Shown here: positions 1 to 64,000 of the stretch, one piece after another
Layout of the letters: each line of letters begins with the position of its first letter
How positions within the stretch are numbered: the stretch's first letter is position 1
Assembly: GCF_054482595.1 (NCBI RefSeq)
Contig: NZ_CM137008.1
Strand: one strand, 5' to 3'
DNA length: 64,000 bases
Program-made: the position numbers and the translations under genes
Notes under the pieces: model-generated
What the model saw: the letters and a program-made list of their open reading frames with translations, nothing else
Told to the model about the DNA's origin: nothing
Database searches by the model: none

Positions 1-12927: not shown

Positions 12928-14468
12928 TGTCGCGCAATCTTCGTCATTGGGTGATTTCGCTGTTTATTGTGCTGGCCTGGGGAACCGGCTGGCTGATGCT
13001 GTGGACGCTCAGCTTTTATCTGACCAATAACGGTCAACAGGCGGTGTTGTTTCTCCCGCAGGGAGTTTATCTCGCCCTTGTTATTTTGCTCTCTCGCCGC
13101 TACTGGCCTGCGTTGGTGCTCCCCCCTTTGCTGATGATGTTCTGGCTCCATAGTGAACAGCTATTGAACGGTTATCTCATGCTGGCAACGCCGGTTATTA
13201 GCCTGTTTCCTGTCCTCCTTGCGCAAAACTTCTGGCACCGTTTTCCACTTTACTGGCAGCGTCTGACGTTGCTGTTAGCCACTGTCACGGCAGCTTCATT
13301 GTTGAATACCGCCCTGCTCTCCCCTTTTATGTCAGGCCCAATAATGCTGCCGGGTTTGACCTCATTTACCGGCGGCGTATTACTGACGCCGTTTGTCTAT
13401 CTTATCTTTGAGTTTCTGCGCCAGCAGCATCGCTACCAGCTCCTGGGACTCGATACGCATAATCCCCCCTTGCGTACCTCTTTAATCATCTGGTGTAGCC
13501 TGTTTTTTATTATTGGTATCGGCACTCAGATGGTGCTGTCACCTGAAATTGAACGTCTGCTGTTGATCGTGGTCTTTTTGCCCAATGTGGTGATGGCGTG
13601 GAAATTTGGCTGGCAAGGTGGCGTACTCTCCGGGCTTTTGGGCAGCATGATGATCACCATCGCCCGCCAGATTGGCGTGGGCTTTAGTAACCTGGTGGAG
13701 CTGGAGATTTTCCTCGCGACCCAGGCCTTGCTGGGAATTGGCCTGGGCATTGCCATCAGTCGCCAGCAACATCTGGCGCTAAACCTGCACCATTACCGAC
13801 AACGGCTGGAGGCCGAGCTGGCAGCGCGGCGGGCATTGGCGGAAAAGCTGATCCACACCGAGGAGGACACGCGAAAAAACCTGGCGCGAGAGCTGCACGA
13901 CGAAATCGGTCAGAACATCACCGCCATTCAGATCCAGTCGCAACTGGTGAAGCGGGCGCGTGATCCGGCGCAAATTCAATCCGCAGCCAGCCAAATCAAT
14001 GAGCTCGCCCGCCGCATTCATCTCTCCACCCGCCAATTGCTGCGCCAGTTGCGGCCTCCCGCGCTTGATGAACTGACATTTCGCGAAGCGTTGCTGCATC
14101 TGATTAATGAATTTGCCTTTAGTGAACGCGGCATTCATTGCCAGTTTGCCTATCAACTGAACTCCACACCAGAAAACGAAACGGTGCGCTTTACCTTGTA
14201 TCGGTTATTGCAGGAGTTGCTCAATAACATCTGTAAACACGCCGAAGCCAGCGAAGTGACGATTATCCTGCGCCAGCAGGGAGAGGTATTGCATCTGGAA
14301 GTCAGCGACAACGGTGTGGGGATCGCCAGCGGGAAAATGGCCGGATTTGGCATTCAGGGGATGCGTGAGCGCGTCAGCGCCCTGGGCGGCGACTTAACGC
14401 TCGAAAAACAGCACGGCACGCGGGTAATTGTTAACTTGCCCACATTTTTGCAACAAATCGCCGGATAA
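12927..14468 (+). CDS. Sensor histidine kinase, UhpB-like (polytopic membrane N-terminus, HisKA_3/HATPase C-terminus)
   Basis: 513 aa; hydrophobic N-terminal half; motifs ARELHDEIGQNITAI and GFGIQGMRERVSALGG as in UhpB. Confidence 0.85.
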   Translation: MSRNLRHWVISLFIVLAWGTGWLMLWTLSFYLTNNGQQAVLFLPQGVYLALVILLSRRYWPALVLPPLLMMFWLHSEQLLNGYLMLATPVISLFPVLLAQNFWHRFPLYWQRLTLLLATVTAASLLNTALLSPFMSGPIMLPGLTSFTGGVLLTPFVYLIFEFLRQQHRYQLLGLDTHNPPLRTSLIIWCSLFFIIGIGTQMVLSPEIERLLLIVVFLPNVVMAWKFGWQGGVLSGLLGSMMITIARQIGVGFSNLVELEIFLATQALLGIGLGIAISRQQHLALNLHHYRQRLEAELAARRALAEKLIHTEEDTRKNLARELHDEIGQNITAIQIQSQLVKRARDPAQIQSAASQINELARRIHLSTRQLLRQLRPPALDELTFREALLHLINEFAFSERGIHCQFAYQLNSTPENETVRFTLYRLLQELLNNICKHAEASEVTIILRQQGEVLHLEVSDNGVGIASGKMAGFGIQGMRERVSALGGDLTLEKQHGTRVIVNLPTFLQQIAG

Positions 14469-14540
14469 CCAGGAAAAAGTCTTAGGTATCCCGGATTTTC
14501 TCTCATCCCCTTTCACTTTCATTTTCATATAGTCAGCAAC

Positions 14541-15857
14541 ATGGAGACAACCATGCACGCGCGTTCAGCGAGAGAAATTGATCAATGCTACCGGACATTA
14601 CGTCCGCGATTGCTGATGTGCATGATTATTGGCTACGCCGCATTTTATCTGACGCGAAAAAGCGTGAATTACGTCCTTCCGGCGCTACAAACCGACCTCG
14701 GACTGGATAAAGGCGACATTGGCCTGCTGGGTTCGCTGTTTTATCTCAGTTACGGATTGTCGAAATTTACCGCCGGACTGTGGCATGACAGCGACGGACA
14801 ACGCGGTTTTATGGGCGTCGGCTTGTTCGCCACCGGGTTATTGAACGTGGTGTTTGCCTTTGGCGAATCACTTACGCTTCTGCTTGTGGTCTGGACACTG
14901 AACGGTTTTTTTCAGGGTTGGGGATGGCCACCGTGTGCCCGCTTGCTGACCCACTGGTACTCACGCAATGAGCGCGGTTTCTGGTGGGGCTGCTGGAATA
15001 TGTCGATCAACATTGGCGGAGCGATTATTCCGCTGATTAGCGCCTTTGCCGCCCACTGGTGGGGCTGGCAGGCCGCGATGCTGACACCGGGGATAATCAG
15101 CATGGCATTAGGGATCTGGTTAACACTACAACTCAAAGGCACGCCCCAGGAAGAGGGATTACCGACAGTTGGTCACTGGCGTCACGATCCGCTGGAGTTA
15201 CGTCAGGAACAACAAAGTCCGCCGATGGGGCTGTGGCAAATGTTGCGCACCACCATGCTGCAAAATCCGCTGATCTGGCTACTGGGCGTCTCTTATGTAC
15301 TGGTTTATGTGATCCGGATTGCGCTTAACGACTGGGGCAATATCTGGCTGACGGAAAGCCACGGTGTCAACCTGCTCAGCGCCAACGCCACGGTAATGCT
15401 GTTTGAAGTCGGCGGCTTACTCGGCGCGTTATTTGCCGGATGGGGATCGGATTTGCTGTTTAGCGGGCAACGGGCGCCAATGATTTTGCTGTTCACGCTG
15501 GGGTTGATGGTGTCGGTCGCCGCACTCTGGCTGGCGCCGGTTCATCACTACGCCCTGCTGGCAGTGTGCTTTTTTACCGTGGGCTTTTTCGTCTTTGGCC
15601 CGCAAATGCTGATTGGACTTGCGGCGGTGGAGTGTGGGCACAAAGCTGCGGCGGGTTCAATCACCGGATTTCTCGGCCTGTTCGCTTATCTCGGCGCGGC
15701 GCTGGCAGGCTGGCCGCTGTCGCTGGTCATCGAACGCTACGGCTGGCCAGGAATGTTCAGTTTACTCTCGGTCGCCGCAGTACTTATGGGTTTACTGCTG
15801 ATGCCGTTACTGATGGCGGGCATCACCACCACTCACGCTCGAAGGATAAAACAATGA
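14541..15857 (+). CDS. MFS organophosphate:phosphate antiporter-family protein, UhpC-like (putative sugar-phosphate sensor or transporter)
   Basis: 438-aa 12-TM-type ORF resembling UhpC/UhpT/GlpT; a better RBS (GGAGA) precedes the second ATG at 14553; stop overlaps the afuA start (ATGA). Confidence 0.8.
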   Translation: METTMHARSAREIDQCYRTLRPRLLMCMIIGYAAFYLTRKSVNYVLPALQTDLGLDKGDIGLLGSLFYLSYGLSKFTAGLWHDSDGQRGFMGVGLFATGLLNVVFAFGESLTLLLVVWTLNGFFQGWGWPPCARLLTHWYSRNERGFWWGCWNMSINIGGAIIPLISAFAAHWWGWQAAMLTPGIISMALGIWLTLQLKGTPQEEGLPTVGHWRHDPLELRQEQQSPPMGLWQMLRTTMLQNPLIWLLGVSYVLVYVIRIALNDWGNIWLTESHGVNLLSANATVMLFEVGGLLGALFAGWGSDLLFSGQRAPMILLFTLGLMVSVAALWLAPVHHYALLAVCFFTVGFFVFGPQMLIGLAAVECGHKAAAGSITGFLGLFAYLGAALAGWPLSLVIERYGWPGMFSLLSVAAVLMGLLLMPLLMAGITTTHARRIKQ

Positions 15858-16885
15858 AAATGACCCTTACCTCTACTCTGATTGCTTCTGCCGTTGCGCT
15901 GGCAACCTTAACGGGTGCCGCACAGGCGAAAGGCCGGCTGGTGGTCTATTGCAGCGCCACCAATGAAATGTGTGAGGCCGAAACCAAAGCGTTTGGCGAG
16001 AAATATGATGTGAAAACCTCGTTTATCCGCAACGGTTCCGGTAGCACCCTGGCAAAAGTCGATGCCGAAAAGAAAAACCCACAGGCTGACGTCTGGTACG
16101 GCGGCACCTTAGACCCGCAGTCGCAGGCCGGCGAGATGGGCCTGCTGCAGGCGTATAAATCCCCTAACCTTGAGCAGATCATGGAAAAATTCCGCGATCC
16201 GGCAAAAGTGAAAGGGAATCTGTCATCCGCCGTTTATGTGGGGATCCTCGGATTTGGCGTCAATACCGATCGGCTGAAAGAGAAAAACCTGCCGGTGCCG
16301 AAGTGCTGGAAAGATCTCACCAAACCGGAATATAAAGGCGAAATTCAAATTGCCGATCCGCAAAGTTCCGGGACAGCCTACACCGCGCTGGCTACCTTTG
16401 CGCAGCTGTGGGGGGAAGATCAGGCCTTTGATTATCTCAAACAACTTAACGCCAACGTCTCCCAGTACACCAAATCAGGCATTGCCCCGGCACGTAACGC
16501 CGCCCGCGGCGAAACGGCGATTGGTATTGGCTTCCTGCATGACTACTCGCTGGAAAAAGAACAGGGCGCGCCACTGGAGTTGATTTCCCCGTGTGAAGGT
16601 ACGGGCTACGAAATTGGCGGCGTCAGCATTCTGAAAGGCGCGCGCAACCTCGACAACGCCAAACTGTTTGTGGACTGGGTATTATCAAAAGAAGCACAGG
16701 AACTGGCGTGGAAGAAAGGGAAGTCTTATCAGATCCTGACCAATACCACCGCCGAAACGTCGCCAAATTCGCTGAAGCTCGACGACCTGAAATTAATCAA
16801 CTACGACATGGATAAATATGGTTCCACGGATGTTCGTAAGGCATTGATTAATAAATGGGTCAGCGAAGTGAAGATGGGTAAATAA
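15854..16885 (+). CDS. afuA: AfuA-type periplasmic substrate-binding protein of an AfuABC ABC importer
   Basis: 343 aa from the internal start MKMTLTSTLIASAVALATLTGAAQA (signal peptide); the track ORF is over-extended upstream into the MFS gene. Confidence 0.85.
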   Translation: MKMTLTSTLIASAVALATLTGAAQAKGRLVVYCSATNEMCEAETKAFGEKYDVKTSFIRNGSGSTLAKVDAEKKNPQADVWYGGTLDPQSQAGEMGLLQAYKSPNLEQIMEKFRDPAKVKGNLSSAVYVGILGFGVNTDRLKEKNLPVPKCWKDLTKPEYKGEIQIADPQSSGTAYTALATFAQLWGEDQAFDYLKQLNANVSQYTKSGIAPARNAARGETAIGIGFLHDYSLEKEQGAPLELISPCEGTGYEIGGVSILKGARNLDNAKLFVDWVLSKEAQELAWKKGKSYQILTNTTAETSPNSLKLDDLKLINYDMDKYGSTDVRKALINKWVSEVKMGK

Positions 16886-16953
16886 ACCCGCATTAGGCGT
16901 ATTTGCCGGGTGCAGCACAAACGCCTGCCCCGGCCAACCATACCGGAACTGCT

Positions 16954-19032
16954 ATGTCACAGACACTTGCACTCCATCCCGTGAAAAAGCGGGATGCGAT
17001 TTTCCTTTGGGTTTTGCTGGGCTGGCTGGCATTTGTCCTGTTGCCGAGCTGGAGCCTCGATTATGGCCTGCTGGAGTCCACGAGTGATGAGATCCTCGGG
17101 GCGTACGGCTGGTCGCATTTTAATATCAGCTGGCTGTGGTATTTACTCCCGAGCCTGTTGCTGGTCCGCCCGTTTAGTGAGGCCACGCGCGAACAACGTA
17201 GCCGTCATTATTTCGATGCCGGCTGGGCATTGCTCTGTATGGCGTTTATCGTCATCAGCGCCACCGTGGTTGGACGCGGTTTAGGCTACGCCGCCATCGT
17301 GCTGTTTGTCGAACTAGGCGCGATTATGACGCTGGCCTTAACCCGCCTCGAATGGCTGGGTGGCGACCGCTTCGTGATCGGCTCACTGATTGCGATTGTG
17401 GCGCTGATTGGCATTTTTATCGTCTGGCCGAGCATCGCCATTTTTATCCCGATGTTCACCAACGACGCGGGAGAGTTCGCCCCGCTGGCGTTTATGACCG
17501 TGCTCTCGCAGGCACATATTGTTCAGGTGATCGTCAACTCTATCGTCTTGTCGATAGCGGTGGGGATAGGCTGTACTTTCTTCGGCCTGGTGCTGGCGAT
17601 TTATACCACGCGCATCGCTAAACGCAGCGCCATTATTGGTCGCATCTTTTCCATTTTGCCCATCGTTACGCCACCGTTTGTGGTCGGCTTAGGCGTGACG
17701 CTCATGATGGGGCGCTCCGGCTATGTTACGGAATTTATGGTGGAGTGGTTTGGGCTGACCAACACCAACTGGCTGTACGGTTTTACCGGGATCTGGCTGG
17801 CACAGGTTCTGGCATTCACGCCAATGGCATTTATGATCCTCGACGGGGCCATTAAAACCATTCATCCCTCGCTGGAAGAGGCCTCCTACACCCTGCGCGC
17901 CAGCCGCTGGCAAACCTTTAACGGCGTGTTTGTGCCGTTGTTGAAGCCCGCGCTCGCCAATGCCTTTTTAATCGTCGTGGTACAGTCACTGGCTGATTTC
18001 AGTAACCCGCTGGTACTTGGCGGTAACTTCGACGTACTGGCGACGCAAATTTACTTCTATATTACCGGCTCGCAGCTGGATTATCAGGCCGCCAGCACCC
18101 TTGGCGCTTCCCTGCTGCTGTTCTCGCTGCTGGTGTTCTGCATACAGTATATGTGGATTGGTAAACGCTCTTACGTCACGGTTTCCGGCAAATCCTACCG
18201 TGGCGACGTCCAGCCGCTACCGGTCACCCTGGTGTGGAGCGTGGTCGCCATACTTGCGATATGGATTGCCTTTAACGCCCTGCTCTACGGCAGCATTTTC
18301 TACGGCAGCTTCACGGTGAACTGGGGCGTGGACTACACCCTGACGCTGGATAACTTTATCAAGCTATTTGGTCAGGGAATGAGCGACGGCGCGTGGCCTT
18401 CACTGCTGGATACCCTGCTCTACGCCGGGATTGCCGCTCCCATTACCGCTATCTTTGGCCTGCTCATCGCCTGGGTGGTGGTGCGTCAACAATTCAAAGG
18501 CAAAAAGACCATCGAGTTCACCACCATGCTGTGCTTTGCCGTACCGGGTACGGTGGCGGGCGTCTCGTATATTCTTGCCTTTAACAGCGCTCCGGTTTAT
18601 CTCACCGGAACGGCGGCAATTGTGATTATCTCGATGGTGATGCGTAACGTTCCGGTGGGTATTCGCGCCGGGATTGCAGGCCTGGGGCAGATCGACAAAT
18701 CGCTGGATGAAGCCTCACTCAGCCTGCGCGCGGGTTCCTTGCGAACCATAACCCACATTTTACTGCCGCTGCTGCGTCCGGCCATTCTCTCGGCCCTGAT
18801 CTACAGCTTTGTGCGGGCCATCACGACGGTCAGCGCCATCGTCTTTCTCGTCACGCCGGACACCCGCGTGGCAACCGCCTACATTCTTAACCGCGTTGAA
18901 GACGGCGAATATGGCGTAGCCATCGCCTATGGTTCGATTCTGATCGTGGTGATGCTGGCGATTATTTTCCTCTTTGACTGGCTGATCGGAGAAGCTCGTA
19001 TCTCCCGTTCTAAAGCCAAAAACCAGGCGTAA
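16954..19032 (+). CDS. afuB: AfuB-type ABC transporter permease (duplicated transmembrane domain)
   Basis: 692 aa from the ATG at 16954 (the track ORF starts at an upstream TTG); long polytopic protein. Confidence 0.85.
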
Positions 19033-19043
19033 TGGAGCGCACT

Positions 19044-20090
19044 ATGAGTCAGAAAAATTTTGTTGAACTGCGCAACGTCACTAAACGATTCGGCAGTAAT
19101 ACGGTTATCGACAATATCAATCTCACCATCCCACAAGGGCAAATGGTGACGCTGCTCGGTCCTTCCGGCTGTGGCAAAACCACCATTTTGCGTCTGGTTG
19201 CCGGGCTGGAAAAACCGAGCGAAGGGCAAATTTTTATTGATGGCGAAGATGTCACGCATCGTTCCATTCAACAGCGCGATATCTGCATGGTGTTTCAGTC
19301 ATACGCTCTGTTCCCGCATATGTCGCTGGGTGAAAACGTTGGCTACGGGCTGAAGATGCTTGGCGTGTCGCGTAGCGAAGTGAAACAGCGGGTGAAGGAG
19401 GCGCTGGCAATGGTGGATCTGGAAGGCTTCGAGGACCGCTATGTCGATCAGATTTCCGGTGGTCAGCAACAGCGTGTGGCACTGGCCCGCGCGTTGATCC
19501 TCAAGCCAAAGGTGCTGCTGTTTGATGAGCCGTTAAGTAACCTCGATGCCAACCTGCGCCGCAGTATGCGCGATAAGATCCGCGAGCTGCAAAAGCAGTT
19601 TAATATCACGTCGCTCTACGTCACTCACGATCAAAGTGAAGCTTTCGCGGTGTCCGACACTGTGCTGGTAATGAATAAAGGTCACATCATGCAGATTGGC
19701 TCACCGCAGGATCTCTATCGTCAGCCAGCCTCCCGATTTATGGCAAGTTTTATGGGCGACGCCAACCTGTTCCCGGCGAACTTTAGCGAAGAGTATGTCG
19801 ATATCTACGGTTATCGCCTGCCGCGCGCGGCGCATTTCCCGGCGCAAGGTAGCGGCACCGTCGGCGTTCGCCCGGAAGCCATCACCTTAAGCAATCACGG
19901 CGAAGAGAGTCAGCGTTGTGTTATTCGCCATGTCGCCTACATGGGGCCGCAGTACGAAGTGACCGTAGAGTGGCATGGACAGGAGATTTTATTACAAGTA
20001 AACGCCACCCGTTTACAGCCCGATATTGGTGAGCACTATTACCTCGAAATCCATCCTTACGGGATGTTTGTTTTAGCGGATGCGGCATAA
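19044..20090 (+). CDS. afuC: AfuC-type ABC transporter ATP-binding protein
   Basis: 348 aa from [12 protein letters not shown] with GGAG RBS; Walker [10 protein letters not shown], signature LSGGQQQRV. Confidence 0.88.
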
Positions 20091-20102
20091 AAATAGCACA
20101 TA

Positions 20103-20132
20103 AACGGTCCCCATCTGTCTTGAGGGACCGTT
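20103..20132 (+). terminator. Stem-loop 13 nt downstream of afuC (9-bp stem AACGGTCCC/GGGACCGTT, 12-nt loop)
   Basis: Perfect inverted repeat; no U-tract, so intrinsic-terminator status is uncertain. Confidence 0.3.
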
Positions 20133-20172
20133 CACCTGGTTAGGCTTCGGACAACAATTATTCTCCAGTGTT

Positions 20173-20225
20173 ATATACTATAGGGGGGTATGCATTGACA
20201 TATAGCATACCCCCCTATAGTATAT
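20173..20225 (+). promoter_or_regulatory. frmRAB promoter with candidate FrmR operator: perfect inverted repeat with G6/C6 tracts flanking a -35 hexamer
   Basis: TATACTATAGGGGGGTATGC (20174-20193) and its exact reverse complement (20205-20224) flank ATTGACATATA; TTGACA at 20195-20200; TATAGT-like -10 inside the right arm. Confidence 0.7.
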
Positions 20226-20249
20226 TGCGTGCAGATGATGAGGTGCGAA

Positions 20250-20525
20250 ATGCCCAGTACTCCGGAAGAGAAGAAAAAGGTCCTTACTCGAGTTCGTCGT
20301 ATTCGGGGGCAGATTGATGCTCTGGAACGGTCGCTGGAGGGTGATGCCGAATGCCGTGCCATACTCCAACAGATCGCTGCCGTTCGGGGCGCGGCTAACG
20401 GGCTGATGGCTGAAGTGCTTGAAAGCCATATCCGGGAAACGTTTGACCGAAATGACTGCTACAGCCGCGAAGTCAGCCAATCCGTTGACGACACTATTGA
20501 ACTGGTTCGTGCCTATCTTAAATAG
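20250..20525 (+). CDS. frmR: FrmR, formaldehyde-responsive repressor (CsoR/RcnR family)
   Basis: 91 aa from [26 protein letters not shown] with GAGGTG RBS; the track ORF starts at an upstream GTG. Confidence 0.93.
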
Positions 20526-20529
20526 CTGA

Positions 20530-21669
<1,140 letters not shown>

Positions 21670-21761
21670 TTTCCCGCTGGTTTACCCCGTCCACTTCATA
21701 CGGGGTTCTTAATACTCTCCCCGGGCAGCCGTCCGGGGGATTAACCGTGAGATAATGACTG

Positions 21762-22595
21762 ATGGAACTCATTGAAAAACATGCCAGCTTTGGCGGCTGG
21801 CAAAATGTGTATCGGCATTATTCCGCATCACTGAAATGTGAAATGAATGTCGGCGTCTATCTCCCACCAAAAGCTGCAGGTGAAAAATTACCGGTGCTGT
21901 ACTGGCTTTCGGGCCTGACCTGCAATGAGCAGAATTTCATTACTAAATCGGGGATGCAGCGTTACGCGGCTGAGCACAACATTATTATTGTTGCGCCGGA
22001 CACCAGTCCGCGAGGCAGTCATGTCGCAGATGCCGACCGTTACGATCTCGGGCAAGGTGCCGGGTTTTACCTGAACGCGACGCAAGCGCCGTGGAATGAA
22101 CATTACAAAATGTATGACTATATCCGCAACGAGCTGCCGGATTTAGTGATGAATCATTTTCCGGCAACGGCCAAAAAGTCTATCTCTGGTCATTCTATGG
22201 GCGGACTGGGCGCGCTGGTGCTGGCGTTACGTAACCCAGATGAATATGTCAGCGTCTCGGCGTTTTCGCCCATTGTCTCCCCATCGCAAGTGCCGTGGGG
22301 ACAGCAAGCCTTTGCTGCATATCTTGGTGAAAATAAAGAGGCCTGGTTGGATTACGACCCGGTGAGTCTTATTTCACAAGGTCAACGCGTTGCGGAAATC
22401 ATGGTTGATCAGGGGTTGAGTGATGATTTTTACGCGGAACAGCTGCGGACTCAAAATCTTGAAAAGATCTGCCAGGAGATGAATATCAAGACGTTAATCC
22501 GTTATCACGAGGGTTACGACCACAGCTATTATTTTGTCTCCAGTTTTATTGGCGAGCATATTGCCTACCACGCCAATAAACTGAATATGCGTTAA
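21762..22595 (+). CDS. frmB: FrmB, S-formylglutathione hydrolase (esterase D family)
   Basis: 277-aa ORF with GHSMGG serine-hydrolase motif. Confidence 0.95.
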   Translation: MELIEKHASFGGWQNVYRHYSASLKCEMNVGVYLPPKAAGEKLPVLYWLSGLTCNEQNFITKSGMQRYAAEHNIIIVAPDTSPRGSHVADADRYDLGQGAGFYLNATQAPWNEHYKMYDYIRNELPDLVMNHFPATAKKSISGHSMGGLGALVLALRNPDEYVSVSAFSPIVSPSQVPWGQQAFAAYLGENKEAWLDYDPVSLISQGQRVAEIMVDQGLSDDFYAEQLRTQNLEKICQEMNIKTLIRYHEGYDHSYYFVSSFIGEHIAYHANKLNMR

Positions 22596-22602
22596 TAATA
22601 GT

Positions 22603-22912
<310 letters not shown>

Positions 22913-22920
22913 ATCTATGT

Positions 22921-23460
22921 TTACCACATCAAATCATCAGGCACTTTGAAGTCGGCATACGGATCGTCTTCATCCTGCTCTTCGGCACTGAGCGCGCAAT
23001 GCAACACAATACTGCTGGCATCACGCTGAGCAATTTTATCGGCAACGCTGGCGGGAATAATGGCGTATTCACCTTCGCTATTGTTATCGACCAACAAGCG
23101 GGCAATCGCCAGACGACCATTAATCAACTGCGCCTGTGTGAGCTTATCGACAAAAATCTTCTTAATCAGATTGCCGTCAGTGAAGTTAAAACCAATATCG
23201 CCATTGGCAATGGTGATCCGGTTCATTTCAATAAGCTGCTTCACCTGAGCTTTATATTCTTTCGCCAACGCCGCTTGTTTTTGCTGTTCGCTAAGCTGTT
23301 TATCACGCTCAAGCTGTGCCTTTTTATTTTCTTCTACCGCAGCCCGAGCTTCACGCGCCTGAACGCGCGATTTTTTCGCCGTTCTCTCGACCTTCGCCGC
23401 TTTTTTGCTGGTGACTAATCCTGCTTTGAGCAACTGCTCTTGTAAGGTAAGTTTTGCCAT
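22921..23460 (-). CDS. yaiL: YaiL, DUF2058-family protein
   Basis: 179 aa from the internal start MAKLTLQEQLLKAGL; the track ORF is over-extended. Confidence 0.85.
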   Translation of the reverse strand: MAKLTLQEQLLKAGLVTSKKAAKVERTAKKSRVQAREARAAVEENKKAQLERDKQLSEQQKQAALAKEYKAQVKQLIEMNRITIANGDIGFNFTDGNLIKKIFVDKLTQAQLINGRLAIARLLVDNNSEGEYAIIPASVADKIAQRDASSIVLHCALSAEEQDEDDPYADFKVPDDLMW

Positions 23461-23561
23461 CTTTGTTTCCAAACCCGCTGAATAATTTTTAGCGAGTATA
23501 CCTGTAAACGCCGTGGGTGTATTGGGGGCAAGTCCCTTTCGCCCCTGCTTAATAAGGCGCG

Positions 23562-24773
23562 TCAGGCATCGGCACACGGCTGCATTCTTGATCTCCGACT
23601 CATCAAAATAAACACCGCCAACCCCGCAACAAGAATACCCGGTGCAGAAGCGGCCATTACGCCGACCGTGCCAGTGCCTAATGCCAGCATTTTCCCGGCC
23701 AGTAACGGACCGCTCATAGCCCCCAGACGCCCTACCGCCACGGCTGTTCCCACACCTGTTGCGCGGATCTGCGAACTGTAAAACAACGGTGCCAGGGCAT
23801 ACAAAACGCTTTGCCCACCTGTCGCAAACAACCCCGCGACAAATCCCGCCAGCAACATACCGTTAAATGACGACACCGTTCCAAGCGCCAGCAGCGAAGT
23901 TAACATGCCGCTATAAATCAGTAGCGACATGGTTACTGGACGCAGCTTATCCATCAATGCGCCCAACATTAACGTCCCGCTCGCCGCACCCATTTGCAGT
24001 GCAAACATCACCCCTGCCGCCTGCGATGGCTGGAATCCTTGCTCCACCAAAAGCAGCGGTAGCCAGTTGATCAACATGTAAACCACCAGCAGAGTGAAGA
24101 AATAACACAGCCACAGCAGCAGCGTCGCGGTTGCCGTTTCTGGCGCAAATAACGCACGCAGTGGTGGCGCAGCCTGTTTTTCGCCAGCGAAAACCGCCGA
24201 CTCCGGCAGCCAGCGCATTAATAGCGGCACCAGAATCAACGGCACCACACCACCTACCCAAAACACCGTTTGCCATGCTAAGTTTGCCCCCGCGAAACCC
24301 AGTGTCGCCGCCAGCGCCGCGCCAATGGGAACACCGCAATACATCAGGCTCACTGCCGTCCCACGAAAACGTGGACCCGCGGCTTCAGACGTCAGGGCGA
24401 TAAGATTCGGCAACGCCGCCCCCAGCCCGACACCGGTCATCAGCCGCGCAAAGACCAGTGAGGGGAAATCCCAGGCAATCGCCGTTGCCAGTGAGAACAA
24501 ACCAAACAGCGCAACTGAGCCAATCAAAATGCGCTTGCGACCATAACGGTCCGCCAGCATTCCGCCAACCAACGCGCCGGGTAGTAAACCGAGTATTCCG
24601 GCGCTGAATATCCAGCCCATTTGCATTTTATCGAGTGCGAAAGCCTGGGCGATGCCACCCGCCGCAATGCCAGCCGCCTGAAGATCCAGCCCTTCCATCA
24701 GAGCGACCAAAAAACAAAGCCCGATGGTCAGCATCAGGCGGGATGAAGATGATGAAGGGGTACGAGTCGACAT
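23562..24773 (-). CDS. mhpT: MhpT, 3-hydroxyphenylpropionate MFS transporter
   Basis: 403 aa from the internal start MSTRTPSSSSSRLMLTIG. Confidence 0.9.
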   Translation of the reverse strand: MSTRTPSSSSSRLMLTIGLCFLVALMEGLDLQAAGIAAGGIAQAFALDKMQMGWIFSAGILGLLPGALVGGMLADRYGRKRILIGSVALFGLFSLATAIAWDFPSLVFARLMTGVGLGAALPNLIALTSEAAGPRFRGTAVSLMYCGVPIGAALAATLGFAGANLAWQTVFWVGGVVPLILVPLLMRWLPESAVFAGEKQAAPPLRALFAPETATATLLLWLCYFFTLLVVYMLINWLPLLLVEQGFQPSQAAGVMFALQMGAASGTLMLGALMDKLRPVTMSLLIYSGMLTSLLALGTVSSFNGMLLAGFVAGLFATGGQSVLYALAPLFYSSQIRATGVGTAVAVGRLGAMSGPLLAGKMLALGTGTVGVMAASAPGILVAGLAVFILMSRRSRMQPCADA

Positions 24774-24844
24774 AAGATGAACCTCGTTGCGAGTGCAGGT
24801 GAATCGCGACTGATACATTGCCAGCCGCGTAATCAGAACTATTT

Positions 24845-25320
<476 letters not shown>

Positions 25321-25350
25321 ATACAAAATGCACGTTCTCGGCAGTCAATA

Positions 25351-26360
25351 TTATTTGTTGTTGCGCAGATCCAGCGCCACGTCGACGATCATATCCTCCT
25401 GGCCGCCAACCATCCGGCGTTTGCCCAGCTCAACGAGAATATCCACCGCGCTTAAGCCATAACGCGCCGCCGCCGTTTCACAGTGACGCAGGAAGCTGGA
25501 GTAAACACCAGCGTATCCCAGCGCCAGCGTTTCGCGATCGACTCGTACCGGACGATCCTGCAACGGACGCACCAGGTCGTCAGCGGCATCCATTAACGCA
25601 TAGAGATCGGCCCCATGCTGCCAACCCAGTTTATCCACGGCGGCAATAAATACTTCCAGCGGCGCGTTACCTGCGCCCGCGCCCATTCCCGCGAGGCTGG
25701 CGTCGATTCGGTCGCAGCCCTCTTCCACCGCCGCGATAGAGTTCGCCACGCCAAGACTCAGGTTATGGTGAGCGTGCATGCCGGTTTGCGTTTCTGGTTT
25801 CAGCACTGCTTTCAGGGCGCGGAAACGGTCACGGATATCGCTCATGTTCATCGCACCGCCAGAATCCACCACATAAATACAGGTCGCACCGTAGCCTTCC
25901 ATCAGCTTTGCCTGCTTGGCGAGATTCTCCGGCGTGGTCATATGGCTCATCATCAGAAAACCAACGGTGTCCATTCCGAGCTCGCGGGCATACTGAATAT
26001 GCTGGGCGGAAACATCAGCTTCGGTACAGTGCGTTGCCACACGAACCACCCGCGCGCCAGCCTGCCAGGCATTTTTCAGATCGTGAATAGTGCCGATTCC
26101 TGGCAGCAACAACGTCGCGATTTTGGCGTGCTTCACCACATCCGCCGCCGCTTCAATCCATTCAAGGTCGCTATGTGCGCCGAAACCATAGTTAAAGCTG
26201 GAACCCTGCAAACCGTCGCCGTGGGCCACTTCAATCGAATCCACGCGGGCATCGTCCAGTGCTTTGGCAATCTGGCGAACGTTTTCCAGCGAATACTGAT
26301 GACGAATGGCGTGCATACCGTCACGCAACGTGACGTCCGAGATATAAAGTTTTTTACCGT

Positions 26361-26364
<4 letters not shown>
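25351..26364 (-). CDS. mhpE: MhpE, 4-hydroxy-2-oxovalerate aldolase
   Basis: 337-aa ORF. Confidence 0.95.
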
Positions 26365-28126
<1,762 letters not shown>

Positions 28127-28993
28127 TTAAGCACGTGCGAGGAAATTCAGCACCAGTTGATTGAAAGCGTCGGCATGTTCCCACTGCGCCCAGTGACCAC
28201 AGTCGCGGAAGATATGCAGTTCAGAACCAGCAATGCCGGACAGTAGACGCAGCCCCGCATCCATCGGCACAAAGCGGTCGTTGCGCCCCCAGACAATCAG
28301 GGTTTGCGCTTTGATTTCCGCCAGACGTGGGCCAAAATCCGGGAACTGTTTCGGATTAGCTTCCAGGCTCTTAACGAAGTTTTCCAGGTGATCGCGGCGC
28401 GACAGCATATTATTCAGGCGCGCTTCAAACAGGGCGTCGGTCAAATCGCTGGTATCAAAAACGAAGATATCCATCATCAGCTTCAGGTTTTCGATAGTCG
28501 GCTGACGATAAAGCTGATTCAGTCGCTTAATACCTTCGGTTGGCATCGGCGTAAACAAACTCATGCCGCCCGTACCGCCGCCCATCAGCACCAGTTTGCC
28601 GACGCGCTCCGGCCAGTTAAGGGTGAACGCCACAGAACTATGGCCACCCATTGAGTTGCCCAGCAGGTGGATTTTGGCGATATCCAGTTGATCCACCACG
28701 CTTTTCAGGATTCGTGCATTAAGATCCGATCGCGAACCACTATTAACGATCGAATCGCTCTTACCCCAACCCGGACAATCCAGCAGGATCACCCGATAGC
28801 CCGCCTCTACCAGCGGATCGATATTGCGGCTGAAGTTCGCCCAGCCAGTAGCACCCGGGCCGGAACCATGCAGCAGGACAACGGTTTCGTCGCCTTGTCC
28901 GCAGTCATTAAAATGGATGCGCAGCGTTTTACCCGCTTCTTCTACATTCAGAAAACGGCTGGTGGCGGCTTCGGTTTGTGGCTGATAACTCAT
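28127..28993 (-). CDS. mhpC: MhpC, 2-hydroxy-6-oxonona-2,4-dienedioate hydrolase (alpha/beta hydrolase)
   Basis: 288 aa from the internal start [14 protein letters not shown]; GNSMGG nucleophile motif. Confidence 0.93.
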
Positions 28994-29010
28994 CATCTTC
29001 TCCTGCATAT

Positions 29011-29955
29011 TCAGTTCTCTGTTCTGGCGCTTAACGAGCCAAATCCGGCAATCCACTCCGGGATTGGGCGGTAATAACGCCCTTCGCTACGCCAGTTGCC
29101 AAATGCAGAAATAGCGGCAAAAGCGGCGACCCAGGTTTTGATTTCATGTGTCGACTTTCCGGCAATGGCGGAAAGCTCTTCGTTACTGACGGCATCCAGT
29201 TCCTGTATGCGTCCCTGCTCCAGCAAAGTCATGAACTGGTTATCCCAAATCGGGTTGAGCGGATGCAGAGTTCTCTGATCCTCAACAAACTTCTCAGCGG
29301 CGCTAATCACCCGTTGCTGACGCAATTCGCGCTCACTGGCGGGTAAATCTTTCCCGCTCCCCAACAGACGGTCGCGCATATGGGCATCGGCTTTCGCCAG
29401 TTCGGGCACCGGCGGCTGATGGGAAAGCCCACCGGAACCCAGGAACAGCACGCGTTTATTGAGAGTGCTGGTGAAACGTCCAATGGCTTCACCCAACATG
29501 CGGGTACGCTGGAAACCGGGCAGCGGCGTGGCGACACCGTTGATGAACACAGGCAGAACTGGCACCTTATCCAGCCCACCGAGCAGGAACTCCAGCGGCT
29601 GGGCGAACCCGTGGTCCACCTGCATACAGTAAGAAACGGCAAGATCGATCCCGCTCTTCATGACGGCATGCGCACAGGCCTCCGCCAACTCCACAGGCAC
29701 TGGCAGCTCTCCTGCCGCACTACCGAAATCACCAATTGCCGTCGCTCCAACGCCTAAACAGAACGGTGGCATCACGTCATAGAAAAAGCCGTTGTAGTGA
29801 TCTGGCGCAAACAGCACCACCAGTTCAGGGGAGAAAGCCGCAATACGCTCGCGGGCGCTGGCAATCACGCCATCGACCTCATCGAGCACCTCTTGCGCCG
29901 GGTCGACATACCCCACCAGCGGCGAGTGGGAAAGACAGTGAAGATAAGCGTGCAT
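29011..29955 (-). CDS. mhpB: MhpB, 3-(2,3-dihydroxyphenyl)propionate 1,2-dioxygenase (extradiol)
   Basis: 314-aa ORF. Confidence 0.95.
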
Positions 29956-29956
29956 A

Positions 29957-31621
29957 TCAGGCTACCTTTTCGACAGAAACGTCGGCATCAGGGCGGGTCA
30001 GCGTCATCACCGACGCCAGTTTATTCAGGGTCTTGCCCAGGGTTTGCGGAATGGCGGTGGCGGCAACAAAGCGATCCGGGCGCATCACCACCAGCGAAGC
30101 ATTGTGTTGCGCGAACCAGCTACGCAGGCGACCTTGCGTATCCCCCACGCGTAGTACGCCGTCGTGGTTATCCTGTGCGGTATGAATTTGCACTTCCGGC
30201 ACCACCTGAATGAAGCGTGTGCCCAACGCGCGCCACTGCTGGATTTGCTCGTCGCTCATCCCCCACAGTGGATTGCATCCCCAGCCAATTACCGCGAAGT
30301 TCGCGCCGATCGCGTTATCGAGCAGCGTCACGTCGCCGTTTTCCAGCGTGACTTTCGGCTGAATAAACATCTTGCCGACCGGAGAGTGCTTCGCTTCGCC
30401 CTCACGCACCAGCGCACCGCCGTAATATTGCGGCATCGGCTTGAAGCGCATTTCGAGGAAGTAGCGTTTTACTGGCGGCAGATAATTCAGCAGCCAGGAA
30501 ACGCCGTCACGTAACGTACCCTGCCAGCGTTTCGGCGGAGCCAGCACGTTGCCCGCCGTCACGGACAGGTCAATCATCGCTTTGGCGTGATCGCGACGTT
30601 CTTGTTGATAGGTATCGAGCAGCGCATCGCGGGCTTTCCCCTGGATAACCAACGCCAGTTTCCATGCGAGGTTAAAGGCGTCGCGCATGCCACTGTTATA
30701 GCCCTGCCCCTGCCATACCGGCATGATGTGCGCGGCATCGCCCGCCAGCAGTACGCGATCAATACGGAAACGTTGCGCCAGTCGCGCGTTGTGGGTGTAG
30801 ACACGCTGGCGAATCAATTCAACATTGTCCGGATTAGGCAGCACTTTGCTTAACAGCTTGCGCATATTTTGCGGCTCACGCAGCTGTTCTTCGGTTTCTC
30901 CCGGCATCACCATAAATTCAAAGCGACGTACCGCATGAGGCAGCGCGGCAGAAACATACGGGCGCACCGGATCGCAACACAAATAGATATGCGGCGTACT
31001 TAACGGATCGTTGGCGATATCTACCACAATCCACTGATTTGGTGCAGTTTTACCTTCAAACGGCACATTCAGGGTGCGACGGACAAAACTTGCCCCACCA
31101 TCACAGGCCACCAGCCACTGGGCTTTGACTATTTCCCGCTGCCCTTCTGCCGTTTTCAGGTGCAAGGTCACTTCGTCATCTTGCTGACTGAAGGCCTCCA
31201 GCTCGCGGGAAAACAAGCAGCGCACATTCGGAAAACGCGACACCCCTTCCAGCATCACCGCATCGACCTGCGGCTGAATAAAGGCGTTACGGCGCGGCCA
31301 GCCAAATTCATCGGTCATTGGCTGAATATCAGCAAAACAGCGGCCCTTCGGGGTGAGAAAACGCATCGCGTGCCACGGTGTAGTGTGCGGCAGAACATTA
31401 TCGACCAGGCCAACCGACTGCATGGTGCGCAGCGCCTCGTCATCAATACCAATCGCACGCGGGTAGTCGATCAACTTATCGAGTTTCTCCACCACCAGCA
31501 CGTCAATGCCCATCTGGCCGAGATAGTTCGCCATCATCAGTCCGACCGGACCGGCACCAGCGATCGCCACCTGAACGCTATGGTTAACAGCAGGCTGGAT
31601 GTCAGGGTGTTGTATTGCCAT
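29957..31621 (-). CDS. mhpA: MhpA, 3-(3-hydroxyphenyl)propionate hydroxylase (FAD monooxygenase)
   Basis: 554-aa ORF with N-terminal GAGPVG FAD-binding motif. Confidence 0.95.
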
Positions 31622-31762
31622 TTCAGTACCTCACGACTCGGACAAAATGCCGTTGCGCGCACAGTACGGCGCAACTTATTTTGTTAAAAACATGTAAATG
31701 ATTTTTTATTGTGCGCTCAGTATAGGAAGGGTGTTTTCGGCTACAATCAAAACATGCCCGAA

Positions 31763-31779
31763 TGTGCACCAGGTGCACA
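31763..31779. promoter_or_regulatory. Candidate MhpR operator: palindrome TGTGCACC-A-GGTGCACA in the mhpA-mhpR divergent region
   Basis: Perfect 8-bp inverted repeat around a central A; recalled as resembling the published MhpR site. Confidence 0.5.
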
Positions 31780-31811
31780 ACGTTGTTTTAACTATAGAAA
31801 TGTCAATTAAT

Positions 31812-32645
31812 ATGCAGAACAATGAGCAGACGGAATACAAAACCGTGCGCGGCTTAACCCGCGGTCTAATGTTATTAAATATGTTAAATAAACTTGACGG
31901 CGGTGCCAGCGTCGGGCTGCTGGCGGAACTCAGCGGCCTGCATCGCACCACTGTGCGGCGACTGCTGGAGACGCTGCAGGAAGAGGGATATGTCCGGCGT
32001 AGTCCCTCCGATGATAGTTTTCGTCTGACCATCAAAGTGCGGCAATTAAGCGAAGGATTTCGTGACGAACAGTGGATTTCTGCACTGGCGGCCCCACTGC
32101 TGGGCGATCTGTTGCGCGAAGTGGTATGGCCGACAGATGTGTCCACGCTGGATGTTGATGCAATGGTGGTACGCGAAACCACCCACCGTTTCAGCCGCTT
32201 ATCCTTTCACCGGGCAATGGTCGGGCGACGTTTGCCGCTTCTGAAAACCGCCTCGGGCCTGACCTGGCTGGCCTTTTGCCCGGAACAAGAACGCAAGGAA
32301 TTAATCGAAATGTTAGCCTCCCGCCCCGGTGATGACTATCAACTGGCACGAGAACCGTTAAAGCTGCAAGCCATTCTGGCGCGCGCGCGCAAAGAGGGTT
32401 ACGGACAGAACTACCGCGGCTGGGATCAGGAGGAGAAGATCGCCTCTATCGCCGTACCGCTGCGCAGTGAACAACGGGTGATTGGCTGTTTGAATCTGGT
32501 GTATATGGCGAGCGCAATGACCATCGAACAGGCAGCGGAAAAGCATCTTCCGGCACTACAACGGGTAGCAAAACAGATCGAAGAAGGGGTTGAATCGCAG
32601 GCTATTCTGGTGGCCGGACGGCGAAGCGGCGTGCATTTACGCTAG
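31812..32645 (+). CDS. mhpR: MhpR, IclR-family activator of the mhp operon
   Basis: 277 aa from the internal start MQNNEQTEYKTVRGL. Confidence 0.92.
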   Translation: MQNNEQTEYKTVRGLTRGLMLLNMLNKLDGGASVGLLAELSGLHRTTVRRLLETLQEEGYVRRSPSDDSFRLTIKVRQLSEGFRDEQWISALAAPLLGDLLREVVWPTDVSTLDVDAMVVRETTHRFSRLSFHRAMVGRRLPLLKTASGLTWLAFCPEQERKELIEMLASRPGDDYQLAREPLKLQAILARARKEGYGQNYRGWDQEEKIASIAVPLRSEQRVIGCLNLVYMASAMTIEQAAEKHLPALQRVAKQIEEGVESQAILVAGRRSGVHLR

Positions 32646-32759
32646 TTACGCCAATGTGTAATTTGGCCCATTCTCATCGTTATTCGCCCATTTGCCCACA
32701 TGCACAGTACGGGCTGCACGCTACGCTAATGACATCAATACTGTGATGTGGAGCAAATC

Positions 32760-33536
32760 ATGAAAATTACGCAAATTCGTAATGCCACCCAAATTATCCA
32801 ATACGCTGGCAAAACATTTCTTATCGACCCGTTACTCGCGCCTAAAGGAAGTTATCCGGGTTTTGCCGGAACGGCACGCGCAGAAATCCGCAATCCAACG
32901 GTAGAATTACCGTGCGATTTAACAACGTTACTCAACGTTGACGCCCTAATCGTGACTCATTTACATGAAGATCACTGGGACGAAACAGCCTCCCGCGTCG
33001 TCCCTAAAGATAAACTGATTTATGTGCAAAATGAGCAAGATGCTGAATCACTGCATAAACAAGGATTTACACATCTTACCGTACTTACCGATGAGACTAA
33101 ATTTGGCGATATTACTCTGCATAAAACGACAGGGCAGCACGGCTCCGATCGCACCTATGCCGACCCGGCGATGGCGAAGCGTTTAGGCGCAGCCTGCGGC
33201 GTTGTTTTCCAGCACCCGACAGAGAAAACGCTCTATCTGGCTGGCGATACCCTCTGGCGTGACGACGTCGAGGCTACAATGCTAACTTTCCAACCAGAAG
33301 TGGTTGTGTTGAATGCCGGATTTGCGCATGTTCTGGGGCATGGCGCGATAATTATGGGAGCAGAAGATATTCTCAAAACACATTTTACCCTGCCAGAAGC
33401 GCAAATTGTCGCGACACATATGGAGGCCGTAAACCACTGTTTGCTGACGCGTGATGCGCTCAAGGAATACGCCAGAGATAATCAAATTATCGAATTTGTG
33501 AACGTACCAGAAGATGGTGAAACGTTGACATTCTAA
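32760..33536 (+). CDS. MBL-fold metallo-hydrolase (function unknown)
   Basis: 258 aa from MKITQIRNATQ with GGAG RBS; metal-binding motif THLHEDHWDE. Confidence 0.75.
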   Translation: MKITQIRNATQIIQYAGKTFLIDPLLAPKGSYPGFAGTARAEIRNPTVELPCDLTTLLNVDALIVTHLHEDHWDETASRVVPKDKLIYVQNEQDAESLHKQGFTHLTVLTDETKFGDITLHKTTGQHGSDRTYADPAMAKRLGAACGVVFQHPTEKTLYLAGDTLWRDDVEATMLTFQPEVVVLNAGFAHVLGHGAIIMGAEDILKTHFTLPEAQIVATHMEAVNHCLLTRDALKEYARDNQIIEFVNVPEDGETLTF

Positions 33537-33555
33537 TTCGGAGATAAAGAGTGTT

Positions 33556-34509
33556 ATGCGCCCGCTAACTGTTGCCATTATCGCCGTTGCCGGTTTTAGT
33601 CCTTTTCACCTTTCCGTACCGTTTATCGTATTTAGCGAAAAAATGGCGGAGAAAAAACACTTTCACGTAATTATCTGCGCTGAAAAGCCGGGAAACGTGG
33701 ACTCTGCCGATGGGTTTTCCGTAACCGCCACCCATGACTATACCGCAGTCATCCAGGCGGATATTGTGATAATTCCTTACTGGGGAACCATTACACAAAA
33801 ACCGCCACAAAAACTGCTGGAAGCCTTAACGACCGCACGGGATAACGGCGCACAGATTGTCGGGCTTTGCCTGGGCACGTTTGTGCTCGGCTATGCAGGT
33901 TTACTGAAAAATAAGCGTGCCGCCACGCACTGGGAGTTCGAGCGTGAATTTCAGGCACGTTTTCCACAAACACATCTGGATATTAACGCGTTGTACGTAG
34001 ACGATGACGGCATTATTACCTCTGCCGGTACTGCCGCGGCGCTGGATTGCTGTTTGTATATTGTTCGGCAACATTTTGGCAGCGACTATGCTAACCATAT
34101 TGCCCGACGGATGGTCGTACCGCCATATCGCACTGGCGGTCAGGCGCAGTTTATTGAGCAACCAGTGCCGAAAAATACCCATGATGAACGCATTAATCTC
34201 CTGCTGGATTACCTGCGGCAAAACATTGCGCAACAGCATGATCTCGACTCGCTGGCGCAGCGAGTAATGATGAGTCGCCGCACATTAACTCGCCATTTTA
34301 TGAAAGCGACCGGTTCGAGTATCGCCGAATGGCTTATTACTGAACGCTTACGCCGTAGCCAGGAACTGTTGGGATCCAGTCAATTGCCCGTTGAGCGGAT
34401 AGCAGCTGAGGTGGGTTTTCTCTCACCTGTGACCTGGCGTCAGCATTTTAAATCTCACTTCGGCGTCAGCCCCGCCGAATGGCGCAAAACCTTTCGCGGT
34501 ATGGCATGA
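33556..34509 (+). CDS. GlxA-family transcriptional regulator (DJ-1/PfpI-like N-terminal domain plus AraC-type HTH)
   Basis: 317-aa ORF; C-terminal AraC HTH; its last codons overlap the lacI promoter. Confidence 0.75.
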   Translation: MRPLTVAIIAVAGFSPFHLSVPFIVFSEKMAEKKHFHVIICAEKPGNVDSADGFSVTATHDYTAVIQADIVIIPYWGTITQKPPQKLLEALTTARDNGAQIVGLCLGTFVLGYAGLLKNKRAATHWEFEREFQARFPQTHLDINALYVDDDGIITSAGTAAALDCCLYIVRQHFGSDYANHIARRMVVPPYRTGGQAQFIEQPVPKNTHDERINLLLDYLRQNIAQQHDLDSLAQRVMMSRRTLTRHFMKATGSSIAEWLITERLRRSQELLGSSQLPVERIAAEVGFLSPVTWRQHFKSHFGVSPAEWRKTFRGMA

Positions 34510-34510
34510 T
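34482..34510 (+). promoter_or_regulatory. lacI promoter (-35 GCGCAA, 17-bp spacer, -10 CATGAT)
   Basis: Sequence GAATGGCGCAAAACCTTTCGCGGTATGGCATGATAGCGCCCGG matches the lacI promoter as recalled; lies inside the 3' end of the upstream regulator gene. Confidence 0.75.
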
Positions 34511-34545
34511 AGCGCCCGGAAGAGAGTCAATTCAGGGTGGTGAAT

Positions 34546-35628
34546 GTGAAACCAGTAACGCTATACGATGTCGCAGAGTATGCCGGTGTCTCTTATCAGA
34601 CCGTTTCCCGCGTGGTGAATCAGGCCAGCCACGTTTCTGCGAAAACGCGGGAAAAAGTGGAAGCGGCGATGGCGGAGCTGAATTACATTCCCAACCGCGT
34701 GGCACAACAACTGGCGGGGAAACAGTCGTTGCTGATTGGCGTTGCCACCTCCAGTCTGGCCCTGCACGCGCCGTCGCAAATTGTCGCGGCGATTAAATCT
34801 CGCGCCGATCAACTGGGTGCCAGCGTGGTGGTGTCGATGGTAGAACGAAGCGGCGTCGAAGCCTGTAAAGCGGCGGTGCACAATCTTCTCGCGCAACGCG
34901 TCAGTGGGCTGATCATTAACTATCCGCTGGATGACCAGGATGCCATTGCTGTGGAAGCTGCCTGCGCTAATGTTCCGGCGTTATTTCTTGATGTCTCTGA
35001 CCAGACTCCCATCAACAGTATTATTTTCTCCCATGAAGACGGTACGCGACTGGGCGTGGAGCATCTGGTCGCATTGGGTCACCAGCAAATCGCGCTGTTA
35101 GCGGGCCCATTAAGTTCTGTCTCGGCGCGTCTGCGTCTGGCGGGCTGGCATAAATATCTCACTCGCAATCAAATTCAGCCGATAGCGGAACGGGAGGGCG
35201 ACTGGAGTGCCATGTCCGGTTTTCAACAAACCATGCAAATGCTAAATGAGGGCATCGTTCCCACTGCGATGCTGGTTGCCAACGATCAGATGGCGCTGGG
35301 CGCAATGCGCGCCATTACCGAGTCCGGGTTGCGCGTTGGTGCGGATATCTCGGTAGTGGGATACGACGATACCGAAGACAGCTCGTGTTATATCCCGCCG
35401 TTAACCACCATCAAACAGGATTTTCGCCTGCTGGGGCAAACCAGCGTGGACCGCTTGCTGCAACTCTCTCAGGGCCTGGCGGTGAAGGGCAATCAGCTTT
35501 TGCCCGTCTCTCTGGTGAAAAGAAAAACCACCCTGGCGCCCAAGACGCAAACCGCTTCTCCCCGCGCGTTGGCCGATTCATTAATGCAGCTGGCACGACA
35601 AGTTTCCCGACTGGAAAGCGGGCAGTGA
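34546..35628 (+). CDS. lacI: LacI, lactose repressor
   Basis: 360 codons from the canonical GTG (VKPVTLYDVAEYAGVSYQTVSRVVNQ...); the track ORF begins 3 codons upstream. Confidence 0.97.
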   Translation: MKPVTLYDVAEYAGVSYQTVSRVVNQASHVSAKTREKVEAAMAELNYIPNRVAQQLAGKQSLLIGVATSSLALHAPSQIVAAIKSRADQLGASVVVSMVERSGVEACKAAVHNLLAQRVSGLIINYPLDDQDAIAVEAACANVPALFLDVSDQTPINSIIFSHEDGTRLGVEHLVALGHQQIALLAGPLSSVSARLRLAGWHKYLTRNQIQPIAEREGDWSAMSGFQQTMQMLNEGIVPTAMLVANDQMALGAMRAITESGLRVGADISVVGYDDTEDSSCYIPPLTTIKQDFRLLGQTSVDRLLQLSQGLAVKGNQLLPVSLVKRKTTLAPKTQTASPRALADSLMQLARQVSRLESGQ

Positions 35629-35641
35629 GCGCAACGCAATT
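35621..35641 (+). promoter_or_regulatory. lac auxiliary operator O3
   Basis: GGCAGTGAGCGCAACGCAATT overlapping the lacI stop. Confidence 0.85.
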
Positions 35642-35662
35642 AATGTGAGTCAGCTCACTCAT
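35641..35662 (+). promoter_or_regulatory. CRP (CAP) binding site of the lac promoter
   Basis: TGTGAGTCAGCTCACT core; centre differs from the recalled K-12 sequence (C in place of T). Confidence 0.85.
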
Positions 35663-35676
35663 TAGGCACCCCAGGC

Positions 35677-35706
35677 TTTACACTTTATGCGTCCGGCTCG
35701 TATGTT
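35677..35706 (+). promoter_or_regulatory. lacZYA promoter (-35 TTTACA, 18-bp spacer, -10 TATGTT)
   Basis: Canonical lacP1 hexamers at the canonical spacing. Confidence 0.9.
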
Positions 35707-35712
35707 GTGTGA

Positions 35713-38825
<3,113 letters not shown>

Positions 38826-38831
38826 TAATAA

Positions 38832-40130
<1,299 letters not shown>

Positions 40131-40139
40131 GCAAACAAT

Positions 40140-40170
40140 GTCGGATGCGGCGCGAGCGCCTTATCCGACC
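40140..40170. repeat. REP element between lacY and lacA
   Basis: GTCGGATGCGGCGCGAGCGCCTTATCCGACC palindromic unit. Confidence 0.85.
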
Positions 40171-40195
40171 AACATATCAGGACGGAATGATCGCA

Positions 40196-40807
40196 ATGAA
40201 CATGCCAATGACCGAAAGAATAAAAGCAGGCAAGCTATTTACCGATATGTGCGAAGGCTTACCGGAAAAAAGACTTCGTGGGAAAACGTTAATGTATGAG
40301 TTTAATCACTCGCATCCATCAGAAGTTGAAAAAAGGGAAAGCCTGCTTAAAGAAATGTTTGCCACGGTAGGGGAAAACGCCTGGATAGAACCACCTGTCT
40401 ATTTCTCTTACGGTTCCAACATCCATATAGGCCGCAATTTTTATGCAAATTTCAATTTAACCATTGTCGACGACTACACGGTCACGATCGGTGATAACGT
40501 ATTGATTGCACCCAATGTTACTCTTTCCGTTACGGGACACCCTGTACACCATGAATTGAGAAAAAACGGTGAGATGTACTCTTTTCCGATAACGATTGGC
40601 AATAACGTCTGGATCGGAAGTCATGTGGTTATTAATCCAGGCGTCACCATCGGGGATAATTCTGTTATTGGCGCGGGTAGTGTCGTCATAAAAGACATTC
40701 CACCAAACGTCGTGGCTGCTGGCGTTCCTTGCCGGGTTATTCGCGAAATAAACGACCGGGATAAGCAATATTATTTCAGAGATTACAAAGTTGAATCGTC
40801 AGTTTAA
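40196..40807 (+). CDS. lacA: LacA, galactoside O-acetyltransferase
   Basis: 203 aa from the internal start MNMPMTERIKAGKLF; hexapeptide-repeat acetyltransferase. Confidence 0.95.
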   Translation: MNMPMTERIKAGKLFTDMCEGLPEKRLRGKTLMYEFNHSHPSEVEKRESLLKEMFATVGENAWIEPPVYFSYGSNIHIGRNFYANFNLTIVDDYTVTIGDNVLIAPNVTLSVTGHPVHHELRKNGEMYSFPITIGNNVWIGSHVVINPGVTIGDNSVIGAGSVVIKDIPPNVVAAGVPCRVIREINDRDKQYYFRDYKVESSV

Positions 40808-40817
40808 ATTATAAAAA

Positions 40818-40890
40818 TTGCCTGATGCGCTTCGCTTATCAGGCCTACAAGTTCAGTGATCTACATTAGCCGCATCCGGCATGAACAAAG
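40818..40890. repeat. REP element pair between convergent lacA and cynX
   Basis: GCCTGATGCGCTTCGCTTATCAGGCCTAC ... GCCGCATCCGGCATGAAC; approximate bounds. Confidence 0.8.
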
Positions 40891-40909
40891 CGCAGGAACA
40901 AGCGTCGCA

Positions 40910-42064
40910 TTATGCCTCTTTGACCCACAGCTGCGGAAAACGTGCTGGTGCAAAACGCAGGGTTATGATCATCAGCCCAACGACGCACAGCGCATGAAAT
41001 GCCCAGTCCATCAGGTAATTGCCGCTGATACTACGCAGCACACCAGAAAACCACGGGGCAAGCCCGGCGATGATAAAACCGATCCCCTGCATAAACGCCA
41101 CCAGCTTGCCAGCAATAGCCGGTTGCGCAGAGTGATCGAGCGCCAGCAGCAAACAGAGCGGAAACGCGCCGCCCAGACCTAACCCACACACCATCGCCCA
41201 CAATACCGGCAATTGCAGCGGCAGCCAGATAAAGCCGCAGAAACCCACCAGTTGTAACGCCAGTGCCAACAGCAAAAGTTTGCGCCGATCCTGATGGCGA
41301 GCCATAGCAGGCATCAGCAAAGCTCCTGCGGCTTGCCCAAGCGTCATCAATGCCAGCAAGGAACCGCTGTACTGCGCGCTGGCACCAATCTCAATATAGA
41401 AGGCGGGTAACCAGGCAATCAGGCTGGCGTAACCACCGTTAATCAGACCGAAGTAAACACCCAGCGTCCACGCGCGAGGAGTGAAAACCACGCGAACCGG
41501 AGTGGTTGTTGTCTTGTGGGAAGAGGCGACCTCGCGGGTGCTTTGCCACCACCAGGCAAAGAGCGCAACAACGGCAGGCAGCGCCCACCAGGCGAGTGTT
41601 TGATACCAGGTTTCGCTATGTTGAACTAACCAGGGTGTCAGGGCGGCACCAAGCCCACCGCCGCCCATCAGAGCCGCGGACCACAGCCCCATCACCAGTG
41701 GCGTGCGCTGCTGAAACCGCCGTTTAATCACCGAAGGCATCACCGCCTGAATGATGCCGATCCCCACCCCACCGAGCAGTGCGCTGCTAAGCAGCAGCGC
41801 ACTTTGGGGGTAAAGCTCACGCATCAATGCACCGACGGCAATCAGTAACAAACTGATGGCGACGCTGCGACGTTCGCTGACATGCTGATGAAGCCAGCTT
41901 CCGGCCAGCGCCAGCCCGCCCATGGTAACCACCGGCAGAGCGGTCAACAGGGCAGCCACGCTAAAGCTCATTCCGCTTGCCTGGCGCAATTGCGGTAGCA
42001 GTGGCCCGACGGAGGTGAGCAGTGGTCGCATATTAAGACCAATCAGCACCAGAACCAGCAGCAT
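40910..42064 (-). CDS. cynX: CynX, MFS cyanate transporter
   Basis: 384 aa from the internal start MLLVLVLIGLNMRPLL. Confidence 0.92.
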   Translation of the reverse strand: MLLVLVLIGLNMRPLLTSVGPLLPQLRQASGMSFSVAALLTALPVVTMGGLALAGSWLHQHVSERRSVAISLLLIAVGALMRELYPQSALLLSSALLGGVGIGIIQAVMPSVIKRRFQQRTPLVMGLWSAALMGGGGLGAALTPWLVQHSETWYQTLAWWALPAVVALFAWWWQSTREVASSHKTTTTPVRVVFTPRAWTLGVYFGLINGGYASLIAWLPAFYIEIGASAQYSGSLLALMTLGQAAGALLMPAMARHQDRRKLLLLALALQLVGFCGFIWLPLQLPVLWAMVCGLGLGGAFPLCLLLALDHSAQPAIAGKLVAFMQGIGFIIAGLAPWFSGVLRSISGNYLMDWAFHALCVVGLMIITLRFAPARFPQLWVKEA

Positions 42065-42096
42065 CGTGAACGTCTTTTGATGGTTACGCATGGCTG

Positions 42097-42585
<489 letters not shown>

Positions 42586-42597
42586 TTAAAAATAAGG

Positions 42598-43257
42598 TTA
42601 CGCTGCGGTCGGTTGGCGTAGCGGTATGGCACAAACGCGAGGATTAGCGGCCAGTGGCACAAACTGGCGGGTTGCGCCGTCAAACGCTGCGATGCTGCCG
42701 CTTTCAATGTCGTAGACCCAGCCGTGCAGGGCGATCCGCCCCTCTTCGAGCGCCAGGCGCACCGATGGATGAGTTTGCAAATTAGACAACTGAGCAATGA
42801 CGTTTTCACGTACCATCGCCGCAGCTTTTGACGGTAAATCGGGATGCGGGCGCGCCTCATTAACGACGCGGGCTGAATCGGCATAACGCAGCCAGTGGGA
42901 GACGGCAGGCATATGGTCCATGCACTGACAGCTGGCAATGGCGGTCATTGCGCCACAGTTGGAATGACCGCAAATCACAATGTCAGATACCCGAAGCGCG
43001 GCGACGGCATACTCCACCGAAGCAGAAACGCCACCGGGTTCCGGCCCGTAGGAAGGGACGATATTGCCCGCATTGCGAATAACAAACAGATCGCCAGGCT
43101 CACGTTGCGTCACCAGCTCAGGGACCAGACGGCTGTCGGAGCAGGAGATAAAAAGTGTGCGCGGGCTTTGCTGTGTCGCCAGCTGTTTAAACAAGGCTTC
43201 CCGCTTCGGAAATGCCTCGCGCTGGAATTTAAGGAATCCATCAATAACCTCTTTCAC
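42598..43257 (-). CDS. cynT: CynT, beta-class carbonic anhydrase
   Basis: 219-aa ORF. Confidence 0.95.
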
Positions 43258-43366
43258 CGTTAACCTCTGTCTGTCTCTGGAATGAGAGGCAGACTACTCG
43301 CCGATTGTCATAAGGTAAAAGTCTCATTTATGATGAGTTCTATTGGATTTACTTATAGGTTGGCGA

Positions 43367-44266
43367 ATGCTCTCTCGACATATCAATTATTTTCTTGCCG
43401 TGGCTGAACATGGCAGCTTCACCCGTGCCGCCAGTGCGTTGCACGTCTCCCAGCCTGCGCTTTCCCAGCAGATTCGCCAGTTAGAGGAGAGTTTAGGCGT
43501 GCCGCTGTTTGACCGTAGCGGGCGAACGATTCGTCTCACTGATGCAGGAGAAGTCTGGCGACAGTACGCCAGCCGGGCGTTACAGGAACTGGGAGCGGGT
43601 AAACGGGCGATTCATGATGTTGCCGATTTGACGAGAGGATCGCTGCGTATCGCCGTCACCCCCACCTTTACGAGCTACTTTATCGGCCCCTTAATGGCGG
43701 ATTTCTATGCGCGCTACCCCGGCATCACGCTCCAGCTACAGGAAATGTCGCAGGAGAAAATCGAAGATCTGCTTTGCCGCGACGAGTTGGACGTTGGGAT
43801 TGCCTTCGCGCCTGTGCATTCGCCGGAGCTGGAGGCAATTCCTTTACTGACAGAAAGTTTAGCGTTAGTCGTGGCGCAACATCATCCGCTGGCCGCCCAT
43901 GAACAGATGGCGTTGAGTCGCTTGCATGATGAAAAACTGGTCCTGCTCAGCGCGGAATTTGCCACCAGAGAGCAAATTGACCACTACTGCGAGAAAGCGG
44001 GGCTGCATCCACAGGTGGTAATTGAGGCGAACTCAATTAGCGCGGTTCTGGAGCTGATTCGCCGCACTTCCCTTTCCACATTGTTACCAGCAGCGATTGC
44101 CACACAACATGACGGGCTTAAAGCTATTTCTCTTGCCCCGCCACTACTGGAGAGAACGGCGGTTTTGTTGCGGCGGAAAAATAGCTGGCAGACAGCCGCC
44201 GCGAAGGCATTTTTGCACATGGCGTTGGAGGAATGCGCGGATGTTGGCGGGAATGAATCACGGTAG
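43367..44266 (+). CDS. cynR: CynR, LysR-family activator of the cyn operon
   Basis: 299 aa from the internal start [22 protein letters not shown] (LysR HTH); divergent from cynT. Confidence 0.93.
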
Positions 44267-44294
44267 CCGCTGACACAGGTCTGCGGCTGGAATT

Positions 44295-44370
44295 GCCTGA
44301 TGCGCTACGCTTATCAGGCCTACGAGTTCAGTGTAAGGCGTTCACGCCGCATCCGGCATAAACTACGCTC
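44295..44370. repeat. REP element pair between cynR and codA
   Basis: GCCTGATGCGCTACGCTTATCAGGCCTAC ... CGCCGCATCCGGCATAAAC; approximate bounds. Confidence 0.8.
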
Positions 44371-44396
44371 GCTTTGTCAACACACAGCCCAGCCGA

Positions 44397-45680
44397 TCAC
44401 CGTTTGTAATCGATGGCTTCTGGCTGCTCCAGATATACGGTGGTTTGTGCCGGTTGTGTGCTGGCGATCACCTTACCGCCACGTACAGAATAACGTACCG
44501 GAACCTGACGGCGCAGCGCATCAAATCCATTTTCAGCCGGCAGGATAATCAGGTTCGCGCTGTTTCCGGCGGCAATGCCGTAATCCTGCAAATTCAACGT
44601 CCTGGCGCTGTGGTGGGTGATTAAATTCAGGCCATCGTTAATCTGCCCATAGCCCATCAGCTGGCAAACATGCAGCCCCATATGCAGCACTTGCAGCATA
44701 TTCGCCGTTCCCAGCGGATACCACGGATCGAAGACATCATCGTGACCAAAGCAGACGTTAATGCCGGACTCCAGCATCTCTTTAACGCGCGTGATGCCGC
44801 GACGTTTTGGATACGTATCGAAACGTCCTTGCAGATGAATATTGACCAGCGGGTTGGCGACAAAGTTAATACCGGACATTTTCAGCAAGCGGAACAGGCG
44901 TGAGGTATACGCCCCGTTATAGGAGTGCATTGCCGTGGTGTGGCTGGCGGTGACTCGCGCGCCCATGCCTTCACGGTGCGCCAGGGCAGCAACGGTTTCG
45001 ACAAAGCGCGACTGCTCGTCATCGATCTCATCACAGTGAACGTCGATGAGACGGTCGTATTTTTGCGCCAGGGCGAAGGTTTTATGCAGCGACTCCACGC
45101 CGTATTCACGGGTAAATTCAAAATGCGGAATCGCCCCCACTACATCTGCCCCTAAGCGTAACGCCTCTTCCAGCAACGCTTCACCGTTGGGATACGACAA
45201 AATCCCTTCCTGAGGGAAGGCGACGATTTGCAGATCAATCCACGGCGCGACTTCCTGCTTCACTTCCAGCATTGCTTTCAGCGCAGTTAGCGTTGCATCC
45301 GAAACATCGACATGGGTACGCACATGCTGAATGCCGTTGGCAATCTGCCATTTCAGCGTTTGCCAGGCGCGTTGTTTCACATCGTCATGGGTTAATAACG
45401 CTTTGCGCTCGGCCCAGCGTTCAATGCCTTCAAACAGCGTGCCGGACTGATTCCAGTTCGGTTGTCCGGCGGTTTGCGTGGTGTCCAGGTGAATATGCGG
45501 CTCCACAAATGGCGGTATAACTAAACCTTGTTCGGCATCCAGGCTGTTTTCAGTTATGGGCATCACGCCGGATTGCGCATCAATGGCGCTGATTTTTCCG
45601 TCCTGCAGATGAATCTGCCACTGCCCCTCTTTGCCTGGTAACCGGGCGTTAATAATTGTTTGTAAAGCGTTATTCGACAC
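44397..45680 (-). CDS. codA: CodA, cytosine deaminase
   Basis: 427 codons from GTG ([16 protein letters not shown]...); start overlaps the codB 3' end by 11 nt. Confidence 0.93.
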
Positions 45681-46929
45681 TGTTAGCCTCCACATGCGTC
45701 ATTGCTGCTGTCGTTTTACGATTCAAAATCGGGTTAAGGATCAGATAGCTCAGCGCGCCACCTAATACCGCGTTGACCGGAACAATTCCCGGTAACCAGT
45801 GGCCTGCAGCAATCCCCAAGGCGACCGCCAGAATCGCCACCCAATTGACACTCATCATACGCGTGGTCGCAAAGTGCTCATAGCGGCGACGGTTCATCAG
45901 ATAGTCGGCAATGATCACGCCACCCACTGGAGGAATAGCTGCCGAAAGGAAGGTCAACCAGCCGACAAAATTGTTATACAGCCATAATGCGCAGACCGTA
46001 CCGATAATACCGTTGATTACCGAAAGGGTTTTGCTCGACATCCCGGTAATGTTGGCGAAACCTAAACCCGACGCATAGAGCGCGTTATCGTTGGTGGTCC
46101 AGATATTTAGCCCCAGCACCACAATCGCAGGCAACAGCAGGCCCTGAGCAATCATCACATCAGAGATATCCGCCAACCCCAGTGCCGCCGCTCCCGCTGC
46201 ACCGAAAATAAACATCAACGAGTTGCCGAGGAAAAAGGCCACCATCGCCACCAGCACCGCCAGTTTGGCATTGCGACCAAACCGGACAAAGTCAGCGGTG
46301 AGCGTACCCGCACTGATAAATGACCCCACAACCAGCGCCAGCGCGACATTGAAATCTAACGGTTGTGCGGGAACGACCGCTTTTAATGCGTCCAGGCCGC
46401 CCATGCCGTTAACAGCCAGCCACACGGAATAACCACCAAGGCAGGCGATAGCCGGAACCGCAATCACCGAAAGAACCGTCAGCGCCGAAATGCCAAAGAA
46501 GACGGTGACGGTCATCAGTAAACCGGAAACGGCAATCAGCAAATTAATATCCAGCCCGGTTGCCTTGCCCACCGGAATGGCAAACATCGCCACACCGACG
46601 CCAAACCAGCCAACCTGGGTGCCGCCCAGCAGCAGTGAAGGCAGCCATGAGCCTTTAACACCAAACGAGAAGCGAGCAAGAAGATGGGTGGTCAGGCCGG
46701 TTTTTGCACCAATGTAACCGAGAAATGAAGTGTAAATACCGAGGAGAAGATTACCGATGAGAACTGCGAGGAAGAAATCATGATAGCTAAGACCGGTTCC
46801 GAGAGTGCCGCCGGTCCACATACTGGCGGAAAAGAAGGTTAATCCCAGCATGACGAACGTCAATGCCAATACCCCTTTCCGCGCCGACTGCGGGACTGGC
46901 CCCTGGCTAAAGTTGTTATCTTGCGACAC
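45670..46929 (-). CDS. codB: CodB, cytosine permease (NCS1 family)
   Basis: 419-aa hydrophobic ORF. Confidence 0.95.
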
Positions 46930-47084
46930 GAAATTCCCCCTTTTTGCTGTTTGAAACCCAAAAAATCCGCCGCATTCTATTCATCTGAAGATAAAAAGCA
47001 ATCGTTTTCGTGGGGAAATATATTTTTTATATGAATGAGTGCAAAAAGGTGGGGGAAAAATTATCGGTGTAAAAACAGTGGGTA

Positions 47085-47815
47085 GGCATAATAAGACGCG
47101 GTAAGCGTCGCATCAGGCATCGGCGCATGGTGTCGGATGCGGCGCGAGCGCCTTATCCGACCTGCGGTTCAGGCCTGTAGGCATGATAAGACGCGCCTGC
47201 GTCGCATCAGGCATCTGCGCATGGTGTCGGATGCGGCGCGAACGCCTTATCCGACCTGCGGTTCAGGCCTGTAGGCATGATAAGACGCGCCTGCGTCGCA
47301 TCAGGCATCGGCGCACGGTGTCGGATGCGCCGCGAGCGCCTTATCCGACCTACGGTTCAGGCCTGTAGGTATGATAAGACGCGCCTGCGTCGCATCAGGC
47401 ACTGAGCACGGTGTCGGATGCGGCGCGAGCGCCTTATCCGACCTACGGTTCAGGCCTGTAGGCATGATAAGACGCATCAGCGTCGCATCAGGCATCGGCA
47501 CACGGTGTCGGATGCGGTGCGAGCGCCTTATCCGACCTACGGTTCAGGCCTGTAGGCATGATAAGACGCATCAGCGTCGCATCAGGCATCGGCACACGGT
47601 GTCGGATGCGGCGCGAGCGCCTTATCCGACCTACGGTTCAGGCCTGTAGGTATGATAAGACGCATCAGCGTCGCATCAGGCACTGAGCACGGTGTCGGAT
47701 GCGGTGCGAGCGCCTTATCCGACCTACGGTTCAGGCCTGTAGGCATGATAAGACGCGCCAGCGTCGCATCAGGCATCTGCGCACAACTGTCGGATGCGCC
47801 ACGCGACGCATCCGA
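47085..47815. repeat. Large REP/BIME array, about 7-8 tandem units of roughly 94 bp
   Basis: Repeating GTCGGATGCGGCGCGAGCGCCTTATCCGACCTACGGTTCAGGCCTGTAGGCATGATAAGACGCRYCAGCGTCGCATCAGGCATCGGCRCAYGGT with minor variants; approximate bounds. Confidence 0.9.
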
Positions 47816-47822
47816 CAATACC

Positions 47823-49709
47823 TTACTCTTCCATCGCCTGGCGGATCTGATCCAACGACGCCGGATCATCAATGGTCGTCAGATCCCCCGGATCGCGTCC
47901 TTCGCAAATCGCCTGGATCGTGCGGCGCAGCATTTTTCCGGATCGCGTTTTTGGCAATTGCGAGACAAACCAGACGTGCGCCGGGCGGCCAAAGTTGCCA
48001 ATCTGGCTGTCCACCAGCGCCATAATCGCCTTCTCTTGCGAATGCGCCACATCACGATCTTCCAGACTGTCGCTCTCTTTCGGAATGACAAACGCCACCG
48101 CCACCTGCCCTTTCAGCGCATCGTTCACCCCAACCACCGCCACTTCGGCAACGCCCGGATGACTGGAGATACTCTCTTCAATCTCGCGCGTCCCCAGCCG
48201 ATGCCCGGCAACGTTAATTACATCGTCAGTGCGCCCGAGAATAAAGTGATAACCGTCAGCGTCACGGATGCCCCAATCAAAGGTGGCGTACACCGGGCGG
48301 GAAAACAGCGACCAGTAAGTCTTCACAAAGCGGTCGTCGTCGCCCCAGATGGTCTGAATACAGCCCGGCGGCAGCGGCCCTTCCACCACCAGCATCCCTT
48401 TCTCGTTGACGCCACACGGTTCGCCGGTGACTTCATTAAGCAACTGCACGTTATAGCCATACATCGGCACGCCGGGGCTTCCCAGACGCGTCGGCCTGTC
48501 GTCCAGACCGCGAGCAATCGCCATAATCGGCCAGCCGGATTCGGTCTGCCAGTAGTTGTCGATAACCGGCACATCCAGCGTATTGCTTACCCAACTGGCG
48601 GTTGGCTCGTCCAGCGGCTCCCCCGCCAGATAGAGTACTTCCAGCGACGAAAGATCGTGTTTGCGAATTTCAGCGGTAGGGAATTTTTTCAGCACGCGAA
48701 TGGCGGTCGGCGCCGAGAACATCCGGCTAACCTGATATTTCTCGACGATTTTCCACCACACGCCGCAGTCCGGCCAGGTCGGTAATCCTTCGTAAACGAT
48801 AGTCGCCATCCCCGCCAGCAGCGGCGCGTAGACGATATACGAATGCCCCACCACCCAGCCGATATCCGAAGCACAAAAGAACACACCGCCCGCTTTGCCG
48901 CCAAAAATGGTGTCCATCGAGGTCGCCAGCGCCACCGCATATCCGCCGACGTCACGCTGCACGCCTTTAGGTTTGCCGGTCGTGCCGGAGGTGTAGAGAA
49001 TGCAGGAGGTTTCGTTGGATTCCAGCCACGCCACCGGTACCCGCGCGCCGATGTGTTGATGGCGCAACGACGCGAAATCGACATCCCGCCCGCTGACGCG
49101 CGCCATTTTCGCCAGCCCGCGATCCACCAGCAAAACATGGCGCGGCTGGTGCTGCGCCTGACTTATCGCATCGTCGAGCAATTTTTTATAGGGAATGATT
49201 TTGCCACCGCGCGCTCCGGCATCAGCCGAGACAATCAGCACCGGTTTAGCATCATCAATTCGCGCCGCCACGCTATGAGAGGCAAATCCACCAAACACCA
49301 CCGAGTGAATAGCGCCAATGCGCGCGCAAGCCAGCAGGGTTATATGCGCTTCGGCAATCATCGGCATATACACCAGCACCCGTTCGCCACGCTGCACGCC
49401 CAGTGAGCGCAGCATTGACGCCACCGCGTTCACTTCGTCATGCAGCTGACGAAAGGTAAAGGTGCGCTCTTCTTCTGTTTCCGAAGAGACGGCAATCAGC
49501 GCCAGCGCCTCTGGCTGTTTCTCCAGCCAGCGATCGATAGCGTTGTGACACAAGTTGGTTCGGCCTTCACAAAACCAACGGGCAAACGGCGGATTGCTGT
49601 GATCGAGCGTTTGCGTAAAGGGCGTCTGCCAGTCAATACGCCGGGCCTGCTCGGCCCAGAACTGCTCCGGTTCGTTAATCGAACGCTGATAAAATTCGCT
49701 AAAAGACAT
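47823..49709 (-). CDS. prpE: PrpE, propionyl-CoA synthetase
   Basis: 628-aa acyl-CoA synthetase ORF. Confidence 0.95.
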   Translation of the reverse strand: MSFSEFYQRSINEPEQFWAEQARRIDWQTPFTQTLDHSNPPFARWFCEGRTNLCHNAIDRWLEKQPEALALIAVSSETEEERTFTFRQLHDEVNAVASMLRSLGVQRGERVLVYMPMIAEAHITLLACARIGAIHSVVFGGFASHSVAARIDDAKPVLIVSADAGARGGKIIPYKKLLDDAISQAQHQPRHVLLVDRGLAKMARVSGRDVDFASLRHQHIGARVPVAWLESNETSCILYTSGTTGKPKGVQRDVGGYAVALATSMDTIFGGKAGGVFFCASDIGWVVGHSYIVYAPLLAGMATIVYEGLPTWPDCGVWWKIVEKYQVSRMFSAPTAIRVLKKFPTAEIRKHDLSSLEVLYLAGEPLDEPTASWVSNTLDVPVIDNYWQTESGWPIMAIARGLDDRPTRLGSPGVPMYGYNVQLLNEVTGEPCGVNEKGMLVVEGPLPPGCIQTIWGDDDRFVKTYWSLFSRPVYATFDWGIRDADGYHFILGRTDDVINVAGHRLGTREIEESISSHPGVAEVAVVGVNDALKGQVAVAFVIPKESDSLEDRDVAHSQEKAIMALVDSQIGNFGRPAHVWFVSQLPKTRSGKMLRRTIQAICEGRDPGDLTTIDDPASLDQIRQAMEE

Positions 49710-49748
49710 AATGCTCTCCTGTTGAACTTACGCCTTACCGCTGTTTGC

Positions 49749-51200
49749 TTAAATGACGTACAGGTCGAGATACTCATTGACCGGCATCTGTTCCAGGCGA
49801 GTTCTGTCGAGAGAAACCTCCAGAATGCGCTGCTGCTGGCGAGTCGGGAACTGGCGCGCGAGATTGATTTTGAATTTATCCACCAGCTTCGGAATGCCAT
49901 CCTGACGGCGGCGAGCATGACCAATGGGGTACTCCACCACCACTTCTTCAAAGCGCGTGCCGTCGGTGAACTCAAGAGTAATGGCATTGGCGATGGCGCG
50001 TTTTTCCGGGTCGTGGTAGTCAGCGGTAAACGCCGGATCTTCAAAGCAATTGATCTTCTCGCGCAGGGCGTCGATGCGTTTATCTTGCGCAACGTTGTCC
50101 TCGTAATCTGCCGCCGTTAAGCGCCCGAACAGCAGCGGGATCGCCACCATGTACTGAATGCAGTGGTCGCGGTCTGCCGGGTTATTGAGCGGCCCCTTTT
50201 TGTCGATGATGCGAATACAGGCTTCGTGGGTGCGGATGGTCACTTTTTCGATATCTGCCGCCGTTTTGCCTGCTGCCTGCATCTGTTCATAGAGCGTCAT
50301 CGCTGCTTCAACTGCCGTCTGGGAGTGGAACTCCGCCGGGAAGGAGATTTTGAACAGCACATTTTCCATCACGTAAGAACCGTACGGACGCTGGAAGCGG
50401 AACGACTCACCTTTAAAGGAGACGTCATAGAAGCCCCACACAGGCGCAGTCAGGGCTGACGGGTAACCCATTTCGCCCGTTTTCGCCATCAGTGCCAGAC
50501 GTACCGCGCGGGAAGTGGCATCGCCCGCCGCCCAGGATTTACGCGTGCCGGTGTTCGGCGCATGGCGATAGGTGCGCAGCGACTGACCGTCCACCCACGC
50601 CAGCGAAACAGCGTTGAGAATTTCCTCGCGGGTCAGGCCAAGCATTTCGGCGACCACGGCGGTGGAAGCCACTTTCACTAACAGAACGTGGTCGAGGCCG
50701 ACGCGGTTAAAGGAGTTTTCCAGCGCGATGCAGCCCTGAATTTCATGGGCTTTAATCATTCCGGTCAGCACCTGTTTCATGGTCAACGGCGCTTTGCCGC
50801 TGGCGACCGCGTTGCGCGAAAGCCAGTCTGCCGTTGCCAGAATGCCGCCGAGGTTGTCGGAAGGATGGCCCCACTCTGCCGCAAGCCAGGTATCGTTGAA
50901 ATCGAGCCAACGGATCATCGCGCCGATGTTAAATGCCGCCTGGACGGGGTCGAGCTGGAACTGAGTTCCGGGGACGCGCACGCCGTTAGGTACGACGGTG
51001 CCGGGGACAATTGGCCCCAGCAGTTTTTTACAGGCCGGGTATTCGAGAGCTTCAAGACCGCAGCCGAGCGTGTCGAGCAGGCAGTAATGTGCGGTGTCGT
51101 AGGCCACTTTGGAGCTGATTTCGTAGTTCATCACGTAATCGACGATATCAACGATTTCACGATCAAATTCCGGGCGGATGTTGTTGATTTGAGCTGACAT
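49749..51200 (-). CDS. prpD: PrpD, 2-methylcitrate dehydratase
   Basis: 483-aa ORF. Confidence 0.95.
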
Positions 51201-51233
51201 TGGGTACGTTTCCTTATTGTTATTCGTAGAGGT

Positions 51234-52403
51234 TTACTGGCGCTTATCCAGCGCGACAAACTGGCGGTCTTCCGGTCCAACATAATTGGCGGAAGGACGG
51301 ATAATTTTGTTGTCCTGACGTTGTTCGATAATGTGCGCCGCCCAGCCGGTGACGCGAGCGATAACAAACAGTGGTGTGAACATCTCGGTGGGAACGCCCA
51401 TCATGTTGTAGGAAACAGCGGAGAACCAGTCGAGATTGGGGAACATCTTTTTGCTCTCCCACATCACCGTTTCCAGGCGATCGGCGATGTTGTACATCTT
51501 CAGCGAGCCGCCTTCCTGCGAGAGCTGCTTCGCCACACGTTTAATCACCTGGTGGCGCGGGTCGGCGATGGTATAAACCGGATGCCCAAAACCAATGACC
51601 ACTTCTTTGTTTTCCACGCGCTTGCGGATATCTGCTTCGGCTTCGTCTGGCGTTTCGTAGCGTTGCTGGATCTCCAGCGACACTTCATTCGCCCCGCCGT
51701 GTTTCGGCCCGCGCAGTGCGCCAATCGCGCCAATAATCGCGGAATACATATCAGAGCCGGTGCCCGCAATCACCCGACTGGTAAAGGTGGAAGCGTTAAA
51801 CTCGTGTTCGGCGTACAGCACCAGCGAAATATGCATCGCCTTTTCCCAGCTTTGCGACGGCTTTTCGCCGTGCAGCAGATGCAGGAAGTGACCGCCGATG
51901 GAGTCGTCATCGGTTTCCGGCTGGATGCGTTCGCCGTTATGGCTGTAGTGATACCAGTAGAGAAGAATCGAGCTAAGTGACGCCAGCAGTTTGTCGGCAA
52001 TATCCCGCGCGCCAGAGACGGTATGCCCCTCTTTTTCTGGCAGCGTGCAGCCGAGCGCGGAAACGCCGGTGCGCATAACATCCATCGGGTGTGACGCCGC
52101 CGGTAAGGCTTCCAGCACGGTACGCACGTTAGCCGGTAAACCGCGCAGGGCTTTCAGTTTCGTTTTGTAGGCGGCGAGTTCGTCACGGGTCGGCAGTTTG
52201 CCGTGGATCAGCAGATGCGCCACTTCTTCAAATTCGCAATGTTCCGCCAGATCAAGAATATCGTAGCCACGGTAATGCAAGTCATTGCCACTTTTACCCA
52301 CGGTGCAGAGCGCCGTATTGCCCGCCGGAACGCCAGAAAGCGCCACAGATTTTTTCGGTTTAATGACATGGGTACTGTTTTGCAGGATCGTTGTGTCGCT
52401 CAT
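51234..52403 (-). CDS. prpC: PrpC, 2-methylcitrate synthase
   Basis: 389 aa from the internal start [18 protein letters not shown]; the track ORF extends into the upstream REP. Confidence 0.93.
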
Positions 52404-52439
52404 ATTGTCCTCGTCATTGTTATCATTTGTAGGGTCGAG

Positions 52440-52550
52440 ATTGTTGTCGGATGCGACGCCATGCGTCTTATTCGACCTACAGTTCAGTACACCCGTAGGC
52501 CTGATAAGCCGCGTCAGCGGCGCATCAGGCATCGGTTGTCGAATACAACC
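52440..52550. repeat. REP element pair between prpB and prpC
   Basis: GTCGGATGCGACGCCATGCGTCTTATTCGACCTAC ... GCCTGATAAGCCGCGTCAGCGGCGCATCAGGC; approximate bounds. Confidence 0.8.
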
Positions 52551-52562
52551 AACGGGCGTTTT

Positions 52563-53453
52563 TTATTTCACCTGGCTACGGGCAAACAGGTCGTCGAGCT
52601 TCGCTTCGTACTGGTAGTAGTTGATGCTTTCGTACAGCTCGTTGCGGGTCTGCATGGTGTCGATGACACTTTTCTGCGTGCCTTCCTGACGCAGGACGTT
52701 GTAGACATGCTCAGCGGCGCGGTTCATGGCGCGGAACGCTGAAAGCGGGTACAGCGCCATTGCGACATGGGCGCTGCGTAATTCGTCGATGGTAAACAGC
52801 GGCGTTGCGCCAAATTCGGTAATATTGGCGAGGATTGGCACCTGCACCGCATCGGCAAACTGGCGGTACATGGCGAGTTCGGTAATCGCCTCCGGGAACA
52901 ACATCTCGGCACCCGCTTCAACATAGGCCTGCGCACGCTCGATCGCCGCATCCAGCCCTTCTACCGCCAGCGCATCGGTGCGCGCCATGATCACAAAATC
53001 AGGATCGGTTTTCGCATCCACCGCCGCGCGGATCCGATCCACCATCTCCTCTTTCGAGACGATCGCTTTGTTCGGGCGATGACCACAGCGTTTTGCACCA
53101 ACCTGATCTTCAATATGCAATCCCGCCGCACCGGCTTTAATCATCGATTTCACCGTACGCGCAACGTTAAAAGCAGAAGAACCAAAACCGATATCCGCAT
53201 CCACCAGCAGCGGCAGCGAACAAACGTCGGTGATACGGCGAATATCTGTCAACACGTCATCAAGAGTAGAAATACCGAGATCGGGCAGCCCCAGCGACCC
53301 TGCCGCCACGCCACCGCCGGAGAGATAAATTGCCTGATATCCGGCACGCTGCGCCAACAGCGCATGGTTGGCGTTGATGGTGCCAACAATCTGCAATGGA
53401 TTTTCTTTAGTCAGTGCAGCGCGAAACGCTTTACCTGGGGAGTGTAGAGACAT
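52563..53453 (-). CDS. prpB: PrpB, 2-methylisocitrate lyase
   Basis: 296-aa ORF. Confidence 0.95.
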
Positions 53454-53498
53454 AGCCCATCCTTTGTTATCAACTTGTTATTTGCGTTGATAAACACA

Positions 53499-53515
53499 AA
53501 GCAAGGGGTGTGCCA
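53499..53515 (-). promoter_or_regulatory. Sigma-54 (-24/-12) promoter of prpBCDE
   Basis: Minus strand reads TGGCACACCCCTTGCTT (GG-N10-GC) about 45 bp upstream of the prpB ATG; fits the known PrpR/sigma-54 control of prp. Confidence 0.8.
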
Positions 53516-53691
53516 CAATTGCCTTAATAAAATTAAATCTTTAATTTCAATTCGTTAGAGATAAAGTCATGAACTAATCCGCAAATATGCGTTTCAGTTA
53601 ACGTTTCAGGCAATGTTTCACCGCGTTTCATTGCAACAATTATGAAACAAGACTAAACCCAATATTCGGTTTCTTAACTTTGCGGTGCGCT

Positions 53692-55278
53692 ATGGCACAT
53701 CCACCACGGCTTAATGACGACAAACCGGTTATCTGGACGGTATCTGTAACGCGCCTGTTCGAGCTGTTTCGCGATATCAGCCTCGAGTTTGATCACCTGG
53801 CGAACATTACCCCTATTCAGCTTGGCTTTGAAAAAGCAGTGACCTACATCCGCAAGAAACTGGCAAACGAACGCTGTGACGCCATCATCGCTGCTGGCTC
53901 TAACGGCGCGTACCTGAAAAGCCGCCTGTCAGTGCCAGTTATTTTGATTAAACCGAGCGGCTACGATGTGTTACAGGCACTGGCAAAAGCCGGAAAGCTC
54001 ACCTCTTCTATCGGCGTTGTCACTTATCAGGAAACTATTCCGGCACTGGTGGCGTTTCAAAAAACCTTTAATTTGCGCCTCGATCAACGTAGCTACATTA
54101 CCGAAGAAGACGCACGCGGGCAGATTAACGAGCTAAAAGCTAACGGCACCGAAGCGGTGGTCGGCGCGGGGCTGATTACCGATCTGGCAGAAGAAGTCGG
54201 AATGACCGGAATTTTTATCTATTCCGCCGCCACCGTGCGCCAGGCGTTCAGCGATGCGCTGGATATGACGCGCATGTCGTTACGCCATAACACTCACGAT
54301 GCTACCCGTAACGCCCTGCGTACTCGTTACGTGCTGGGCGATATGCTCGGTCAATCACCACCGATGGAACAAGTACGGCAGACTATTTTGCTGTATGCCC
54401 GCTCCAGTGCAGCGGTGTTGATTGAGGGGGAAACGGGGACGGGCAAAGAGCTGGCGGCCCAGGCGATTCATCGGGAATATTTTGCCCGCCACGATGCGCG
54501 ACAGGGCAAAAAGTCGCATCCGTTTGTTGCCGTCAACTGCGGGGCGATAGCCGAATCGCTGCTGGAATCGGAGCTGTTTGGCTATGAGGAAGGGGCGTTT
54601 ACCGGCTCGCGACGCGGAGGTCGCGCCGGGCTGTTCGAAATTGCCCACGGCGGTACGCTGTTTCTGGATGAGATTGGCGAAATGCCGCTACCTTTGCAGA
54701 CTCGCCTGTTACGGGTGCTGGAAGAAAAAGAGGTTACTCGCGTCGGCGGGCATCAGCCTGTTCCGGTGGATGTGCGGGTCATTAGCGCCACTCACTGCAA
54801 TCTGGAAGAAGATATGCGGCAAGGGCAGTTTCGCCGTGATCTGTTTTATCGGCTGAGTATTTTGCGTCTGCAATTGCCACCACTGCGCGAGCGGGTGGCA
54901 GATATTCTGCCACTGGCGGAAAGTTTTTTGAAAGTGTCTCTGGCGGCGCTCTCCGCCCCATTTTCTGCTGCATTACGCCAGGGGTTACAGGCAAGTGAAA
55001 CTGTGCTGCTGCGCTACGACTGGCCGGGCAATATTCGTGAACTGCGCAATATGATGGAGCGACTGGCGCTGTTTTTAAGTGTGGAACCGACGCCGGATTT
55101 AACGCCGCAGTTTTTGCAGCTGCTACTGCCGGAACTGGCGCGCGAGTCGGCGAAAATTCCCGCTCCACGCTTGCTGACACCACAACAGGCACTGGAGAAA
55201 TTTAAAGGCGATAAAACAGCAGCGGCGAATTATTTAGGCATAAGCCGGACGACGTTCTGGCGGCGGCTGAAAAACTGA
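53692..55278 (+). CDS. prpR: PrpR, sigma-54-dependent activator of the prp operon
   Basis: 528 aa from [15 protein letters not shown]; AAA+ sigma-54 interaction domain ([13 protein letters not shown]) and C-terminal HTH. Confidence 0.93.

Positions 55279-64000: not shown

What the first reader, a model, noticed from the sequence alone, without database searches (positions are those of the whole stretch)
20173..20225. Perfect 20-bp inverted repeats with G6/C6 tracts bracketing the frmR -35 element
TATACTATAGGGGGGTATGC and its exact reverse complement are separated by 11 bp that contain TTGACA, and the right arm contains a TATAGT-like -10. An AT-rich inverted repeat around a G/C tract is the architecture described for CsoR/RcnR-family operators, so this is very likely the FrmR operator overlapping its own promoter. 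The perfection and length of the symmetry are notable.
Basis: partly seen in the sequence, partly recalled or inferred. Interest (0 to 1): 0.3.

Follow-up and report, generated by a model that had tools for sequence, protein, structure and literature searches.

The report
FrmR operator palindrome at frmRAB promoter
This perfect 21-base palindrome is the already published two-site operator where the formaldehyde-sensing repressor FrmR sits on the promoter of E. coli's formaldehyde-detoxification operon; it is real and well conserved but not new.

Summary
Arms 20173-20193 and 20205-20225 are 21 nt (not 20) and perfectly complementary. The 11-bp spacer holds TTGACA. Shuffled copies of the window reach 9-14 nt at most.

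The window is E. coli, and frmR, frmA and frmB follow directly. Each arm is a complete CsoR/RcnR type I site (ATAC-N9-GTAT around G6 or C6). The distal site ends 3 bp before the -35. The proximal site contains the -10 (TAGTAT, 17-bp spacer).

Denby et al. 2016 (PMC5146963, Fig. 6a) describe exactly this "large inverted repeat" as tandem FrmR sites. A Salmonella FrmR-binding probe shares 19/19 bases with the right arm.

My comparison of 80 frmR loci shows ATAC-N9-GTAT about 560-fold enriched upstream of frmR. The proximal site is kept as far as Alphaproteobacteria. The distal site, and hence the palindrome, is found in Enterobacterales, Aeromonas and Deefgea.

The perfect form is the major E. 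coli allele; K-12 has one mismatch.

One side finding: strain FJ_Ec_21 has the central 15 bp exactly inverted, which flips the promoter away from frmR. It is unique among 5,419 matching records and absent from 80 metagenome contigs.

Verdict: interpretation supported, already known, low interest.

The parts
20158..20172 (+). Conserved block directly upstream of the palindrome (TTATTCTCCAGTGTT). Homology with K-12-type genomes, which have yaiO upstream instead of fbpC, begins here.
   Evidence: the match to most E. coli genomes starts at query base 109, which is window 20158; invariant across 7 E. coli sequences with different upstream genes. Function not tested. PMC11127321 reports that removing DNA upstream of the sites abolished repression.
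20173..20193 (.). Left arm of the perfect palindrome (ATATACTATAGGGGGGTATGC)
20175..20191 (.). Distal FrmR type I site ATAC-TATAGGGGG-GTAT (G6 tract 20183-20188)
   Evidence: Sequence. Motif definition from PMC5146963. The motif is enriched upstream of frmR homologues. The site ends 3 bp before the -35 in 15 of 15 two-site loci.
20194..20204 (.). 11-bp spacer ATTGACATATA between the arms
20195..20200 (+). -35 hexamer TTGACA
   Evidence: TTGAC is conserved at the same offset in 13 of the 15 two-site loci (TTGATT in Aeromonas, TTGCAT in Deefgea).
20205..20225 (.). Right arm of the perfect palindrome (GCATACCCCCCTATAGTATAT)
20207..20223 (.). Proximal FrmR type I site ATAC-CCCCCTATA-GTAT (C6 tract 20210-20215); covers the promoter spacer and the -10
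   Evidence: 19 nt (20207-20225) are identical to the Salmonella frmRAPro probe that binds FrmR. This is the copy conserved across Gamma-, Beta- and Alphaproteobacteria.
20218..20223 (+). -10 hexamer TAGTAT, 17 bp after the -35
   Evidence: The start site was not mapped here. Denby et al. place the palindrome centre at -29 from a predicted start, which implies +1 near 20228.
20240..20245 (+). Shine-Dalgarno-like GAGGTG, 4 nt before the frmR ATG
   Evidence: Read from the sequence; conserved as GAGGT in the Enterobacterales loci
20250..20525 (+). frmR, the formaldehyde-responsive DUF156 repressor (91 aa; Pro2, Cys35, His60, Lys10, Arg14, Arg16, Arg17 and Lys91 all present)
20560..21669 (+). frmA, S-(hydroxymethyl)glutathione dehydrogenase
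   Evidence: TIGR02818, 743 bits
21762..22595 (+). frmB, S-formylglutathione hydrolase
   Evidence: TIGR02821, 398 bits

Best explanation
The palindrome is the operator-promoter of the autoregulated frmRAB formaldehyde-detoxification operon of E. coli.

Each arm is one complete CsoR/RcnR-family type I operator: ATAC-N9-GTAT around a G6 or C6 tract. The two sites lie in opposite orientation, 32 bp centre to centre. The distal site (20175-20191) ends 3 bp before the -35 TTGACA. The proximal site (20207-20223) covers the promoter spacer and the -10 TAGTAT.

Without formaldehyde, tetrameric FrmR occupies the sites and keeps RNA polymerase off the promoter. Formaldehyde cross-links Pro2 to Cys35 between subunits. 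That moves the basic DNA-contact residues apart, FrmR leaves the DNA, and frmR, frmA and frmB are transcribed.

Shown, by others: EcFrmR binds Pfrm DNA and is released by formaldehyde. The proximal-site sequence binds Salmonella FrmR and needs its AT-rich flank. The two sites transplanted into a constitutive promoter confer FrmR repression.

Shown here: the anatomy, the significance of the palindrome, and the conservation of the sites and their geometry.

Inferred: exact occupancy (one tetramer per site, two per site, or one tetramer bridging both), the transcription start, and what the distal site contributes.
For: Anatomy.

Gene identity: FrmR 189 bits against a cut-off of 133; FrmA; FrmB; PDB 5LBM.

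Literature:
[quoted passage not shown] It reports a Kd of about 220 nM by bio-layer interferometry, no binding to control DNA, and formaldehyde-enhanced dissociation.
- PMC4528141 and PMC5016687: a 33-bp Salmonella probe binds two FrmR tetramers with KDNA of about 1e-7 M. Mutating one AT-rich flank abolishes binding. 19 of 19 nt of that probe equal window 20207-20225.
- PMC11127321: the two ATAC-N9-GTAT sites, placed upstream of the -35 and in the spacer of promoter J23100, give complete FrmR-dependent repression.

- Exact ATAC-N9-GTAT occurs 83 times in 11,986 nt upstream of 80 frmR homologues against 3 times in 243,378 nt of flanks. 65 of 80 loci have at least one site.
- In 15 two-site loci the -35 starts 3-4 bp after the distal site and the -10 lies inside the proximal site.
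- In seven aligned E. coli sequences the outer 19 nt of both arms did not vary, and all variation sat in the spacer and inner arm ends, apart from one C5 tract that may be a homopolymer read error. The 80 metagenome contigs show the same polymorphic central positions, but there the pattern itself fixed the inner 13 nt of each arm.
Against: No nucleotide-resolution footprint of E. coli FrmR on Pfrm turned up in the papers I could read. The E. coli binding assay used a PCR fragment, so assigning binding to these exact bases rests on the motif, the Salmonella probe and the transplant experiment.

The transcription start is predicted, not mapped.

PMC11127321 reports that a truncated PfrmR keeping both sites but lacking upstream DNA lost repression. 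The two sites may therefore not be sufficient in the native context.

The two Pfrm dissection papers (Rohlhill 2017, Woolston 2018) were not available.

I count 32 bp between site centres (20183 to 20215), whereas Denby et al. state 31.
Confidence: 0.93

Rival explanations
1. The palindrome acts through its secondary structure: cruciform extrusion in supercoiled DNA, or a hairpin in read-through RNA from the upstream gene that works as a terminator, processing site or stabiliser. On this reading it is not a protein-binding operator.
For: As single-stranded DNA it folds into a 21-bp stem with an 11-nt loop, -21.5 kcal/mol, z = -7.1 against shuffles. It lies between two co-oriented genes (fbpC or yaiO, and frmR).
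Against: No T-run follows the stem on either strand. The predicted start lies downstream of the palindrome, so the frm transcript does not contain it. No Rfam family matches: the best hit scores 26.8 bits against a gathering score of 90, a generic miRNA hairpin.

Conservation follows the site, not the hairpin. Most distant frmR loci have a single site with no partner arm. In Erwinia both sites match ATAC-N5-TATAGTAT on the same strand, so there is no long hairpin. Between-arm covariation is weak (permutation p = 0.07).
Confidence: 0.03
2. The 53-bp palindrome is recognised as one unit: a single FrmR tetramer uses both of its faces to bridge the two sites, or a higher-order assembly wraps the DNA. 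The large symmetry itself would then be functionally required, rather than being two independent sites.
For: Denby et al. raise the single-tetramer possibility because of the wide site spacing. Spacing is held within 32-35 bp in 15 two-site loci, and the orientation is inverted in most. A truncated promoter that kept both sites lost repression, which hints at extended contacts or wrapping. The Salmonella single site already binds two tetramers.
Against: Spacing varies by 3 bp (about 100 degrees of helical phase), and Erwinia reads as direct orientation. Both argue against one rigid bridging geometry. Most frmR promoters work with one site (Salmonella). About 32 bp is very short for looping.
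Confidence: 0.12
3. The palindrome is the terminal inverted repeat or remnant of a mobile or repetitive element (REP-, MITE- or IS-like) that happens to lie upstream of frmR.
For: It lies 15 bp from a breakpoint of synteny: fbpC-type against yaiO-type upstream flanks.
Against: It is single-copy. 5,415 of 5,426 E. coli genomes have it at the frmR promoter, with a median of 2 places per genome, which I read as the two strands of the one palindromic locus. It is always tied to frmR, including on plasmids and in other genera. The half-site has no other copy in the window.
Confidence: 0.01

Closest known systems
E. coli K-12 Pfrm operator as published (Denby et al. 2016, Sci Rep 6:38879, Fig. 6a)
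   Same: The same locus and the same element: a large inverted repeat centred near -29, made of tandem type I FrmR sites with ATAC/GTAT flanks. The outer 19 nt of each arm are identical.
   Different: K-12 has A instead of C at the position equal to window 20206, so its 21-nt arms carry one mismatch. The window carries the perfect form, which is the major natural allele: the exact 69-nt stretch is in 2,870 of 5,416 records, and 59 of 80 metagenome contigs have the perfect centre. The upstream gene is fbpC here and yaiO in K-12.
Salmonella Typhimurium frmRA operator (Osman et al. 2015, 2016)
   Same: The probe sequence ATACCCCCCTATAGTATAT is 19/19 identical to the E. coli right arm. It is a C6 tract flanked by a T/A-rich inverted repeat, overlaps the promoter and is bound by FrmR.
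   Different: The papers describe a single C6 site for Salmonella. There is no distal G6 site and so no large palindrome. The operon lacks frmB.
E. coli rcnR-rcnA operator (RcnR, the paralogous DUF156 repressor)
   Same: Two type I sites with the same internal geometry: TACT-N7-AGTA around a G/C tract, in the regulator's own promoter region (probe sequence).
   Different: The RcnR sites lie 19 bp apart against 32 bp here. In the Salmonella probe both tracts run on the same strand, whereas here G6 and C6 are in inverted orientation. The effector is Ni/Co, not formaldehyde. FrmR scores only 68 bits on the RcnR model against a cut-off of 138.
Plasmid-borne frmR-frmA operons of Enterobacterales (for example Edwardsiella anguillarum plasmid NZ_CP006665.1)
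   Same: The same two-site inverted design, with the -35 TTGAC 3 bp after the distal site and the -10 in the proximal site. They have their own perfect 18-nt palindrome.
   Different: The tract is GTGGAG/CTCCAC instead of G6/C6. The spacing is 34 bp and the -10 is TATAGT. The query matched 426 plasmids, 265 of them at 95% identity or more; most are conjugative.

Membership tests
CsoR/RcnR (DUF156) type I operator | [quoted passage not shown] | tested here: met
   Each arm reads ATAC-TATA-G6-TAT, or its complement, with ATAC/GTAT as the flanking inverted repeat.
CsoR/RcnR (DUF156) type I operator | Lies in the promoter of an operon that encodes or is controlled by a DUF156 repressor | tested here: met
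   It overlaps TTGACA-17-TAGTAT, 25 bp upstream of frmR. FrmR passes the NF008464 cut-off and matches PDB 5LBM.
CsoR/RcnR (DUF156) type I operator | The site is conserved upstream of orthologous regulators | tested here: met
   83 exact ATAC-N9-GTAT sites in 12 kb upstream of 80 frmR homologues against 3 in 243 kb of flanks; 65 of 80 loci have at least one.
CsoR/RcnR (DUF156) type I operator | Bound by the cognate repressor in vitro and released by the effector | not testable with these tools
   Literature only. EcFrmR binds a Pfrm PCR fragment (Kd about 220 nM) and is released by formaldehyde. Salmonella FrmR binds a 33-bp duplex that shares 19 nt with the right arm. I found no base-resolution footprint for E. 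coli.
frmRAB formaldehyde-detoxification operon | FrmR with the sensing residues Pro2 and Cys35, followed by glutathione-dependent formaldehyde dehydrogenase and S-formylglutathione hydrolase | tested here: met
   (Pro2, Cys35 and His60 present; TIGR02818 at 743 bits; TIGR02821 at 398 bits).
Intrinsic terminator or structured RNA | A GC-rich stem followed by a U-run, or a match to a curated RNA family | tested here: not met
   The terminator scan does not call it. There is no Rfam match near the gathering score.
Recombinase-driven invertible promoter (fimS-like phase switch) | Both orientations recur in natural populations, and a site-specific recombinase is encoded nearby | tested here: not met
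   The inverted form is in 1 of 5,419 matching records and 0 of 80 metagenome contigs. No recombinase appears among the adjacent genes identified: fbpC, the permease, frmR, frmA and frmB, or yaiO in K-12-type strains. The ORF list for 17,000-24,000 shows nothing that suggests one, but the other ORFs were not searched. A 15-bp invertible segment is far shorter than in known switches.

The most novel reading that the evidence does not exclude
Because the two arms are identical and the -35 sits alone in the spacer, inverting the spacer between the arms makes an exact mirror-image promoter (TTGACA-17-TAGTAT) that points away from frmR. This has happened at least once in nature. Strain FJ_Ec_21 (NZ_CP143627.1) differs from the K-12 type over 705 bp only by an exact reverse complement of the central 15 bp, and the inversion carries the K-12 arm mismatch across to the other side.

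The most novel reading not excluded is that this palindrome undergoes low-frequency, recombinase-independent spacer inversion, by template switching or short-inverted-repeat recombination. That would switch frmRAB expression off, or redirect it, in subpopulations that consensus assemblies cannot show.
Probability: 0.04. Interest if true: 0.45.

Novelty: already known. Interest (0 to 1): 0.1.

Why it matters
The element controls E. coli's main inducible defence against formaldehyde, and it is the core of widely used formaldehyde biosensors. Its identity and mechanism are published, so the finding adds nothing new in kind.

- The perfect palindrome, not the K-12 form, is the common natural allele.
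- The promoter-proximal site is the more widely conserved one: it is kept as far as Alphaproteobacteria. The distal site, which creates the palindrome, is confined to Enterobacterales, Aeromonas and Deefgea, at a fixed 3-4-bp offset from the -35.
- The symmetric design leaves the promoter open to a rare direction-flipping inversion, seen in one strain.

Tried and rejected
1. I tried to read the two papers that dissect Pfrm functionally (Rohlhill 2017, PMC5569641; Woolston 2018, PMC5699943). Neither is held, so their data on which bases matter could not be used.

2. Hairpin, terminator or RNA reading: rejected. There is no T-run, no Rfam match, and conservation follows the sites rather than the stem.

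3. Mobile-element or dispersed-repeat reading: rejected. The element is single-copy and always linked to frmR.

4. Concerted evolution of the two arms: tested by permutation on 9 distinct two-site lineages. Mean within-locus mismatch was 1.67 against 2.11 between loci, p = 0.07. This is suggestive at most and I make no claim from it.

5. Recurrent invertible switch: tested with a gapped pattern in metagenome contigs. 97 stretches matched, 80 were held as loci, and all 80 are in the forward orientation. A BLAST search with the inverted form found only FJ_Ec_21 at 99% identity or more. Rejected as a common phenomenon.

6. I looked for inverted-spacer forms of the plasmid-type palindrome. The identity bands do not allow a clean count and I did not pursue it.

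7. The Salmonella chromosomal locus could not be fetched. The genome scan returned the best 80 loci and Salmonella was not among them, so I relied on the published probe sequences.

Full report
**1. The observation**

Window 20173-20225 reads ATATACTATAGGGGGGTATGC / ATTGACATATA / GCATACCCCCCTATAGTATAT. The repeat finder reports arms 20173-20193 and 20205-20225, 21 nt, 100% complementary, 11 nt apart. The symmetry stops on both sides: T20172 faces T20226, and A20194 faces A20204.

An exhaustive scan of the window for perfect inverted repeats with spacers of 50 or less puts this one first at 21 nt. The next has 13 nt. Thirty dinucleotide-preserving shuffles of the window gave longest arms of 9-14 nt, and the analytic expectation for 21 nt is about 7e-7.

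**2. Context**

The window is E. coli. A 511-nt stretch around the site matches 5,415 of 5,426 complete E. coli genomes.

Downstream lie three genes:
- frmR, 20250-20525 (NCBIfam NF008464, 189 bits against a cut-off of 133)
- frmA, 20560-21669 (TIGR02818)
- frmB, 21762-22595 (TIGR02821)

The FrmR here matches the crystallised E. coli protein 5LBM over all 91 residues. It has Pro2, Cys35, His60 and the basic residues Lys10, Arg14, Arg16, Arg17 and Lys91.

Upstream is fbpC, an arrangement shared by only 450 genomes. Most genomes, K-12 included, have yaiO there, and homology between the two types begins at window 20158, 15 bp before the palindrome.

The only sigma-70-like promoter called in 19900-20700 is TTGACA (20195-20200), 17 bp, TAGTAT (20218-20223). 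So the -35 lies in the spacer of the palindrome and the -10 lies inside the right arm.

**3. Anatomy of the arms**

Each arm is itself a small inverted repeat around a homopolymer tract. ATAC-TATAGGGGG-GTAT occupies 20175-20191, and its complement ATAC-CCCCCTATA-GTAT occupies 20207-20223. That is the type I operator architecture of the CsoR/RcnR (DUF156) family.

The large palindrome is therefore two complete operators in opposite orientation. By my count the centres are 32 bp apart (20183 and 20215). The distal site ends 3 bp before the -35. The proximal site spans the promoter spacer and ends exactly with the -10.

**4. What is published**

Denby et al. [quoted passage not shown] 6a).

They show that EcFrmR binds Pfrm DNA (Kd about 220 nM by bio-layer interferometry) and does not bind control DNA. 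Formaldehyde accelerates dissociation by forming Pro2-Cys35 methylene bridges, which move the DNA-contact residues apart.

Osman et al. (PMC4528141, PMC5016687) show that Salmonella FrmR binds a 33-bp duplex as two tetramers with KDNA of about 1e-7 M. Mutating one AT-rich flank abolishes binding. The probe is TTCTGATAGTATACCCCCCTATAGTATATGGAG, and 19 of its bases are identical to window 20207-20225.

A 2024 study (PMC11127321) transplanted the two ATAC-N9-GTAT sites into the constitutive promoter J23100, at the same positions relative to the -35 and -10, and obtained complete FrmR-dependent repression. It also noted that a truncated native promoter, which kept both sites but lacked upstream DNA, lost repression.

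I could not obtain the two Pfrm dissection papers. I found no base-resolution footprint for E. coli.

**5. Independent comparative test**

I fetched 80 frmR loci from one genome per species. Exact ATAC-N9-GTAT occurs 83 times in the 11,986 nt immediately upstream of these genes, against 3 times in 243,378 nt of flanking sequence. That is roughly 560-fold enrichment. 65 of the 80 loci have at least one site and 18 have two.

The promoter-proximal site is conserved from Escherichia through Pasteurellaceae, Burkholderiales and Xanthomonadales to Brucella and Ochrobactrum. Its consensus is close to ATACTCCCC(T/C)ATAGTAT.

The distal site, and hence the large palindrome, occurs in these groups:
- Escherichia species
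- Edwardsiella, Enterobacter, Morganella and Providencia
- Serratia and Pantoea
- Aeromonas
- Erwinia and Deefgea

In all 15 two-site loci tabulated, the -35 begins 3-4 bp after the distal site, the -10 lies inside the proximal site, and the centre-to-centre distance is 32-35 bp. Where the spacing is 33-35 bp the -10 is TATAGT. Where it is 32 bp, in Escherichia and Deefgea, it is TAGTAT.

In Erwinia both sites match ATAC-N5-TATAGTAT on the same strand, which I read as direct orientation. That removes the hairpin potential while keeping the sites.

A plasmid-borne version (Edwardsiella, Enterobacter, Morganella; the query matched 426 plasmids, 265 of them at 95% identity or more) has its own perfect 18-nt palindrome with GTGGAG/CTCCAC tracts.

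A permutation test for co-variation between the arms across nine lineages is only suggestive (p = 0.07).

**6. Variation within E. coli**

The exact 69-nt stretch 20165-20233 is present in 2,870 of 5,416 records. Of 80 metagenome contigs carrying the element, 59 have the perfect centre, 11 have the K-12 type and the rest carry single changes.

K-12 has A for C at 20206, so the reference sequence used in the literature is an imperfect version.

In seven aligned E. coli sequences the outer 19 nt of both arms did not vary, and variation fell in the spacer and the inner two positions of the arms. The exception is one genome with C5 instead of C6, which could be a homopolymer read error. The metagenome contigs show the same variable central positions, though there the search pattern itself fixed the inner part of each arm. 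So the functional unit appears to be the 17-19-nt site, and the extension to 21 nt is an allele, not a requirement.

**7. Rivals**

A structural reading (cruciform, terminator or RNA) has a stable fold in its favour: -21.5 kcal/mol as single-stranded DNA, z = -7.1. Against it:
- There is no T-run.
- No Rfam family matches.
- The predicted start lies downstream of the element.
- Conservation follows the sites rather than the stem.

A mobile-element reading fails because the element is single-copy and always linked to frmR.

The stoichiometry stays open: one tetramer per site, two per site as on the Salmonella probe, or one tetramer bridging both sites as Denby et al. speculate. The 3-bp variation in spacing, the Erwinia orientation and the many single-site promoters argue against an obligatory bridging geometry, but this is inference.

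**8. Side finding**

In strain FJ_Ec_21 (NZ_CP143627.1) the 705 bp around the promoter differ from the K-12 type only in the central 15 bp, which are the exact reverse complement: TCTATATGTCAATGC against GCATTGACATATAGA. The K-12 arm mismatch has moved to the other arm, so this is an inversion with breakpoints inside the 19-nt perfect arms and not a cluster of substitutions.

By mirror symmetry the full TTGACA-17-TAGTAT promoter now lies on the opposite strand, pointing into yaiO, and the frmR-facing strand has lost its -35.

The event is unique. Only one record matches the inverted form at 99% identity or more, and none of the 80 metagenome contigs has it. It may be a real spontaneous inversion between short inverted repeats. 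Such events are known in E. coli from my own knowledge, which I did not check here. It may also be an assembly artefact. It is not a common switch.

**9. Verdict**

Two refinements apply: each arm is a complete operator, and the -10 is TAGTAT at 17-bp spacing.

The element is already described in the literature for this very locus, so novelty is nil and interest is low. The added value here is the phylogenetic picture of a widely conserved proximal site and a more restricted distal site, the allele frequencies, and the single inverted-spacer strain.

Noticed in passing
L001:335-349 (E. coli FJ_Ec_21, NZ_CP143627.1), equal to window 20192-20206: The central 15 bp of the palindrome are the exact reverse complement of the K-12-type sequence. 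This moves the whole TTGACA-17-TAGTAT promoter to the strand pointing away from frmR. It is the only difference in 705 bp, is unique among 5,419 matching records, and is absent from 80 metagenome contigs.
   Followed up: yes
window 20192-20193 and 20203-20206: E. coli polymorphism in this promoter clusters in the spacer and the inner ends of the arms. K-12 has C20206A, O26/O157-like strains have C20206T plus A20203G, and some contigs have C20193T. The perfect palindrome is the majority allele, and the K-12 reference is imperfect.
   Followed up: yes
window 20100-20172: A synteny breakpoint lies about 15 bp upstream of the palindrome. This strain and about 450 of 5,415 genomes have the fbpABC-type iron transporter upstream of frmR, while the rest have yaiO. 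A short hairpin, ACGGTCCC...GGGACCGT at about 20104-20130, follows fbpC and may be its terminator.
   Followed up: partly
L014:1420-1475 and plasmid hits H113-H131: Plasmids of Klebsiella, Enterobacter, Citrobacter, Edwardsiella and others, mostly conjugative, carry a frmR operon whose promoter has its own perfect 18-nt palindrome (TATACTATAGTGGAGTAT / ATACTCCACTATAGTATA) with the same -35 and -10 geometry. The query matched 426 plasmids, 265 of them at 95% identity or more.
   Followed up: partly
L022 (Erwinia endophytica), -79 to -30 from the frmR ATG: The two FrmR sites appear to be in direct rather than inverted orientation (ATACTGGGATATAGTAT ... ATACTGGTGTATAGTAT). Inverted symmetry of the pair is therefore not obligatory.
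   Followed up: partly
window 35706-35740: This is the second-longest perfect inverted repeat in the window (13-nt arms TGTGTGAAATTGT / ACAATTTCACACA). It is the lac operator O1 region just upstream of lacZ. From memory, K-12 has GGAATT where this strain has GAAATT, so the flank here would be more symmetric. I did not check this.
   Followed up: no
window 22600-22900: An array of REP/BIME-like repeats (tgccggatgcggcg...ccttatccggcctac, at least three units) lies directly downstream of frmB.
   Followed up: no
window 20183 versus 20215: The centre-to-centre distance of the two sites is 32 bp by direct count. Denby et al. 2016 state 31 bp. The discrepancy is minor and probably a counting convention.
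   Followed up: no
PMC11127321, concerning window ~20158-20172 and further upstream: A truncated PfrmR that kept both FrmR sites but lacked upstream DNA was reported to lose FrmR repression. This hints that flanking DNA contributes, perhaps through wrapping or non-specific contacts as proposed for RcnR. The invariant block 20158-20172 may be relevant.
   Followed up: no

Follow-up and report, generated by a model that had tools for sequence, protein, structure and literature searches.

The palindrome between mhpA and mhpR of Escherichia coli O157:H16 strain Santai, a probable operator of the IclR-family activator MhpR

The window analysed here is a stretch of 64,000 nucleotides from E. coli O157:H16 strain Santai, in which, according to the RefSeq annotation, the divergent genes mhpA and mhpR flank a short interval that carries a perfect palindrome; the segment 31300 to 32100 (801 bp) matches the Santai strain at 100 % identity. 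Two questions are raised by this locus: which protein the palindrome serves, and whether it acts on the catabolic operon that begins with mhpA, on mhpR itself, or on both. Since mhpA starts at 31621 on the minus strand and mhpR at 31812 on the plus strand, positions 31622 to 31811 constitute the intergenic spacer, which is 190 bp long and of equal length in K-12. The initial annotation had described a perfect 17-bp palindrome, TGTGCACC-A-GGTGCACA, ending about 30 bp before the mhpR start. Both statements are borne out: the sequence and an inverted-repeat search place the palindrome at exactly 31763 to 31779, with arms of 8 nt (31763 to 31770 and 31772 to 31779) that are 100 % complementary and lie 1 nt apart, and the palindrome ends 32 nt ahead of the mhpR ATG. 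The best overall explanation is, with high probability, that it is the MhpR operator, from which MhpR activates the catabolic promoter, Pa. The features of the region are listed in Table 1.

Table 1 Features of the mhpA-mhpR region, in window positions; promoter elements and binding sites are candidates placed by sequence
Feature	Position	Strand	Details
mhpA	29957..31621	-	First gene of mhpABCDFE; its product is 3-(3-hydroxyphenyl)propionate hydroxylase; NF004827 equivalog, 1288 bits
Best CRP-like 22-mer upstream of candidate Pr -10	31645..31666		K-12: AAATGTCGTTGCGCGCACAGTA; centre 31655.5, giving a Pr start at about 31696
ArcA-box-like direct repeat TGTTA-N6-TGTAA	31682..31697	+	Includes TGtTAAAAA (31682-31690), preferred candidate extended -10 of Pr
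Putative Pa transcription start	31712..31713	-	6-7 nt beyond the -10 hexamer
Putative Pa -10 hexamer	31719..31724	-	TATACT, 16-17 bp from the -35-like element
Putative Pa -35 region	31741..31747	-	ATTGTAG, hexamer ATTGTA or TTGTAG
Probable MhpR operator	31763..31779		Perfect 17-bp palindrome TGTGCACC-A-GGTGCACA; core GTGCAC-N3-GTGCAC at 31764-31778
Conserved block TTGTTTTA	31783..31790		TTG[T/A]TTT[A], 4 nt past the operator on the mhpR side
Candidate CRP site for Pa	31798..31819		AAATGTCAATTAATATGCAGAA; core TGTCA-N6-ATGCA at 31801-31816, centre 31808.5
mhpR	31812..32645	+	IclR-family activator, 277 aa

Identity of the palindrome with the published MhpR site

As a sequence feature the palindrome is unexceptional. 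Perfect inverted repeats with 8-nt arms and a spacer of 0 to 3 nt were found seven times in the 64-kb window, against 5.4 +/- 2.4 in Markov-1 simulations, and for a spacer of 1 nt the single case observed compares with 1.45 +/- 1.2 expected under the same model. The 15-bp core GTGCACCNGGTGCAC occurs once in the window, where matches with three mismatches are at chance level. A palindrome of this kind is thus no rarer than chance would give in 64 kb, and the case for a function rests on position and conservation.

The spacer differs from that of K-12 MG1655 at three positions, one of which falls within the palindrome (31779, where the window has A and K-12 has C). In the direction of mhpA the palindrome of K-12 reads GGTGCACCTGGTGCACA, and GGTGCACCTGGTGCACA is also what Table 1 of PMC8222616 gives as the E. 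coli MhpR motif, with credit to Torres et al. 2003. The orthologous K-12 position is therefore fully identical to the published motif, the site in the window agrees with it at 16 of 17 bases, and the palindrome, which the initial annotation had named as the likely MhpR operator, is by this identity the known one. The annotation had also proposed a comparison with the published MhpR site; as listed in that secondary table (PMC8222616), the motif coincides with the palindrome and does not lie elsewhere in the spacer. Judged on the sequence match, then, the palindrome is the MhpR operator, already published, and the finding, though correct, is an ordinary one. The direct observations that carry it are the identity with the published motif, the conservation and the gene context.

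The regulator fits the same picture. MhpR of the window has HTH_IclR and IclR_C domains, matches the NF007341 equivalog with 344.9 bits (cutoff 269) and is identical to the K-12 protein at 274 of 277 residues (99 %). Residues 1 to 159 are without change and the DNA-binding domain is identical, so the same DNA specificity is expected. In its locus, its 190-bp spacer, its regulator and 16 of its 17 bases the site resembles the K-12 Pa operator, as quoted from Torres, Porras, Garcia and Diaz 2003 (J Biol Chem 278:27575), and it departs from it in that C at 31779 leaves the K-12 palindrome an imperfect 7+1+7 where the window has a perfect 8+1+8. The operators of IclR-family regulators of aromatic catabolism (PcaU, PobR, HmgR and others) have been grouped as GTNCG-N5-6-CGNAC (PMC8222616). 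They are likewise short palindromes with half-sites less than one helical turn apart (here GTGCA-N5-TGCAC), in a divergent regulator/operon spacer and with an activator of the same family. A third GTGCAC-like repeat, as in PcaU/PobR, was not found in this strain, which has the unrelated TTG[T/A]TTT block instead; a third hexamer is present in a few E. coli strains through a 9-bp duplication.

Variation within E. coli and conservation across genera

Within E. coli, position 31779 is polymorphic, and the perfection of the palindrome in the window comes down to this single SNP relative to K-12: A gives the perfect palindrome, and C leaves the outer bases mismatched. Among 4897 matching E. coli records, 2083 carry the window's 61-nt haplotype exactly and 1337 that of K-12, the remainder being other flank variants; an exact match to the A allele is present in 43 % or more of complete E. 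coli genomes. Nine aligned E. coli sequences (the window, K-12 and seven other genomes) share an invariant 15-bp core and vary at 31758, 31779, 31782, 31792 and 31797, and one of the nine has an extra 9-bp copy. In strains TB4019 and WP3-W18-ESBL-08 a 9-bp duplication, GTGCACCAG, lies in the operator and produces three GTGCAC hexamers at 9-bp intervals. Partial coverage fitting this indel was seen in about 15 of the 4897 E. coli records.

A cross-genus set was assembled by scanning with MhpR, one genome per species, and comprised 80 loci with protein identities of 55 to 98 %. Allowing no more than one mismatch, GTGCAC-N3-GTGCAC stands at the corresponding position upstream of mhpR in 78 of the 80; the estimated chance expectation is about 0.004 per 1.5-kb locus. 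About 14 genera are represented among the motif-bearing loci: Escherichia, Citrobacter, Kluyvera, Shimwellia, Edaphovirga, Pluralibacter, Pseudomonas, Stutzerimonas, Azotobacter, Azomonas, Marinobacterium, Zobellella, Nitrincola, Oceanospirillum and Xanthobacter. In the 79 distinct sequences, anchored on the motif, the hexamers hold 1.8 to 2.0 bits per position, the central N3 less than 0.9 bit (most often TAA, next CAG), and the outer positions T(-8) and A(+8) about 0.75 bit each. The outer T occurs in 53 of 78 loci, the outer A in 57 and both in 40, and the outer C of K-12 in 6. On these frequencies the perfect 17-mer of the window is the family consensus and the C of K-12 the unusual state.

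Of the 78 loci with the motif, 77 have an mhp catabolic gene as the divergent neighbour of mhpR (mhpA in 65, mhpD in 7, mhpB in 5). Both loci without the motif belong to Vibrio (V. cincinnatiensis and V. furnissii), in which no motif was found within about 3.8 kb; their MhpR orthologues are 69 to 74 % identical, and no divergent mhp catabolic gene is present. Where the catabolic gene is missing the motif is missing too, from which it follows that the motif goes with the catabolic promoter and not with mhpR, and the Vibrio loci can be read, on gene order, as a natural control that ties the operator to that promoter. Part of the conservation across genera may stem from horizontal transfer of the whole mhp module, which in P. 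putida W619 is flanked by IS elements. MhpR identities of 55 to 79 % outside Escherichia/Citrobacter, together with diverged flanks, argue for selection on the hexamers despite such transfer.

Conservation extends past the operator on the mhpR side. The TTGTTTTA block, at offsets +12 to +19, carries 1.3 to 1.8 bits (offsets +12 to +18 in 79 sequences, about 14 genera), and enterobacteria show no variation in it. The MhpR footprint may include this block; it may instead offer the polymerase alpha subunit an A/T-rich contact between MhpR and CRP, or belong to the mhpR leader.

The promoters on either side of the operator

On the catabolic side two further elements keep fixed offsets from the operator centre in the cross-genus alignment. 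CTACAAT[G/C]AAAAC lies at -30 to -17, and its ACAA (offsets -28 to -25) reaches 1.25 to 2.0 bits across genera, within a -35-like block that is invariant in enterobacteria. AGTATAGGAA lies at -55 to -45 and reads TATACT on the minus strand; its AGTATA, the -10-like element of Pa, is conserved in all genera, with CATACT in the P. fluorescens group. Relative to the Pa start that these elements suggest, the operator centre (31771) falls at -58/-59, directly upstream of the -35-like element, a position that, as far as the sequence tells, suits an upstream activator contacting RNA polymerase. Torres in 2003 is said to have described the operator as 'centred at -58', which agrees with this geometry. 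Promoter prediction, also proposed in the initial annotation, gave no promoter in a strict sigma-70 scan of 31500 to 31950; the lack of a strict-threshold match at Pa is as expected of an activator-dependent promoter.

A larger imperfect inverted repeat, 31741-31754 / 31784-31797 (CTACAATCAAAACA / TGTTTTAACTATAG, 79 % complementary), is placed asymmetrically around the operator, and its left arm (31741-31754) includes the -35-like element of Pa. In K-12, Kim et al. 2012 recorded a weak start (9 reads) 18 nt upstream of the mhpA ATG, at about 31639 in the window. No other genome-wide start has been reported near mhpA. This one differs from the Pa start in Table 1 and was measured without inducer; it may mark a minor promoter or a processing site.

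The candidate CRP site for Pa overlaps the mhpR start codon, and Escherichia, Citrobacter and two Kluyvera all keep its TGTCA half. If Pa starts at 31713 the site is at -95.5, the coordinate reportedly given for the CRP footprint at Pa. MhpR has been described as a 3HPP-dependent activator of Pa that is essential there for CRP binding (PMC8753852), and 3HPP, DHPP and phenylpropionate have been reported, in a passage of PMC11237407 that cites Manso 2009, to stimulate MhpR binding to the operator of the mhpABCDFE promoter. Put together, MhpR would bind both GTGCAC hexamers, whose centres are 9 bp apart, about 58 to 59 bp upstream of the start of Pa, which would drive mhpABCDFE on the minus strand, and just upstream of its weak -35. 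The inducers 3HPP, DHPP or phenylpropionate would strengthen this binding and so lead to Pa activation, and cAMP-CRP, bound further upstream near the mhpR start codon, would act jointly with MhpR. The A at 31779 would restore full symmetry relative to K-12 and match the cross-genus consensus. In this scheme we infer the Pa hexamers, the Pa start and the position of the CRP site; activation, the inducer effect and the dependence of CRP on MhpR come from the literature.

The operator-to-mhpR-start gap has a median of 32 nt (interquartile range 24 to 33) and is 12 to 38 nt in 73 of 78 loci, compared with 80 to 419 nt between the operator and the catabolic gene. No promoter was found in the 32 nt before the ATG, and with gaps as short as 12 nt the mhpR transcript is expected to start upstream of or within the operator. 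The initial annotation had stated that the palindrome lies in the mhpR leader. This is probably right, as no sigma-70-like promoter fits the 32-nt gap and the candidate sites for the mhpR promoter, Pr, are all upstream, though it holds as a deduction from promoter placement. CRP is said, in work by Manso from 2011, to occupy a class II position at -40.5 at Pr. The text of the Reg-Seq preprint puts the CRP site of mhpRp2 at -38 to -59, citing Manso 2011, and an ArcA-like signal at the -10 region of mhpRp2, shifted to about -20. The supplements of Reg-Seq, PredCRP, Kim 2012 and Mendoza-Vargas 2009 list no mhpR transcription start.

Three geometries for Pr were considered, all of which place the operator downstream of the Pr start. 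A CRP site at 31682-97 would imply a start at about 31730; one at 31710-25, with TACAAT at 31742-47 as the -10, would imply a start at about 31758; and one at 31645-66, with an extended -10 at 31682-90, would give a start at about 31696. The last is preferred, as the only one in which the ArcA-like repeat falls at the -10 region, in line with the Reg-Seq text. Under it the operator would occupy about +68 to +84 of a 116-nt leader, and the Pr and Pa transcripts would share about 18 nt at their 5' ends. The repeat itself is near-invariant in Escherichia, Citrobacter and Kluyvera, with GTTA and TGT invariant in enterobacteria; it lies in the mhpA leader and probably provides the mhpR promoter with its -10 region, in agreement with the ArcA signal of Reg-Seq at mhpRp2. 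The CRP-like 22-mer at 31645-31666 is not conserved in Citrobacter, and at 31650 the window has C where K-12 has T, which weakens the CRP-like half-site from TGTCG to TGCCG. An in-frame ATG at 31698 adjoins the preferred Pr start and lengthens the mhpR reading frame to 315 aa with no stop, and the whole Pa control region, the operator included, lies inside this 315-aa frame.

Other readings of the palindrome and its significance

A chance palindrome with no function would be compatible with the frequency of 8-nt-arm repeats in the window, which is that of random sequence (7 against 5.4 +/- 2.4). The K-12 orthologue of this site is, however, identical to the published operator motif, and in 78 of 80 loci, drawn from about 14 genera, the hexamers hardly vary, in contrast to the centre and flanks; on these alignments chance looks already refuted by the conservation data, and it is given virtually no weight. 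A role in RNA, in which the hairpin followed by UUGUUUU in the mhpR leader would form an intrinsic terminator or attenuator limiting mhpR, was suggested by a scan in which 31763-31779 plus ACGTTGTTTT came up as terminator-like (7 pairs around a loop of 3, then a T-run), and the T-rich block does keep a fixed offset across genera. The hairpin is nevertheless weak, at -7.4 to -10.1 kcal/mol (-7.4 in K-12, -9.1 in the window), with z-scores of -0.6 to -1.0 in three enterobacterial sequences, no better than shuffles; two Pseudomonas sequences are stronger, at -2.0 and -3.1. The U-tract is interrupted and starts 4 to 5 nt after the stem, the arms pair elsewhere in the fold of the 135-nt leader (z = -0.98), any DNA palindrome yields such a hairpin, and mhpR is expressed constitutively (PMC11237407). 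A terminator or attenuator was rejected for its weak energetics and displaced U-tract and is very improbable. Equally hard to credit is that the palindrome mainly serves NtrC or CRP instead of MhpR. In E. coli K-12 the mhpR/mhpA spacer holds the strongest genomic-SELEX peak of NtrC (88 %; PMC8743547), so that NtrC selects this spacer in vitro, and both half-sites of the NtrC box TGCACCAnnnTGGTGCA, TGCACCA and GGTGCA, occur in the operator; here, though, TGCACC and GGTGCA are 1 nt apart, 4 bp closer than in the box with its 5 nt, a sigma-54 promoter context is lacking, and the documented cognate regulator is another one. The NtrC box (TGCACCA-N3-TGGTGCA) was rejected on this spacing, and half-sites at non-canonical distance probably explain the SELEX peak in vitro. 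The ends of the operator, TGTG...CACA, resemble a CRP site, but TGTGC-N7-GCACA stands against TGTGA-N6-TCACA, and a CRP site was rejected, the spacing being one base too long and the inner bases different. Against either protein, the motif travels with mhpR and the mhp genes through genera of very different nitrogen and carbon control, and the published assignment, as tabulated in PMC8222616, is MhpR.

With the palindrome read as the MhpR operator, the more substantial alternative is a dual role, in which MhpR bound to the palindrome on the transcribed 5' leader of mhpR would also repress mhpR, by polymerase block or promoter occlusion. The near-constant gap of 12 to 38 nt in 73 of 78 loci, against 80 to 419 nt on the catabolic side, with the operator ending just 32 nt before the mhpR ATG, speaks for it, as does the lack of a promoter-like site between operator and ATG, from which mhpR transcripts probably cross the operator. 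Apparently K-12 alone was tested, with its imperfect allele, and the perfect allele may bind more tightly. On the other side, a PmhpR::lux fusion in MG1655, which has the K-12 allele, was constitutive with or without PP or 3HPP, and its authors note agreement with Torres 2003; the same paper states that these inducers raise operator binding (PMC11237407). In the two Vibrio mhpR loci that lack a divergent mhp gene, about 3.8 kb contained no motif, and the constant short gap is equally explained if the upstream edge of the Pa control region abuts mhpR. The dual role is unlikely, and the suggestion in the initial annotation that the site may also autoregulate mhpR found no support in the lux and Vibrio data. 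A broader version, with similarly slender prospects, is that the fixed operator position and the TTG[T/A]TTT block reflect a second role, likewise conserved, in mhpR expression, be it as a roadblock, by promoter interference or through an additional contact with MhpR or the polymerase alpha subunit, which may have been missed since only K-12 was studied. Under that reading the less symmetric C allele of K-12 could be derived and the perfect palindrome ancestral-looking, and the perfect allele, which this strain shares with 43 % or more of E. coli genomes, would bind more tightly and either lead to autoregulation that can be measured or shift the induction threshold.

The neighbourhood of the locus differs from K-12 in one respect. 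Between mhpR and lacI, at 32748 to 34509, are two genes that are absent there in K-12, where lacI directly follows mhpR; one codes for an MBL-fold hydrolase (Lactamase_B_2), the other for a regulator of the GlxA family (DJ-1/PfpI plus AraC HTH).

For the reading of the palindrome as the MhpR operator at Pa, the site and its regulator were characterised in 2003, and the finding is therefore of little importance beyond correct annotation. It does place the textbook 'imperfect palindrome' of K-12 as a minority state beside TGTGCAC-N3-GTGCACA, the cross-genus consensus. An EHEC mhpR mutant was outcompeted in mice. Natural operator variants, namely A or C at the outer position and the 9-bp duplication with its third hexamer, could tune the induction of this gut-colonisation-linked pathway, and they could also serve MhpR-based biosensors.

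What the first reader, a model, noticed from the sequence alone, without database searches (positions are those of the whole stretch)
32646..34545. Two-gene insert (MBL-fold hydrolase + GlxA/AraC regulator) between mhpR and lacI; the lacI promoter lies inside the regulator's 3' end
As I recall K-12, mhpR and lacI are under 100 bp apart; here about 1.9 kb with two plus-strand genes intervenes. The lacI -35 and -10 hexamers (34482-34510) fall within the last codons of the GlxA-like gene (...AEWRKTFRGMA, stop TGA at 34507-34509 inside the -10). This suggests the K-12 lacI promoter region is a relic of this gene's 3' end left by a deletion. It also means transcription reading through the regulator gene could run into lacI. 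The hydrolase/regulator pair has no obvious substrate assignment.
Basis: partly seen in the sequence, partly recalled or inferred. Interest (0 to 1): 0.5.

Follow-up and report, generated by a model that had tools for sequence, protein, structure and literature searches.

The report
Detox gene pair carrying lacI promoter
Between mhpR and lacI this E. coli keeps a two-gene module that K-12 has lost (known in O157:H7 as O-island 19: regulator OvrA plus an enzyme that looks like an isothiocyanate hydrolase), and the classic lacI promoter is simply the last codons of that regulator gene.

Summary
Window 32760-33536 encodes an MBL-fold hydrolase and 33556-34509 a DJ-1/AraC (GlxA-type) regulator, between mhpR and lacI. 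The lacI -35 (34482-87) and -10 (34505-10) lie in the regulator's last nine codons. The segment is already known as O-island 19 of EHEC O157:H7 (z0443 + z0442/ovrA; OvrA is published as a LEE1 activator).

What the tools add:
1. The segment looks ancestral, not inserted. Citrobacter species have the same MBL-ovrA-lacI-lacZ order, and C. sedlakii has the identical overlap.
2. Of 5426 complete E. coli genomes, 435 keep it. 4397 carry a K-12-type deletion that leaves 34 nt of ovrA. 487 carry an independent Nissle-type deletion that leaves 99 nt.
3. z0443, called "unknown" in EHEC reviews, is 54% identical over its full length to the crystallised isothiocyanate hydrolase SaxA, with all metal ligands conserved.
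4. The hydrolase-regulator pair and an upstream GGCCCRAT element are conserved across Proteobacteria.

Read-through into lacI is plausible but untested. The locus is known; the evolutionary reading and the enzyme assignment are modest new points.

The parts
31812..32645 (+). mhpR (IclR-type regulator of the mhp operon). Stop is TAG here, TGA in K-12 and TAA in strain 504838.
32663..32701 (+). Predicted operator of the GlxA-type regulator: TTGGCCCATTCTCATCGTTATTCGCCCATTTGCCCACAT. It holds two GCCCATT direct repeats 20 bp apart and abuts the -35 position of the hydrolase promoter.
   Evidence: Nearly identical in 14 Citrobacter loci, Kluyvera and E. hormaechei. The GGCCCRAT core sits at a fixed distance in 39 of 64 loci and is 47-fold enriched. 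Binding is inferred.
32721..32727 (+). Predicted sigma-S/sigma-70 -10 element CTACGCT of the hydrolase-regulator operon.
   Evidence: Same position (19 nt after the operator) as CTACGAT in Citrobacter, although the spacer is not conserved. Z0443 is 10-fold RpoS-dependent in EDL933 (PMC2907692). Inferred; no TSS data.
32760..33536 (+). SaxA-like MBL-fold metallo-hydrolase (orthologue of O157:H7 z0443); predicted isothiocyanate hydrolase.
   Evidence: PDB 6BRM SaxA E=4e-88 over full length. 53.9% identity. H67/H69/D71/H72/H127/D163/H220 conserved in 66 homologues. Pfam Lactamase_B_2.
33556..34509 (+). ovrA (z0442 orthologue): GlxA-family regulator with an N-terminal DJ-1/PfpI domain and a C-terminal AraC double HTH.
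   Evidence: reviews PMC8565820 and PMC10877973
34482..34487 (+). lacI promoter -35 GCGCAA, inside ovrA codons W309-R310-K311.
   Evidence: Identical to K-12. Hexamer assignment is from Calos 1978 (from memory; cited in PMC7049694).
34505..34510 (+). lacI promoter -10 CATGAT, containing the ovrA stop codon TGA (34507-34509).
34476..34509 (+). The part of ovrA (last 11 codons, E W R K T F R G M A stop) that survives in K-12-type genomes as the 'lacI promoter region'.
32639..34475 (.). Interval missing in K-12-type genomes (4397 of 5426), replaced by 11 nt. Short direct repeats ACGCCAATG (32650-58) and CCGCCGAATG (34470-79) lie at its ends.
23526..34410 (.). Interval missing in Nissle/CH4811-type genomes (487 of 5426): mhpT through mhpR, the hydrolase gene and most of ovrA. 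The junction carries a 1-nt filler.
34546..35628 (+). lacI (GTG start), 36 nt after the ovrA stop. The expected TSS is near 34518.
   Evidence: TSS position from Calos 1978 (memory)

Best explanation
The interval is O-island 19. It is a small chromosomal operon made of a SaxA-type isothiocyanate hydrolase gene followed by its own GlxA/AraC-type regulator, OvrA.

Evolution (largely shown):
- The operon was already next to lacI-lacZ in the common ancestor of Escherichia and Citrobacter.
- lacI never had an intergenic promoter of its own. Its weak constitutive promoter sits in the last nine codons and stop codon of ovrA.
- Most E. coli later lost the module through two independent deletions. Both stop just upstream of the lacI -35, so K-12's 'lacI promoter region' is the surviving 3' end of ovrA.

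Function in strains that keep the module, such as this one (inferred):
- OvrA binds the conserved direct-repeat operator at 32663-32701.
- It activates an RpoS-dependent promoter to make the hydrolase and itself in response to electrophilic isothiocyanates. Sensing may go through the invariant DJ-1-type Cys105.
- With no terminator before lacI, part of this transcription may continue into lacI.

The published LEE1-activating role of OvrA in EHEC would then be a secondary co-option of an older detoxification regulator.
For: Shown:
- Identity with OI-19/ovrA: PGAP naming, 98.7% identity to O157:H7, and the reviews.
- Full 1.74-kb core in 435 of 5426 genomes, always chromosomal and single copy, with 97.5-100% identity, like the flanking core genes.
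- K-12-type junction in 4397 genomes and Nissle-type junction in 487, with different right ends inside ovrA (34476 versus 34411) and different left ends.
- The order MBL-OvrA-LacI-LacZ (mhpA/mhpR upstream where the locus reaches them) in Citrobacter loci at 76-84% amino-acid identity. C. sedlakii has the identical ...RGMA-TGA/-10 overlap 31 nt before lacI.
- Citrobacter species with a methyltransferase gene inserted after ovrA still carry a second, decayed copy of the ovrA tail in front of lacI (L007 z=7.5, L005 z=5.1).
- No flanking repeats or mobility genes.
- Hydrolase matches SaxA 6BRM at E=4e-88, 53.9% identity, with all MBL metal ligands conserved.
- The hydrolase is adjacent to the regulator in 64 of 80 fetched loci across Gamma-, Beta- and Deltaproteobacteria and on plasmids.
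- GGCCCRAT sits at a fixed position in 39 of 64 loci, 2.5 per kb against 0.05 per kb elsewhere.
- Cys105 is invariant in 81 homologues and aligns with the catalytic Cys of isocyanide hydratase.
- Z0443 is 10-fold RpoS-dependent (PMC2907692).
- No terminator-like site between the ovrA stop and lacI.

From the literature: SaxA hydrolyses isothiocyanates to amine plus carbonyl sulfide, and activity is reported for all five SaxA clusters (PMC7036374).
Against: - The K-12-type junction is not a clean repeat-mediated product. Its 11 nt (TTGACACCATC) differ at most positions from the predicted CTAGTTACGCC, and at least three alleles exist.
- No other Escherichia species representative carried the module, so 'ancestral' rests on the Citrobacter synteny.
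- The hydrolase gene has lower GC (47.6%) than its flanks (56%).
- Isothiocyanate hydrolysis has not been tested for this clade. Induction by isothiocyanates, OvrA binding to the conserved element and Cys-based sensing are all inference.
- The published OvrA site at LEE1 (GACATTTAATGATAATG) bears no resemblance to the conserved GC-rich element.
- Homology of OvrA to Pseudomonas SaxC was not tested.
- A weak terminator-like hairpin lies inside ovrA (34036-34053), though such sites are no more frequent than in shuffled sequence.
Confidence: 0.8

Rival explanations
1. Classical O-island view: the two genes are a horizontally acquired island inserted between mhpR and lacI in the O157:H7-like lineages, and K-12 shows the original state.
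For: - The segment was defined as an O157-specific island relative to K-12 (PMC8565820).
- Only 8% of complete genomes carry it.
- The hydrolase GC of 47.6% is below the flanks.
- Related hydrolase-regulator pairs travel on plasmids.
- No other Escherichia species representative has it.
Against: - K-12 and Nissle-type genomes retain in-frame 3' fragments of ovrA of different lengths (34 and 99 nt), identical to the intact gene. An insertion cannot create these.
- The same gene order is found in Citrobacter, with divergence like that of lacI and lacZ.
- There are no integrase, tRNA, target duplication or terminal repeats.
- Allelic diversity within E. coli (97.5-100%) equals that of the flanking core genes.
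Confidence: 0.05
2. The module is real and ancestral but is not about isothiocyanates. The hydrolase acts on another substrate (a lactone, ester or other electrophile), and OvrA's relevant role is the published one: activating LEE1/ler in attaching-effacing strains.
For: - OvrA is reported to bind LEE1 and promote adherence and colonisation, while deleting z0443 had no virulence phenotype (PMC8565820, PMC10877973).
- No curated NCBIfam model for SaxA matched; the only hit is a weak generic 'metal-dependent hydrolase' (53 bits against a cutoff of 144).
- MBL-fold enzymes are notoriously diverse in substrate.
- 54% identity does not guarantee the same substrate.
Against: - Full-length homology to a biochemically and structurally characterised isothiocyanate hydrolase.
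- The literature states that activity is preserved across all five SaxA clusters, including those not from plant pathogens (PMC7036374).
- The pair and its operator are conserved in many bacteria that have no LEE. The 100%-identical strain XH990 is a urine isolate.
- The LEE is a later acquisition, so it cannot be the ancestral target.
Confidence: 0.2
3. In OI-19-positive strains lacI is mainly the third gene of a hydrolase-ovrA-lacI operon, so the embedded sigma-70 hexamers matter little. The K-12 promoter became important only after the deletion.
For: - All three genes (and mhpR) are co-directional, with a 19-nt and a 36-nt gap and no terminator-like site after ovrA or after mhpR.
- The -35 GCGCAA is a poor match to consensus.
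Against: - Three independent rearrangements all preserved the same 34 nt or more in front of lacI: the K-12-type deletion, the Nissle-type deletion and the Citrobacter methyltransferase insertion. This argues that the promoter was already needed.
- The hexamers are invariant among divergent intact alleles, which differ only at synonymous spacer positions.
- There is no expression data either way.
Confidence: 0.15

Closest known systems
O-island 19 (OI-19) of EHEC O157:H7 EDL933: z0442 (ovrA) + z0443 (Perna 2001; Liu et al. 2020, J Infect Dis 221:820)
   Same: Same locus, same two genes, 98.7% nucleotide identity. PGAP names the regulator OvrA. Reported size of 1834 bp against the 1837-bp interval missing in K-12.
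   Different: The literature treats it as an O157-specific island with a virulence regulator and an 'unidentified protein'. Here it is in a strain whose 100%-identical match is a urine isolate. It appears ancestral, and z0443 gets a specific enzyme assignment. In the papers I could read, the overlap with the lacI promoter is not mentioned.
SaxA isothiocyanate hydrolases (PDB 6BRM; Welte 2016; van den Bosch 2018, 2019) and the sax genes of Pseudomonas syringae (Fan 2011)
   Same: Full-length 54% identity. HxHxDH and the other metal ligands are conserved. A transcriptional regulator gene is adjacent, as saxC is listed with saxA. Plasmid-borne copies also exist.
   Different: Chromosomal, in a gut commensal or pathogen rather than a plant pathogen or insect-gut isolate. 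No saxB or efflux genes nearby. Activity is untested for this orthologue. Relationship of OvrA to SaxC was not tested.
GlxA-family regulators (DJ-1/PfpI + AraC HTH), e.g. FtrA, GbdR, CdhR
   Same: Same two-domain architecture. Best NCBIfam hit is FtrA (324.6 bits).
   Different: Below the FtrA equivalog cutoff of 425, so it is not FtrA. It is linked to an MBL hydrolase rather than to amine or quaternary-amine catabolic genes.
The lacI promoter of K-12 (Calos 1978) and its lacIq up-mutation
   Same: Identical sequence from 34476 to the lacI start.
   Different: Here the promoter is coding DNA. The lacIq change GCGCAA to GTGCAA would be Arg310Cys at an Arg conserved in at least 97% of 81 OvrA homologues. 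That gives a possible reason why the natural promoter stayed weak.

Membership tests
O-island 19 / OvrA | Same chromosomal position (between mhpR and lacI) and near-identity to the O157:H7 z0442/z0443 genes | tested here: met
   98.7-99.0% identity to O157:H7 genomes; PGAP label 'OI-19-encoded virulence regulator OvrA'
O-island 19 / OvrA | Binds the LEE1 promoter and activates ler | not testable with these tools
   Published for EHEC only (PMC8565820). The window does not show whether this strain has a LEE.
SaxA-type isothiocyanate hydrolase | Full-length sequence homology to a characterised SaxA | tested here: met
   6BRM E=4.1e-88, residues 1-258 against 1-259; 139/258 identical
SaxA-type isothiocyanate hydrolase | MBL-fold metal ligands (HxHxDH, then His, Asp, His) | tested here: met
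   H67, H69, D71, H72, H127, D163 and H220 at least 97% conserved in 66 sequences including 6BRM
SaxA-type isothiocyanate hydrolase | Hydrolyses isothiocyanates to amine plus carbonyl sulfide | not testable with these tools
   Enzyme assay needed
sax locus (saxA with regulator saxC) | Regulator gene adjacent to saxA | tested here: met
   MBL homologue adjacent to the OvrA homologue in 64 of 80 loci, co-directional or divergent; also on plasmids
sax locus (saxA with regulator saxC) | Regulator homologous to Pseudomonas syringae SaxC | not tested
Papers read describe SaxC only as a transcriptional regulator.
GlxA-family (DJ-1/PfpI + AraC) regulator | N-terminal DJ-1/PfpI domain and C-terminal double AraC HTH | tested here: met
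   PF01965 residues 6-171 at 3e-12; PF12833 residues 233-311 at 3e-19
FtrA (NCBIfam NF006902 equivalog) | Score at or above the curated cutoff (425 bits) | tested here: not met
   324.6 bits
Horizontally acquired genomic island | Mobility genes, tRNA or att site, or flanking direct/inverted repeats | tested here: not met
   Only the two genes are present; no terminal repeats
Horizontally acquired genomic island | Absent from the same locus in related genera | tested here: not met
   Present at the same locus in at least 14 Citrobacter species representatives
Horizontally acquired genomic island | Atypical base composition | tested here: inconclusive
   GC 47.6% and 51.0% against 56% in the flanks and 52.7% for the window
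lacI promoter (P_lacI) | Same -35, spacer and -10 as the mapped K-12 promoter | tested here: met
   Identical from 34476 onward
lacI promoter (P_lacI) | Transcription start in this strain | not testable with these tools
   Needs 5' RACE or dRNA-seq

The most novel reading that the evidence does not exclude
The lac repressor's promoter was exapted from the coding 3' end of an isothiocyanate-responsive regulator gene. Two consequences would follow.
1. Its well-known weakness would be a constraint of overlapping a conserved WRK motif, since the lacIq change equals OvrA R310C.
2. In the roughly 8% of E. coli that keep the module (including O157:H7), LacI dosage would be coupled by read-through to RpoS and dietary isothiocyanate signals. 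That would link lactose regulation to a plant-toxin response.
Probability: 0.25. Interest if true: 0.55.

Novelty: already known. Interest (0 to 1): 0.4.

Why it matters
- **Reclassification.** A segment listed for 25 years as an O157-specific 'island' becomes ancestral DNA that K-12 lost.
- **Testable enzyme function.** EHEC reviews still call z0443 unknown. Detoxifying isothiocyanates from cruciferous plants is relevant to gut and cattle-feed ecology.
- **Native role for OvrA.** It suggests OvrA's original job is controlling that enzyme rather than the LEE.
- **Origin of P_lacI.** One of the most copied pieces of DNA in molecular biology, the lacI promoter fragment on expression vectors, turns out to be the last 11 codons of an AraC-family regulator gene. 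This may also explain why the promoter is weak.
- **Limits.** None of this overturns current understanding, and the locus itself is already described.

Tried and rejected
1. **Origin of the 11-nt K-12 junction filler.** A 9-mer match (ACGTTGACA) at the end of the hydrolase gene shares only 6 nt beyond the flank, so I judged it chance. A simple repeat-mediated product has the right length but the wrong sequence. This stays unresolved.
2. **Mobile-element signatures around the segment.** None found.
3. **Terminators between mhpR, the operon and lacI.** None at the gene ends. The total count is not above shuffles.
4. **Literature on mhpR/lacI deletion, lacI promoter evolution, saxA with O157, and z0442/z0443.** Nothing links the lacI promoter to ovrA, or z0443 to SaxA. 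The primary papers were not held: Liu 2020, van den Bosch 2018, Welte 2016.
5. **Domain nature of Pseudomonas SaxC from papers.** Not stated, so membership was left untested.
6. **A CRP-lacI preprint.** It did not bear on the question.
7. **Not attempted.** Phylogroup assignment of the three locus states.
Full report
**What is there**

Reading the window gives four co-directional genes:
- mhpR, 31812-32645
- a 258-aa MBL-fold hydrolase gene, 32760-33536
- a 317-aa regulator gene, 33556-34509
- lacI, from the canonical GTG at 34546

Pfam finds Lactamase_B_2 in the first protein and DJ-1_PfpI plus the AraC double helix-turn-helix in the second. NCBIfam's best model for the regulator is FtrA, but the score of 324.6 bits is below its 425-bit cutoff.

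The regulator ends ...AEWRKTFRGMA with TGA at 34507-34509. GCGCAA lies at 34482-34487 and CATGAT at 34505-34510. From 34476 to lacI the DNA is identical to K-12. In K-12 the mhpR-lacI gap is 76 bp.

**It is a known locus**

A megablast of the 1.74-kb core against 5426 complete E. coli genomes finds it in 435. It is always chromosomal and single copy, at 97.5-100% identity. Carriers include O157:H7, O55:H7 and O145:H28. Recent PGAP annotations call the regulator 'ovrA: OI-19-encoded virulence regulator OvrA'.

Two reviews (PMC8565820, PMC10877973) describe O-island 19 as 1834 bp with z0442 (ovrA) and z0443. OvrA is reported (Liu et al. [quoted passage not shown] The primary paper is not held.

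**Polarity: a loss in K-12, not a gain here**

Three lines of evidence agree.

1. *Remnants.* K-12-type genomes match the window up to 32638, then carry 11 nt, then resume at 34476. They therefore keep exactly the last 11 codons of ovrA. A second class (e.g. CH4811, Nissle 1917) joins the yaiL-mhpT spacer (window 23525) to 34411 with one extra base. This deletes the whole mhp cluster, the hydrolase gene and most of ovrA, but keeps 99 nt of ovrA, which PGAP annotates as a GlxA-family pseudogene missing its N-terminus. Junction-spanning queries count the states below.

| Locus state | Genomes (of 5426) |
|---|---|
| Intact module | 435 |
| K-12-type deletion | 4397 |
| Nissle-type deletion | 487 |
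| Other | about 107 |

2. *Synteny outside the species.* A scan of one genome per species with OvrA returned Citrobacter representatives at 76-80% identity as the best hits. tblastn shows MBL-OvrA-LacI-LacZ in 13 of those 14 Citrobacter loci (L006 has no LacI hit), with mhpA and/or mhpR detected upstream in eight. The module's divergence (76-81%) is like that of LacI and LacZ (79-84%). C. sedlakii has the same compact layout. Its ovrA also ends ...RGMA-TGA inside CATGAT, 31 nt before lacI.

3. *No island signatures.* There are no mobility genes or terminal repeats. Composition is only mildly lower in GC: 47.6% and 51.0% against 56% in the flanks.

**A third rearrangement tells the same story**

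In the Citrobacter freundii complex a 202-aa SAM-methyltransferase-like gene, convergent with ovrA, sits between ovrA and lacI. ovrA there ends ...FRGV or ...FRGD. Immediately upstream of lacI there is still a second, decayed copy of the ovrA tail (CAAAACC...TGGCAT[G/C]ATAGCGC). It is clear in L007 (33 of 40 gapless, z=7.5) and L005 (z=5.1), and weaker in others.

So three independent events all preserved the same stretch in front of lacI. That is what one expects if the promoter was already functional inside ovrA before Escherichia and Citrobacter separated.

**Unresolved detail at the K-12 junction**

Short direct repeats flank the missing interval: ACGCCAATG at 32650-58 and CCGCCGAATG at 34470-79. 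Recombination between them would leave 11 nt, the observed length. The observed 11 nt differ from the prediction, however, and occur in at least three alleles with three different mhpR stop codons.

| Sequence | 11 nt at the junction | mhpR stop |
|---|---|---|
| K-12 | TTGACACCATC | TGA |
| Strain AVS0969 | CTGACACCATC | TGA |
| Strain 504838 | TTAATGCCGCC | TAA |
| Predicted from the repeats | CTAGTTACGCC | TAG (as in intact strains) |

About 178 records fall in the 90-95% identity band for this junction. I cannot say whether this reflects one old deletion followed by unusual divergence, or several events.

**What the two genes probably do**

The hydrolase matches the crystallised 'metal-dependent isothiocyanate hydrolase SaxA' (PDB 6BRM) over its whole length, at E=4e-88 and 53.9% identity. 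The HxHxDH motif and the later His/Asp/His ligands are conserved in 66 homologues.

SaxA converts isothiocyanates to the amine and carbonyl sulfide. It is a virulence factor of Pectobacterium on Brassica, is widespread in Enterobacterales, and is reported to be active in all five sequence clusters (PMC7036374). In Pseudomonas the sax genes include a regulator, saxC (PMC12903958).

The hydrolase-regulator pairing is general:
- In 64 of the 80 loci fetched with OvrA, an MBL homologue is the immediate neighbour. It is co-directional in Enterobacteriaceae, Erwinia, Aeromonas, Geomonas and Vibrio. It is divergent in Burkholderiales, Marinobacter and Halomonas.
- E. coli IncY plasmids and an E. hormaechei replicon carry a 64-66% identical hydrolase followed by a 58-67% identical regulator.

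**A conserved cis-element ties the pair together**

Upstream of the hydrolase gene, E. coli and Citrobacter share TTGGCCCA[A/T]TC[T/C]CATCG...TCGCCCATTTGCCCACAT (window 32663-32701). In E. coli this gives two GCCCATT repeats 20 bp apart.

The core GGCCCRAT occurs at -95 to -105 from the start codon in co-directional loci and at -195 to -199 in divergent ones. It is present in 39 of 64 loci, at 2.5 per kb against 0.05 per kb in the rest of the same loci.

Nineteen nucleotides downstream, at a conserved distance but across unconserved sequence, lies CTACGCT (CTACGAT in Citrobacter). This resembles a sigma-S-type -10 and fits the 10-fold RpoS dependence of Z0443 in EDL933 (PMC2907692).

I infer a class-II AraC-type activator site for OvrA. 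This is not shown. The element does not resemble the AT-rich LEE1 site published for OvrA.

**Possible sensing mechanism (inference only)**

The closest solved relatives of OvrA's DJ-1 domain are isocyanide hydratases. OvrA Cys105 aligns with their catalytic cysteine. Cys105 and a Cys165-Cys166 pair are invariant in 81 homologues. Isothiocyanates are thiol-reactive electrophiles, so covalent sensing is an attractive hypothesis.

**Consequences for lacI**

The -35 hexamer is the third base of Trp309, all of Arg310 and two bases of Lys311. Arg310 is conserved in at least 97% of homologues. The -10 is the end of the variable tail plus the stop codon.

As I recall it, the lacIq up-mutation is GCGCAA to GTGCAA. 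The T variant is found at 100% identity only in engineered strains with a second lacI copy. In the ovrA frame that change would be Arg310Cys. While ovrA was intact, stronger -35 variants were probably selected against, which may be why the natural promoter is weak.

No terminator-like site separates ovrA (or mhpR) from lacI. Read-through from the RpoS-dependent operon into lacI is therefore possible but untested.

**Verdict**

The locus is already known as OI-19/ovrA. The papers I could search do not appear to state the following:
- the segment is ancestral
- two independent deletions and one insertion all spared the ovrA tail that is the lacI promoter
- z0443 is a SaxA-type enzyme
- the pair has a conserved operator

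Interest is moderate.

Noticed in passing
window 22603-22911 and 24867-25309: Two tandem arrays of 100/101-bp REP/BIME-like units (3.1 and 4.4 copies, in opposite orientation) flank mhpT. The Nissle-type deletion starts 36 nt beyond the mhpT stop, between them.
   Followed up: partly
L011 6948-7556 (minus strand); also L004-L013, L016, L017: Citrobacter freundii-complex species carry a 202-aa class-I SAM methyltransferase-like gene, convergent with ovrA, inserted between ovrA and lacI. C. sedlakii (L014) lacks it, and C. youngae ATCC 29220 (L015) has only 149 bp there.
   Followed up: partly
L088 3501-5692 (E. coli IncY plasmid pTET-GZEC065); L089 3501-5259 (E. hormaechei): A second saxA-like gene (64-66% identical) with its own GlxA-type regulator (58-67% identical) travels on plasmids, followed on the IncY plasmid by a SnoaL-like 'ester cyclase'. 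128 Escherichia plasmid records hit.
   Followed up: partly
L001 1640-1652, L090 and L091 (K-12-type junctions); window 32639-32660 and 34465-34480: The 11-nt junction left by the K-12-type deletion exists in at least three alleles with three different mhpR stop codons (TGA, TAA, against TAG in intact strains). That is far more substitutions than in the ~98%-identical flanks.
   Followed up: partly
window 33868-33870 (Cys105) and 34048-34053 (Cys165-Cys166) of ovrA: The DJ-1-domain cysteine aligned with the catalytic Cys of isocyanide hydratase, and a vicinal Cys-Cys pair, are invariant in 81 homologues.
   Followed up: partly
window 32665-32672: All E. coli alleles examined have GGCCCATT where Citrobacter, Kluyvera and many distant loci have GGCCCAAT in the conserved upstream element. 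In E. coli this makes the two half-sites perfect GCCCATT repeats.
   Followed up: no
window 34483: The lacIq-type C-to-T change in the lacI -35 would be Arg310Cys in OvrA. The T variant is seen at 100% identity only in engineered strains with two lacI copies.
   Followed up: partly

Follow-up and report, generated by a model that had tools for sequence, protein, structure and literature searches.

The codBA genes of Escherichia coli K-12 (b0336 codB and b0337 codA) are the closest described counterpart of the junction considered here; the distance between them is tabulated as −11 (PMC10666635 Table S2). Coupling has been described for classes of shorter overlap: ATGA (−4), TAATG or TGATG (−1) and NTGNNTGA (−8) (Huber et al. 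2019, 2023; PMC12548453). Short overlaps of this kind are the geometry associated with coupling by termination–reinitiation (PMC10666635, PMC12548453), and a stop/start distance of −8 to +6/+10 has been taken as predictive of reinitiation, the efficiency at −8 being already below that of shorter overlaps (Huber et al., PMC10666635). Overlaps of −10 to −60 nt are ∼4-fold rarer than short ones, and the −8/−11/−14 phase is several-fold commoner among long overlaps (Huber et al., PMC10666635). Another relative in geometry is the phage lysis start. Both this start and that of codA lie upstream of the stop of the preceding gene, and a terminating ribosome would need to go backwards to reinitiate at either. 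However, the lysis start depends on termination and has a longer overlap (34 nt in fr), whereas codA is preceded by a strong Shine-Dalgarno motif and can initiate unaided in vitro. The GTG start of codA was reportedly noted already in the description of the codBA operon by Danielsen et al. 1992 (Mol Microbiol 6:1335).

The DNA analysed here is a stretch of 64,000 nt (the window), in which codB and codA are the same genes, in the same order and with the same GTG start as in K-12; the K-12 junction, printed in published supplements as CAGCAGCAATGACGCATGTGGAGGCTAACAGTGTCGAATAACGC, is identical to that of the window. An initial annotation of this DNA had claimed that a GTG-started codA overlaps the 3′ end of codB by 11 nt. 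This is exact, both by reading of the sequence and by RefSeq coordinates, and the gene names that it used are correct; it mentioned neither the GTG start of codB itself nor the in-frame ATG that precedes the codA GTG by 5 codons (at 45695). The codB–codA overlap is ordinary, already annotated and experimentally confirmed, with nothing new in kind. The features at the junction are as follows.

47017..47045, minus strand: sigma-70-like promoter match ∼88 nt upstream of the codB GTG, from a consensus scan; not significant alone
45670..46929, minus strand: codB, cytosine permease CDS, 419 aa; intact ORF, RefSeq annotation in strain XH990
45693..45695, minus strand: in-frame ATG without a Shine-Dalgarno motif, rejected as an alternative codA start; it would give a 26-nt overlap
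45687..45691, minus strand: Shine-Dalgarno motif GGAGG for codA, 6 nt upstream of the GTG, from duplex energy
45670..45680, minus strand: codB/codA overlap, 11 nt, GTGTCGAATAA on the coding strand, read from the sequence
44397..45680, minus strand: codA, cytosine/isoguanine deaminase CDS, 427 aa; intact ORF, RefSeq annotation in XH990

By reading of the sequence, codB runs from a GTG at 46929..46927 to a TAA stop at 45672..45670, and codA starts with the GTG at 45680..45678. The codA reading frame is +1 relative to that of codB. On the minus strand the junction reads, in the codB frame, ...ACG CAT GTG GAG GCT AAC AGT GTC GAA TAA and, in the codA frame from its start, GTG TCG AAT AAC GCT TTA CAA; the overlap therefore encodes the C-terminal residues of CodB (..S-V-E-stop) together with the N-terminal residues of CodA (M-S-N-N..).

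The identity of the locus is clear. Strain XH990 is collinear with positions 6621–64000 of the window (2 mismatches), and its RefSeq/PGAP annotation gives identical codA and codB coordinates. A query with the 3.4-kb locus returned 100% DNA identity to several E. coli chromosomes annotated cynR/codA/codB, and the flanking genes cynR and prpE reproduce the E. coli arrangement. The gene order is that of codBA, with an NCS1-type cytosine permease gene directly 5′ of an amidohydrolase-type cytosine deaminase gene on the same strand. CodA matches the cytosine deaminase in PDB with an E-value of 4e-292 and is ∼98–99% identical to the crystallised K-12 enzyme, with substitutions in the alignment of K for E and Q for L (LPGKEGQW versus LPGEEGLW) and of R for H (AHREG versus AHHEG).

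A sigma-70 consensus scan of 44200..47200 gave one match, the one upstream of codB, versus 2.3 expected in shuffled sequences, which is not significant on its own; the scan gave no sigma-70-like match between codB and codA. The two genes are reportedly co-transcribed, and for this we rely on the published operon description.

Several lines of evidence place the codA start. The duplex energy of the GTG site with the 3′ end of 16S rRNA is −9.3 kcal/mol, and duplex scores equal to or better than this were obtained at 0.45% of 2,000 random positions in the window. The GGAGG motif sits within the codB codons GTG-GAG-GCT. Apart from the codA GTG, the ATG 5 codons upstream is the one start codon in frame between the preceding stop and codon 40; the next 39 codons downstream contain no ATG, GTG or TTG, and a downstream start of codA was rejected for this reason. 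Two PDB chains of cytosine deaminase, 427 aa and 426 aa long, both align from S2 (SNNALQ), one residue past the GTG codon, and the 427-aa chain has one additional residue ahead of S2. N-terminomics of K-12 detected two N-terminal peptides of CodA (P25524), one beginning at position 1 (13 letters) and one at position 2 (12 letters), both assigned to the GTG at NC_000913:356171 (PMC13245402 and its supplement). At the same start site INRI-seq recorded 160–242 CPM in 5/5 replicates and Ribo-RET a value of 17.9; the K-12 codB start was detected by both methods as well (Ribo-RET, 503.6), and both genes are absent from the table of non-annotated start sites (PMC9825163 Tables S2 and S3). We conclude that translation of codA starts at the GTG at 45680, served by the GGAGG motif in the last codons of codB. 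The initial annotation had named a downstream start backed by homology as the observation that would overturn its reading. There is no such start for 39 codons, and homology and experiment alike back the GTG. Full-text searching of the literature gave no usable mention of the GTG start of codA; a passage search of PMC2602762 turned up only primers and a reference.

To compare the junction across relatives, contigs representing one genome per species were scanned with degenerate DNA for the CodA motif FVEPHIHLD, so that the sample consists of orthologues carrying this exact motif. The scan gave at least 120 loci, of which at least 43 have a codB-like gene immediately ahead of codA and a resolvable junction. 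Among the matches listed, the −11 distance is found in eight of the nine Enterobacterales codB–codA loci (E. coli, Hafnia paralvei, Proteus penneri, Superficieibacter electus, Citrobacter youngae, Citrobacter sp. FP75, Edwardsiella ictaluri and Budvicia diplopodorum), and it is kept in these loci although the flanking sequence diverges; in the ninth, Citrobacter werkmanii, the overlap is 14 nt, i.e. one extra codon. Each of the nine listed loci has a Shine-Dalgarno motif 6–7 nt upstream of the codA start, and seven keep GGAG. The start codon itself varies: in the nine loci listed, GTG occurs only in E. coli and Hafnia, the others having ATG. Where Enterobacterales codA has no codB upstream, the start is at the equivalent codon in Serratia, Pantoea, Enterobacter, Mangrovibacter and Acerihabitans (GTG in two species of Serratia and in Acerihabitans, ATG in Pantoea, Enterobacter and Mangrovibacter).

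Outside this order the spacing is diverse. The codB–codA overlap is 7 nt in Aeromonas schubertii, 4 nt (ATGA) in three Bacillaceae and a predicted 23 nt in Bacillus testis, while the genes are 9–50 nt apart in Pasteurellaceae and, among the matches listed, either 12–15 nt (14 loci) or 50–270 nt (8 loci) apart in Pseudomonas.

Of 5,426 complete E. coli genomes, 5,224 have the 81-nt junction at ≥90% identity, and in the five alleles that we aligned neither the Shine-Dalgarno motif nor the GTG varies. In strain Z1323HEC0423 (NZ_CP148334.1 3678622-3678816) a 6-nt deletion, CGAATA, removes the codB stop and CodA residues 2–3; codB becomes 5 codons longer and the overlap 26 nt, with the same codA GTG kept in RefSeq. 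The deletion may be genuine or may stem from faulty assembly. In Morganella psychrotolerans the junction is GGAGATGACCCGTGCTTAA, also given as GTGCTTAA, where codA starts with GTG and overlaps codB by 8 nt. Here the alignments of codB and of codA are each broken into two pieces that differ in frame, pointing to pseudogenes or to frameshifts of the assembly, and because of the apparent frameshifts in both genes of that assembly the locus was left out of the Enterobacterales tally.

The overlap states observed, −11, −14, −26 and, at the probably defective Morganella locus, −8, all belong to the −8/−11/−14 reading phase. Among these Enterobacterales the position of the codA start is inherited and shifts only by whole codons (−8, −11, −14, −26).

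The initial annotation had gone further and read the overlaps as a sign of translational coupling throughout. The overlap geometry is indeed present; the step from there to coupling exceeds what a sequence can show. Measured by stop/start distance, the eight junctions of 1–8 nt fall within the −8 to +6/+10 range, while codBA shares the reading phase of the −8 class (the −8, −11, −14 series) but at −11 lies just outside the range.

The account that we favour is one of partial coupling. The overlap falls where constraint on CodB is poor, in its C-terminal tail, and where CodA is variable, in its first residues, and so has little cost. A ribosome terminating at the codB stop would sit over the codA start site, and part of CodA synthesis probably stems from ribosomes just off codB, either by reinitiation 8 nt upstream of the stop or because they keep the site unfolded; the remainder would arise from independent, motif-driven initiation, of which the codA site is capable by itself. 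Coupling is not obligatory, since the codA site initiates in vitro without codB and has its own Shine-Dalgarno motif, and a contribution of coupling is likely. That this contribution is a measurable one we consider slightly better than an even proposition, while in the account as a whole (a known codBA junction, a GTG start and initiation coupled in part) we have high confidence.

The experimental data bear on this in two ways. In INRI-seq a synthetic fragment whose upstream part is just 30 nt long supports initiation at the codA site in vitro (PMC9825163), and codB translation was therefore not involved in that initiation. The mean in vitro signals of the two sites are similar (codB ∼235 versus codA ∼205 CPM), whereas in vivo under retapamulin, with elongation from upstream having run off, codB stands at 503.6 versus 17.9 for codA, a 28-fold difference (PMC9825163 Table S2). 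This contrast between in vitro and in vivo initiation is a hint of coupling, but it could equally reflect lower abundance or decay of the 3′ part of the mRNA, or structure in the full-length mRNA.

The strongest competing explanation is that codA initiation is wholly independent of codB: the motif recruits free 30S subunits, and the overlap is a neutral by-product of genome compaction or of the position of the stop, with no regulatory role. In its favour are the in vitro level of the codA site alone, which is about that of the codB site (PMC9825163), the strength of the codA Shine-Dalgarno motif and the folding of the junction. The minimum free energy of the junction RNA is −22.3 kcal/mol versus −27.7 for shuffles (z = +1.43), so the junction is not unusually structured. 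Folding reveals a small weak stem in which the GTG pairs with an upstream GACGC and the Shine-Dalgarno motif is left in the loop; no hairpin occluding the codA start and stronger than in shuffles was found. The stem was rejected as evidence for coupling enforced by structure.

The protein products point the same way. Huber et al. list codB/codA, like tauC/tauD, mhpD/mhpF and mhpF/mhpE, as ‘CMPLX not’, and tauB/tauC as ‘yes’ (PMC10666635). The enrichment for subunits of a complex, which is not a requirement of coupled pairs, does not extend to codB/codA; as CodB and CodA form no complex, the usual stoichiometry argument for coupling is inapplicable to them. Independence also fits the 2–270 nt that separate the same gene pair in other lineages (12–15 nt or at least 50 nt in Pseudomonas, 9–50 nt in Pasteurellaceae), as well as the one strain in which the 6-nt deletion yields a 26-nt overlap with both genes annotated as intact. 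However, a ribosome terminating at the codB TAA covers both the motif and the GTG of codA, which makes full independence of the two events impossible; the −11 distance is kept in eight of nine Enterobacterales loci, among the matches listed, despite their diverging flanks; and the 28-fold difference under retapamulin is seen for two sites that are equal in vitro (PMC9825163). We regard wholly independent initiation as a serious contender, with the balance somewhat against it. Our search of the literature found no experiment on codB-dependent codA translation.

A stronger form of coupling is also conceivable, in which codA initiation in vivo comes largely from ribosomes that finish codB at its stop and then step back 8 nt to the GTG, the conserved −11 distance and the non-ATG start together setting a fixed, low CodA:CodB ratio. 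We think this rather unlikely. If true, such backward reinitiation would explain why codA equals codB in vitro and is 28-fold weaker under retapamulin.

The initial annotation also listed other overlaps of 1–8 nt in the window, and all eight were confirmed, each joining two intact ORFs: six span 4 nt, one spans 1 nt and one 8 nt.

9429..9432, minus strand: tauC/tauD ATGA overlap, 4 nt; K-12 distance −4
10253..10256, minus strand: tauB/tauC ATGA overlap, 4 nt; K-12 distance −4
12927, plus strand: response regulator/MASE1 histidine kinase TAATG overlap, 1 nt
15854..15857, plus strand: uhpC-like MFS/afuA-like ABC substrate-binding protein ATGA overlap, 4 nt
26361..26364, minus strand: mhpF/mhpE ATGA overlap, 4 nt; K-12 distance −4
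27308..27311, minus strand: mhpD/mhpF ATGA overlap, 4 nt; K-12 distance −4
60291..60294, minus strand: ABC permease/ABC permease ATGA overlap, 4 nt; XH990 annotation
61255..61262, minus strand: sugar ABC ATPase/permease ATGGCTGA overlap, 8 nt; XH990 annotation

These are standard bacterial operon junctions of the ATGA, TAATG and ATGNNTGA types and fall exactly into the motif classes of short overlap named above. The same caution applies to them as to codA: all eight keep recognisable Shine-Dalgarno motifs, and coupling at them may likewise be partial. The Shine-Dalgarno energy of the overlapped genes averages −7.5 kcal/mol versus −5.5 for other genes. From the XH990 annotation we took 38 same-strand neighbour pairs, checking each gene as an intact ORF; tight junctions (−8 to +6 nt), counting mhpA/mhpB with its spacing of +1 alongside the eight overlaps, make up nine of the 38 (24%). 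Genome-wide in E. coli K-12 the figure is 707 of 2,987 pairs, also 24% (Huber et al., PMC10666635). As the two shares are equal, the density of tight junctions in the window is typical and not enriched.

That the overlaps are artefacts of annotation, the true starts of the downstream genes lying further downstream and the genes not overlapping at all, is very improbable. Start codons are estimated to be misannotated in 5–12% of prokaryotic genes (a statement cited in PMC9825163), the Shine-Dalgarno motif at the regulator/kinase junction is weak (−5.5 kcal/mol), and for the kinase, the afuA-like protein and the two ABC permeases, which have no K-12 counterpart, the starts rest on RefSeq annotation and Shine-Dalgarno motifs. 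Against this, recognisable motifs stand at all overlapped starts, the −4 distances of the tau and mhp junctions are identical in the K-12 reference annotation, and codA offers no downstream start within 39 codons, its conserved block IINARL setting in at residue 9.

The remaining alternative, a codA beginning at the ATG at 45695 (a 432-aa protein with a 26-nt overlap, the GTG being an internal valine codon), has in its favour that a mechanical ORF list runs out to this ATG, that ATG is in general the better start codon and that Hafnia shares it, but it is effectively refuted and its probability is close to nil: the site has no Shine-Dalgarno motif (+0.3 kcal/mol, GGAGG overlapping the ATG itself); among the matches listed it occurs only in E. 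coli and Hafnia, being missing in Proteus, Citrobacter, Edwardsiella, Budvicia, Superficieibacter and all orthologues without codB upstream; E. coli strain UTME-7 has GTG in its place; the 13-letter peptide carries Met at the GTG position, which is possible only by initiation there, and the CodA rows retrieved from the N-terminomics table include no peptide from the upstream ATG (PMC13245402); and the INRI-seq fragment includes this ATG, yet no alternative start site was called (PMC9825163).

The neighbourhood has several features of its own. The codB–prpE spacer is 893 nt long in the window versus 329 nt in K-12 (Huber et al. Table S2, PMC10666635); the excess is due to a tandem array at 47082..47798 with 7.6 copies of a 94-nt unit (93% matches). 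The unit contains a REP-like palindromic sequence of the GCCGGATAAGGCG type, and it is this repeat that is translated in the mechanical ORFs at 47183..47649. A second array, 24867..25309, with 4.4 copies of a 101-nt REP-like unit (95% matches), occupies part of the 577-nt mhpE–mhpT spacer, whose length is the same in K-12.

The autotransporter adhesin gene ehaB is split into fragments 2622..5327 and 6619..6975 by a 1.33-kb IS2 element (5291..6620), which the otherwise near-identical strain XH990 lacks. The two ORFs of the element match IS2 TnpA (E-value 4e-83) and IS2 TnpB (E-value 4e-214) and overlap by 43 nt (6165..6207), more than codB and codA do; we take this overlap to be the site of the IS2 programmed frameshift.

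The gene yahL (57144..57959) has an internal stop codon by ORF check and is a pseudogene in the XH990 annotation. Between tauA and frmR, a block at 12298..20090 carries genes for the response regulator, the MASE1 histidine kinase, a uhpC-like MFS protein and an afuABC-like ABC transporter; three of the overlaps named in the initial annotation are attributed to it. Another block, 32760..34509, between mhpR and lacI, carries genes for an MBL-fold hydrolase and a GlxA-family regulator. Both blocks are presumably absent from K-12 at these positions.

The significance of the junction beyond correct annotation is very small. The codA start is confirmed as the true one, which is relevant to users of codA in 5-fluorocytosine counter-selection or prodrug work. 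The only addition made here is the comparative picture, with the −11 distance conserved in Enterobacterales, ATG as the commoner start codon of codA and GTG as the state of E. coli and Hafnia. Should backward reinitiation prove true, codBA would be a natural test case for it, as a chromosomal operon encoding two proteins that form no complex.

What the first reader, a model, noticed from the sequence alone, without database searches (positions are those of the whole stretch)
47085..47815. About 730 bp tandem REP/BIME array between codB and prpE
Seven to eight near-identical units of roughly 94 bp, each a pair of GC-rich palindromes, fill the gap after two convergent operons. The array produces several spurious ORFs in the track (MIRRACVASG..., MRCERLIRPT...). 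Arrays this long are strain-variable and can bind gyrase and IHF and act as mRNA stabilisers.
Basis: seen in the sequence. Interest (0 to 1): 0.3.

Follow-up and report, generated by a model that had tools for sequence, protein, structure and literature searches.

The report
BIME-2 REP array between prpE and codB
This is an ordinary, already well-known kind of E. coli intergenic repeat (a BIME-2 array of alternating Z2 and Y REP hairpins). It sits just after the prpE gene and upstream of the codB promoter, is expanded here to 7 full units, and ranges from 0 to 8 units in other E. coli genomes.

Summary
Window 47082-47817 holds a tandem array of period 94 bp with 7.6 copies and 93% matches. It consists of 8 Z2-type REPs, 7 Y-type REPs and one terminal perfect hairpin, joined by 11-13 nt linkers. 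Seven units pass the gathering score of Rfam naRNA4, the model built from the K-12 BIME-2 array REP325.

prpBCDE and codBA are co-directional, both on the minus strand, and not convergent. The array lies 3' of prpE, with a hairpin 3-6 nt after the stop codon, and about 37 bp upstream of a codB promoter-like site. It is therefore not in the codBA 3' UTR. There is no IHF consensus or long L linker, so this is BIME-2 and not the IHF-binding BIME-1.

Strain variability is confirmed. In 118 sampled complete E. coli genomes the insert fits 83+94n bp. About 27 have n=0, 59 have n=1 (K-12), 14 have n=2, 1 has n=4, 8 have n=7 and 1 has n=8. About 8 are split or enlarged inserts; 7 of those show an annotated IS621. 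The array ORFs are spurious.

The most likely role, inferred from REP325, is a partial transcription attenuator and prp mRNA 3'-end protector. Novelty is none and interest is low.

The parts
47082..47817 (.). Whole BIME-2-type array: 8 Z2 REPs, 7 Y REPs and a terminal hairpin, in the order Z-Y-Z-Y...Z-T on the + strand
   Evidence: TRF period 94, 7.6 copies, 93% matches.
47082..47119 (-). Z2-type REP 1 on the codB-proximal edge; variant CATAATAAG with loop GGTAAG
   Evidence: 32/37 matches to the published Z2 consensus
47132..47165 (+). Y-type REP 1 (tail CCTGC)
   Evidence: 29/35 matches to the published Y consensus; inverted repeat I2
47177..47213 (-). Z2-type REP 2
   Evidence: 35/37 matches to Z2
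47226..47259 (+). Y-type REP 2
   Evidence: 30/35 matches to Y; I6
47271..47307 (-). Z2-type REP 3
   Evidence: 35/37 matches to Z2
47320..47353 (+). Y-type REP 3
   Evidence: 29/35 matches to Y; I7
47365..47401 (-). Z2-type REP 4 (GTAGGT variant)
   Evidence: 34/37 matches to Z2
47413..47446 (+). Y-type REP 4
   Evidence: 30/35 matches to Y; I3
47458..47494 (-). Z2-type REP 5
   Evidence: 34/37 matches to Z2
47507..47540 (+). Y-type REP 5
   Evidence: 29/35 matches to Y; I8
47552..47588 (-). Z2-type REP 6
   Evidence: 34/37 matches to Z2
47601..47634 (+). Y-type REP 6
   Evidence: 30/35 matches to Y; I4
47646..47682 (-). Z2-type REP 7 (GTAGGT variant)
   Evidence: 33/37 matches to Z2
47694..47727 (+). 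Y-type REP 7
   Evidence: 29/35 matches to Y; I9
47739..47775 (-). Z2-type REP 8
   Evidence: 36/37 matches to Z2
47788..47817 (-). Terminal perfect hairpin 'T'. It derives from the Y 5' arm and has no CTTATC bulge and no GTAG/CTAC tail. It is the first structure in the prpE 3' UTR, 3-6 nt after the stop codon, and is present in every allele checked, including the 87-bp minimal one.
   Evidence: Inverted repeat I5, 11 nt, 100% complementary. RNA dG -25.4 kcal/mol, z = -6.1. Allele comparison.
47823..49709 (-). prpE (propionate--CoA ligase), last gene of prpBCDE. Its stop codon TAA occupies 47825-47823.
   Evidence: TIGR02316 at 1302 bits against a cut-off of 827; ORF list
45670..46929 (-). codB (cytosine permease), first gene of codBA. 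It is transcribed away from the array.
   Evidence: NF008241 at 694 bits against a cut-off of 326
47017..47045 (-). Sigma-70 promoter-like site (TTTGCA, 17 nt spacer, TATATT), a candidate codBA promoter about 37 bp downstream of the array edge in the minus-strand sense
   Evidence: Consensus scan, 9 of 12 matches. This is a consensus match only. Its assignment to codBA is inference.

Best explanation
The feature is a BIME-2-type bacterial interspersed mosaic element. It is a head-to-tail array of 94-bp units, each made of one Z2 REP and one Y REP in inverted orientation. A 12-nt head-to-head linker and an 11-nt tail-to-tail linker join the REPs. The array sits in the 893-bp gap between the stop codon of prpE and the start codon of codB, and both genes are transcribed in the same direction.

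Shown here: the composition, the family assignment, the gene context, and the fact that this is a variable-number locus across E. coli. The insert measures 83+94n bp with n = 0-8 and a mode of 1. This window carries n = 7, giving 16 palindromic units, more than the 12 of REP325.

Inferred from published work on the closest studied relative, REP325 between yjdM and yjdN, which has the same orientation relative to a tandem gene pair: when prpBCDE is transcribed, the array is copied into the prpE 3' UTR as a string of stable hairpins. These hairpins would (i) block 3'-to-5' exonucleases and so protect prp mRNA. They would also (ii) act as a partial, probably Rho-assisted attenuator that limits read-through into the separately promoted codBA operon. 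The first hairpin lies 3-6 nt past the prpE stop codon, within the 15-nt range in which REPs have been reported to stall terminating ribosomes. It may therefore also lower PrpE yield.

At the DNA level the seven Y REPs are candidate gyrase sites. Copy number most likely changes by unequal homologous recombination or replication slippage between the near-identical units, possibly helped by the REP-associated transposase. An O157:H7 isolate with 2 units is a clean internal deletion of its serotype's 7-unit allele.
For: Anatomy: TRF, unit register, element typing as ZYZY...ZT, and identity to the published Y and Z2 consensus sequences (Z2 32-36/37, Y 29-30/35, consensus from PMC11208160).

Family: seven hits above the gathering score to Rfam RF02564 naRNA4 on the prpE-sense strand, and an eighth at 51 bits. 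The unit aligns with the REP325 unit and two other window arrays at 89% mean column identity. The BIME-2 definition comes from PMC3333891.

Context: NCBIfam names for cynR, codA, codB, prpE and prpD, with strands. A promoter-like site lies between the array and codB, and no canonical intrinsic terminator follows prpE.

Hairpins: the terminal hairpin folds at -25.4 kcal/mol, the Z2 and Y hairpins at -13 to -15, and adjacent Z2-Y pairs can also form a long REPIN-like hairpin. Across 26 distinct units, 95.8% of cells pair in the Rfam structure.

Population: two spread samples of 59 genomes each, with alleles read base by base.

Function by analogy: REP325 acts as a partial Rho-dependent terminator and an upstream-mRNA stabiliser, and REP-containing tandem gene pairs show upstream-biased expression (bioRxiv 10.64898/2026.03.23.713779). 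REPs within 15 nt of a stop codon stall ribosomes (Liang 2015, as cited in PMC12306157). Gyrase cleaves the Y REPs of BIME-2 (PMC6379681).
Against: No expression, 3'-end, Rho or gyrase data exist for this locus or strain, so every functional step is by analogy. The REP325 preprint itself stresses that REP effects depend on context and that terminal REPs do not globally lengthen mRNA half-life. C exceeds G only slightly on the mRNA strand (239 against 219), so there is no strong rut-like signature. Most genomes manage with 0-1 unit, which argues that the extra units here are not needed and may be neutral. Covariation support is weak: there is one compensatory pair, and the basal Z2 pair is broken in 19 of 26 distinct units.
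Confidence: 0.8

Rival explanations
1. Selfish or neutral repeat expansion. The units are REP doublets (REPIN-like) amplified by the REP-associated tyrosine transposase or by recombination. The extra copies have no host function, and the locus is simply a tolerated intergenic landing pad.
For: Copy number ranges from 0 to 8 with a mode of 1, so long arrays are dispensable. Adjacent Z2-Y pairs fold into a long REPIN-like hairpin. The same unit type occurs at a median of 4 and up to 15 places per genome, and the naRNA4 consensus at 30 or more places. TnpA-REP recombines BIMEs in vitro, and copy number at a locus varies between strains (PMC3333891). A higher-order 3-unit periodicity indicates block duplication.
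Against: This rival does not exclude a local regulatory side-effect. In all alleles examined a hairpin stays within a few nt of the prpE stop codon, or overlaps it. That suggests at least the proximal element is retained.
Confidence: 0.4
2. DNA-level topological element. The Y REPs recruit DNA gyrase, and the array acts as a supercoil barrier between the prp and cod transcription units, independently of being transcribed.
For: Seven Y-type REPs are present. Published Topo-seq shows gyrase cleavage enriched in BIME-2, preferentially in Y REPs, and persisting when transcription is inhibited (PMC6379681). REPs have also been described as topological insulators (references cited in PMC3333891).
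Against: Only a subset of BIME-2 elements is cleaved in vivo. The Y REPs here differ from the consensus at 5-6 of 35 positions. There is no cleavage data for this locus.
Confidence: 0.3
3. A cluster of nucleoid-associated noncoding RNAs (naRNA-like) that bind HU and condense the chromosome, as first proposed for REP325.
For: Seven units exceed the Rfam naRNA4 gathering score. The original naRNA4 work reported that any RNA with the two hairpins works with HU (PMC4550694).
Against: [quoted passage not shown] The Rfam model matches about 30 or more places per genome, so a hit identifies a BIME-2 unit and not a dedicated gene. No promoter-like site lies inside the array.
Confidence: 0.05
4. The ORFs in the array (61-96 aa, plus a 377-aa ORF antisense to prpE) encode real small proteins.
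For: The ORFs exist mechanically. One is deposited as a hypothetical protein, and a 92-aa relative carries the name 'ribonucleoside reductase'.
Against: The ORFs have no Pfam family. RefSeq annotates nothing between codB and prpE in any genome fetched. The ORFs are repeats of REP sequence whose frame changes with copy number, because 94 is not a multiple of 3. They vanish in alleles with 0-1 unit.
Confidence: 0.01

Closest known systems
REP325 (yjdM-yjdN BIME-2 array of E. coli K-12; source of naRNA1-6 and Rfam RF02564)
   Same: Both have alternating Z2 and Y REPs in tandem units. Both lie between two co-directional genes, with the same orientation relative to transcription: Y hairpin first, then Z2, on the mRNA. 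The head-to-head linker is similar (about 12-13 nt), and the units pass the same covariance model.
   Different: The unit here is 94 bp against 100 bp, because the tail-to-tail linker is 11 nt (GGTTCAGGCCT) against about 17 nt. This window has 7.6 copies and 16 palindromes against 5.8 copies and 12. The Y stem carries a compensatory U-A where REP325 has C-G, and Z2 carries a C-to-A change that breaks the basal pair. A separate promoter-like site for the downstream gene lies between the array and codB. An extra REP-derived perfect hairpin abuts the upstream stop codon.
BIME-1 / RIB / RIP elements (Y + L linker + Z1, IHF-binding)
   Same: Both are built from REP palindromes in inverted pairs and are located at the 3' ends of transcription units.
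   Different: BIME-1 occurs as a single copy with a long L linker that carries an IHF site (PMC3333891). This array has Z2-length elements (37 nt, 32-36/37 matches to Z2), only 11-13 nt linkers and no IHF consensus.
REPIN / RAYT system (REP doublets mobilised by the REP-associated tyrosine transposase TnpA-REP)
   Same: An inverted REP pair can fold into one long hairpin. GTAG/CTAC tetranucleotides flank the palindromes. Copy number varies between strains.
   Different: No RAYT gene was looked for or seen near the array. The amplification here is strictly local and tandem and not dispersed, so homologous recombination or slippage can explain it without a transposase.
Other BIME-2 arrays in the same window (frmB-side array 22603-22911; mhpE-mhpT array 24867-25309)
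   Same: They have the same Z2 + Y architecture and Rfam naRNA4 hits.
   Different: They have 3-4 units of 100-101 bp, canonical Y (GCCGGAT...) and canonical Z2 including the IS621 target ATCAGGCCTAC. The prpE-codB units carry ATCATGCCTAC instead.

Membership tests
REP / palindromic unit (E. coli Y and Z2 types) | 30-40 nt imperfect palindrome matching the Y or Z2 consensus, with a GTAG/CTAC tail | tested here: met
   The eight Z elements match Z2 at 32-36 of 37 positions. The seven Y elements match Y at 29-30 of 35 (consensus sequences from PMC11208160). The CTAC tail is present except in Y1 and Y2, which have CTGC. The terminal hairpin matches only 23/35 and is REP-derived and not a typical REP.
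REP / palindromic unit | Extragenic location | tested here: met
   The array lies wholly between the prpE stop codon (47823) and the codB start codon (46929).
BIME-2 | Alternating Z2 and Y REPs in inverted orientation, in multiple tandem copies | tested here: met
   The order is ZYZYZYZYZYZYZYZT, and the consensus strands alternate between - and +. TRF reports 7.6 copies. The definition is from PMC3333891.
BIME-2 | Short linkers (S head-to-head; s, l or r tail-to-tail) and no long L linker | tested here: met
   The linkers are 11-13 nt.
BIME-2 | Copy number at a locus varies between strains | tested here: met
   n = 0, 1, 2, 4, 7 and 8 units at this locus.
BIME-2 | DNA gyrase binding and cleavage, mainly in Y REPs | not testable with these tools
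   The literature covers other loci only (PMC6379681).
BIME-1 / RIB (IHF-binding) | Long L linker with an IHF site; Z1 partner; single copy | tested here: not met
   None of the 7 WATCAANNNNTTR matches in the window falls in 47082-47817. The linkers are 11-13 nt, the elements are Z2 length, and the array is in tandem copies.
Rfam RF02564 naRNA4 | Score at or above the gathering threshold (59.5 bits) for the two-hairpin model | tested here: met
   Seven hits of 60.0-70.5 bits on the minus strand, and an eighth at 51.4 bits below threshold. The model matches about 30 or more places per genome, so membership means 'a BIME-2 unit' and not a dedicated sRNA gene.
Rfam RF02564 naRNA4 | Expressed RNA that binds HU | not testable with these tools
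   No expression or binding data are available for this locus.
REP acting as a translation down-regulator (Liang, Rudd and Deutscher 2015) | REP hairpin within 15 nt of the upstream stop codon | tested here: met
   The hairpin stem starts 3-6 nt after the prpE TAA. In EC958 the Y REP overlaps the stop codon. The rule is taken from PMC12306157; the original paper could not be opened. The element here is a REP-derived perfect hairpin and not a canonical REP, and the effect itself is untested.
Intrinsic (Rho-independent) terminator | GC-rich hairpin followed by a U tract | tested here: not met
   The only terminator-like match on the minus strand is the last Z2 REP with a weak TTATTAT tail. The count is no higher than in shuffles.

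The most novel reading that the evidence does not exclude
The long allele (7-8 units, 16-18 hairpins) is not a neutral expansion but a maintained strain-specific regulatory state. It occurs with the same unit count in at least two sequence families of the array: one shared by the window and O157:H7, the other by AF206. The flanks of these alleles differ by 1-2%. The long allele could give much tighter insulation of codBA from propionate-induced prp transcription, or a different PrpE output, than the 0-1 unit alleles. That would make this a natural 'dial' on the prp/cod boundary.
Probability: 0.07. Interest if true: 0.35.

Novelty: already known. Interest (0 to 1): 0.12.

Why it matters
It matters little for discovery. 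BIME-2 arrays, their Y/Z2 make-up, their strain-to-strain copy-number variation, their use as IS621 targets and their proposed roles have all been described before. The practical value is for annotation. The ORFs in the array should not be called as genes. The Rfam naRNA4 hits should be read as 'BIME-2 unit'. The array belongs to the prpE 3' UTR and the upstream region of codB, not to a convergent terminator region. The locus could serve as a convenient natural allelic series (0, 1, 2, 4, 7 or 8 units, with or without IS621) for testing how REP number affects attenuation and mRNA stability.

Tried and rejected
1. IHF site: a search for WATCAANNNNTTR found 7 matches in the window and none in the array, so the IHF/BIME-1 reading was rejected.
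2. Intrinsic terminator after prpE: the consensus scan found nothing beyond chance.
3. Protein-coding reading of the array ORFs: there were no Pfam hits at E <= 1, apart from a chance 0.069 hit in the part antisense to prpE. RefSeq annotates nothing there. This reading was rejected.
4. Covariation as evidence of selected structure: there is only one compensatory pair, and the shuffle controls barely differ (95.8% against 95.3% paired). The slid controls mainly show that the palindromes are palindromes. This is uninformative beyond conservation.
5. K-12 RefSeq annotation of a REP at this locus: the stored record lists no repeat features here, and none at REP325 either, so the absence means nothing.
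6. Global MFE fold of the whole array: it gives long-range pairings between distant units. I treated this as an artefact of folding a repeat all at once and relied on local folds.
7. Reading Liang et al. 2015 directly: the paper is not held, so I used the secondary citation.
8. Literature on this specific locus: searches for prpE + codB + repeat, and for VNTR + BIME, returned nothing specific.
9. A full copy-number census of all 5,230 genomes was not possible because output is limited to 60 rows. I used two spread samples instead. Classes other than the fetched alleles are assigned by length only.

Full report
**1. The observation**

Tandem Repeats Finder reports a single array at 47082-47798 with period 94, 7.6 copies, 93% matches, no indels and score 1178. 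Written in 94-nt register the units are visibly near-identical and 93-95 bp long. GC content is 0.61-0.64 in the array against 0.39 in the neighbouring codB upstream region. The prpE-sense RNA folds far better than shuffles, -385 against -311 +/- 9 kcal/mol, z = -8.1.

**2. Anatomy**

Each unit holds two imperfect palindromes. Typing them against the published E. coli REP query sequences (Y, Z1 and Z2, quoted in PMC11208160) gave the following.
- Eight elements match Z2 at 32-36 of 37 positions, with the consensus on the minus strand.
- Seven elements match Y at 29-30 of 35 positions, with the consensus on the plus strand.
- They alternate strictly as Z-Y-Z-Y...Z and end with a sixteenth element, 'T'.

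T (47788-47817) is a perfect hairpin made from the Y 5' arm and its exact complement. It has no CTTATC bulge and no CTAC tail, and as RNA it folds at -25.4 kcal/mol.

The head-to-head linkers are 11-13 nt, and the tail-to-tail linker is always GGTTCAGGCCT, 11 nt. Units 4 and 7 share two diagnostic variants 282 bp apart, and TRF scores a 281-bp period slightly higher than the 94-bp one. Part of the array therefore grew by duplication of a three-unit block.

**3. Context**

NCBIfam equivalog models identify the following genes:
- cynR, 43343-44266, plus strand
- codA, 44397-45695, minus strand
- codB, 45670-46929, minus strand
- prpE, 47823-49709, minus strand
- prpD, 49749-51200, minus strand

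The array follows the prpE stop codon (TAA, 47825-47823). The T hairpin begins 3-6 nt later.

Between the array and codB lie about 150 AT-rich bp with one sigma-70-like site: TTTGCA, 17 nt spacer, TATATT, at 47045 to 47017 on the minus strand. I take this, by inference, to be the codBA promoter. No canonical intrinsic terminator follows prpE. The array can therefore be part of the prp transcript. It is part of a codBA transcript only through read-through.

**4. Family**

Rfam places seven units above the gathering score of RF02564 naRNA4, at 60.0-70.5 bits against a threshold of 59.5. All seven lie on the prpE-sense strand. The eighth, which includes T, scores 51.4 bits.

That model derives from REP325, the K-12 BIME-2 array between yjdM and yjdN. 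I fetched REP325: it has period 100, 5.8 copies, and the same orientation relative to a tandem gene pair. The unit consensus sequences of this array, REP325 and two other arrays in the window align at 89% mean column identity. The REP cores are almost invariant and the differences concentrate in the linkers.

By the definition in Ton-Hoang et al. (PMC3333891), BIME-2 consists of z2 and y REPs in multiple tandem copies with short linkers. BIME-1 consists of z1 and y in a single copy with a long L linker that often carries an IHF site. This array is BIME-2.

The Rfam hit should not be over-read, because the naRNA4 consensus matches about 30 or more places per E. coli genome. This locus's own two-unit sequence matches a median of 4 and up to 15 places per genome.

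**5. Structure conservation**

I scored 26 distinct units against the Rfam structure. They came from this locus in seven strains and from REP325. Of all cells, 95.8% form standard pairs. There is only one compensatory pair, U-A here where REP325 has C-G. The amplified Z2 variant (GTAGGCATGAT in place of GTAGGCCTGAT) breaks the basal pair in 19 of 26 units. This shows conservation and not strong covariation. Local folds also show that an adjacent Z2-Y pair can form one long REPIN-like hairpin.

**6. Population**

I used flank-only queries so that REPs elsewhere in the genome would not interfere. The locus is present in 5,230 of 5,426 complete E. coli genomes. In two 'spread' samples of 59 usable rows each, the distance between the flanks fits 83+94n bp.

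| Class | Genomes (of 118) | Notes |
|---|---|---|
| n = 0 | about 27 | |
| n = 1 | 59 | includes K-12 and the ST131 strain EC958 |
| n = 2 | 14 | |
| n = 4 | 1 | |
| n = 7 | 8 | |
| n = 8 | 1 | |
| Split or enlarged insert | 8 | IS621 annotated in 7; the eighth was not inspected |

I read representative alleles base by base.
- The minimal 87-bp allele is one Z2 plus T.
- AR_0085 is identical to the window.
- O157:H7 FRIK2533 and isolate AF206 also have 7 units but different internal variants.
- RM14516 has 8 units.
- VTB96959v has 4 units.
- O157:H7 strain 6535WT has 2 units and is a clean internal deletion of the O157 7-unit allele. Copy number therefore changes within a clone.

The samples are biased by what has been sequenced, and classes are assigned by length except for the fetched loci. 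With 16 palindromic units this allele exceeds the 1-12 units per REP element reported for K-12. That is a modest quantitative point. Variation in BIME-2 copy number between strains is already documented (PMC3333891). PU clusters are also a known class of small variable segments and minisatellites (PMC2884548).

**7. The ORFs**

They have no Pfam match. They are not annotated in any RefSeq record I fetched. They disappear or change frame with copy number. One is deposited as 'hypothetical protein BW242_21915' (APY05523.1) on a contig of 4,883,427 bp. That is the length of the XH990 chromosome, whose flanks are 100.0% identical to the window. The window probably comes from that strain. A 92-aa relative carries the name 'ribonucleoside reductase' in some records.

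**8. Mechanism**

Nothing about function can be measured here, so this section is inference from the closest studied relative.

Harris et al. (bioRxiv 10.64898/2026.03.23.713779) report three things. REP325 does not compact the nucleoid. It limits transcription into the downstream gene about 8-10-fold in a partly Rho-dependent way and stabilises the upstream mRNA. Genome-wide, REPs between tandem genes go with upstream-biased expression. The prpE-array-codB arrangement is the same kind of tandem pair in the same orientation.

I therefore commit to the following as the most likely role: a hairpin string in the prpE 3' UTR that protects prp mRNA from 3' exonucleases and attenuates read-through into codBA.

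The T hairpin lies within the 15-nt distance from a stop codon at which REPs were reported to stall ribosomes (Liang et al. 2015, cited in PMC12306157). In EC958 a Y REP even supplies the stop codon. A hairpin hugging the prpE stop codon is the most conserved feature of the locus.

Gyrase cleavage of Y REPs in BIME-2 is well supported elsewhere (PMC6379681) and is a compatible DNA-level role. Most genomes carry 0-1 unit, so the extra units in this window are probably neutral or nearly so.

**9. Verdict**

The finding is a real feature of an already well-known kind. It was correctly recognised as a REP/BIME array. It also made one imprecision: the array cannot stabilise codBA mRNA. Interest is low.

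Noticed in passing
L003 2661-3641 and L004 4619-5599 (prpE-codB interval of strains bR_120_Kylling and GF47); also hits H84, H85, H88, H95, H97: An IS621 element (IS110 family, the bridge-RNA recombinase) is inserted in the first Z2 REP of this same array in about 7% of sampled genomes. The insertion is exactly at GTAG|GCCTGAT, the published natural target ATCAGGCCTAC. The amplified units in the window carry ATCATGCCTAC instead, and no insertion was seen in them.
   Followed up: partly
window 22603-22911 and 24867-25309: Two further BIME-2-type arrays are present. One has period 100 and 3.1 copies, next to frmB. The other has period 101 and 4.4 copies, between mhpE and mhpT. Both have Rfam naRNA4 hits and canonical Y and Z2 sequences, including perfect IS621 target sites.
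   Followed up: partly
L006 (AF206), L012 (VTB96959v), L003/L004, at the codB-side edge of the array: A 7-bp duplication, TGGGTAGTGGGTAG, marks one allele family and is also the left junction of the IS621-bearing alleles. Either IS621 entered that allele family, or the duplication is linked to IS621 activity.
   Followed up: no
L009 (EC958, ST131), prpE 3' end: In the phylogroup B2-type allele the terminal hairpin is absent. The tail of a Y REP (CCTAC) directly provides the prpE stop codon (TAG), so the REP overlaps the coding sequence by a few bases.
   Followed up: partly
window 47183-47368 (+): This REP-derived 61-aa ORF is deposited in GenBank as APY05523.1 'hypothetical protein'. Its contig has the same length as the XH990 chromosome, so the window is probably from strain XH990. 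A 92-aa relative is named 'ribonucleoside reductase' in some records, which is an annotation error propagated from repeat DNA.
   Followed up: partly
window 47365-47412 and 47646-47693: Units 4 and 7 share the variants GTAGGT and CTGAGCACGGT, 282 bp apart. This gives a higher-order three-unit periodicity (TRF period 281) and indicates block duplication inside the array.
   Followed up: partly
window 46975-46990 (-), between the promoter-like site and codB: The sequence ACGAAAACGATTGC lies just downstream of the promoter-like -10 hexamer and resembles a PurR operator half-palindrome. This is from memory of the PurR box and was not tested.
   Followed up: no

Follow-up and report, generated by a model that had tools for sequence, protein, structure and literature searches.

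The prpR-prpB intergenic region

Within the 64-kb stretch of Escherichia coli chromosome analyzed here, referred to as the window, positions 53454 to 53691 are exactly the 238-bp spacer between prpB on the minus strand and prpR on the plus strand, as judged from the open reading frame list and RefSeq annotation. The queried stretch of window DNA is 100% identical to that of E. coli strain AR_0085, and the RefSeq annotation of this identical strain, together with Pfam domains, confirms the prpR and prpBCDE gene calls that an earlier note had made from the DNA letters. All features discussed below are collected in Table 1. The PrpR protein contains the Pfam domains PrpR_N (residues 36 to 196), Sigma54_activat (residues 219 to 393; E = 1e-65), AAA_lid_14, and HTH_8 (residues 498 to 527), with a Walker A motif (GETGTGK) at residue 246 and a GAFTGS loop at residue 301. 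The activator encoded next to prpB has the AAA+ sigma-54 interaction domain and the GAFTGA loop (here GAFTGS) that are expected of a cognate enhancer-binding protein.

The prpR-prpB region was found in 5,218 of 5,426 complete E. coli genomes, leaving about 208 genomes without it, and 9 matches fall on records labeled as plasmids. In some E. coli lineages, prpR is decaying, as seen in many clusters of 423- to 457-amino-acid proteins that have no HTH domain. The prpR gene of strain SCU-484 carries an internal stop, and strain RM8082 matches just the prpB-side 80 bases of a 438-base query. Further down the operon, the 159-bp prpB-prpC spacer (52404-52562, minus strand) contains the REP-like palindromic sequence GCCTGATGCGCCGCTGACGCGGCTTATCAGGCCTAC.

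Table 1. Features of the prpR-prpB region and related sites in the window. Positions are those of the window; a dot in the strand column marks features given without a strand.
Feature	Position	Strand	Sequence or layout	Basis or remarks
prpB CDS, 2-methylisocitrate lyase, first gene of prpBCDE	52563..53453	-		ORF; RefSeq annotation of AR_0085; Pfam PEP_mutase/ICL
prpB Shine-Dalgarno sequence	53460..53464	-	AAGGA	Sequence; GGA invariant in alignment A1
ArcA-type direct repeat in the prpB leader, +9 to +26	53464..53481	+	TTGTTATCAACTTGTTAT (TGTTA-N6-TGTTA, 11-bp spacing)	16.28 bits
Predicted prpBCDE transcription start	53489	-	C; 36-nt leader, 53489-53454	Rule applied to motif center 53508
Sigma-54 promoter of prpBCDE	53500..53516	-	GTGGCACACCCCTTGCT	GG at 53514-53513 (-25/-24); GC at 53502-53501 (-13/-12)
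AT-rich spacer with candidate IHF cores	53531..53557	.		Each one mismatch to WATCAANNNNTTR
Candidate IHF core	53531-53543	+	AATTAAATCTTTA	One mismatch to WATCAANNNNTTR
Candidate IHF core	53534-53546	-	AATTAAAGATTTA	One mismatch to WATCAANNNNTTR
Candidate IHF core, center at -62	53545-53557	+	TTTCAATTCGTTA	One mismatch to WATCAANNNNTTR
PrpR enhancer (UAS)	53591..53648	.	Five half-sites, -159 to -107 from the predicted start	Hexamer count; alignments
Possible weak prpR sigma-70 promoter	53631..53659	+	TTGCAA (53631-53636), 17 nt, TAAACC (53654-53659)	Read by eye; speculative
Second ArcA-matrix match	53633..53650	-	TTGTTTCATAATTGTTGC	16.31 bits; 42-59 nt upstream of the prpR ATG
prpR CDS, sigma-54 enhancer-binding activator, divergent from prpB	53692..55278	+		ORF; RefSeq annotation of AR_0085; Pfam
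mhpA ArcA box, known	31681-31698	+		19.98 bits; in the training set

A sigma-54 promoter upstream of prpB

The minus strand of the spacer reads ...ATTGTGGCACACCCCTTGCTTTGTG..., in which TGGCAC (53515-53510) is followed by ACCCC and TTGCT (53504-53500). The earlier note had reported this TGGCAC-N5-TTGCT element on the prpB strand at about 45 bp upstream of the prpB ATG, and it is present at that place; between the last T of TTGCT and the A of the prpB ATG (53453) we counted 46 nt, so the distance is correct as well. The GG and GC dinucleotides lie ten bases apart within TGGCACACCCCTTGCT (53515-53500), and the pattern TGGCACNNNNNTTGCW (TGGCAC-N5-TTGCW) has one exact match in the 64-kb window, which is the prpB promoter.

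Both strands of the window were scanned with a leave-one-out sigma-54 matrix; its training set was the 41 intergenic ChIP-seq motifs that Bonocora et al. 2015 (PMC4591121) list in their Table 1 besides the prpB one. The prpB promoter scores 14.95 bits, the third-best match in the window. Because this score ranks 29th among 42 known sites and thus falls below their median, the site deserves the earlier note's description as "textbook" only in its GG/GC core, not in its C-rich spacer or its flanks. The same note had proposed a matrix scan as the check on the promoter, and the outcome is divided: the score lies inside the range spanned by the 41 bound sites (8.6 to 21.7 bits), but simulated sequence of 64 kb yields about 1.15 matches of equal or better score, with at least one in 65% of simulated windows. 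The matrix score is therefore not decisive by itself, and we rejected it as stand-alone proof of a promoter. For one strand of the 238-bp spacer, the chance expectation is about 0.002 (by arithmetic from the 64-kb simulation). The prpB site is significant only once its position is counted, and position and conservation carry the case.

Other sigma-54 matrix matches of 14.0 to 15.3 bits in the window are located at 40192-40208 (minus strand) and at 13881-13897, 13773-13789, and 61280-61296 (all plus strand). The matches at 40192-40208 and 13881-13897 score like the prpB promoter. None of the four is among the high-stringency K-12 sigma-54 ChIP sites, and they are probably chance or low-occupancy sites. 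At 25316-25332 (plus strand), the window contains TGGGCATACAAAATGCA, which scores 12.1 bits with the matrix and is identical to the K-12 sigma-54 ChIP-seq site OA01, an "intergenic antisense" site in K-12 with no obvious downstream gene (PMC4591121).

Occupancy of the prpB site has been documented on the same sequence. The identical 17-mer in K-12 is the ChIP-seq peak OS01, for which the fold above threshold (FAT) is 17 and the predicted transcription start lies 36 nt before prpB; Table 1 of that study gives its EcoCyc status as "predicted" rather than "confirmed" (PMC4591121). Genomic SELEX (gSELEX) with the sigma-54 holoenzyme also produced a peak in the prpR/prpB spacer (PMC8743547). The homologous Salmonella site, TGGCATAGCCTTTGCTTT, is positive by ChIP-chip, and supplying a constitutive activator raises the Salmonella prp operon 45-fold (PMC3844500). 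Transcription of prp in Salmonella is rpoN dependent according to Palacios and Escalante-Semerena 2000, as cited in PMC4987338 and PMC3844500. We placed the predicted start 19 nt downstream of the motif center, a rule (PMC4591121) that reproduces the published 36-nt distance to prpB.

Orthologous loci were compared from K-12, E. albertii, four Citrobacter, Kluyvera, two Salmonella-like contigs (in full), two Photorhabdus, four betaproteobacteria, and Xanthomonas. The Salmonella-like loci are metagenome contigs found by the exact published LT2 promoter 18-mer rather than a named LT2 record. Fifteen orthologous sequences have a divergent prpR-prpB pair, and in every one of them the best matrix match of the spacer lies on the prpB strand. 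In 14 of these it is found 39 to 58 nt before the prpB ATG; in the Xanthomonas massiliensis locus, where the start of prpB is uncertain, it is found 103 nt before the ATG. The position of the promoter is thus conserved across three proteobacterial classes, and in the alignments, the -24/-12 core is invariant in Escherichia, Citrobacter, and Kluyvera. Within Escherichia, variation is limited to the AT-rich stretch between enhancer and promoter, with no change in the enhancer, the -24/-12 core, or the leader.

With about one match of this strength expected by chance per 64 kb, the TGGCAC-N5-TTGCT match could in principle be coincidental, with prpBCDE being read from an unrecognized sigma-70 promoter. 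Such a coincidence would have to accommodate ChIP-seq and gSELEX occupancy on the identical sequence, a site position kept across three proteobacterial classes, and an adjacent gene for a sigma-54-type activator. Moreover, consensus scans of 53300-53850 for sigma-70 promoters and terminators returned nothing at the thresholds used. We consider a coincidental match extremely improbable and already effectively refuted, and we refer to the site as the sigma-54 promoter PprpB below.

A PrpR enhancer composed of half-site arrays

Read in the prpB sense, the enhancer begins with GTTTCA (53648-53643) and continues with four copies of TGAAAC (53630-53625, 53620-53615, 53608-53603, and 53596-53591), a layout of GTTTCA-N12-TGAAAC followed by three TGAAAC at 10-, 12-, and 12-bp steps. 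Five GTTTCA/TGAAAC hexamers in 58 bp compare with 0.042 expected (P about 1e-9), and elsewhere in the window, a 66-bp stretch contains one at most. All five half-sites fall at -107 to -159, within the roughly 80 to 200 bp from the promoter where an upstream activating sequence (UAS) is sought, and the half-site blocks are invariant in both of our alignments (A1 and A2).

The published Salmonella PrpR consensus is the contiguous palindrome CGTTTCATGAAACG (PMC4987338), which is absent from the window, from K-12, and from E. albertii. The palindrome is found in C. koseri and C. amalonaticus and, exactly, in the Salmonella-like loci; C. werkmanii and FP75 have it with G for the first C, and in Kluyvera it is degenerate in the left half (GTTTTGTGAAACG). 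At the place of the palindrome, Escherichia has CATTGCCTGAAACG plus an extra TGAAAC 12 bp upstream, and it has TGAAAC where the others in the alignments have TGACAC. A small inversion as the origin of the Escherichia variant was considered by eye and rejected, as it did not reproduce the ancestral sequence. The proximal half-site is located at -107 in Escherichia, at -117 or -118 in Kluyvera and most Citrobacter, and at -132 in C. koseri and the Salmonella-like loci; the enhancer of E. coli and E. albertii is 11 to 25 bp closer to the promoter than those of the Citrobacter, Kluyvera, and Salmonella-like loci.

Comparable half-site clusters occur in most PrpR loci examined. Upstream of the promoter, three of the four betaproteobacterial loci have arrays that combine two half-sites in forward orientation with two to four in reverse; the Xanthomonas locus (L015) has no exact GTTTCA/TGAAAC half-site, and a Burkholderiales locus (L016) has a single exact hexamer. 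Because three of the four betaproteobacterial loci also use them, arrays of half-sites look like a general rule for PrpR enhancers.

IHF, CRP, and sigma-70 candidates in the spacer

The earlier note had expected PrpR sites further upstream in the interval and had suggested looking there for IHF sites as well. The five half-sites described above bear out the first part, but for IHF we found only weak one-mismatch candidates (Table 1). By chance, 0.57 one-mismatch cores would be expected in the region between enhancer and promoter. In the core centered at -62, differences among E. coli strains fall only in its NNNN positions. The same scan found no IHF core with one or fewer mismatches in the Salmonella-like spacer, though IHF is genetically required for prpBCDE expression in Salmonella (as cited in PMC4987338).

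No CRP site (TGTGA-N6-TCACA) with two or fewer mismatches is present in the region, and the best matches have 3 mismatches in 10 and are not conserved. Genomic SELEX with CRP did not recover prpR or prpB, though RegulonDB lists them (PMC3105977); CRP regulation of prp has nevertheless been reported in the literature. Elsewhere in the window, the sole near-consensus CRP cores (one mismatch each, plus strand) are at 35644-35659 (TGTGAGTCAGCTCACT), presumably the CRP site of the lac promoter; at 55760-55775 (TGTGATCTCTCTCGCA), in the yahO-yahN spacer adjoining prpR; and at 63935-63950. For prpR itself, the hexamers of the candidate sigma-70 promoter in Table 1 are conserved in alignment A1, and the Salmonella-like loci have TTGCAA-17-TAAAAC.

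A conserved ArcA-type repeat in the prpB leader

Besides the enhancer and the promoter, alignment A1 contains a fourth invariant block in the prpB leader. We scanned the window with an ArcA matrix built from the 115 published, ChIP-derived boxes in Table S3 of Park et al. 2013. The top three matches of the window are the known mhpA box, the direct repeat in the prpB leader, which abuts the Shine-Dalgarno sequence of prpB, and a second match at 53633-53650. Both matches in the prp spacer have the make-up of an ArcA box, that is, two TGTTA-like repeats with an 11-bp center-to-center distance and a score of about 15 bits or more. A match as strong as the one in the leader is expected 0.17 times per 64 kb, and 9 of 2,000 shuffles of the spacer reach its score. 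The second match overlaps the distal PrpR half-site and the 12-nt "spacer" TAATTGTTGCAA, an invariant block in A1, and it is ambiguous because PrpR half-site (GTTTCA) arrays cross-score with the ArcA matrix, reaching 13.9 bits in a betaproteobacterium. At the mhp locus, the mhpR-mhpA spacer (31681-31898) holds the known mhpA ArcA box TTGTTAAAAACATGTAAA and weaker repeats at 31692, 31777, 31870, and 31881, which suggests a multirepeat ArcA site there.

The same leader position scores 12.4 to 19.2 bits in Citrobacter, Kluyvera, the Salmonella-like loci, and Photorhabdus, and the repeat is kept at this position in five Enterobacterales genera. In the Salmonella-like leader, both TGTTA cores are found at the same distance from the ATG and score 18 to 19 bits, and the inverted repeat and the IHF core discussed below are lost, so that these loci tell the three readings of the block (direct repeat, RNA hairpin, and IHF core) apart. 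Between the E. coli and Salmonella-like leaders, 0 of 10 repeat-core positions differ, versus 4 of 8 others (Fisher p = 0.023). The Photorhabdus leader has TGTTA copies 22 bp apart with a weaker copy between them. Among the betaproteobacterial and Xanthomonas loci, none has a leader match in its top three with the ArcA matrix, except Rugamonas at 6.1 bits. These groups are not known to have ArcA.

The leader block (53464-53493) can be read as an operator for ArcA-P, which on the TGTTA repeats would block formation of the sigma-54 open complex or early elongation, so that the operon stays off without a respiratory electron acceptor even when propionate and PrpR are present. We regard this as a serious possibility that falls a little short of probable. 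The matrix score and the rank beside the known mhpA box, the retention of the position in five genera and of the TGTTA copies in Photorhabdus, the unchanged repeat cores in the Salmonella-like leader, and the near-absence of leader matches from the betaproteobacterial and Xanthomonas loci all argue for such an operator. Published data also count in its favor. An ArcA site scoring at least 15 bits was predicted upstream of prpR, without a ChIP peak, by Park et al. 2013, in whose data deletion of arcA raised prpR 2.9-fold. The PrpR regulon is also listed among those elevated in an fnr arcA double mutant, and in anaerobic Salmonella, propionate induces prpR, whereas prpB and prpC also need nitrate (Shelton et al.; PMC8800556). 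However, prp shows no peak in the ArcA ChIP tables examined from Park 2013 and Federowicz 2014, a need to make 2-methylcitrate could equally account for the nitrate effect, and in E. coli the third repeat is, at 9 bp, out of phase. The published ChIP was carried out with glucose. In addition, ATAACAA, which is the same set of words on the RNA strand, also stands before the ribosome sites of prpC and prpD, hinting at a role in translation. The leader could accordingly act at the RNA level, either through the inverted repeat TTATCAAC/GTTGATAA as a protective 5' hairpin or through its C/A-rich AUAACAA words, which might enhance translation or be recognized by an RNA-binding regulator. The inverted repeat is a perfect 8-bp one and would fold at -6.6 kcal/mol (z = -2.6) if transcription began at 53493, but from the predicted start at 53489, the fold is no better than those of shuffles (-2.4 kcal/mol; z = -0.28). 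The Salmonella-like leader, without the inverted repeat, likewise does not fold; the two arms show no covariation, since neither varies wherever they are present; and an Rfam scan of 53200-53900 with E up to 1 matched no family. We rejected the leader hairpin as not significant from the predicted start and absent in Salmonella. The ATAACAA words lie just upstream of the ribosome sites of prpB (two copies, 53470-53481), prpC (52417-52423), and prpD (51217-51223), accounting for 4 of the 12 minus-strand copies in 64 kb, so that a translation-level role may still be considered in E. coli; the prpC and prpD copies, however, are not conserved outside Escherichia, Salmonella and most Citrobacter included. 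Taken as a whole, a function of the leader RNA appears unlikely.

The plus strand of the same block also contains TATCAACTTGTTA (53468-53480), a perfect WATCAANNNNTTR core of the kind that 2.6% of spacer shuffles have, and the block might on that account be the IHF site needed for prpBCDE expression. The core is conserved in Escherichia, Citrobacter, and Kluyvera, and the genetic requirement for IHF in Salmonella noted above would fit. It lies, however, downstream of the start and not between enhancer and promoter, where a bend could help, and it is absent from the Salmonella-like and Photorhabdus leaders, in which the direct repeats persist. Given where it lies and that Salmonella and Photorhabdus have lost it, we rejected the leader core as a functional IHF site, and an IHF role of this block is decidedly improbable.

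Returning to ArcA, binding at the leader repeat is what we infer from its sequence and conservation. The leader may be a conserved ArcA-P operator downstream of the sigma-54 start, possibly paired with the match at 53633-53650 over the prpR promoter, in which case the redox state of the quinone pool would directly gate propionate catabolism. This wider proposal is tentative, slightly more so than the operator by itself. The leader repeat is a modest, testable lead and not a discovery.

Compared with the E. coli ArcA boxes of Park et al. 2013, the leader shares the two TGTTA-type repeats 11 bp apart, and its score is near the median of the 115 boxes; the closest listed boxes are those of fumC (ttgttatcaaatggtaaa), nupC (ttgttatcgaagtgttac), and gadE (ttgttatcagcttgtaaa). 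Unlike the listed boxes, prp has no reported ChIP peak in that study, only the predicted site upstream of prpR, and here ArcA would act on a sigma-54 promoter, downstream of its start, instead of on a sigma-70 promoter.

Relation to known prp control regions

The 17-nt promoter, the half-site array, and the leader are all identical to those of PprpB of E. coli K-12 (OS01), the basis of the pPro vectors. Across the 238-bp spacer, three positions differ from K-12, in the AT-rich spacer and between -12 and the start. There is no difference of substance, and this is the same element in another E. coli strain. Since it consists of the PprpB sigma-54 promoter and the associated PrpR enhancer, the element is already known, and the earlier note was right to call the promoter expected for prp and not novel.

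The Salmonella enterica LT2 region (Palacios and Escalante-Semerena 2000, 2004) shares the divergent layout, a sigma-54 promoter with a predicted start 37 nt before prpB, the distal GTTTCA-N12-TGAAAC, the proximal TGAAACG-N5-TGA(C/A)ACG, and the ArcA-type repeat at the same distance from the ATG. The two regions differ in the enhancer, which in Salmonella has the contiguous palindrome CGTTTCATGAAACG where Escherichia has CATTGCCTGAAACG and the extra TGAAAC, and which lies 25 bp further from the promoter than that of Escherichia. The promoter spacer is AGCCT in Salmonella versus ACCCC here, and the leader sequence differs outside the TGTTA cores.

Proposed mechanism and implications

We are highly confident that 53454-53691 serves as the divergent control region for the propionate (2-methylcitrate cycle) genes of E. 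coli, with the sigma-54 promoter PprpB and a PrpR enhancer. In the model that we propose from the sequence elements observed here, with their statistics and conservation, sigma-54 RNA polymerase would sit as a closed complex on GTGGCACACCCCTTGCT (53516-53500, minus strand), and it could begin transcribing prpBCDE, at about 53489, only once PrpR, hydrolyzing ATP, drives the formation of an open complex. PrpR, activated by 2-methylcitrate, would bind the GTTTCA/TGAAAC half-site array 107 to 159 bp upstream, and IHF presumably bends the intervening AT-rich DNA so that PrpR reaches the polymerase. Transcription of prpR would run in the opposite direction, from a weak promoter that adjoins or overlaps the distal half-sites. 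The 2-methylcitrate signal and the dependence on prpR are taken from the literature on Salmonella, and the start site, the position of IHF, the prpR promoter, and ArcA-P repression at the leader repeat enter the model as predictions.

These results anchor the annotation of the locus as an intact, canonical prpR-PprpB module, the same one that propionate-inducible pPro vectors and propionate biosensors employ. The Escherichia enhancer differs from the footprinted Salmonella one. Expression from pPro vectors based on Salmonella is reported to be about threefold higher than from those based on E. coli, and we conjecture that the enhancer difference contributes to this gap. The conserved ArcA-type repeat in the leader offers a testable reason for the poor anaerobic performance of PprpB, and it could also explain the nitrate requirement in Salmonella gut colonization work. 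If true, ArcA gating would explain why Salmonella needs both nitrate and propionate to express prpB and prpC anaerobically.
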